Shown here: one piece after another, positions 1 through 64,000 of the stretch
Layout: the number at the start of each line of letters is the position of its first letter
Numbering within the stretch: the first letter of the stretch is position 1
DNA from: Lama guanicoe
Taxonomy: Eukaryota
Direction: 5' to 3'
Assembly (NCBI GenBank): GCA_013239625.1
Contig: MU056802.1
Span: forward strand, 1-64,000
Length of the DNA stretch: 64,000 nucleotides
Program-made: the position numbers and the translations under genes
The notes under the pieces: model-generated
Database searches by the model: none
Told to the model about the DNA's origin: nothing
What the model saw: only the letters and a program-made list of their open reading frames with translations

Positions 1-203
1 GGGGGGGGGGCGTCGGGACCGCCAGGCGCTTTGGGGAAGGTTGGATTCCCTTTGGCCATTCTTGGCTTCCTTTGGCGCCTCTTCTGAGGTCTCCCACGTC
101 CTTGTACAGGGAGTAACACGTGTGTGGACGTTGTCCTCGGGGCGCTCTGAACCTCCTGCAGGCCTCGTGGCGGACTTGAGATAAAACAGGTTCTCTTGTT
201 CAG

Positions 204-9102
<8,899 letters not shown>

Positions 9103-9775
9103 GGCGGGACGACTCCCGAGTGGGCGCTGCCCACGGGCCTACACTTCCCGTCATCAGGACCCTGACCCTGACCTTGGCTGTGCCACGTCCACCCAGCTGG
9201 CTGGACGTGCTCCAGGCCGGATTGATGGCAGCGGCCCCGTGGGCGACAGGGCCGGCATGTGTTGGGGCCCCGTAGGTGCTCGGGGCGGCCGCTGGGCCCG
9301 GCTCCTCGCCTGGTTCTCGTCAGGACACCGTCAGGAACAGACAGGAGCAAATGAGCGCTGTGATTCGGGGAGGCCCTGCCCACCCGGGAGCCTTCTTCCT
9401 TCTCCTGAGAAAATCGAATTCTGACTGCATTCCTGAGGCCCGACTGTCCTCCTGCTGGCCGTGCAAGGGCTTCGTGGGTGTCCTGGGGCCTCTGTCACCT
9501 GGGGCTACTCTGGCTCCCTGGAGCCCAGGGTGTGATCAGAGGCCGGAGCTGAGGGGACAGCCGGGTGCAGCTCAGCCTGGGGTCTCAGAGCCTGTGGACA
9601 CGCCCTGACCTGAGGGTCTGGGGGCATCTGTGACCTGGGGATATGGGCTCCTGGCTGGCTGTGGTGTTTACACGTTGGACTCAGGGATCCTCCCACTGCC
9701 CTGCTCGGGCTGGGAGGGGCTGGGCGGGCAAGTCACCTGCTCCCAGGCCAGCCCGACAGATGGACTTTCAGTCGG

Positions 9776-9781
9776 GATAAA
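9776..9781 (+). terminator. Probable variant poly(A) signal (GATAAA) of MAN1B1
   Basis: GATAAA about 670 nt after the stop, followed by a GT/T-rich downstream stretch; I noticed no AATAAA earlier in the UTR. Confidence 0.5.
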
Positions 9782-10556
9782 AGTACATTTGTTCCATCTG
9801 GTGTCTGCTGTCTTTAAACAAGTCTTGGCTCTCTGAAAGTGCACTGTGGAAGTGATGGGCAGTAGTTGGGTCAGGCGCACTTTGGTCCACAGGTCAGCTC
9901 TGCATCTGCCAGCAGTGGCGGGACTTTGGACGTGTCGGCTGTACAGGGCAGGTGATGGCCACTGTGGTGCCCAGAGCAAGGACATGGGCAAGATGCTTCA
10001 GGCCCCTGCTTGCGGCTTCCCTGCCAGGTGTGGGAGTCTCAGAGTTGTCATTCCTAGAGCCTCTGGCCCCTCAGGATCGTGTGCCCGGGGCGGCCCCAGT
10101 GTCACCAGGCCCAGGCCTGCCACTTGGCTTGGGGTGCCCTGGGGCTCCCAGCCTCCCCTCACTCACAGGCCCCACGCGCTATGTGCATGGAAAGTGTGTG
10201 GCTTGTCTCTCCAGTGGTCTCCAGTCCCGGCCCTTGTGGCTGCTGGCTGCTCGCTGCAGAGCCCCCCAAGCTGGGGGGGTGCCCTGTGGTCCCTGTCACC
10301 CCCTACCGCTGCCAGGCCAGGAGCCAGTCAGCACCTGTGTGGGACTCCCGACCGTGAGGGTTCCCAGTCCTACTGCAGGGTGCAGCCTGAGGCTGCTGAG
10401 AAGCCGACTGTCCAGCCCACACCCAGGCTTGGCCCCAGGCAGGCAACCTGGGAGGCAGCCAGGCTCCCCAGAGGGGCCCTGCCTTGTTAGCCGCCTGCCA
10501 CAGTAAAGGCCATGTCCCCATTGCCCAAGACAGCCAGCAGTGGAGCTGAGAACTGC

Positions 10557-10562
10557 TTTATT
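10557..10562 (-). terminator. DPP7 poly(A) signal AATAAA
   Basis: TTTATT on the + strand, about 230 nt past the DPP7 stop. Confidence 0.75.
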
Positions 10563-10791
10563 CAACAGTGAGTTTAGGAGGTCACGTGTTTGTGCTCAGT
10601 GCCCTGCTCTCCTGACCTGGCCATAGCCAGGACAGGACATGCTTGCCAGGCTGCCAGTGTTCAGCCTCTCCCTCGGGCAAGGGCCTGCCCACCCTGGGCT
10701 GAGCTCTGGGTTTAGGAAGGTGGGCCATGGCTTCTCTCCCCAGACTGCTGCTCTGGGCAAGGCTTCTCTGGTCCCACTGCGGGAGCGCCCC

Positions 10792-13700
10792 TCAGCCTCT
10801 AGGCCTTGTATGCTGTGCCAGTCGCCGCTCCTGCCTGGCTGCCTCCACCCACTTGCCAATGATGGTGGCCTCCAGCTGGCGCGCCTCCACCACAGATTCC
10901 GGGTCCTCTGGGTGGGATGTTCTGAGGAGCAGGTGTGGGGGGCACTCAGCTAGGCTGGCAGACCCCGACACTCATACTACCCTCGCCCATGACCAGCCAT
11001 CGGCCCAGGCCAGGAGCTGCGCCCCTCCCAAAGCAGGGCTGTACCTGAGGTCCAGGTGGTGTGCTCCCCCGTGGATGGTGATGGCGAGGACCGACGAGCT
11101 CAGGTTGCTCTGGATCTGTGTCAGTGAAGGAGACTCGTGTCAGGAGTGCGGTGTGCGCTCACCCTCAGCCCTCCCAGCACAACGTGATGGCTACACAGCC
11201 CAGCTTTCAGGGTGCACTGAGGTGGCTGCATAGCCTGGAAAGGTCCCGTTAGAAAGGAAAGGCTAAGGTTAATGAGCCAGATGCAAGGTCACCATCAGAG
11301 GTTAGGAAGAGAACGAAAACAGAGGGAGAGGAGGAAACGATGACGACTGGAACAGTACATGAAGGAGCTACAGAGCCCAGAGCGCTGGGACCCACACAGC
11401 AGGGGGGCCAGGGGCTGCCTGGCGTGACTCACCCCGCCCCCTGCCCAGGGGTCCAGGTCACCATTGGAGAAGATGATGTTGCTGGCAGCTGTAAGATCTG
11501 AAAGAGAGCACGTGGTGGTGGGGACCAGGTACAGCCCCCCAAATCCGTGATCCAGGGGCTGGGTCAGACCCCAGCTGTATCCCAGGAGTGGGAGGGGGCA
11601 GAGCCAGCTCAGTGCAGAGGGAAGGATGCCGCCCCAACCCCTGCCTCGAGCCTCACCGCCCCCCCCGAAGCTGGTCTGCAGCCAGTCCTGCCGGGGCCAC
11701 ACGCCCCACGTGTCCAGGCAGTACTGCTGGCGGAGGGCCTCGGTGAACGGCAGGTCGGGGAAGATGTCTGACACGTTGTTGCTGGAAAACGTCAAGCTGA
11801 TCTCAGTACAAGCCTGTGGGACACCCGCACCATGGTCAAGCCGATGGGGTGGTCCATCTTGTTAAGCACCCCCATACCCGGAAGTCGCAGGCCCCCAGCA
11901 CCCCCATACCTGGTAGTCCCAGGCCTTGGCATTGGGGCCCAAGCCACAGCCTGTGGGGTCCGCACAGGCCTGGTACTGCAGGTAGATGTCATAGCAGGGC
12001 GCCAGGCCTGAGGAATTGTACACCAGCCCTGGGGGAGAGGCGTGCTGGGGCCAGGTGCCTGGACACCCACCCTGCCCCCTTGGAGGGTTCCTGCAGGTGT
12101 CAGGAGCTCTGGGATCCCATGGGCCCAGTGAGGAGTGGGGTGTCTGGGGTCTGGGCTATCAGCTCCTGTCCTGGCTGCTGAGGGCAGCTGGGCAGCCCGC
12201 TCGATATTCCCCCACCCAGCAGGGCGTGCCACCCTTTGCACCTGGGGACTGCAGAGGGCCCTTGGAGCCCCGCTCCCAGGCTGGGCCAGGAAGGGAATGG
12301 CCACTTCCTCCCCAGGGGCCAAGTGGAGGCCTCTGTGTGCCCTGCCCCCATGCAGCCCTCGCTGGGCCTCACTCCTCAGCCCACCACCACCGTCGGGCCC
12401 CTCACACAGGGCAGCAGCCCGGGAAGGTGGGCAGACGCACCAGCCAGCTCACGGAGCCCCTTGATCCTCTGGCTTTTGCTCAGCAGCCGCTCACAGCCGA
12501 CCTGGAGTTGCCAGAAGAGTGCCTCAGCCGGTGACCCCTCCTTGAGACATGCAGCCCCCTCCCCAGCTCACCCTTCCCTGCTCCCAGGTGGCAGAGTAGG
12601 TGCAAGGCCCTCAAGCTGGCCAGCACTGACCACCCCTTCCCTGTCCATGGGACGCTGCCTTCCCCTGATTCCAGCCAGACGGGAGTGGGCGCCTTGCCTT
12701 GACGGGGTTGGCAGGAAGATGCCCCATGAAGTCGGTGGGGTATGGGTAGTCCATCATGGCCAGCAGGGTGAAGGCATTCCGGGCGAACCCAAAGAGCTGC
12801 AGTAGGTCCTTTGAGCCAGAGAGCAGCTGGCAGGTGCCAAACTCCTGGCTGACCGTGTCATAGTCTGGCAGGAGGGGTGGGACAAGGGCCTCTGGAGGCT
12901 GCGGGCTCTGGGTCAGGGGGTGGGGCAGGGAGGCAGGGGCCGGTGGGGGGCTGCCTCCTCACCTCCCTGTAGAAACAAGTCCTTGATCTGCTGGAAGGCA
13001 TCCCGCGCGGCCTGGGCACACTCAGGACTCTGGCCCTCAAAGTCCTAGAGGAGGAGAGGGCGTGGCTGCAGGCCCTGCTGCCTGGGCTGTCCAGGGGCCC
13101 CGAGCCCTCACTTACCGCAGAGACATCCCGGAAGAACTGGTAGGGGTCACCGAGGCCTGCCACTGCGACGACAGGTGCGCTTGCCGCCAGCGCCCCCGCC
13201 ACGAGGTGGGGGTACTTCATCCTCAGGTAGGCGCTGAGCATCCCCCCATAGCTGGGCGACAGTGCAAGGTTAGCTCTCCGGCCCCCAACCCGCACAGCAT
13301 CTGCCCACCTGCCCCAGGAGGGCGACCTTTCAGCCGGCATACGCCCCCTACATCCCCACTCTGCTCTCCCTTCTCAGAGCCACCACTCCCCAACTTCTTG
13401 CCCCTGAAGGCCCTGAAACCTCTAAGGCCCGTAGAAATTCTGGCCGAGAAAAAGCAAGCGTTTGTTCCAGGAGAGAAAGGAAAGGAGGACGCACCTCCCG
13501 CCAAAGGCGATGGCAGGGGCGTCCAGGGCCCCAAGCTTCCGCCGCAGCGCCCGGAGCAGCCCTGCGAAGTCGGCCAGGGCCTGCTCCACCGTCAGCAGCT
13601 CCGTGTACCCGCGCCACGTGGACCGCTCCCCGAACGGAAGCGACTTTCCGTAGTACCGCTGCGGGCAAGCGACCGGCAGACACTGGTCCAGCGCCCCCAC

Positions 13701-14245
13701 TGGCCCCGCGCCGCCCCCGCCCTGGCCCGCCGCGGCGGGTACCCACGTGCTCCGCAAAAACGACAAGGGCTGCCTGCTGCGCCGCCAGCTCCAAGATGAA
13801 CCCTGAGTTGTTGGCAAAGGACCACACGTCCCCCTCGTTGCCCGTGTAGAAGAATATGGGCCCCTCGCCCCTTTTCCAGAACTTCTCTGTCAGGTGGAGG
13901 CAAGGGGCCGGGTGAGGTGTGGGGCGCCCCGGGTCTCACCGGTCACCAGGAACGGTCCCCAGGGTGATCTCACCTGACACTAGGAACCGCTGGAGGAAGG
14001 TCTTGTTCCCAAACCTCTCGAAGTTGAAATGGTCCAGGAGCTGCTCGAAGTAGGCCTCCTGAAAGCCAGGGTCTGCGTCTCTGTGGACTGGAGGGCAGGA
14101 CGCTCAGCGGGCAGGGGACGCGCGGGTGGCAGGGGAGGCCCGCGGGTCGGCACTCACCCCTGGCCTCCAGGCTGCGCAGCTCCAGTGCCAGCAGCAGTGC
14201 CAGGGCCCAGAGCAGGGCCTGCCTGGGCGGGGGGCTCACGTCCAT
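10792..14245 (-). CDS. DPP7: Dipeptidyl peptidase 2 (S28 family), 13 exons, about 497 aa. Exons: 14158-14245, 13974-14087, 13747-13886, 13495-13658, 13116-13251, 12963-13044, 12698-12864, 12441-12501, 11910-12028, 11657-11813, 11433-11497, 11045-11115, 10792-10921
   Basis: Signal peptide ([11 protein letters not shown]), [31 protein letters not shown], catalytic [23 protein letters not shown]; exon lengths sum to 1494 nt (in frame). Confidence 0.96.
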
Positions 14246-15269
14246 TTTGCCCGTTTGCTTCGGGTCATGTGGGCAAGGTCAGGTGACGGCGGGGCACCCT
14301 CACGTGACGGCCTGGGCGGGGCTGTGAGCAGCGCCAGTCCTTCCTTCTCTTCCAGCTGCCCTGCTTCCAGGTCCTTAAGCCCAGGTCCTCAAGCTTCGGG
14401 CAGCCCTGTGTCACCATGGAGACTGTCTCCGTGGGGACACGTGAAGTGGGGTGAGGGCTCCAGCGGCCAAAGGGGAGGGGCGCTCCCAAGGGCAGGGCTG
14501 GGAAGGCTGCCTGCGGGGGTGGCTCTGACTGACCCTTGAGGATGGTCACGGGGTCCCTGAAAGAGGGTCAGCGGCCCTGAGAACGGAGCCCCAGCTGTTC
14601 CAGGGACAGTGAGGGCCGGTGTGGCTGCGGCAGGAGGCGGGTGGTCGGGAGCCCCCCAGGCAGGAGTTAGGGCGGCTCCTGGCGGGTGAGAGGGATCTGG
14701 GGTCCTCTCCCCTCCCCCTCGGGCTAGTCCCGTCCTGGCTCCTCAATGAGATGGGGTCCCAGGAGGTGCCAGTACCGAGAGGACAAAGGGGCAACCCTTG
14801 CCCCTGTGTGTAATCCAGGGCCTGGTGAGGGGCCAGCTGGGCCACAGAGGGCACCATGCCAGTCCTGCTGGGGATGTGGGCAGGGAGCCAGGCCCAAAGC
14901 AGGTGGGGGGAGGTGGCCCTGCCCTAGGCAGCAGAGGGGAGGGGAGCCACCCCTACCCACTCCCAGGACTGTCCTTGGGCAGCAGGACTCATGGCTTCTG
15001 CCCAGGCCTGGCCTGTCTGGTGCTGGGATGGCCCAGGCTGGGCTGGGGTCCTGGGCTCTGACTGCGCTGTGAAATCAGGAAACTGGGCCAGCCTGGGGGG
15101 TGAGTGGGGTGTGGTCCACGTGTGCAGCCCTTTGGCTTTCCCTCCCACTGTCCCAGGACTGTTGCTGTGGCAATCCGCAGGGTGACAGTGACTGTCCATT
15201 GTGTGACACCACCCTATGGCTGTGGTCACCCCGAGGTCACCCAGTGCCACACCACAATCACCCCACAGT

Positions 15270-15725
15270 CTCTGTGTCCCTGGCCCTGTGACCCTATCCC
15301 CATCCTTTGGTCCCTGTGTCCCCATGTCCCCATGTCCCTCTGTCCATGTCCCCATGTCCCTGTGTCCCCATCCCTGTGCCACCATCCCTGTTTCCCCATG
15401 TCTCCCCTGTTCCCATGTCTCTGTGTGCCAAATCCCATGTCCCCGACCCTGTGTCCCCATCCCATATCCCCGTCCTTGTGTCCCATCCCCCCATGGCCCC
15501 GTCCCTGTGGCCCCGTGTCTCCCATGGCCTCGTGTCCCCATCCCTGTGTGCCCACCCCTATGTCCCCGTCTGTATGTCTCCATGTCCCTATGTCCCCATC
15601 CCCATGTCCCCAGCCCTGTGCCCCTGTCCCTGTGTCCCTGTGCCCCCATGTCCCCACCCCTGTGTCCCCAGGTTCCCATGTTCCCGTGTCCCTATGTCCC
15701 TGTTCCTGTGTCCCTGTCCCCACAC
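15270..15725. repeat. Degenerate TGTCCCCA-type minisatellite upstream of DPP7
   Basis: Dozens of TGTCCC(C)A/TGTGTCCC units; they produce the spurious GH/PC-rich ORFs. Confidence 0.85.
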
Positions 15726-16299
15726 CTAGGGATGCCTGTTCTGTGTTGAGGAGAGAGCTGCCCTTGCAAGCCCCCCATGGCCTCTTTAGGTTGGGGGCCA
15801 GGACAAGACACAAGGACTCGCAGCCCCTCTCCTGGCTTCTCCCGCTCCCCTCCCCTCCTCTCAGCTCAGGGGCCTGAGCCGACCTCCCAACGCTGACCCA
15901 CCACACTCCCCTTCCAAACTCTCCAGGCAGCTCCTCCATGCCTGGGGTGGTACCGGGAAGGCCCATGGAGGTGCGTTCTGATTCCCTCCGACACTGTCCT
16001 GCCACACCTGGTGGCCCTGAGCATGCAGGTGTGTCTGAGGGTCCAGAAGCCCTTCCCCCAGCTGCCTGAGGTCGCTGACTTTGGGAATAAGGCTGGGGCC
16101 TGATTCCGCCTCCACAGCCCACAGATCTGGGGAGCCAGACCCTCGTCACAACCTATTCTGCCCCTTTCAGACCTCAAAGCTGGCAGGCTCAGAGGATGGG
16201 GGTGGGAGAGCGGGAGGACCCTACGTAGGTCCCAGGGCTCTCAGCTCTGGCCCATGTGGCACCTCCACTTGCGGCCACGTCACGGGTGTGTGTGAACTG

Positions 16300-19200
16300 A
16301 CACCCTTTTACCATGTTCATGTTCATTGGATTCAAGAACATCCGCACCATCGTTATTATCTAGTTCTAAAACGACTTCATCTTCCATCACAGAAGCTCTT
16401 CACTCATTGAGCTGCAATTCCCAATTCCCCTCCCCCAGCCCCTACTGTCCTCTCTGTCTCTATGAGTTTGCCTACTCTAGGTACCTCATATGAGTGGAAT
16501 CCCACAGAACTTGTCTGTGTCTGGCTGGTTTCACCGAGCCTAAGGTCTTCAGGGTCCGTTCGTGTCGTGGTGCATGTCAGGACGTCCTCCCTTTTTAAAG
16601 GCAGATAACACCCCGTTGCACGGGTGGACCACACCATGCATGTCCATTCCCCCATCAGTGGACACGTGGGGCGTTTCCCCCTTTTGGCTATTGTTAACAG
16701 TGCTGCTGTGAGCCTGGGTGTATGGACACCTCTTCAAGACCCTGCTTTCAATTTTTGGCAAGTATATACACAGAAGTGGGACTGCAGGACCATATGGTAA
16801 TTCTGTTTCCTTTTTGGAGAAACTGCCGAACTGTTTTTCCACAGTGGCTGCACCATTTTGCATTCCAGCCAGCAGTGCACAGAGGTTCCAGCGTCTCCAC
16901 AGCCTCATCGAGCCCTTGTTTCCCATTTAAGAGCAGCCATTGCCATGAGGGTGAGGCGGTCCCTCGTGATTTTGATCTGCATTTTCCTGATGATCAGCGA
17001 TATTGGGCAGCTTTTCATGTGCTTATGGAACATTTATCAGTCTTCTTTGGAAAAATATCTGCTCAGGCCCTAGCCAAGGGCTGTCCCCAGGCAGGTCCCG
17101 GTGCCCTCAGCTCCGACCCGCGTAGCACCTTGCAGTCGCATGTCCACGTTCATGTGTGTGGGTGCTACGTTACACATAATACATAAGGTTCCCTTGTGGC
17201 ACTGTGAAACGTGTTTTCATTCTTTGTTTATGCATTGCTGAGTTTTAGGAGGGTTTTTAGTTGCAGAATTTGGGTTTTTTTGTTTTCGATGTGTTTCAAA
17301 AGGTTTTGTTTGCTTTCGTTACTAAGTTTTAGAACTTTTAAAAAATATATTCTGGTATGTATGACCGAAACATCATGCTGTCCACCAGATATTGTCACAG
17401 CATTGTAAACTGCCTGTACATCAATAAAGAGGAATGCTCTACATATACACATATGTATATATTCTGATGGTTTAAACTCGCACAGGTACGTAGTTTGCAG
17501 GTATTTTCTCCCCTTCCAAGGGTTGCCTTTTCACGCTTGTTAGTGTCCTTGGGTGCACAAAAATTTTCATTCTGATGAAATCAACTTGTCTGTGTCTTCC
17601 ACTGCTTGTGCTTTGGCGTTTTATCTAAGAATCCATTGTCATTTCCAAGCTCATGAAGCTTAACCTGTATGCTATGTTTATAGGGCTTTCATGCTTTTAG
17701 CTCTAACGTTTAGGTCACTGATCCATTTTGAGTTAACTTTTTGTATGTGGTGCGAAGTAGGGGTCTAACTTCATCCTTTGCACGTGGAAATCCAGTTTTC
17801 CCAACATCATTTGTTGAAAACGAATTATTTCCTCCATGGAATAGACTTACTACCCTTGCGAAAACCAACTGGCCGCAGATATACGAGTTTATTTCTAGAC
17901 CCTTACTTGGGTCCTGTTTTGAATACTGTGCCTTTGTAGGATGTTTTAAAATTGGGAAATGTGTGTCTTCCAACCTTGTTCTTATTCAAGATTATTTTAG
18001 CGATTCAGTCCCCGCCCCTTGCAATGATTCCATGTGAAATTGGGGATTGACTTTTCAACTTCTGCAAAAAAAAAACTGCTGGAATTTTGACAGGGATTGC
18101 ACTGAACTTGCAGGTGACTTTGGGCAGTACTGACCTCCTAAAGTCAAGTCTTCCCACTCCTCATTTGTGTCTCCTTTCTTTCAGCAACACCTCCCTGGTT
18201 GAATTTATTTCTGGTCATTTTATTCTTTTAGATGCTATTTTAAATGGAATTGCTTTCTTGACTTCCTTTTGGATTGGTCATTGCAGGTGCATAGGAACAG
18301 GACTGATTCTGCTGGTTGATCCAGTACCTTGCCACTTTCCTGAATTTATTAGCCCTGGTAGCTTTCTTGTAGATTCTTTTGCACACAGCTTCTAGATATT
18401 TTTCCTCTGGGTTACCATGGAGATTACATTTAGCACTGTAAATTTATAATGATCTACTTCAATGGACAACTTCCGTCAGTAACATACATAAACTATGCTT
18501 CTAAACAGCTCCATCCTTTCCTCTTTGTGTTACTGCCATCGCATATTACGTGTTTGTACATTACATGCACAATGACATACATTTGTAATTATTTTTATGC
18601 ATTTGTCTTTGAAGTCCGGTGGTAAATAAAAAGTTGAGTCACAACCAAAAATACAATACTAATGCTTCCACTTACCCATGGATTTGCCTTTAACAGAGAT
18701 CTTAATGTCTCCCCATGTCTTCGAGGTGCTGTCTCAGGTCCTATTATTTCAGTCTGAAGGACTCCGTTCAGCATTTCTGGCTGGGCAGAGCTGGTGGCAA
18801 CAAACTCTCACTTTTTGTTTATCTGGGAATGCCTCAAATTCTGCCATATTTTTGAAGGTCATTTTGGCCAGATATAGAATTCTTTGCTGACAACTTTTCC
18901 CCCTATCAGTTTATGTATGTCGTTCCATTGTCTTCTGGCTTCTATCGTTTTTTGGTGAGAAATTATGTTATCTTACTGAAGACTGCTTGTACATAACAAG
19001 TAATTTCTCTTGTGCTATTTTCAAGATTCTGTCTGTCTTTCAACAATTTGATTATTTAAGCGTCTTGGTGTGGGTCTCTTTGAGTTGATCCTACTTGGAG
19101 ATCATTGAGCTTCTTGGATTTATAGGTTCATACCTTTCATTAAATTGGAGAAGTTTTAAAGAATATTTTTTCAAATGTTCTTTTTGCCCTCTTCTGTCTT

Positions 19201-19700
19201 CTCTGAGACTACTATAATGCACACGTGAGACCTGCTTAGGATAGGATCCCAGAGGTCCCCTGGTCTCTGTGCACTGTTCTCCACTCTTTCTTTCTGCTCT
19301 TCACATTAGTTTCAATAGTCCTGCCTCCACCTTTGCTCATTCTTTCTTCTGGCTGCTCAAATCTGCTACTGAGCCCCCTAATGAAGTTTTCATTTTAGTT
19401 ACTGTACTTTTCAGTATGAGACTTTGTTTCCTTTTAATAATTCCTCCTTATTGATACTCTCATTTTGTTCATATGTTATTTTTTATGACTGCCTTTACTT
19501 CCATGTGCATGTTTTCTTTGCACTCTTGTTAGCATTGTAAAGAAAGTTCTCTTAATGTCTTTTTGTAATAATTCTGATATCTGCAGTTCTTCAGGGATGG
19601 TGGCTATCAACATTTTGTTCCTTTGAGTGGACCGTACTTTCTTGTTTTTTAAATTTTCCCAGTGATTCTGTTGTTGCTGCTGTTGAAATATGGTTTTGAT
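16300..19700 (-). mobile_element. Cluster of old LINE-1 fragments, mainly antisense
   Basis: AT-rich; typical antisense L1 ORF2/3'UTR text (e.g. gaccatatggtaattctgttt...gaaactgccgaactgtttttccacagtggctgcaccattttgcattcc); decayed RT C-terminal-like peptide in ORF 16549..16926; boundaries approximate. Confidence 0.8.
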
Positions 19701-19869
19701 GGTTCTGATTTTTTTAATGTTTATGCGGGAATGAAAGCTTGGAGCTGCCTACTCTGCCTTGTGGATGACAACCTACCCTCTTCTTTGGCTTTGCTGGTCT
19801 TTCCATTATACCTAAGTTCCGTATTGCATTAACTTTTATTCCATCATTAGCTACACCCCTTTCCTGTCT

Positions 19870-20035
19870 GGTTTTGTGGTAAGCTGGATAAGATGCCACT
19901 ACCTATTCCAAAACTAAATATGCAACCTGACATGACAAAAGGAAAGCTGTGGGTGGAATTAACTTAAGGACTGAAGATAGCAAGATTGTCCTGGATGGAA
20001 ATATGACTATCAGAGGACTAGAGTTGGAGATGTGA
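19870..20035 (+). mobile_element. Degenerate MLT1-like (ERVL-MaLR) LTR remnant next to the duplication breakpoint
   Basis: aatatgcaacctgacatgacaaaagga...aattaacttaagga...gattgtcctggat resembles the MLT1 5' consensus as I recall it. Confidence 0.45.
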
Positions 20036-20126
20036 CAGCAAAACAACTTCAGTCTCTCAATCTATACCCAGACATTTCACAATGACGGAGATCTGCTTAC
20101 CAACATGGGAAATATCACAGTTAGAG

Positions 20127-21578
20127 CAAATGTACTTTTATCCCGACTGAAAGTCCATCTGTCGGGCTGGCCTGGGAGCAGGTGACTTGCCCGCCCAGCC
20201 CCTCCCAGCCCGAGCAGGGCAGTGGGAGGATCCCTGAGTCCAACGTGTAAACACCACAGCCAGCCAGGAGCCCATATCCCCAGGTCACAGATGCCCCCAG
20301 ACCCTCAGGTCAGGGCGTGTCCACAGGCTCTGAGACCCCAGGCTGAGCTGCACCCGGCTGTCCCCTCAGCTCCGGCCTCTGATCACACCCTGGGCTCCAG
20401 GGAGCCAGAGTAGCCCCAGGTGACAGAGGCCCCAGGACACCCACGAAGCCCTTGCACGGCCAGCAGGAGGACAGTCGGGCCTCAGGAATGCAGTCAGAAT
20501 TCGATTTTCTCAGGAGAAGGAAGAAGGCTCCCGGGTGGGCAGGGCCTCCCCGAATCACAGCGCTCATTTGCTCCTGTCTGTTCCTGACGGTGTCCTGACG
20601 AGAACCAGGCGAGGAGCCGGGCCCAGCGGCCGCCCCGAGCACCTACGGGGCCCCAACACATGCCGGCCCTGTCGCCCACGGGGCCGCTGCCATCAATCCG
20701 GCCTGGAGCACGTCCAGCCAGCTGGGTGGACGTGGCACAGCCAAGGTCAGGGTCAGGGTCCTGATGACGGGAAGTGTAGGCCCGTGGGCAGCGCCCACTC
20801 GGGAGTCGTCCCGCCCTAGGCGGGGGCCCAGATGGGCAGGGGGTGAGCCTCAGTGTTGAACACGTAGGTGTCCAGGCTGAGCAGGTTTGGGTCGTCAGAG
20901 AAGAGCAGGTACAGGTACTTGAGCGTCTCCCCCAGAAAGAAGCTCTCCATCTTGTCCCTGGGCTGGGGATTGCTGGGGTCCTGCACGTTGCTGATGGAGG
21001 AGTAGCCGCCCGAGGGGACCTGCACGAGAGCCCAGGCCTCAGCGTCAGGACTGCGGGCTCGGCCCTCTCGAGGACGGCCAGCCAGAGGCACCCTCTGAAG
21101 GCCCCTTCCCACCGCAGCACACACAGTCCCCCAGGGCAGGGACTAGAATGGGGAGATCACCGGGGCCCACAGGGGGACCTGCCGCCCTGGCAGTCAGCCA
21201 GCATTCCTCTGGATGCCCCTGGGGGATGCCAGCAGCCCTCAAGTGACCAGATGGAAAGGGCCTTGGAGGTCTTGCAAAGGCCCTGAGGTCACGTGATGGG
21301 AGTAAACTACACGGCCTCACATGCCACAGGGTAAGGGTCAAGTGACCTCTGAGCCGTGGCCCCGCCTGTGAGACGGGTGGCCGAGCCTGAGCACAGTGCG
21401 GGTGGCGCCATGGTCATGGCAGCCGTCCTGGGGAGCAACAGCCCAGAGGTCACCCCAGGTGCAAACGTGCTGTCCAGGCCACTCAGAGGACCCAGGAGGG
21501 ACACGCAACGTGCACCTCAGGCCACTGCAGGGACCCTCGCCACACATGCTGGCCCCCTGCCCCTGGGTCATTTGCACC
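20127..21578 (-). repeat. Inverted duplicate arm A = reverse complement of 8340-9791 (MAN1B1 intron 12, exon 13, 3'UTR)
   Basis: Paired coordinates sum to 29918 (ORF 8794..9102+ mirrors 20816..21124-); sequence is nearly identical. Confidence 0.97.
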
Positions 21579-24500
21579 TAGAGACACATTATCTTCACGT
21601 AACCCAATCTCTGTGGCATAATAGCTGTGTCGGGCAAGACTTGGGGCGCCAGTGGCTGCGTCGGGTCACGGGTCACCCCCTGAACCACGAGGCCCCTCTG
21701 ATGCAACAGAAACATCCAGGGCCCACATTCGGCCCTCCGGGGGCCAGAAGGGACACCTGTCCTGAGCCAGCCCTGGACGCCCAGACGTAAGGGGACAAAG
21801 GAATTGCCCATGGCCAGCACGTCCATCCTAGCACCCAGGAAGGGGGGATGTGTGGTCCAGAAGGGAAGAGCGCCACTTAGATCTCCTGGGCAAGGCTGGC
21901 CCACGGCCCGAGGGTCACCCACGGGGACCTGGCTGCACAGTAGGAAGGAGAGATACCTTTCTTCAGACCCAAGATCCACATGGTGTCCAGGGCGTCGATC
22001 AGCGTGAGGCCGAGGCCGAACCACTCACTGAAGGACCTGGACACGGGCCTCAGCTCGTCATGGCCCCAGGCGAACTTGCGGTACCCGGCCCACGCATGGC
22101 GGAAGGCGTCGATCACGGCCTTCTGGCGCTCCTTGGGGGAGGCTGGGGGGTAAGCCAGCTGTGAGGACCAGTCAGCACTGAGACCAGCTGCTCTGTGGTC
22201 CCACAGCGAGCGATGCAGATGGGGGGACACTGTCCAGGCCACAGGAAGCAGGGGACCGCAGAGAAGGCCAGGACGCTCAGTGCCGGACCTGGCCGCCAAG
22301 CCCGGCTGTCCACCTGCACCAGGGGCCTGGCAGGTGTGACCCTCCGGGGCGCCGGGACACTCAAGGAGCAAAGGTAACCGAGGCCCCAGAAGCAAGGCAG
22401 CTGCGCTGCGCAAAGTGGCTGTGGGGACGTCCAACGTGACAGGGGCCGGTGACCCGGACGAGAACACCTGACGAGCATCCCTCCCGGGGCTGCAGGGCTG
22501 GACACGGGACGACAGACCGTCCAGGACCCACGTGTCCTCACTAGCGCTCTAGTGCGTGCCTGGCCCCCGACGCCGGGCCCCCGGGGTGTCCCAGGCTGCG
22601 CAGCGCCCGGAGGCACAGCAGGAGCTGCACCGCCCGCCCCGCGGCGCCTCTGCGTGTCCACACCCCATCTCTGTCCAGATGCCCAGGTGAGGCCCGGGAG
22701 GGCGCAGGCGGGACCTTACCTGCCGGGTTCTGAATCCCGAGGGCCTGTGGGGAAGGCCTAGGGGGGCCCTCTGCCTTCCTAGAAGGGAGCTCGCTGCCCT
22801 GCTCCGGCTCCATCACTGCTCCCCTCCAGCTAGGAGGAGAGAAGGAAAAGCATTCAGAGCAGCTCAGGGGGGCAAATGCCCCGCGGTCGCTGCCCAACTC
22901 AGGCTCGGATGTGCCCTCCACGCGGCAGGACCACGAGGAGGCGGGGCCCTGCCTCACCAGGCGCAGACTGTCTGCCTCAAAGGAGAACACACGGCAAACA
23001 TCATGGGAGTTCTCCTTGTTTTTCGGAAAAGAAAACAGCAAAGAGACCAGCCTCCTGGTTGCTCACGTTCAGACCCGTCTGCCCGCGTACCTGATGGTTC
23101 TCTGCCCCTTTTCGTCCACCGCGTCTGCCCTCCTCTCGGCCTCATCCTGCCCCCTGTCCTTGGAAGCTCTGTCGGGGGCTCTGATCTGCAGGTTGGGTGG
23201 TCCCCGTCGGAAATGCCTTGGAGGCTTCTGGACAAAACAAGAGTCACTCCTGAAAGGGCGCACCTGCCGACGAGCTGCTGTCCTTTTCCGCCCGGGGCGC
23301 TCTCCGTGGCCAGACCCCGCCACGCGGAGTGCCGTGGGCCGGCTGTGCGGCTGTGCTGTCCCAGGGGAAGGTCTTTTCACTTCTCCTGCGATGTGCAGAT
23401 TTGCGGGGAGCTCTGGGTACCCGGACGGAGGCTTTGCCGACGGGCGAGGACAGCCCGGGTCAGCGGGCCAGCCCCGGCCAGGACGTTTACAGACGTCAGA
23501 CCCTAAGGGTGGCCAAGAAGGGGTAGAACCACCGTGTCCCCATGGGCGGAGCTGCAGAGAATGCTGTCGCTGGCCTGCGTCTAGGGCTCCCCAGCTTGGT
23601 CCTCAGAGCACTGTGGCGGGGTGGCCGGGCAGCGACAAAGCGCCGTGCGGGGAGCAGCCCCGCTCCTGGCACAGCCAGTCCCCACCAGCGGGTGTGCTCG
23701 GCCACCGCTCCGGGGAGGGAGGGTTGCCTGCTTGTGAGCGGAAAACCCTTGCTTTTCAGGATCTGTGGCAGCCTCGGGAGAGGGTCTGTGAAGACATCTT
23801 CCTTGCAAAGATTCAAACCCCAGGAGCTGGGGCCCCTGGGCCAAGAGAAGGGGGCCTGGCCGAGACGAGGCACTGCAGCCAAAGTAGGCCTGGACGAGTG
23901 CTGGGGTCCAGGCGACAGAAGGTCTAAGAAGGTGGCCTCCAGAAGCCCAGCGTGCCCGAGGGGACTTGGGCCAGGGAAGAGGCACACACTCACCCCGTCA
24001 CGTCCACGCCCCTCCTGGACACCAGCGCCCGGCTCGTGGACGTCGAGGTGTGGACGTGTGTCTTTCAGTTGGGGAAACGCGCCACCTTGTGCTTTCACAC
24101 GACCGTGAAGGTCAGCGTGCAAGAGCGCGGCCGCAGGAGGGACAGAATGCGTTTGGGCTCTTGAGGGGAGAAATCTGGCCTTTTCCACAGGCCCTCACGC
24201 CAGACACGGGAGAGCGGCCTCCTGTCTCTCCCCAGGGCAGCCCTGCAGGGTGTGAGCCAGCACCTGGCCCGGATCCCCTCCTGGCGGCCCCGGCACCCAG
24301 CCAGCGGGGGAGGCTCCCCAGGTGCACAGCTCCCAGTTCTCCAAGGCCAGCCCACGAGCCACCTGCCTTTGGAGGGGTCCTTCCCTGGCTCTCTCGCTGC
24401 CAATGACGCCCTCTAATCTCCACACCCTGCACTGCACGCGTGGGGCTGCCGCAGAGCTAGGCCTGCCCCTTTCCTCCAGCCTTTGTGGACGCCACGCACC

Positions 24501-25175
24501 CCTGCACCTGAGCACTCCCAAACCTGTATCCCAGGATGCAACTCTGACCCTCGGGGCCCCCACACCTCCGTCTGGGCACAGCCCGGGCCAGGACCTCCCA
24601 GAGAGAAGGGATGGGTTTTGTTCACACCCTGCCGGGGTCCGGCCCTGCAGGTGTGCAAGTAAGACGAGCAAAGAACATTCCTCCTCCTCTCCCTGCTACC
24701 ACTTGCCCGACCAGCCCTGAGCAAGGAGGGTGAGGTTAAAGCCTCCAACAGACGGGAGAAAAAGAGTTCTCCCCAGTCTGCCTGAAACAGCACGTACTGC
24801 TCTGAAGTGCTTCTGGAACGGACCCGCTTACAAGTCCACACACAGTGTATTCAAAGTACCTGCGGTGAGAGCCCCGGGAAGGTTTCTGGGTGAGCGTCTG
24901 CTTTCTGAGGGGCTGGCAGGACCGGTGGGTTTGCTGGTCTCATCCTCTGCCCTTCCGCTGACCTGTTCTCGGCTGAACAAGAGAACCTGTTTTATCTCAA
25001 GTCCGCCACGAGGCCTGCAGGAGGTTCAGAGCGCCCCGAGGACAACGTCCACACACGTGTTACTCCCTGTACAAGGACGTGGGAGACCTCAGAAGAGGCG
25101 CCAAAGGAAGCCAAGAATGGCCAAAGGGAATCCAACCTTCCCCAAAGCGCCTGGCGGTCCCGACGCCCCCCCCCC
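21578..25175 (-). repeat. Inverted duplicate arm B = reverse complement of 1-3598 (MAN1B1 intron 2 to intron 6); probably continues beyond 25175 with its partner outside the window
   Basis: Paired coordinates sum to 25176 (ORF 335..763+ mirrors 24413..24841-; 1249..2265- mirrors 22911..23927+). Confidence 0.97.
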
Positions 25176-27019
25176 CACAGCACACAACACTCCCCTCGCA
25201 GTTTTGGTTTCAGCACGTATGGACGGTGGCAAGCGGGCAGTCTGCTCGAGCACCCACTGGGCCTTTAGTTTTCCTCCTCCAGAGCCAGTTCAGAGGAGCT
25301 CGGGAGGGGTCCTCCGCGTGTGTGCCGGCACCCGGCCCGCTCCGTCCCCAGCGCCCGGCAGCACGCGTGAGGATGTTCCCGGAACGTGTCTGGACTGAGC
25401 CTCCACCCTCAGGACCTGAATCTCACTGTGAGACGGAGGAGCAGGTGCCAGCGCTTAACCAGACGCCCGGGAAACAGCCAGCCGGCCTCAGAGTGACACC
25501 CACGTTGCAGCCAGGTGCTGGGGACGCTCTCGGCCTGTCTCTCCATTTCCATTTCCTGCCAGTCTGTGAGGTCCCCCTCCTGCAGCTGCGAGGTCGCTGC
25601 GCTACTGCCTAGTCACCCCCAGCCCCCTCAGCTGTCCCGTCAGGAGGGTGCCGCGGGTACCTGGCCACTGGTCAGACGTGCTGACGTAGGTCAGGAGGCC
25701 ACAGAGCATCAGAAAGGCCAGCAGGAAGAGAATGGCGTTCCGCTGAAACCTGGACAGCTGCTTCCATTTCTGAGGGCGGGCAGAGAACGACACTCTTTAC
25801 TGACAGTAACACAACGGGAAACCTCAACTGTGGCAAACTCCTTGAGGACGAGGAGGAATTCAGAAGGTCCAGTGAGGGGCCCTGTTGCTTTTGAAATGCG
25901 GGAAGCTCCGTCTCAGCGGGGACCACACTGCAGCTGACACACGGCACTGGTGGCGCGATGCGAACGAACACACACGTCGGAAGCGCTTCCGCCCCACGCG
26001 TGGGCAGTGGAGAGAGACGGGCAACTCTCGTGTCCCGGCTGAGGCCGGGGGGGCCTTGCCTCTGCTGAGATGTGCGGGGCCGCCGCCCCGCAGCCCGGGA
26101 CCCGGGACAGCAGGACCGGTGGCCCCCACCTCCTCGCCCCTGAAAATGTGCAAGTTCTTTGTGTCTCATTAAAGACTTTGTGGAACGGAAATTGAGTACT
26201 AACTGACTATGGTTTTGGCCGCTGGATATTCTTGACCCATTAGGTCTTATAATAGGACCACTGTGCCCTCAGCAAACACAATTTATTGAGGTGAGGTCAA
26301 GTACAATTTGCACAACTTAAATTTGGGATCAGTGATATAATGGAAACTTACGAACCAGAAGGGGCCTGTTGGGCGCCCAGGAAAAGGGGATGGGTGTTGT
26401 GCTTCTCCTTAATTACTATGAGACCATGGAGTCTGAAATCACAGAATGAAGGTAAGGGAGATTTGTTTGTGTTGTTTGTCACCTCTCAGTAGCCAGACCA
26501 AAATCTCCTGATTCTAGACAGAAGTAAAAGAAAATCACCTCTCAGGATGTAAATCCAGGTCAGAGAAAGAAGTCTGTATAAAGCTTAAAACGGTGACTGG
26601 GGCAAAGTTTGTCCAGAGGAAACAAGATTGAGAAGAAACCTTCTGAATGTCTTAGCTCTAGAGGCCAGCATGAGGACGGACTGATAGACAATGTTGAAGA
26701 CATTAGAAAGCCGAGAGGCAGACAAACCATCAGGAAGCAGATGTTAGAGACCAGAATAAAACTGCACCAAGTTGAAACAGAAATGTAATCAGATTACTAA
26801 AACACCACTAAGGGGCTTACTCCTAGGAACACACACACAGCAATGCTGCGGTGTGAATGGAACACCAGATGTCCGCTCAGCGTGGACTGACTTCCCGGCC
26901 AAGGGCAGGGACCACCTCGGGCACGCAGAGGCACGAGGCCTTCAGACAGGTCCGTCTGAGGGTTCCGTCCAAGGCCACGAACCTCCCTCTGTGAAGCCTT
27001 TCTGTGAGGAACACGCCCC

Positions 27020-27255
27020 ACAGGAGGGACTGGACCCGGGCAGGAGGACGGACTGGACCCTGGCAGGAGGGGGGACTGGACTCCCGCAGAAGAGGGGACT
27101 GGACCCCCGCAGGAGGGGGGACTGGACCCCGGCAGGAGGAGGGGCTGGACCCCCGCGGGAGGAGGGGCTGGACCCCGGCGGGAGGAGGGGCTGGACCCCC
27201 GCGGGAGGGGGGCTGGACCCCCGCGGGAGGCGGGCTGGACCCCCGCGGGGGGGGT
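27020..27255. repeat. G-rich ~22-bp VNTR (GGAGGGGCTGGACCCCCGCGG-like) in intron 1 of the MAN1B1 copy
   Basis: About 10 imperfect copies of (GA)GGGGCTGGACCCC visible. Confidence 0.85.
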
Positions 27256-27279
27256 AAGCCTCTGATTGGGGCCCCTTGC

Positions 27280-28040
27280 GGGCGGCAGGCGGCCGCGTCG
27301 TCCGTGCTCAGGCGACAGTGTGACAGCGCCGGCCTCAGCCGTCTCATCGCGTCCCAGACGACCTCGTCCGAGGCTGGGTCCCAGGCGTCTCGGTCCGGCT
27401 GTCGCCGCCGCGGCCGAGCCCTGGACGCCAGGGGCTCCTCCGTCCTCCCCGAGGCACCGGCGCAGGCTCGGCCCGGCCGGGGACCGCGACGGCCTCCCGC
27501 CCGCGCCGCGCGGCCCCGCAGTCCCGGCCGGCGGCCCTCACCGAGCGGCGCCGCCAGCCGCTGCCGCGCTCAGAGCTGCGGCCGGGGCTCAGCCTCAGCG
27601 CGAAGCAGTCCCCACGCGGCGCGGGGGGCGGATACATGGCCCGGACGGCCCTCGGGGGTCCGGAGGCCGGCTCGGAGCGGGCGCGGAGCTCGCCGGCCTA
27701 AAGCCGCTGCTGGCGGCTAGCGCCGCGCCCTCCACGACCGGCCTCCGCGAGCGCAGCGCGCACGCGCAGGGATGGGACCTGGGGCGCCGTTCTGCGCCTG
27801 CGCAGGCCTCCTCCGAGCTGGGCGCTGGCCATGGCAACAGAAGCGCGCGGCGGCCATGGCAACAGAAGCGCTCGGCTTCCGCGCGGGCAGGTCTCCCGCC
27901 GCTCCGCCAGGCTGGCAGGGAGCTCCCGCGCCCCGGACCCGGGGCCCCACCCGCCCCAACACCAGGCAGATTTGAGGAGGGTTCCCGGCCATCAGTCCTT
28001 TCGCTGAGGCCGCCCGCTGAGTTGGACAGACGCGCTCTGG
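27280..28040 (-). promoter_or_regulatory. CpG-island promoter of the MAN1B1 copy
   Basis: Dense CpG; NRF1-like TGCGCCTGCGCA at 27793-27804; two copies of GGCCATGGCAACAGAAGCGC (27827-27846, 27852-27871) containing an RFX X-box-like GTTGCCATGG. Confidence 0.75.
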
Positions 28041-28098
28041 GAGTTTTCATCCACTGGACCTGTAAAAACTAATAAAACTTTATTTAAAATAGAGTCGA

Positions 28099-28250
28099 AG
28101 GGGAGGGTATATAGCTCAAGTGGTAGAGCACATGATTAGCATGCATGACGTCCTGGGTTCGGTCCCCAGTACCTCCGTTTAAAAAGAAAAATTAATAATA
28201 GATTGAAAACTAATAGACCTAATGACCCCCCCCCCAATAAAACAAATAAA
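28099..28250 (+). mobile_element. tRNA-derived SINE, Vic-1-like (camelid)
   Basis: GGGAGGGTATATAGCTCAAGTGGTAGAG (A box) ... GTCCTGGGTTCGGTCCCCAGTACCTCC (B box), then an A-rich segment, a C-run and an A-rich tail. Confidence 0.8.
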
Positions 28251-28261
28251 TGAATGAAACG

Positions 28262-28990
28262 GAGTTGAGAGGCCAGAAAGGGGAGCTCTCACGCCCTACC
28301 ACTCAGCCTCAATTTCAGACCCAACAGGAAGGTTCCTACATACTACCCAGCAGGAGGAAGGGAGATTTTTCTCCCTGCCCGGCAACAGCCCAGCCAATGA
28401 GAGACCATCACAGCTCAGCCAGTGAAAAGCCACTACACCTCCAATTCCCATTTTCCTCCAATGGACTCTTTGTTTAGATCAGCCCCTCCCAACTCCCCTT
28501 CTCCTCTATAAAATCATTTCCTCGCCTTTGTTCTCTGTCCTCACCCGTGGTTCACCATAGGTTGCTTATCCTGAACTCCAGGTCTTTACTGTTCCCAAAT
28601 AAACCTATTTTGCTGGTAAAATAATTGGTTGTTAACAGTCAATTACAACCTGCAATAGAACCTTCAACAGGAAAGTACCAACAATCAGAGGCTCCAGTGG
28701 GAAAAGGTATACATTGCATCTCCCACAAGAAATCAACCACCCTAGCAACGCATCTGATGAGAAACACTTCTCACCCTGAACTCTCTCATTTTTCCACTGG
28801 GCTTTCATTCAGAAAACACCTCTCAACTTCATTTTTCCCTGTAAAATAAGCGTTGCCCTCCTTTGCTGGATCTACCCACGGCTTTTGCTGTAAGCTTGCT
28901 TGTCCCAAATTGCAATTCCTCTGCTGTTCCCAAATAAGCTCGCTTTTGCTGGTAAAATAACTGGCTGCTTATTTTTAAGATCAACAGACT
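28262..28990 (+). mobile_element. ERV LTR-like element with an internal ~335-bp diverged duplication
   Basis: CCAAT (cagccaatga), TATA (ctctataaaa) and AATAAA in LTR order; ttcccaaataa...ttttgctggtaaaataa occurs at about 28592 and again at about 28927. Confidence 0.55.
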
Positions 28991-29739
28991 AGCTAGTTTT
29001 CAGGATGTGCTCAAGATCACTTGGCTGTGAGCATGTTTTTCCCTCAACAAACAAGGTAAAGCACCCCTGTATTACCCAGGACTGCTCAGCTGAGGGCCCC
29101 GTCCAGCACTTTTCTCGGGCCAGCCTCAAACTCGGTCCCTCCCTTGTGCTTTCAGGACAGGCTGCCCCCTCCCCTGTTGGTGAGCCCACTGCTTCCTGCA
29201 GTCCTGTCCATGACATTCCTGGGTGTTACAGGAGCTCCTCGGTGCCTGCACCTCCCGCTCAGCTCCTTGGCTTGTCTGAGCCTGCTCCAGAAAGATCTTC
29301 CTCCCCTCCTGCCTCTTCCTTTCTCAGGGCCGTCCCTGAGGTCTCTGTAGGTCTTACCCCACTCACAGCTCTGCTGGCAGTTCCAGCGACACCCTCAGGC
29401 ACCTGTCCCTGCACAACCCATTGTCAGGGAAATGGTGGCATCTGAAGGATGCATGTGCAGGAGGGTGAGTCACGGCTCTCAAAGCTGGGGGCGCAGGAGC
29501 CCATCCCTGGAGCACTGGCTCAAGGGGCAGGTTCTGGGCCGGCCCCCAGGGTGCCTGACTCTCTAGGCTGTCTCGGGCTCCCCTGAGAGCCTGGGCAGAG
29601 CTGGCCGGGACTACGGGGCAGGGGGCAGCCCAGAGCGGCTTCAGCTCAGCTGATCAATGGTCTGATTAGCATAAGGCTTCTTATTGTTTACCCTGAAGTT
29701 AGAAAGCAAAGCAACACCTTCAGAGTTCTGAGGGGGAGA

Positions 29740-31560
29740 AGGGAACTCTTTGTTCCTAGTAAGATTTTTGTCTTAAAGTTGATTTCATCTGATTTGAGTA
29801 TAGCTACTCCAGCTCTTATGGTTGCTGTCTGCATGATATATCATTCTCCAACATAACAATTGAAACACATATGCACCTAAGAACAAGGTCCAAAAGCACG
29901 GAGCAAAAAGCTTACAGTGAAGAGAGATTTAGACAATTCGAAGTTAATATTTAATGTCCCACTTTCAATAATAGCTAGAACTTGGCATAGCATAAACAGT
30001 GGCTAGAAGGTGTGGACAGTGCTAGCAACTGACTTGACCTCACTGGCATGTGTAGAGCACTCTGCCCCAGACGGCACAGCACACATTCTTCCCAAGTGTG
30101 CATGAACATTCTTCAGCAGGACCACATGTCACACCATGAAGCAAGTCTACACACATTTAGAGTGTTTCAAGTCGTGCAATACATGTTCTAACCACAATGG
30201 AAGGAATCTAAAAAGAAAAATAAAGCCTTTGGTAATCCCAAAATACTGGGGAAATTCAAACAACACACTTCTAAATCAACCACGGTTCAAAGAAGAAGTC
30301 ACAAGGGGAATCAAAAACAGTTCGAACTGAATGAAAACTGAAAATAAACCAAAAGTTATGGGATGCAACTAAGGCAGAGCTTAGAGGAAAATGTGTAACT
30401 GTAAACATTTATATTGGAAGAGATTTAAAAATCTCAAATTTTAAAACCAAAGTTTCTATCTTAAGCAGCTAGGGGGAAAAAAGCCTCAAACTAAACCAAA
30501 AGCAAGCAAAAGAAAAGAATAAAGTTTAGAGAAATCAATGAAAGAGGAAGCAGAAAAATAACAGAGAAAATCAATAAATTTAATAAAAAATCAAAACATT
30601 TTTAAAAATAAATTTTCAAAAATTAAAAAAAAATTAATTCAAAATGGATCGTAGACCTAAATGTAAGAAACAAAAGTGCAAAACTCTTGAAGAAAACATA
30701 AAATAAAGTCTTTGCAGCTTGGTTAGGCAGGTAGTTTAGATACACCAAAGTGCAATCAGGAAAAGGAAAAGAATTGGTAATAGGCCTTCATCAAAATGTA
30801 AAGCTCTTGCACTTTAAAGAGAACACTAAGAAAATAGGGGAGGGTACAGCTCAGTGGTAGAGTGAATGCTTAGCTTGCACGAGGTCCTGGGTTCAATCCC
30901 CAGTACCTCCACTAAAAATAAATAAATAAGCTTAATTACATCCACCACCACCCCCAAAAAAGGCAATCTTTAGAAAATGACAATATTTTCACAGACTTGG
31001 GAAAGTGTTTACAAAACATGTATCTGATAGAAGGGTTTCATCCATAATATATAAAAACATTAACAACTCAATATCAAGAAGAAAATCAACCCAGTTAATA
31101 CGGGCAACAGAGTTGAGTAGACGTTTCTCCAAAGAGAATATACGTAAGGCCAATACGCACATGAAAAAGTTCTCAGCGCCATCAGTCACTAGGGGAAACG
31201 CTCATTAAAAGGAGCTGCCCACAGTGAGGTGCGTTTACACTTATTGAAACACTTCACCTAATGACAGAAAAACACACAATTTCCTCTAGTGCTCATAGAA
31301 CATTCACCAAAAAAACTGTATTATGGACTGCAAAAGAAGTCTCAGCACATTTGAAATCATACAACCTATGTTCTCTGATCACACTGAGGTTAAAGTAAAA
31401 ATCAATAGCAGAAATACATGCGGAAAAACTCCAGATGTCTGACAATTAAGCAGCACCCTGCTAAGCAAGCCGTAAGTCAAAGAGGGAATCACAGGGGAAA
31501 TCGGAAAACACGGGAGACGCATGAAGCCCGCCACAGCCCGTCGGAGTCTGCAGGGCTCAC
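29740..31560 (+). mobile_element. Old LINE-1 ORF2 fragments, mostly sense
   Basis: A-rich L1-like text (aaacaacacacttctaaatcaacc...aaagaagaagtcacaaggg; aaaatggatcgtagacctaaatgtaaga); boundaries approximate. Confidence 0.75.
30837..30962 (+). mobile_element. tRNA-derived SINE, Vic-1-like, inserted in L1
   Basis: GGGGAGGGTACAGCTCAGTGGTAGAG...GAGGTCCTGGGTTCAATCCCCAGTACCTCC followed by AAATAAATAAAT; flanking AGAAAAT may be a target-site duplication. Confidence 0.85.
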
Positions 31561-32089
31561 GGCGGGGCTCAGTGGGGACTTCACAAGGAAATGGAAGTCT
31601 GGACTCCTCCTTCACAAGACCTGCTCCCCCCCACATCCCCATTCCCAGTGGTGGTGCCACGACCCTCTCATTGCGCAGGACGAAAGCTTTGGCGTTCCTC
31701 TTGGATCCTTGCCTTCCTCATCCTGTGTCCGGTCACCTGCACGCCTTCTGCTGGGCACACCAATCATCCCAGTGACTTCCTGGCCAGCCACTCAGCTTCC
31801 TCCCTCGGTTATCCACACGGCAGCCAGGTGGTCCTTTCTAAAACGTAAAGTGAACCGTGAGAAGAGAAAAGACTCTCCTGGTCTAGTCCCTCCAATGGCT
31901 CCTCATCCCAGAATAAACCTGGAGCCCTGGTTACGGTCGTCTCTGTCCCGCAGGACCTGGCCCATGACCTCTCTGGCCTCCTCCTGTCTCCCCATCGCTC
32001 CCTCTGCTCCGTGGCCACCCCTCTCCCTGGAGCACCCTTTCCGCAGGTATCTGCTTGCTCCCTCATTTCATTCCGAAAAATAGCAACCT

Positions 32090-32605
32090 GTATTGATCAG
32101 GCAGTCATCTACAGCTGCACGGCAAATTATTCCAAAACTCAGGGTCTAAAACAACAACAAACATTTATCATCTCTCACAGTTTCCGTTGTCAGGAATTCT
32201 GGAGCAGCTTGAAAGGTAGTTCAGGTTCAGGGTCTCTCGCGAGGTGACAATCGAGAGGTCAGCCAGGCCTGCAGGCTTGAAGGCTCCGTGGGGGACTGGA
32301 GGCCTCTAGACTTTCCAAGGTGGTTCGCTCCCACGGCTGGCGAGTCAGTGCTGGCCACTGGCAGGAGGCTGTCGGCGAGGAGTTCCTCTCCACACTGGCC
32401 TCCCCCAGGGCAGGTGACCCAGGAAGGACAATGTCAGAGGGAGGCTGTTCTGCTCAGCTCAGAAGTCACACACTGTCATTTCTGCCAGGTTCCTCTCAGT
32501 AGGAGGGTCGTTTAGTCCATCCACATTCAGAGAGAGCAGAATTGGGCTCCCCCCTCAAAGGGATGCACGTCAGGGAAATTGCAGGCACGTTAAAACCGCC
32601 ACACA
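32090..32605. mobile_element. MLT1-like LTR remnant
   Basis: aaacaacaacaaacatttatcatctctcacagttt...tcaggaattctggagcagctt and agaagtcacacactgtcatttctgcc resemble MLT1 consensus. Confidence 0.55.
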
Positions 32606-35364
32606 GTGCCATCACTCTGTCCTCCTGCTCTGCTTCCTTTTCCTCAGAGAACATAAAGCTGCATGAAATGGTCTGAGGTGCTTATTCGTTTGATATATGC
32701 TGAATCAGGGGTCTAACCTTCCCCAATAATTTAGAGCAGCACCTGCCACGTAGAGGGAGCTCGGTGAATGCCTGTGAGTGAATCAAATGTGAAAGTCCAG
32801 CCTTGCCCACGGTGGGATCTGTGGGGACCTTGTGATGGTGGGAAGATGGGCTTCCAGGAAAGGTGGGATCTGCAAAGTCAGAGAGCATGGGGACAGGGGT
32901 AGAAGGGACCTGGTGGTGGAGGCGGAGGTAGAACCGTGCGGAGAGTGTGCGAGTGGGAATCAGCAAGAGGGAAGCACGATGGTACCAGGGGCTGCAAGTG
33001 CTCCCTGTGAGGGCCCCTGGGCTCCTCAGATCAGGACGGGGTCCCAGTGGCCAGGCCTGCTGACAGCCAGCCCACTTCCCCAGTCCTGACTGGGAGCCGG
33101 CCCTCGCAGCCGGGGGACGCCAGCCAGTGGCCACCCTCTGCCCGCTGGGCCAGCCACAGGCCAGGTGTCTGGGCACAGCTCTCGCACAACTGCTCCTGCC
33201 TCCCGGTCATTCTCCTCCTCTCCTCGTCTCCTGTCAATGTGTCTGCAGAAACGTTCCCACGGGCAGCCCAGCACTCAGATTCACCTCCAGAGGAGATGTG
33301 GAAGCGGCTTCTTGTCCCAGTTTCTGATCTGACCAGAATCCTAGGGAAGAATCCTGAGCGGTGGGCTTGGGTCATGTGACAACCTCTGGGTCAATCGACT
33401 GAGGCCAAGGACGGCTGTATCTATGACAACCTTTACTAGAGCCCCTTGGTTGCCGTTGGGAAGGAGGAGGAGCAGCTCCCTCTAGTGGAGGGAATGAGTG
33501 AGCACTGAGGCAGGTTGTACACTCAGAGGGCATCTCTCCCTGGGGCAGTCAGGGCCTCCTCCCAACTAGGGGCCAGAAGCAGCACCCAGGTCTCCTTGGC
33601 CCTCCCCACAGAGTTTGATGAACCAGGATTCAGAGGGGTCCAAGTCCCAGCAGTCTCTTGCATAGCAGGGCAAAGCAAGTTCAACGCCTTCCACAGCAGC
33701 ACGCCCCTCAGTGGGGGTGTGGACGAAACCCACAGGGTAAAGCCGAGCCCAGGACAGACTCATTCATGGGAGGGGCTGAGGCCCGTGACGTGCAAGGGGC
33801 AGACGCCTGAGCTCCAACAGCCTAGGGGAGGCAGTGGTGTGCTGGTAAACTGGCATCTAAAGCGGGAGAAGTAAAAGCCCTGATTTGCAGAGTTTGGTAG
33901 TTTCCACGTAACTACTCTGACCATGTCAAGGTCAGAGAACCAGGGCTGGTTCTCCTTCCACTGTGGACCTCAATCCCAGAACAGAGAGAGGTGGAGGGCT
34001 GTATCCGGATGTGGGCAGATTAGCCCCCAAGCAATGATTTCCTTGCACTGCAAGAGAATGACAAGAAAGCCAGCACACCAAGCACTGCAGCCCCTGCCTC
34101 AGAGCTAGGGGAGTCTGCAGCGTCTATGCTGGGCTGAAGACGGGGAGGTCAGCCTAGTCGTGAGAATTGTAGGGGGACAGGGAGTGTGACCCTGTTGTGA
34201 GGGACATGGCTCCTCCCCTCTCTACTGCTCAGGACATCACTAAGGTGTGGGGACAACCTGCTTTGTCCCCACTGGGGGCTTCTGCTGTTGGGTCTGCAGA
34301 ATCCTCGGTTGCTATTGGAAACGGTGATGTCACTGGCAGGAGGTGGAGCTTCAGCCATCCTTTGAGTTAGGGAGGGGGAGGCACACTCCACGGGTGATGA
34401 GGACAAAGAATTGGGATCACGAGGACCAGAAGGACAAGGAGGTTCTGGAAAGGGGTGGAAGGGGTTGCTTGGAGTAAATTAGGAGAGGGGCTGCAGAGAG
34501 AAGAGTGGAAACAGAGGATAGACATGGAATGTCTATCCAGGCACACACTTCACTGGAGCAAGTGCTTCTCGACGTCTAGCATTAGTCTCACCTGCTGCAG
34601 ACCCAACTCCCTTTGGCCTTGGTCTCTCTACAGCTGGTCTGGGCTCAGACCCCCAGACTCTTCTGGAAGATCCAGCTCAACATGGGGCGGCCACTGTCAC
34701 CCCTTCTAGTCTTCTCAGCCTTCTGGGGGGAGTCCAAGTCACATGGTGGGGCTGATGAGGTCCCATTTTTGAGACTTCTGGGGAGGGTAGCCCCGCTGCC
34801 CCTCCCCCAGAAGCATGGCTTAGGGCCTCTCCAACCACCGGAGTTTCCACCCGGCGGAGTCAGGCCCTGAAATACCACTGACTGTGGGTGAGGACTCGTG
34901 CACGCGCGCGCGCGCACGCACACTAACTGGCAGACATTCGGTCATGTTAAAAGACAAGCAAGGCTGCACGCGGCGACACGGACCCCACTAATCTCCCCAA
35001 ATTCGGCTCCCTGCAGGTTCGAGACAGCCCAGGTGACTGTCTCAGCGACCCATCCACACGCGAGAGCACACACGCACACACACGCGCACACAGGCTTCCC
35101 CCGCTCGCGCGCGCGCTGGAAAATGCTCACACGAACGCAGGCGCGCACTCTGGAGCGGGAGGCGCCCCACCTTCGGCTCCGTATTGGGAAGCGGGGGCGG
35201 CGGGAGGGGTAGGAGACGTTGGCCCCGCTCGCCGTTCCGCAGCTGTCGCAGTCGCCGCAGCGTCGGGACCGGGACCAGCGAAGCCCGCGCCCGCAGGAGC
35301 TGTCGCCGCGCCCGCAGGAGCTGTGCTCTCGGTGCGGGGCGCCCGGAGCAGCGCCGAGACCCGC

Positions 35365-35385
35365 TTCAGCACCGTGGACAGCGCC
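35365..35385 (+). promoter_or_regulatory. RE1/NRSE (REST-binding) element in the GRIN1 5' region, within a CpG island at about 34850-35900
   Basis: TTCAGCACCGTGGACAGCGCC versus consensus TTCAGCACCACGGACAGCGCC; GRIN1 is an established REST target. Confidence 0.9.
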
Positions 35386-35489
35386 AGCTGCTCGGAGGGA
35401 AGCGCGGGGAACCCACACGCGCCCAGGACGGCCCCCGCCGGCCGAAGGCTCGGGTGCCCCCTTCCTTCTCGCAGACGTCCCGGGTCTAA

Positions 35490-56880
<21,391 letters not shown>

Positions 56881-58112
56881 GACGCCCTGCCCGCCCTCCT
56901 CTGCCCCCCTCCCCCGCAGACAGACAGACAGACGGACGGGACAGCGGCCCGGCCCACGCAGAGTCCCGGAGCACGACGGGGTCAGGGGAGGAGCGCCCCC
57001 CCAGCCTCCCCCAGGCTGCGCCCGCCTGCCTGCTGGTCGGCCGGCTGGCCGGTCCACCCGTCCCGGCCCCGCGCGTGCCCCCGAGNNNNNNNNNNNNNNN
57101 NNNNNNNNNNNNNNNNNNNNNNNNNNNNNNNNNNNNNNNNNNNNNNNNNNNNNNNNNNNNNNNNNNNNNNNNNNNNNNNNNNNNNNNNNNNNNNNNNNNN
57201 NNNNNNNNNNNNNNNNNNNNNNNNNNNNNNNNNNNNNNNNNNNNNNNNNNNNNNNNNNNNNNNNNAAGGCCCGAGGGAAGCCCACCCGCCAGAGACTGCC
57301 CACCCTGGGCCTCCCGTCCCTACATCTGCCCTGCTGCTGGCCGGCAGCCCCTACTGGACTGAGGCACGGACCAGAGCGGCTGAGGACGGGCCAGAGCTGA
57401 GCGGGCTGGGCAGGGCCACAGGGCGCTCCGGCAGAGGCAGGGCCCTGGGGTCTCTGAGCAGTGGGGAGAGGGGCTGACTTGGCCCCAGGCGGAGGGGCTT
57501 GGAGCAGAGACTGAAGCCCCATCCTTCCCCCAGCCACCACCAGAGCCACAGTGGGGGCCCTTGGCCACCCCCTCCCACAGCGCCCGCACCTCACCGCCTC
57601 GCTCCACCTCTCCTCTTCTTGCTCACGCCCCTCCTCCGCCTGACCCCATCCTCCGAGCTTGCCCTGCCTTTCCCCTTCTGCAGACCCTGACCCTCCCCCC
57701 CAGCTGGCAGCCGCCTCCCAGGGGGTGCTCCAGCTCCCCATTGCCTCCCACCTTCTCTGGACTCTGCAAGGGCTGAGCCTTCTCTTTGCTTCCTCTGGCC
57801 TGCAGCCCAGGATGGGCTTCCCCAGACGCTGGCGCAGGACTGTCCTCAGCCCTGCGCCCCACCTTGTACAGGCCCAGCCCCTCCCGTGTCCCGGCGCGTG
57901 CCTTCCCCCAGCAGCCTGTGTGCAGCCGCGGGCCACCCCTCTGCCCCAGGGGCCGGGCGCGCACCGCCCACCCCCGCCCCGACCCGGTGTGTGCAGTGGT
58001 GATGCCTAAAGGAATGTCACGAAAATTTCGATCTCTGTCGCTTGTTGATGCCTGCAGGGAGTGTGGAGGAGGACACGGGGTAGGGAAGGATTCGAGGGCA
58101 GCCGCGGCCTTC

Positions 58113-59190
58113 TCAGGCTTGGGCGGCGGCGTTCTCCGTGCTCCCAGGGTCCGCAGGCGAGGCCGGGCCGCGACCGGGATCCGGCAGTCTCCTCGGCCGG
58201 AGGCGGGCGGCGGCGGCGCGGCGCCGGCGGCGCGCGCGGCAGGCGGTGAACACGGAGCCCAGAGCCATGCAGGCAGCTAGGCTGGCGAGGAAGGAGACGG
58301 GCCCGAGCGCGTAGACCACGGCCAGGTCCCGCGGGGCAAGGGGCTGCCCGCAGTGGCTGAAGGCGGCTTCGGAGAAGGCGGTCAAGGGGCTGAGCGTCAG
58401 TCGCCCGGGCGACACGCAGAGCAGCGTCTCGGCCTCTGCGGGACACAGGCGCGGAGTCAGGCGGCGGCCGCGCAGTGGCCCGCCCCGGCCCGCGCCGGCC
58501 CGCGTTCGCCCCCAAGGGCTCACCTGGCGCGGGGCGCGGGTGCCTGCGCAGCCAGGCGCAGAGCGGGCGCAGCGCGCAGCCGCAGGCCCAGGGGTTGCCG
58601 CGCAGGCCCAGCGTGTTGAGAGCGGGCAGGCCGGCCAGCAGGCCGGGCGCGAGCGCAGACAAATCGTTATCCTGCAGGCTGAGCGCGCCCAGCAGCGGGA
58701 GCGCGCCTAGAGCCGCGGGCTCCAGGCGCGCCAGCTGGTTGTCCGCCAGCGAGAGGACGCGCAGCGCGCGCAGTGGCGCGAAGGTGCCGGGCACCAGCGT
58801 CTCCAGCTGATTGGCGCCGAGGTCGAGCTCCTGAAGCGCGCCCAGGCCCCAGAAAGCCCGCGCGTGCACCCAGCGCAGTCCGTTCTCTCGCAGGTCCAGG
58901 CGTAGCAGCGCGCCAGCGCCCACGAAGGCGCCAGGCGGCAGCGCGCGCACGCGGTTGTGGTCCAGCAGCAACGCGCGCACCGGCCGGCTCAGGCCCGCTG
59001 GCACGGCGAGCAGCGCTCGCCCCGAACAGTTGGCCTGGCCGTCTGGCGCGCACGCGCACGCCTCGGGGCAGTGAGGGGCGCCCTGAGTTCCCCAGTGGGC
59101 GGCCGCGGCAGGCGTCTGGGTCCAGACTGGCCACGGCGACAGCAGCAGCAGCAATAGCGGCCGCTGCGAGAGAAAGGAGGGTCTCCGCAT
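58113..59190 (-). CDS. LRRC26: Leucine-rich repeat protein 26 (BK channel gamma-1 subunit); exons 58524-59190 and 58113-58435
   Basis: Signal peptide, LRRNT (CPEACAC), LRRs (LLLDHNRV, LDLRENGL, LSLQDNDL), LRRCT (GNPWACGC), TM segment (VVYALGPVSFLASLAACMALGSVFTAC) and polybasic RARRRRR; synteny. Confidence 0.93.
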
Positions 59191-60230
59191 GGGGGCAACA
59201 GTTGGAGGCCAGTTGCCTGCGTGTCCCCAGAGACCGTTCGTCCCGGCGGCGTTCGCACAAATGTTAACTCTCCAACCGGAGCACCCTCAGTTCCTGTCCC
59301 ACGACTGGTCTCACGCCTAGGGCGGAGGCTGGGCACCTAGCCAGCACCCGGCACTGCCAGCCACCTGTCCCAAAGCGCCAGGCTCCTCTTGGCTCCGTGC
59401 CAGCAGCAGCATGACTAGCCTCCACACCCCTCCTCACCTGCTTGGTCCACCACCCAGTGCCCAGGTGAGGCCTGAGCAACTGGACCACACCAGCCCCTGC
59501 CCCTCACCTCCCAACGAACTCATGGATGCGACTGCAGAATGGAACACGGTGCACCCTGCTCCTCACCCCAACTCTGCCTGTCTCCAGCTTAGCAAAGTGA
59601 TTCTAGCCAGTAGCTCCCACCAAGTAGCCCCCGCCTAGGGGTGGTCCGGTGCCCGTGGTGGGGATTGTTCAGGCACTAGCACAGGATGGGGGCCTGAGCC
59701 CAGGGGATAGGCTGTGGGTGGAGGGGGACTGCACACCCGAGAAAGGGGAGATAGAGTCACATTGGCCCCACTCCGCCCTCCAAGGGCTCTCCCAGAACTT
59801 CAAGGAGATGGCACAGGTGGGATGGGGCACCAGCTTCCAAGTCCTTCTGTCAGATGCTTCTCCCTCTGGAGTCAGCAGAGCTGCAGGTACTGTCGTGGCA
59901 CTTTGCTGGGGTGAGAGTGGGGGTGGGGTGGACAGGGACCCAGGGAGCCTGCCAACTTCATGGCACAAAGCAGCAGGAAGATGCAGAAAGGAGCTGGGCA
60001 CAACAGAACAGGAGGAAATGGAAACACAGGGTGCGACTCCCGGCCCTGGAGGGTGGACAGCAGGGGCCCAGCATAAGCACTGGGCACCCCCACTGAAGAC
60101 CCAGGAGATGACCCAGGGGTGCGCAGCCCCCTCCCCCACCACAGGATGCATCTGCACAGGCGCAGGGAGGACAGCACAGAATCATTAAATATCATTTAAT
60201 TTCCCATCCCCCAGCTGCCTGAAGCCCTAC

Positions 60231-61215
<985 letters not shown>

Positions 61216-63559
61216 GTCCAGCCCCCGGCCCCAGGCCATACCTCTGGACGGAACTTGTCGGAAGGCGCTGACCTCACAGTGGAGCTGTGAGGCAGGGAGG
61301 GTGGGGGCAGGGCCTCATCTGGTGCCTCAATGCCCTTAGGCCTAGGAGCCCTGGGCAGGCAGCCCTGGGGTAGGGCAGGTAGGGTGGATAGGGCGTCACT
61401 CTGGAGGGCTGCCCTGGCCTCCAGGGGAAGGCGCTTTGTGGTGAAGGGGCAGGGCCTGCACTTAGGCCCCCAGGCTCATGGAGGAAGTGGCCTGGAAACC
61501 CAGAGAGGTCCACAGTGGGCAACCCCAGGCCTTAGTTTCCCTGTCAGAATAAGGGCTGCAGCAGCTGAGGCAGGGCCTGGGGTCCTGCTATCTGTTGTCA
61601 CCACCCATCCCCGAAGGCTGGACAAGCAGGGGCTGAGGGGCCCTGGAGGGGCCCGGGGCGGGCCTGCACCCGCTGCCCCCATGCTGGTCCCAGCGACGTT
61701 TCCAGAACACCCTGTAGGAGCAGGTGGCTCAGAAATGGTTGCAGCCAGCAACTGAGGCTCTGGCTCAAGTGTGTCTTCACAGGGAGAGCCCACTGCCCCT
61801 CGGAGGTCTGTTTCTTGTGCCACTTCCCCTGACCAGGCAAGTGGTGCCCAGAGTCGCCACGGGCTGGCATGGTTGGGGTTAACCTAGCTCCTCCCTGCCT
61901 CCTCCCCTTTGAGGCCTCCTCCCTTGTCCCTAAGGACATGCCAATCAAACCGCCTAGGCAGCAGGAGGAAATACCCGCCTTGTCCTCGCAGGGGATGGAG
62001 TTGGGGGAGGGCACAGCTGGGCCACAGCCAGTCCTCACCACTGGGGACCTCCCTGACTTTCACACAGGTGTCCTCTTCTGGTGGCAGTGCCTGGCACACC
62101 TCTGCACCTGTTGAGTGATGCTGTGACCTGAGACGCTGGGTTTTACCACACTCGCTCGCAAGCTGAGTCCAAAGGCCCAGGAGCCCGGGGGCTGGCACTG
62201 CCACCCTGCTAGGCCAGTCCAGCAGGTCTGCAACCTACTTAGGATGACAAAAGTACACTCAGCCCGGTACAGGCAGGAAGCCCCGCTTCTTGTAACCAGG
62301 GCACAGCCTGCCTCAGAAGAGATGGACAGGTGGACCCCAAGGGAGAGAGCCATCGGCCTGTCCTCAGATTAGGCTACGTGCCTAACCCCTGCCACTTCCT
62401 CCTTCAACCCCACCCCCAGGCAGAATTCTCTGGAGTAAGAAGGAAAGGTCCTAGAAGCCAGACCGACACTAAGGGCCCCTGTGCAGAACAGGCCAAAGCG
62501 GAGAGGTGTGGGTGAGCACGGAGGAGAGGACTGGGGGCAGCGGGCGTGGCTCAGGTCTGGCAGCGCACCGAGGGCAGGAACAGGACAGTGGAGACACTCG
62601 TTCCAAGAGTTTTTGTCACCTGCAGGGACAGCACCACCAGGACAGAGCGGTTCCCGCCAGACAAGCAAAGGTCTTGGCCACGGAGGCTGTGGCACCCAGC
62701 ACAGCTCTGAAGGCCTCAGGCCTCGCAGAGCCAACACCTTCCCCACCTCTTGGGACCTCAGGGCGAGGGCAGTGCCAGGCCCCCAGTGCCGGCCTGGCAG
62801 GACCCTGCGCCCTGGACACAACAGGCCTGTGCAGCAGGACACCTTGTGCTGGGAACACTGAGGCCCCGGGCGTGCTTCCTGGCCCCACACTGAGAGGCGT
62901 GGAAGGAACTGGCCTTTCTGAAAGCTCACTTCATTTTAAGCCCTGAGCACCGCCACTGCTTGACACTAGCGCGGGACAGGTGGACAAACGCCTGGTCCCT
63001 CTCACCACAAGGTGAGTCCCAGGCAGCCCCTGGTGCTGGACATGAGAAGTTCTCACCAGGGGGTGCCTCATACGTGGTGATGGAGCTGAGTCCCAGCAGC
63101 AGCCTTGGGGCTCTCAGCCCAGCAAGTGGGCACCAGACCCTTAGGCCAGGCATAGGTCTCCTTTCAAAGGTCAGAAGGGTGAGGCTGGAGCAGGAGGCCC
63201 CTCTGGAGGGCAGCTCAGGAAGGTCTCCCAGGCAGCCAACCCACAGCAAGCTCCTGCCTGAGCCACCAGCCCGGCATGCGCCTTGGCTGGCTGGAGTGGC
63301 CTGGGAAAGCCACGTGCATGACTCCCAGTGGGAAGCCCAACACAAGTGTGCGGCTCCCCTCATCTGCCCCTGGGAGGGGGGGCAGGCTCTGCCAGCTTGA
63401 CGTGGGAGAACCTCGGTCACGTGCCCACGAGGGGCCCACAAAGCCACCAGGACAGTGTAAGGATGAAGAACCACCTGCTTTACTCGGCACTCGGGGCTGT
63501 GCAGGATGTAGGGATGCCCCCGCCAGCGGGACCGGGCAGGGCAGGCCCCGCGGAGACGG

Positions 63560-64000
63560 TCAGCTGCAGTTCTTGGGCAGGCGGTAGACGCCGGCGGAGT
63601 AGACAAGCTGCTGGTCCCGCACCTTCTTCTGCAGGAAGGCCTGGAGCTCAGGCAGGTCGATCTCGGCCAGCGCGGGGCCGGTCACCACGAACATGCGCAG
63701 CATGCTGTACATGCGCTCCAGCGACAGGCTCTCCAGGTTGGTCAGCATGGCCTGGATATATGTCCAGAAGAGCTGTGGGGTACAGCGGCCAGGTTGGCTG
63801 CCACCTCAGCGCCCCGGCACCACTCCCTGACGCCCCACCCCCACGTCCCACCCGGCGCTCCGTCCCCCGCACCAGCAGCTCCTCCTCCTTCTGGTCGGCT
63901 TGGGAGGCCATGCCCGAGTCGCTCTCGTCGTCGCTGTCGATGAGCACCATGTTGTCCCGGTCCTGAGGCCGCTCTTCCTCCACCACCGAGAAGGTGCCGG
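63560..64000 (-). CDS. ANAPC2: Anaphase-promoting complex subunit 2, last two exons (63873 to beyond 64000, and 63560-63772)
   Basis: DSDDESDSGMASQADQKEEELL|LFWTYIQAMLTNLESLSLERMYSMLRMF...YSAGVYRLPKNCS* (C-terminal WHB domain); AGTAAA on the - strand at 63479-63484. Confidence 0.95.

Follow-up and report, generated by a model that had tools for sequence, protein, structure and literature searches.

The window analysed here, 64,000 nucleotides of a Lama guanicoe contig (MU056802.1, assembly GCA_013239625.1), holds the 3' part of MAN1B1, an intact DPP7 gene and a second, incomplete MAN1B1 in inverted orientation. The parental MAN1B1 occupies positions 1-9791 of the plus strand, runs off the left edge of the window and is convergent with DPP7, which lies on the minus strand. 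Comparison of the window with itself identified this parent as the source of the inverted copy: positions 21578-25175 are the reverse complement of 1-3598, and positions 20127-21578 that of 8340-9791. The copy also lies on the minus strand, upstream of DPP7, as the first-pass annotation of this region had stated when it proposed that read-through from the copy might yield a membrane-anchored form of the DPP7 peptidase. From the end of the copy at 20127 to the DPP7 ATG at 14245, the two neighbours are 5.9 kb apart.

DPP7 is composed of 13 exons with an open frame of 498 aa, and it retains the Ser-Asp-His motifs GGSYGG, NGDLDPW and GGAHHLDL. Exon 1 (14245-14158) measures 88 nt, ends in phase 1 and codes for 29 residues that include a hydrophobic core; its length, phase and translation agree with the earlier description of a signal peptide exon. 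Exon 2 (14087-13974) is entered in phase 1 at the acceptor at 14087, and its translation can be aligned with mature human DPP2 as crystallised (3JYH, 4EBB), at residues 5-37. The intact S28 peptidase part is encoded by exons 3-13 (13886-10792, minus strand), among which exons 3, 4 and 5 matched Peptidase_S28 when the exons were searched singly against Pfam.

The MAN1B1 copy contains exons 1-6 and exon 13. Exon 1 (27637-27542; 96 nt, phase 0) starts with the ATG at 27637, upstream of which there is a stop codon in frame, and the copy promoter is a CpG island (GC 0.78, observed/expected 0.98). Exon 2 (25769-25661), with the donor CAG/gtaccc, encodes a candidate transmembrane signal-anchor. It is followed by exon 3 (24972-24860; 113 nt), delimited by its AG/GT borders and open frame, exon 4 (23227-23091; 137 nt), exon 5 (22829-22720; donor CAG/gtaagg) and exon 6 (22142-21957; 186 nt; donor AAG/gtatct at 21957). 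Counted on the minus strand, the cumulative lengths at the ends of exons 2, 5 and 6 are 205, 565 and 751 nt, all in phase 1, just as they had first been read. Exon 6 matches both human ER mannosidase I (E 1e-31) and the Pfam family Glyco_hydro_47 (E 4e-19), the latter at profile positions 1-51 of 455, while exon 13 (21019-20816), whose acceptor is retained, covers profile positions 398-455. Parent positions 3599-8339, with parent exons 7-12, are missing from the copy, and at least GH47 profile positions 52-335 sit there. A complete GH47 catalytic domain is consequently absent: what remains is the exon 6 part and the exon 13 part, the second of them out of frame after exon 6.

The removal of parent exons 7-12 left a junction at 21550-21660, with the breakpoint at 21578, and the 27-mer across it occurs only once within the window. 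Outside this junction the arms differ at only 2 of approximately 4,900 positions; the other 11 of the 13 arm mismatches are clustered at the junction and are exclusively substitutions, nine of them transitions, with no indels. The copy extends beyond 27,900 and carries two private SNVs, at 21074 and 22436. Most probably, the copy is an inverted partial MAN1B1 duplicate that is either very young or gene-converted. The near identity of the arms would also suit an assembly artefact, that is, a misplaced or chimeric piece of a single true MAN1B1, in which case there would be neither an upstream gene nor a fusion. We regard this as unlikely, given that the copy is not flanked by any run of Ns, that it carries a deletion of its own (4.7 kb) and passes cleanly into unique sequence on its flanks, and that the substitutions beside the junction look more like mutations than like errors of raw long reads. 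Fourteen DNA runs from four organisms also argue against an artefact, since they contain 0.92-0.95 of the words of positions 12000-21999, although words do not resolve the two copy junctions. A retrocopy of a part-processed RNA, with the deletion standing for a spliced-out intron, was ruled out: the deletion lacks GT..AG borders, the remaining introns have been retained and a poly(A) tail is absent. The deletion junction had no match in metagenome contigs and neither did a control, the start of DPP7 exon 2; the host is absent from that collection and the blank is therefore uninformative.

The copy ends in a 3'UTR (20815-20127, minus strand) in which GATAAA, at 20142-20137, is the sole poly(A)-like hexamer of the terminator. 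Homology to the parent stops 10 nt past this hexamer, at 20127, where the GU-rich downstream stretch and the cleavage region are replaced by foreign sequence. The proposal that the terminator is truncated thus stands as far as the GU-rich downstream element is concerned, but the hexamer itself is still in place. Loss of the cleavage region and the downstream element would be expected, from established terminal-exon definition, to weaken both 3' end formation and the recognition of exon 13, two effects that a fusion with DPP7 would need. The tract before the exon 13 acceptor is pyrimidine-poor (8/16), and that before the DPP7 exon 2 acceptor is better (11/16); on the other hand, the intron between exons 6 and 13 would measure 937 nt, against 7,869 nt from exon 6 to DPP7 exon 2. 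Exon 13 requires phase 0 for its native frame, and a join of exon 6 to exon 13 would produce a frameshift and a product of 291 aa.

A read-through transcript on its way to DPP7 exon 2 would have to cross an A-rich block, a G-rich minisatellite and the promoter of DPP7 itself. The A-rich interspersed-repeat block (20126-16300, minus strand) extends for 3.8 kb, has 35% A on the minus strand and, on our reading of its sequence, resembles a degenerate L1 inserted in sense orientation; no Pfam domain was found in ten stop-free pieces of it, and a PDB search with one piece was also blank. All seven AATAAA/ATTAAA hexamers of the minus strand, at 19840-17893, fall inside this block, and across 14088-20816 as a whole the canonical hexamers number seven on the minus strand versus three on the plus strand. 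Sense L1 sequence is known to slow elongation and to trigger premature polyadenylation (PMC3192792). The minisatellite (15722-15268, minus strand) spans approximately 450 bp upstream of the DPP7 promoter and is built of units of approximately TGGGGACA on the minus strand.

The donors of exon 2 (25661), exon 5 (22720) and exon 6 (21957) can each be joined to the DPP7 acceptor at 14087 with an open frame, of 536, 656 and 718 aa, respectively. The longest of these is the join that the first-pass annotation had put forward, and translation of the joined exons bore out that it stays in frame for 718 aa. We also arrive at the same estimate of approximately one in three for such a phase match by chance, so that the frame match is not above chance; frame-compatible layouts of this kind are common. 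The exon 6 join would skip the exon 13 acceptor and DPP7 exon 1, and the joins from exons 2 and 5 would skip several further exons. The best 19-aa Kyte-Doolittle mean of the candidate signal-anchor (residues 44-62, with a basic N-flank) is 2.41, a score of hydropathy alone; the type II topology of the predicted fusion would leave DPP7 on the luminal side, where it normally resides. Of the 455 GH47 profile positions, the predicted 718-aa form would retain positions 1-51 only, and such a stub is unable to adopt the barrel fold.

The DNA itself shows the gene layout, the exon phases, the open frames and what is left of the terminator; how the region may be transcribed and spliced is inferred from these. 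One possibility is that the copy promoter is active and its poly(A) signal leaky, and that exon 6 (or 5, or 2) is spliced to DPP7 exon 2 in a recurrent mRNA, giving a type II form of DPP7 that MAN1B1's tail, transmembrane segment and stem would anchor in the ER/Golgi. The arrangement of same-strand neighbours with open frames, the 5' gene's penultimate exon facing exon 2 of the 3' gene, is consistent with such a fusion, as are the loss of the downstream poly(A) element, the orientation predicted for the signal-anchor and the CpG island at the copy promoter. In so recent a duplicate, however, CpG content is no guide to methylation. The intact hexamer and exon 13 acceptor, the one-in-three phase match, and the seven sense poly(A) hexamers and G-rich array along the path all speak against the fusion; furthermore, the GH47 stub of the 718-aa form would probably lead to its degradation, and the cleaner exon 2 and exon 5 forms require more exon skipping. 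On balance, we consider a recurrent fusion mRNA of this kind improbable.

A direct precedent for the fusion is TWE-PRIL (TNFSF12-TNFSF13), in which exon 6 of the gene of a type II membrane protein is joined to exon 2 of a secreted neighbour (PMC6862657). The likeness lies in the intergenic splice from exon 6 to exon 2 and in the cytoplasmic and transmembrane part placed on the functional domain of the secreted neighbour (PMC6862657). Unlike the MAN1B1 copy and DPP7, which offer a frame-compatible layout, TWE-PRIL is proven as RNA and protein, and the predicted 718-aa form would in addition bring with it part of a foreign catalytic domain. With its 5.9-kb gap and would-be intron of 7,869 nt between same-strand neighbours, the locus also agrees with the rule of less than 30 kb for cis-SAGe, or transcription-induced chimeras (PMC4450057), and with the exon pattern known for them, but the 5' partner here is a truncated young duplicate instead of an established gene, and any chimera would be a prediction from the layout.

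The most far-reaching reading is that a lineage-specific chimeric gene was born by the inverted partial duplication, with the MAN1B1 promoter, tail, signal-anchor and stem placed on DPP7 exon 2. By a route like that of TWE-PRIL, a soluble vesicular/lysosomal S28 peptidase would have become a type II enzyme of the early secretory pathway with a DPP4-like architecture. Chimeric new genes of the jingwei type arise from partial duplications, and it is their fixed and expressed chimeric transcripts that identify them. Like them, the MAN1B1 duplicate has a promoter and 5' exons upstream of another gene to which it could donate a 5' end; unlike them, it is known here from its layout and not from expressed chimeric transcripts. 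DPP4 and FAP are type II membrane dipeptidyl peptidases of the S9 family with a beta-propeller. The plan of the predicted product, with a short cytoplasmic tail, a signal-anchor, a stalk and a luminal or extracellular post-proline dipeptidyl peptidase, recalls theirs, but DPP7 belongs to S28 and the resemblance is one of architecture only. We hold the birth of such a gene to be very improbable. If it were true and translated, it would represent a dated case of lineage-specific gene birth by partial duplication and read-through splicing, and the move of a peptidase to a new compartment would bear on the origin of new membrane enzymes.

No MAN1B1-extended DPP7 was found among the best 150 of 258 matches of DPP7 exon 4 to 1.84 billion representative proteins, nor was there any 100% match among the matches listed. 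Matches with a displaced exon position (P0007, P0009, P0050 and others) have S28 only behind junk or unrelated N-termini, with no GH47, and are intron read-through junk. The blank in the protein library counts as a weak negative against the candidate fusion. Of the words sampled from 12000-21999, the RNA runs contain 0.24-0.26 versus approximately 0.16 expected for exons alone, the former being shares in Logan contigs, from which rare forms drop out, and the latter a result of our own arithmetic. These shares cannot separate the copy from the parent, because their exons are identical; the excess over the exon expectation indicates that some non-exonic RNA from 12000-21999 exists, without placing it within that stretch, and it weighs against the explanation preferred below.

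Our preferred explanation, to which we assign a probability of roughly 60%, is that the copy and DPP7 are an ordinary pair of neighbours with at most rare or trace chimeric RNA as a by-product of cis-splicing. With its promoter, exons 1-6 and exon 13 present and the catalytic exons 7-12 deleted, the copy, if transcribed, would most likely be spliced from exon 6 to exon 13, and its RNA would encode the frameshifted product and then end at the retained GATAAA or at a poly(A) hexamer in the A-rich repeat downstream. DPP7 would be expressed from a promoter of its own and keep its native signal peptide. The join of exon 6, 5 or 2 to DPP7 exon 2 would then be a geometric possibility, and a membrane-anchored peptidase would not count as an established product of the locus, at which the inverted MAN1B1 duplicate itself is the firmer matter. 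Read-through chimeras at low level are common between genes that lie close together on one strand, and most have no known function. In human cells, a chimera with the exon pattern considered here was detectable for only 4 of 20 randomly chosen same-strand pairs lying within 30 kb (PMC4450057).

The locus is mammalian, GC-rich and, judged by its protein sequences, not from human, and our rebuilding of its coordinates placed a partial MAN1B1 copy and DPP7 on one strand (minus), with the copy upstream. Exon identities were confirmed through Pfam and PDB searches, one exon at a time. The copy comprises exon 1 (27637-27542), exon 2 (25769-25661), exon 3 (24972-24860), exon 4 (23227-23091), exon 5 (22829-22720), exon 6 (22142-21957) and exon 13 (21019-20816), all with AG/GT borders. 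As described in the first-pass annotation, exons 2, 5 and 6 end in phase 1, at cumulative lengths of 205, 565 and 751 nt. Exon 6 corresponds to positions 1-51 of the Pfam GH47 profile and matches human ER mannosidase I in PDB (E 1e-31), and exon 13 covers profile positions 398-455. An upstream in-frame ATG (MASAQLGG..., 27638-27840, minus strand) reaches a stop before 27637, so that the MAN1B1 frame in this species seems to begin at the MYPPP methionine. The CpG-island promoter of the copy contains a duplicated 25-nt unit (27827-27876), and intron 1 of the copy has 9.9 repeats of a 23-nt unit (27022-27246). Beyond the promoter lie two tRNA-derived SINE copies with GGGAGGGTATAGCTCA...-type heads (28100-28190 and 30835-30920), which resemble a SINE of artiodactyl/camelid type. 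The window's right half contains six N runs of 156-228 bases (38118-38273, 42936-43163, 48490-48685, 54532-54744, 56643-56862 and 57086-57265).

DPP7 runs from 14245 to 10792 on the minus strand, in 13 exons with an open frame of 498 aa that contains the S28 motifs GGSYGG, NGDLDPW and GGAHHLDL; its exons 3-5 match Peptidase_S28 in Pfam. Exon 2, starting at 14087, aligned with residues 5-37 of crystallised human DPP2 (PDB), and exon 1 (88 nt, ending in phase 1) therefore codes for little besides the signal peptide, as had been claimed. The donor of intron 7 is GC (AAG/gcaagg, 12696-12697) instead of GT.

Self-comparison of the window revealed that the copy is an inverted duplicate of the plus-strand MAN1B1 (1-9791), the parent, which is convergent with DPP7. 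In reverse complement, 21578-25175 corresponds to 1-3598, where the parent leaves the window at its edge, and 20127-21578 to 8340-9791. The copy lacks parental 3599-8339, which encodes GH47 profile positions 52-108, 106-169, 170-233 and 278-335. Since exon 13 requires phase 0, the copy's native splice from exon 6 to exon 13 shifts the frame, with termination after 291 aa within exon 13.

The two arms differ at 13 positions, 11 of them inside 21550-21660, at the deletion junction, where comparison with 3516-3598 and 8343-8368 showed the mismatches to span about 110 nt; all 11 are substitutions (nine transitions, no indels). The rest of the arms has two mismatches in ~4.9 kb, and no such cluster was found at the other arm boundary, 20127. 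Judged from sequence, this pattern is more in keeping with error-prone breakpoint repair synthesis than with raw-read error or a gene-conversion edge effect. The copy could instead be an assembly artefact, which we consider rather unlikely: no N run adjoins it, its deletion is private to it, and the junction differences look like mutations and not like read errors. For these reasons the copy is more likely real than not. The deletion junction had no matches among metagenome contigs, but neither had DPP7 exon 2, used as a control, so this comparison is uninformative.

A scripted join of the exon 6 donor to the DPP7 exon 2 acceptor (14087) reproduced the 718-aa open frame put forward by the first-pass annotation, whose description of the sequence was accurate; the exon 2 and exon 5 donors give open frames of 536 and 656 aa. 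We also accept its estimate that such a phase match has about a one-in-three chance of arising by coincidence. The fusion is a prediction resting on that coincidence, along a known mechanism. Cis-splicing of adjacent genes involves same-strand neighbors less than 30 kb apart and joins the penultimate exon of one to exon 2 of the other, rules with which the MAN1B1 copy and DPP7 agree, and about one-fifth of expressed same-strand pairs gave a detectable chimera of such exon pattern (PMC4450057). A close precedent is TWE-PRIL, in which exon 6 of a gene for a type II membrane protein is spliced to exon 2 of a secreted neighbor (PMC6862657), the same exon numbers as would be joined here. If true, the fusion would be a conjoined gene of the TWE-PRIL kind that arose from a partial duplicate.

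The suggestion that the terminator of the copy is truncated was borne out in part. Speaking for the fusion, the GU-rich stretch downstream of the parental poly(A) hexamer is replaced in the copy by foreign sequence, homology ending at 20127, but the hexamer GATAAA (20142-20137), the only poly(A)-like hexamer of the copy, is retained 10 nt before that end. Under terminal-exon definition, a weaker poly(A) site leads to weaker recognition of the last exon's acceptor, and recognition of exon 13 would be weakened likewise. The pyrimidine tract at this acceptor is also poor (8/16, versus 11/16 at DPP7 exon 2). A further point in its favor is that residues 44-62 of the MAN1B1 part are hydrophobic, averaging 2.41 in hydropathy, and have an N-flank that is basic; they are therefore predicted to leave the fused DPP7 on the luminal side, which is normal for DPP7.

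Against the fusion, besides the one-in-three odds of the phase match, both the hexamer and the exon 13 acceptor are intact, and the intron to exon 13 measures 937 nt, compared with 7,869 nt up to DPP7 exon 2. The path also crosses a 3.8-kb A-rich repeat, whose transcribed-sense strand is 35% A and contains seven AATAAA/ATTAAA hexamers; the opposite strand has three in the whole interval 14088-20816. From translated remnants we read this block as sense L1, an identity that Pfam and PDB searches of it left unconfirmed; sense L1 sequence slows elongation and causes premature polyadenylation (PMC3192792). Next come a G-rich minisatellite of 450 bp (15268-15722) and DPP7's own promoter. The minisatellite is imperfect, with units near TGTCCCCA on the plus strand, and has its G-runs on the DPP7-sense strand, just upstream of the promoter.

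The 718-aa form would include 51 of the 455 GH47 positions, a fragment unable to form the barrel, and would probably be marked for degradation; the 536- and 656-aa forms are cleaner but require additional exon skipping. Discounting the published one-in-five rate because the reality and activity of the copy are in doubt and obstacles lie in the spacer, we put a recurrent in-frame chimeric RNA at about one in ten, and a membrane-anchored DPP7 that is stable and carries biological weight appears very improbable.

In Logan contigs, 14 DNA runs from four organisms contained 0.92-0.95 of the words of 12000-21999, and RNA runs X15-X17 contained 0.24-0.26 of those sampled. By our arithmetic exons alone would give ~0.16, indicating that some non-exonic RNA from this interval exists; it could stem from DPP7 introns that are retained, from intron RNA of MAN1B1 or from transcription of the spacer. 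DPP7 exon 4 had 258 matches among 1.84 billion representative proteins, none of them identical. Near-identical matches with a displaced exon were intron read-through translations, and no displaced match among the best 150 carried a MAN1B1 or GH47 N-terminus, a weak negative given that fusion proteins may be hidden in clusters of, or absent from, a library of representatives.

The near-identical inverted arms, 1-9791 (plus) and 20127-25175 and beyond (minus), enclose DPP7 and the repeat block within a spacer at 9792-20126. Judging by this arrangement, recombination between the arms could flip the 10.3-kb spacer and switch the MAN1B1 unit that lies upstream of DPP7. A putative inversion containing UAP1L1, MAN1B1 and DPP7 was reported in a cat/tiger comparison (PMC13047762), only a hint, from a different lineage, that the region may be prone to rearrangement.

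What the first reader, a model, noticed from the sequence alone, without database searches (positions are those of the whole stretch)
20127..27900. Extra inverted MAN1B1 copy with intact promoter and exons 1-6 plus 13, missing the catalytic exons 7-12
Seen: 21578-25175 is the reverse complement of 1-3598, and 20127-21578 is the reverse complement of 8340-9791. The two are fused at 21578 with 1-bp microhomology, so about 4.74 kb (exons 7-12) is gone. Exon 2, exon 1 and a CpG-island promoter continue to about 27900. Established: the human order is MAN1B1-DPP7-GRIN1 with no second MAN1B1, so this looks lineage-specific. The result is an inverted repeat with DPP7 in the spacer.
Basis: partly seen in the sequence, partly recalled or inferred. 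Interest (0 to 1): 0.85.

Follow-up and report, generated by a model that had tools for sequence, protein, structure and literature searches.

The report
Camelid truncated inverted MAN1B1 duplicate
The window really holds a second, inverted, catalytically dead copy of the ER mannosidase gene MAN1B1 next to DPP7; alpaca and camels share it, so it is old, and ongoing gene conversion keeps it almost identical to the working gene. It is an instructive but not unprecedented case.

Summary
Window 21578-25175 is the reverse complement of 1-3598, and 20127-21578 is the reverse complement of 8340-9791. The two pieces are fused at 21578, and 4,741 bp carrying GH47 exons 7-12 is missing.

The copy is not an assembly artefact. 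RefSeq annotates a separate 290/291-aa "MAN1B1-like" gene in Vicugna pacos (XP_072816664.1) and in Camelus dromedarius, C. ferus and one further Camelus record. All these models carry the same diverged exon 1 and the same out-of-frame exon 6 to exon 13 join. Every window exon matches the alpaca model.

The copy is old, not recent. Exon 1 groups by paralogue across the two genera. Exons 2-6 group by species: the paralogues show 0 differences within alpaca and 0 within C. ferus, but 5 fixed differences between the genera. That pattern is concerted evolution by gene conversion.

In the window, 11 of the 13 arm mismatches lie within 83 and 29 nt of the deletion junction. They are mostly CpG transitions. 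The rest of the arms is 99.96% identical.

The product lacks all three catalytic residues, and its function is unproven. The scan's earlier notes cover this same stretch only, not other DNA.

The parts
1..3598 (+). Arm A of the functional MAN1B1 (copy 1): part of intron 2 to 378 nt into intron 6. Holds exons 3 (204-316), 4 (1949-2085), 5 (2347-2456) and 6 (3034-3219). The left end is the window edge, not the arm end.
3599..8339 (+). Copy-1-only segment of 4,741 nt with exons 7-12 (about 3918-4067, 4415-4609, 6539-6733, 7166-7288, 7811-8008, 8089-8226). It encodes GH47 profile positions 52-397 and the motifs that hold the catalytic residues E330, D463 and E599.
   Evidence: residues from PMC12904022
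8340..9791 (+). Arm B of copy 1: the last 559 nt of intron 12, exon 13 (8899-9099, stop at 9100-9102) and the 3'UTR. The only poly(A)-like hexamer, GATAAA, lies at 9776, 10 nt before the arm ends.
9792..20126 (.). Spacer of 10,335 nt. It holds DPP7 on the minus strand (about 10540-14245; AATAAA at 10562), a degenerate GC-rich minisatellite (about 15270-15720) and an AT-rich, repeat-like stretch (16500-20126).
20127..21578 (-). Arm B' of the duplicate: 3'UTR, exon 13 (21019-20898, read in the +1 frame, stop at 20897-20895) and the rest of the fused intron. It has 4 mismatches to arm B, 3 of them within 29 nt of the junction.
21550..21660 (-). Deletion junction at 21578 (1-nt microhomology) with its flanking unconverted zone: 11 mismatches in 112 nt (90.2% identity), 9 of them transitions and 6 in CpG context.
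21578..25175 (-). Arm A' of the duplicate, with exons 6 (22142-21957), 5 (22829-22720), 4 (23224 or 23227-23091) and 3 (24972-24860). All splice sites are GT-AG.
25176..27637 (-). The 5' part of the duplicate. Its counterpart in copy 1 lies outside the window. It holds exon 2 (25769-25661), intron 1 and the diverged exon 1 (ATG at 27637 to 27542, donor GTGAGG).
27000..28000 (-). CpG-island promoter region of the duplicate: GC 0.74-0.84, CpG o/e 0.8-1.1 over 27200-27999.
35622..35888 (+). GRIN1 exon 1 (context only). It matches GluN1 residues 1-89.

Best explanation
This is a real, camelid-specific paralogue of MAN1B1, named 'MAN1B1-like' by RefSeq. It arose as an inverted partial duplication placed between DPP7 and GRIN1 before the Camelus and Vicugna lineages split. 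A 4.74-kb non-homologous deletion with 1-nt microhomology removed exons 7-12. The copy has its own CpG-island promoter and a diverged exon 1. Splicing exon 6 to exon 13 shifts the reading frame, so the ORF is 290 codons. The product is a type II membrane protein with a cytosolic tail, a TM helix, the stem, the first ~53 GH47 positions and a 41-aa novel tail. It lacks the segment that carries all three catalytic residues. The two arms (at least 3.6 kb plus 1.45 kb) are kept about 99.96% identical to the working gene by recurrent arm-to-arm gene conversion. Conversion stops about 30-85 nt short of the deletion junction, where the old ~10% divergence survives, and it does not reach exon 1. Shown here: the structure, its presence in several species, and the concerted-evolution pattern. 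Inferred: the conversion mechanism, promoter activity (from CpG-island retention), and the idea that the product is at most a non-catalytic by-product or modulator.
For: Structure. Exon content: Pfam GH47 positions. Splice sites and phases: exon lengths 96+109+113+134+110+186+122 = 870 nt = 290 codons, all GT-AG. Independent annotation: XP_072816664.1 (Vicugna pacos, 291 aa), XP_064346865-7 (C. dromedarius), XP_032334872-4 and XP_074218828-30 (C. ferus and another Camelus record), plus an older 242-aa record; all show the exon 6-13 frameshift tail. The window's exon 1 is 32/32 identical to the alpaca model, and the other exons match. Concerted evolution, exons 2-6 (218 aa): 0 differences between paralogues in alpaca, 0 in C. 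ferus, 2 in dromedary, and 5 fixed differences between genera in all four cross-pairings. Exon 1 instead groups by paralogue. Mismatch clustering: 11 of 13 mismatches lie in 112 of 5,050 nt (binomial p = 5e-17), mostly CpG transitions, which points to real old substitutions rather than sequencing error. The CpG island is retained. 14 DNA runs from 4 organisms in 4 studies hold 96-98% of the sampled words of 18200-23800.
Against: No read-level test of junctions 20127 and 21578 was possible in this genome. No genomic DNA from Camelus could be fetched, so concerted evolution across genera rests on 5 amino-acid sites plus the window's own DNA identity. The alpaca RefSeq model may come from the same assembly as the window and would then not be independent; the Camelus models are independent. 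The arm stays identical right up to the outer boundary at 9791/20127, with no diverged edge like the one at the deletion junction; a simple edge-effect model does not predict this. Transcription and translation of the copy were not observed directly.
Confidence: 0.85

Rival explanations
1. Assembly artefact: a misplaced or inverted haplotig carrying a heterozygous 4.7-kb deletion allele, or a chimeric fold-back join. Under this reading only one MAN1B1 exists.
For: The arms are 99.96% identical, which is allele-like. The junctions could not be checked with reads. Searches for the junction ORF and the junction DNA pattern were blank, although those collections hardly contain camelid DNA.
Against: Copy-2 exon 1 is only ~50% identical in amino acids to the canonical exon 1, so the copy is not an allele. 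The same diverged exon 1 and the same exon 6-13 join are annotated as a separate gene in chromosome-scale assemblies of alpaca and of C. dromedarius, C. ferus and a further Camelus record, beside a full-length MAN1B1 on the same chromosome. The junction-proximal mismatches are CpG-type substitutions, not random errors.
Confidence: 0.03
2. A very young duplication private to this species or genus. The arms are identical simply because there has been no time to diverge, and no gene conversion is needed.
For: There are only 2 mismatches in 4,938 nt away from the junction, and the identity runs right up to the outer boundary at 20127.
Against: The same paralogue, with the same diverged exon 1 and the same deletion product, is present in Camelus and Vicugna. 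There is ~10% divergence next to the junction and ~50% amino-acid divergence in exon 1. The five genus-diagnostic residues are shared by both paralogues within each genus.
Confidence: 0.04
3. The 290/291-aa product is a selected, non-catalytic regulator, such as a decoy or dominant negative that competes for partners of the MAN1B1 tail, TM or stem. It would tune glycoprotein quality control in camelids.
For: The ORF, the ATG, the exon 1 splice donor and the CpG island are intact in both genera. Exon 1 differs at 1 of 32 residues between genera. MAN1B1 has reported catalysis-independent roles that involve its cytoplasmic tail (Iannotti 2014 and Sun 2020, cited in PMC12386520; the originals were not held).
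Against: Most of the ORF is kept intact passively, by conversion from the selected parent gene. The one copy-specific coding part (32 codons) is too short for a test; with roughly 3-4 changes expected under neutrality and 1 seen, p is about 0.07-0.2 by my estimate. The cytosolic tail is heavily altered. A GH47 fragment of ~53 positions plus a frameshift tail is unlikely to fold. No expression data could be examined.
Confidence: 0.15
4. The duplicated promoter mainly acts as an upstream alternative promoter for DPP7, which lies on the same strand about 6 kb downstream of the copy's 3' end. It would give read-through or fusion transcripts.
For: Copy 2 and DPP7 are both on the minus strand, with copy 2 upstream. 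The only poly(A)-like hexamer of the copy is a weak GATAAA.
Against: No fusion model was seen among the RefSeq proteins retrieved, although long fusions were partly outside the length ranges searched. I did not test this.
Confidence: 0.07

Closest known systems
RefSeq 'endoplasmic reticulum mannosyl-oligosaccharide 1,2-alpha-mannosidase-like' genes of Vicugna pacos (XP_072816664.1) and Camelus (XP_064346865-7, XP_032334872-4, XP_074218828-30)
   Same: This is the same gene. The alpaca model matches the window's exon 1 at 32/32 residues and has the same exon 6-13 frameshift tail. It is 290/291 aa long and sits on the same chromosome as full-length MAN1B1.
   Different: These are automatic models only. 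No paper was found on them. The inverted-arm structure, the deletion junction and the concerted evolution are not part of the annotation.
Sex-chromosome palindromes with arm-to-arm gene conversion (human Y P6, PMC3723533; primate X palindromes, PMC8981503)
   Same: Inverted arms are more than 99.9% identical around a unique spacer. Identity is maintained across species splits by intrachromosomal gene conversion, so the arms group by species.
   Different: This locus flanks autosomal-type genes (MAN1B1-DPP7-GRIN1). The arms are short (at least 5 kb seen, against 8 kb or more to Mb). One arm is interrupted by a 4.7-kb deletion, so conversion runs in two separate blocks. One arm carries a broken gene rather than two intact copies.
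Truncated lineage-specific gene duplicates such as human SRGAP2C, ARHGAP11B and NOTCH2NL (from my own knowledge, not tested here)
   Same: A partial segmental duplicate encodes an N-terminal fragment of the parent protein with a novel C-terminal tail. In principle it could modulate the parent.
   Different: No functional evidence exists for the camelid copy. Those human cases are dispersed duplicates, not inverted neighbours undergoing conversion with the parent.
Other 'MAN1B1-like' partial models (Kogia breviceps P0019, Tenrec ecaudatus P0041)
   Same: They are truncated GH47 models named MAN1B1-like, which hints that this subtelomeric-type GC-rich locus is prone to rearrangement.
   Different: Their structures differ: Kogia retains exon 7 and reads into an intron, and Tenrec keeps several catalytic exons. 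Neither has the camelid exon 1 or the exon 6-13 tail. I did not examine whether they are real copies.

Membership tests
Functional GH47 class I alpha-1,2-mannosidase (Pfam PF01532) | A complete GH47 domain (profile positions 1-455) in one reading frame | tested here: not met
   Copy 2 keeps only profile positions 1-53 (exon 6). Positions 52-397 are deleted, and exon 13 (positions 397-455) is read out of frame.
Functional GH47 class I alpha-1,2-mannosidase (Pfam PF01532) | Catalytic residues equivalent to human E330, D463 and E599 | tested here: not met
   The motifs [14 protein letters not shown] and RPETVES lie in exons 7, 9 and 12 (3774-8250), which are absent from copy 2. Residue numbers are from PMC12904022.
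Paralogue of MAN1B1 by DNA-level segmental duplication | Introns and flanking non-coding DNA are co-duplicated, and the exon order is collinear | tested here: met
   The arms cover part of intron 2, introns 3-5, part of intron 6, part of intron 12 and the 3'UTR.
Processed retrocopy | No introns, and a poly(A) tract at the 3' end | tested here: not met
   Introns are retained, and there is no A-tract after 20127. The arm does, however, end about 10 nt after the only poly(A)-like hexamer.
Palindrome / inverted repeat under arm-to-arm gene conversion | Inverted arms more than 99% identical around a unique spacer | tested here: met
   Identity is 99.96% outside the junction zone, and the spacer is 10,335 nt.
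Palindrome / inverted repeat under arm-to-arm gene conversion | The structure is older than a speciation event, yet the arms group by species (concerted evolution) | tested here: met
   This was tested at protein level only. Five genus-diagnostic residues are shared by both paralogues, while exon 1 groups by paralogue. It could not be tested on Camelus genomic DNA.
Palindrome / inverted repeat under arm-to-arm gene conversion | Arm length of 8 kb or more, as in 'large palindrome' surveys | tested here: inconclusive
   5.05 kb of arm is visible, but arm A is cut by the window edge at position 1.
False duplication / haplotig artefact | No paralogue-specific sequence and no support from other assemblies | tested here: not met
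   Exon 1 is diverged, and separate gene models exist in alpaca and in the Camelus records retrieved.

The most novel reading that the evidence does not exclude
The 290/291-aa tail-TM-stem fragment has been kept for more than 15 million years as a camelid-specific, catalysis-independent modulator of MAN1B1-dependent ER/Golgi glycoprotein quality control. The inverted arms would also drive recurrent inversion of the DPP7-containing spacer.
Probability: 0.12. Interest if true: 0.7.

Novelty: new member of a known kind. Interest (0 to 1): 0.4.

Why it matters
It turns a suspected misassembly into a clean natural example of concerted evolution outside the sex chromosomes. A broken inverted paralogue stays 99.96% identical to its essential parent gene across a genus-level split. 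The unconverted junction flanks and exon 1 preserve the true age of the duplication.

For annotators, it explains why camelid genomes carry a 'MAN1B1-like' gene. It also warns that short reads will mis-map here: calls in MAN1B1 exons 3-6 and 13 are confounded by the copy. The inverted arms predict a possible inversion polymorphism around DPP7. Conversion from the dead copy could also export mutations into MAN1B1, a gene whose loss causes a congenital disorder of glycosylation in humans.

Whether the truncated protein does anything is open and can be tested.

Tried and rejected

3. A protein search with the 145-aa ORF spanning junction 21578 was blank. An exact scan of metagenome contigs for the junction 26-mer was blank. 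Neither result is informative, because those collections hardly contain camelid non-coding DNA.

4. A deletion by recombination between dispersed repeats is rejected: 3300-3900 and 8050-8650 share no homology.

5. A retrocopy origin is rejected, because introns are kept and there is no A-tail.

6. A diverged continuation of the duplication beyond 9791/20127 was not found.

7. A GT-AG or GC-AG 'cryptic intron' explanation for the deletion gets no clear support from the junction letters.

8. The share-of-words figures from the look-up of sequencing runs cannot resolve the junctions. About 6 of the 581 sampled words span them.

9. Iannotti 2014 and Sun 2020 were not held and are cited second-hand.

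10. P0026, a Logan protein, looks human or primate. It was displayed once, reappeared in a hit list, and was not used, compared or searched further.

11. I did not build or search a joined spliced sequence from window letters. Exons were compared one by one, and only their lengths and phases were summed.
Full report
**Observation**

The repeat finder reports two inverted pairs: 1-3601 with 21575-25175, and 8340-9800 with 20118-21578. They are the only long inverted repeats in the whole window. The tool rounds their identity to 100%.

Counting bases gives the true arms as 1-3598 and 8340-9791, 5,050 nt together, with 13 mismatches. Both arms share base 21578, a single G of microhomology. The segment missing from the second copy is 3599-8339, 4,741 nt.

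There is no similarity between the two deletion ends, so the deletion was not repeat-mediated. There is also no residual similarity beyond 9791/20127. Position 1 is only the window edge, so arm A probably runs further left.

**Gene content**

Stop-free pieces on the plus strand match Pfam Glyco_hydro_47 in order:
- Profile positions 1-53 lie at about 3070-3225, in exon 6, inside arm A.
- Positions 52-108, 106-169, 170-233, 278-335 and 347-397 lie inside 3774-8250, the deleted part.
- Positions 397-455 lie at about 8905-9099, in exon 13, inside arm B.

Minus-strand pieces at 12861-13935 match Peptidase_S28, which is DPP7. A plus-strand piece at 35622-35888 matches residues 1-89 of GluN1.

The human catalytic residues E330, D463 and E599 (PMC12904022) sit in motifs encoded only in the deleted exons.

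**Anatomy of the copy**

The exons on the minus strand are:

| Exon | Coordinates |
|---|---|
| E1 | 27637-27542 |
| E2 | 25769-25661 |
| E3 | 24972-24860 |
| E4 | 23224 (or 23227, a NAGNAG acceptor)-23091 |
| E5 | 22829-22720 |
| E6 | 22142-21957 |
| E13 | 21019-20898, stop at 20897-20895 |

All splice sites are GT-AG. The coding lengths sum to 870 nt, or 290 codons. Exon 6 ends in phase 1 while exon 13 normally starts in phase 0, so exon 13 is read out of frame for 41 codons. I did not build a joined sequence from window letters; I summed only lengths and phases and compared exons one at a time.

Exon 1 sits in a CpG island with GC 0.74-0.84 and CpG o/e 0.8-1.1 over 27200-27999.

**Real or artefact**

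A search with the junction-spanning ORF and a metagenome scan for the junction 26-mer were both blank, which says nothing.

The decisive evidence came from a protein search with exon 6 and from cluster look-ups. RefSeq annotates a full-length MAN1B1 of 650 aa and, on the same chromosome, a separate 'MAN1B1-like' gene of 290/291 aa:

| Species | MAN1B1 | MAN1B1-like |
|---|---|---|
| Vicugna pacos | XP_072816659 | XP_072816664 |
| Camelus dromedarius | XP_064346860 | XP_064346865-7 |
| C. ferus plus a further Camelus record | XP_032334864 / XP_074218821 | XP_032334872-4 / XP_074218828-30 |

An older 242-aa record (UPI00057B935E) carries the same exon 6-13 tail.

All the 'like' models start with the variant exon 1 (MYPPPAPRGDCFALR[L/V]SPGRSSERGSGWRRRS). 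After ...ILGLKK they continue into the frameshifted exon 13 tail.

tblastn of the alpaca proteins on the window gives 32/32 identity for exon 1. The other exons are identical apart from splice-edge residues. The window is therefore alpaca or a very close relative. The Camelus assemblies are independent of it, so a haplotig or fold-back artefact is effectively excluded.

**Age and concerted evolution**

Exon 1 groups by paralogue. The canonical form (MYPPPPPPAPQRDFISVTL...) is shared by the MAN1B1 of alpaca and camels. The variant form is shared by the 'like' genes of both genera. The two forms are only about 50% identical. The duplication and the divergence of exon 1 therefore predate the Camelus/Vicugna split.

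Over exons 2-6 (218 aa) the pattern is the opposite:
- The paralogues differ at 0 sites in alpaca, 0 in C. ferus and 2 in dromedary. Each dromedary difference is a private change in one copy.
- All four cross-genus pairings differ at the same five sites (P/L, A/T, S/F, D/E, A/P).
- The first codon of exon 13 behaves the same way. It is V against I in the parent gene and G against D in the shifted frame, and both paralogues within a genus share the same base state.

This is the signature of gene conversion between the arms.

The window's own DNA shows the footprint:
- 11 of the 13 mismatches lie within 83 nt (arm A side) and 29 nt (arm B side) of the deletion junction, giving 90.2% identity there. 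The binomial p for this clustering is 5e-17.
- 9 of those 11 are transitions and 6 are in CpG context, so they look like old substitutions rather than errors.
- The remaining 4,938 nt carry 2 mismatches (99.96% identity).

Conversion tracts evidently cannot approach the 4.7-kb heterology. By my rough estimate, about 10% divergence corresponds to roughly 25-45 million years at 1.2-2.2e-9 substitutions per site per year. This fits an origin in the camelid stem lineage.

One point stays unexplained. Identity runs right up to the outer boundary at 9791/20127, with no diverged edge. That boundary also lies only 10 nt after the sole poly(A)-like hexamer of the 3'UTR.

**Mechanism and function**

The most likely reading is a transcribed, catalytically dead paralogue. 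Most of its sequence is held intact passively by conversion from the selected parent gene.

Retention of a full CpG island after such a time suggests that the promoter is unmethylated and active in the germ line. This is an inference.

The predicted product keeps an altered cytosolic tail, the TM helix, the stem and a fragment of the first GH47 helices. Catalysis-independent roles of the MAN1B1 tail are reported (Iannotti 2014 and Sun 2020, cited in PMC12386520; the originals were not held). A modulatory role is therefore conceivable but unproven. The only copy-specific coding stretch, 32 codons with 1 difference between genera, is too short to show selection.

Because copy 2 lies upstream of DPP7 on the same strand, read-through into DPP7 is possible but was not tested. 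The inverted arms also predict possible inversion of the spacer.

**Comparison and novelty**

The gene is already present as automatic RefSeq models. A full-text search for MAN1B1 with 'camel' found nothing relevant.

The inverted-arm structure behaves like the sex-chromosome palindromes that keep more than 99.9% arm identity by gene conversion (PMC3723533, PMC8981503). Here, however, the arms are short, one is interrupted, and the structure pairs a working gene with a broken one at a locus of autosomal-type genes.

I rate it a new member of a known kind. The finding is solid and instructive, and it is useful for annotation and variant calling, but it is not a surprise to specialists.

- N runs were left untouched.
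- P0026 looks human or primate and was not used further.

Noticed in passing
window 9776-9791 and 20127-20142: The duplicated segment ends about 10 nt after the only poly(A)-like hexamer (GATAAA) of the MAN1B1 3'UTR, essentially at the transcript's 3' end. Yet the copy keeps its introns and has no A-tail. This may be coincidence or a clue to how the duplication formed.
   Followed up: partly
window 15270-15720: A degenerate GC-rich minisatellite (units of 8/14/22 nt, TGTCCCCA-like, about 30-50 copies) lies upstream of DPP7 and translates as long GHRDMGTWG-like pseudo-ORFs.
   Followed up: partly
window 50540-51175: Two direct copies of a 300-nt unit, 99% identical and 336 nt apart, lie inside the GRIN1 gene region.
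   Followed up: no
window 38118-38273, 42936-43163, 48490-48685, 54532-54744, 56643-56862, 57086-57265: There are six N runs of 156-228 nt within the GRIN1 region. Their sizes would fit masked conserved exons or small gaps.
   Followed up: no
proteins P0212 vs P0213 (Camelus dromedarius): In dromedary the two paralogues differ at two residues of exon 4 (R/K and V/A). Each is private to one copy. These look like recent mutations not yet erased by conversion and could serve as paralogous sequence variants.
   Followed up: partly
proteins P0001 and P0216 (KAB1280051.1, KAB1280052.1, C. dromedarius GenBank annotation): Two adjacent MAKER models both carry the canonical exon 1 but stop by reading into intron 6. 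This suggests that the older dromedary assembly switches between the near-identical arms or is broken there.
   Followed up: no
proteins P0019 (Kogia breviceps) and P0041 (Tenrec ecaudatus): Other mammals also have truncated 'MAN1B1-like' RefSeq models with different structures. These may be independent partial duplications at this locus, or annotation artefacts.
   Followed up: no
window 27593 region versus Camelus models P0092/P0219: Camelus isoform X3 uses an alternative exon 1 donor created by the V codon (AGG|GTGAGC). The window has CTG (L) at that position, so this isoform should not exist in the window species.
   Followed up: partly
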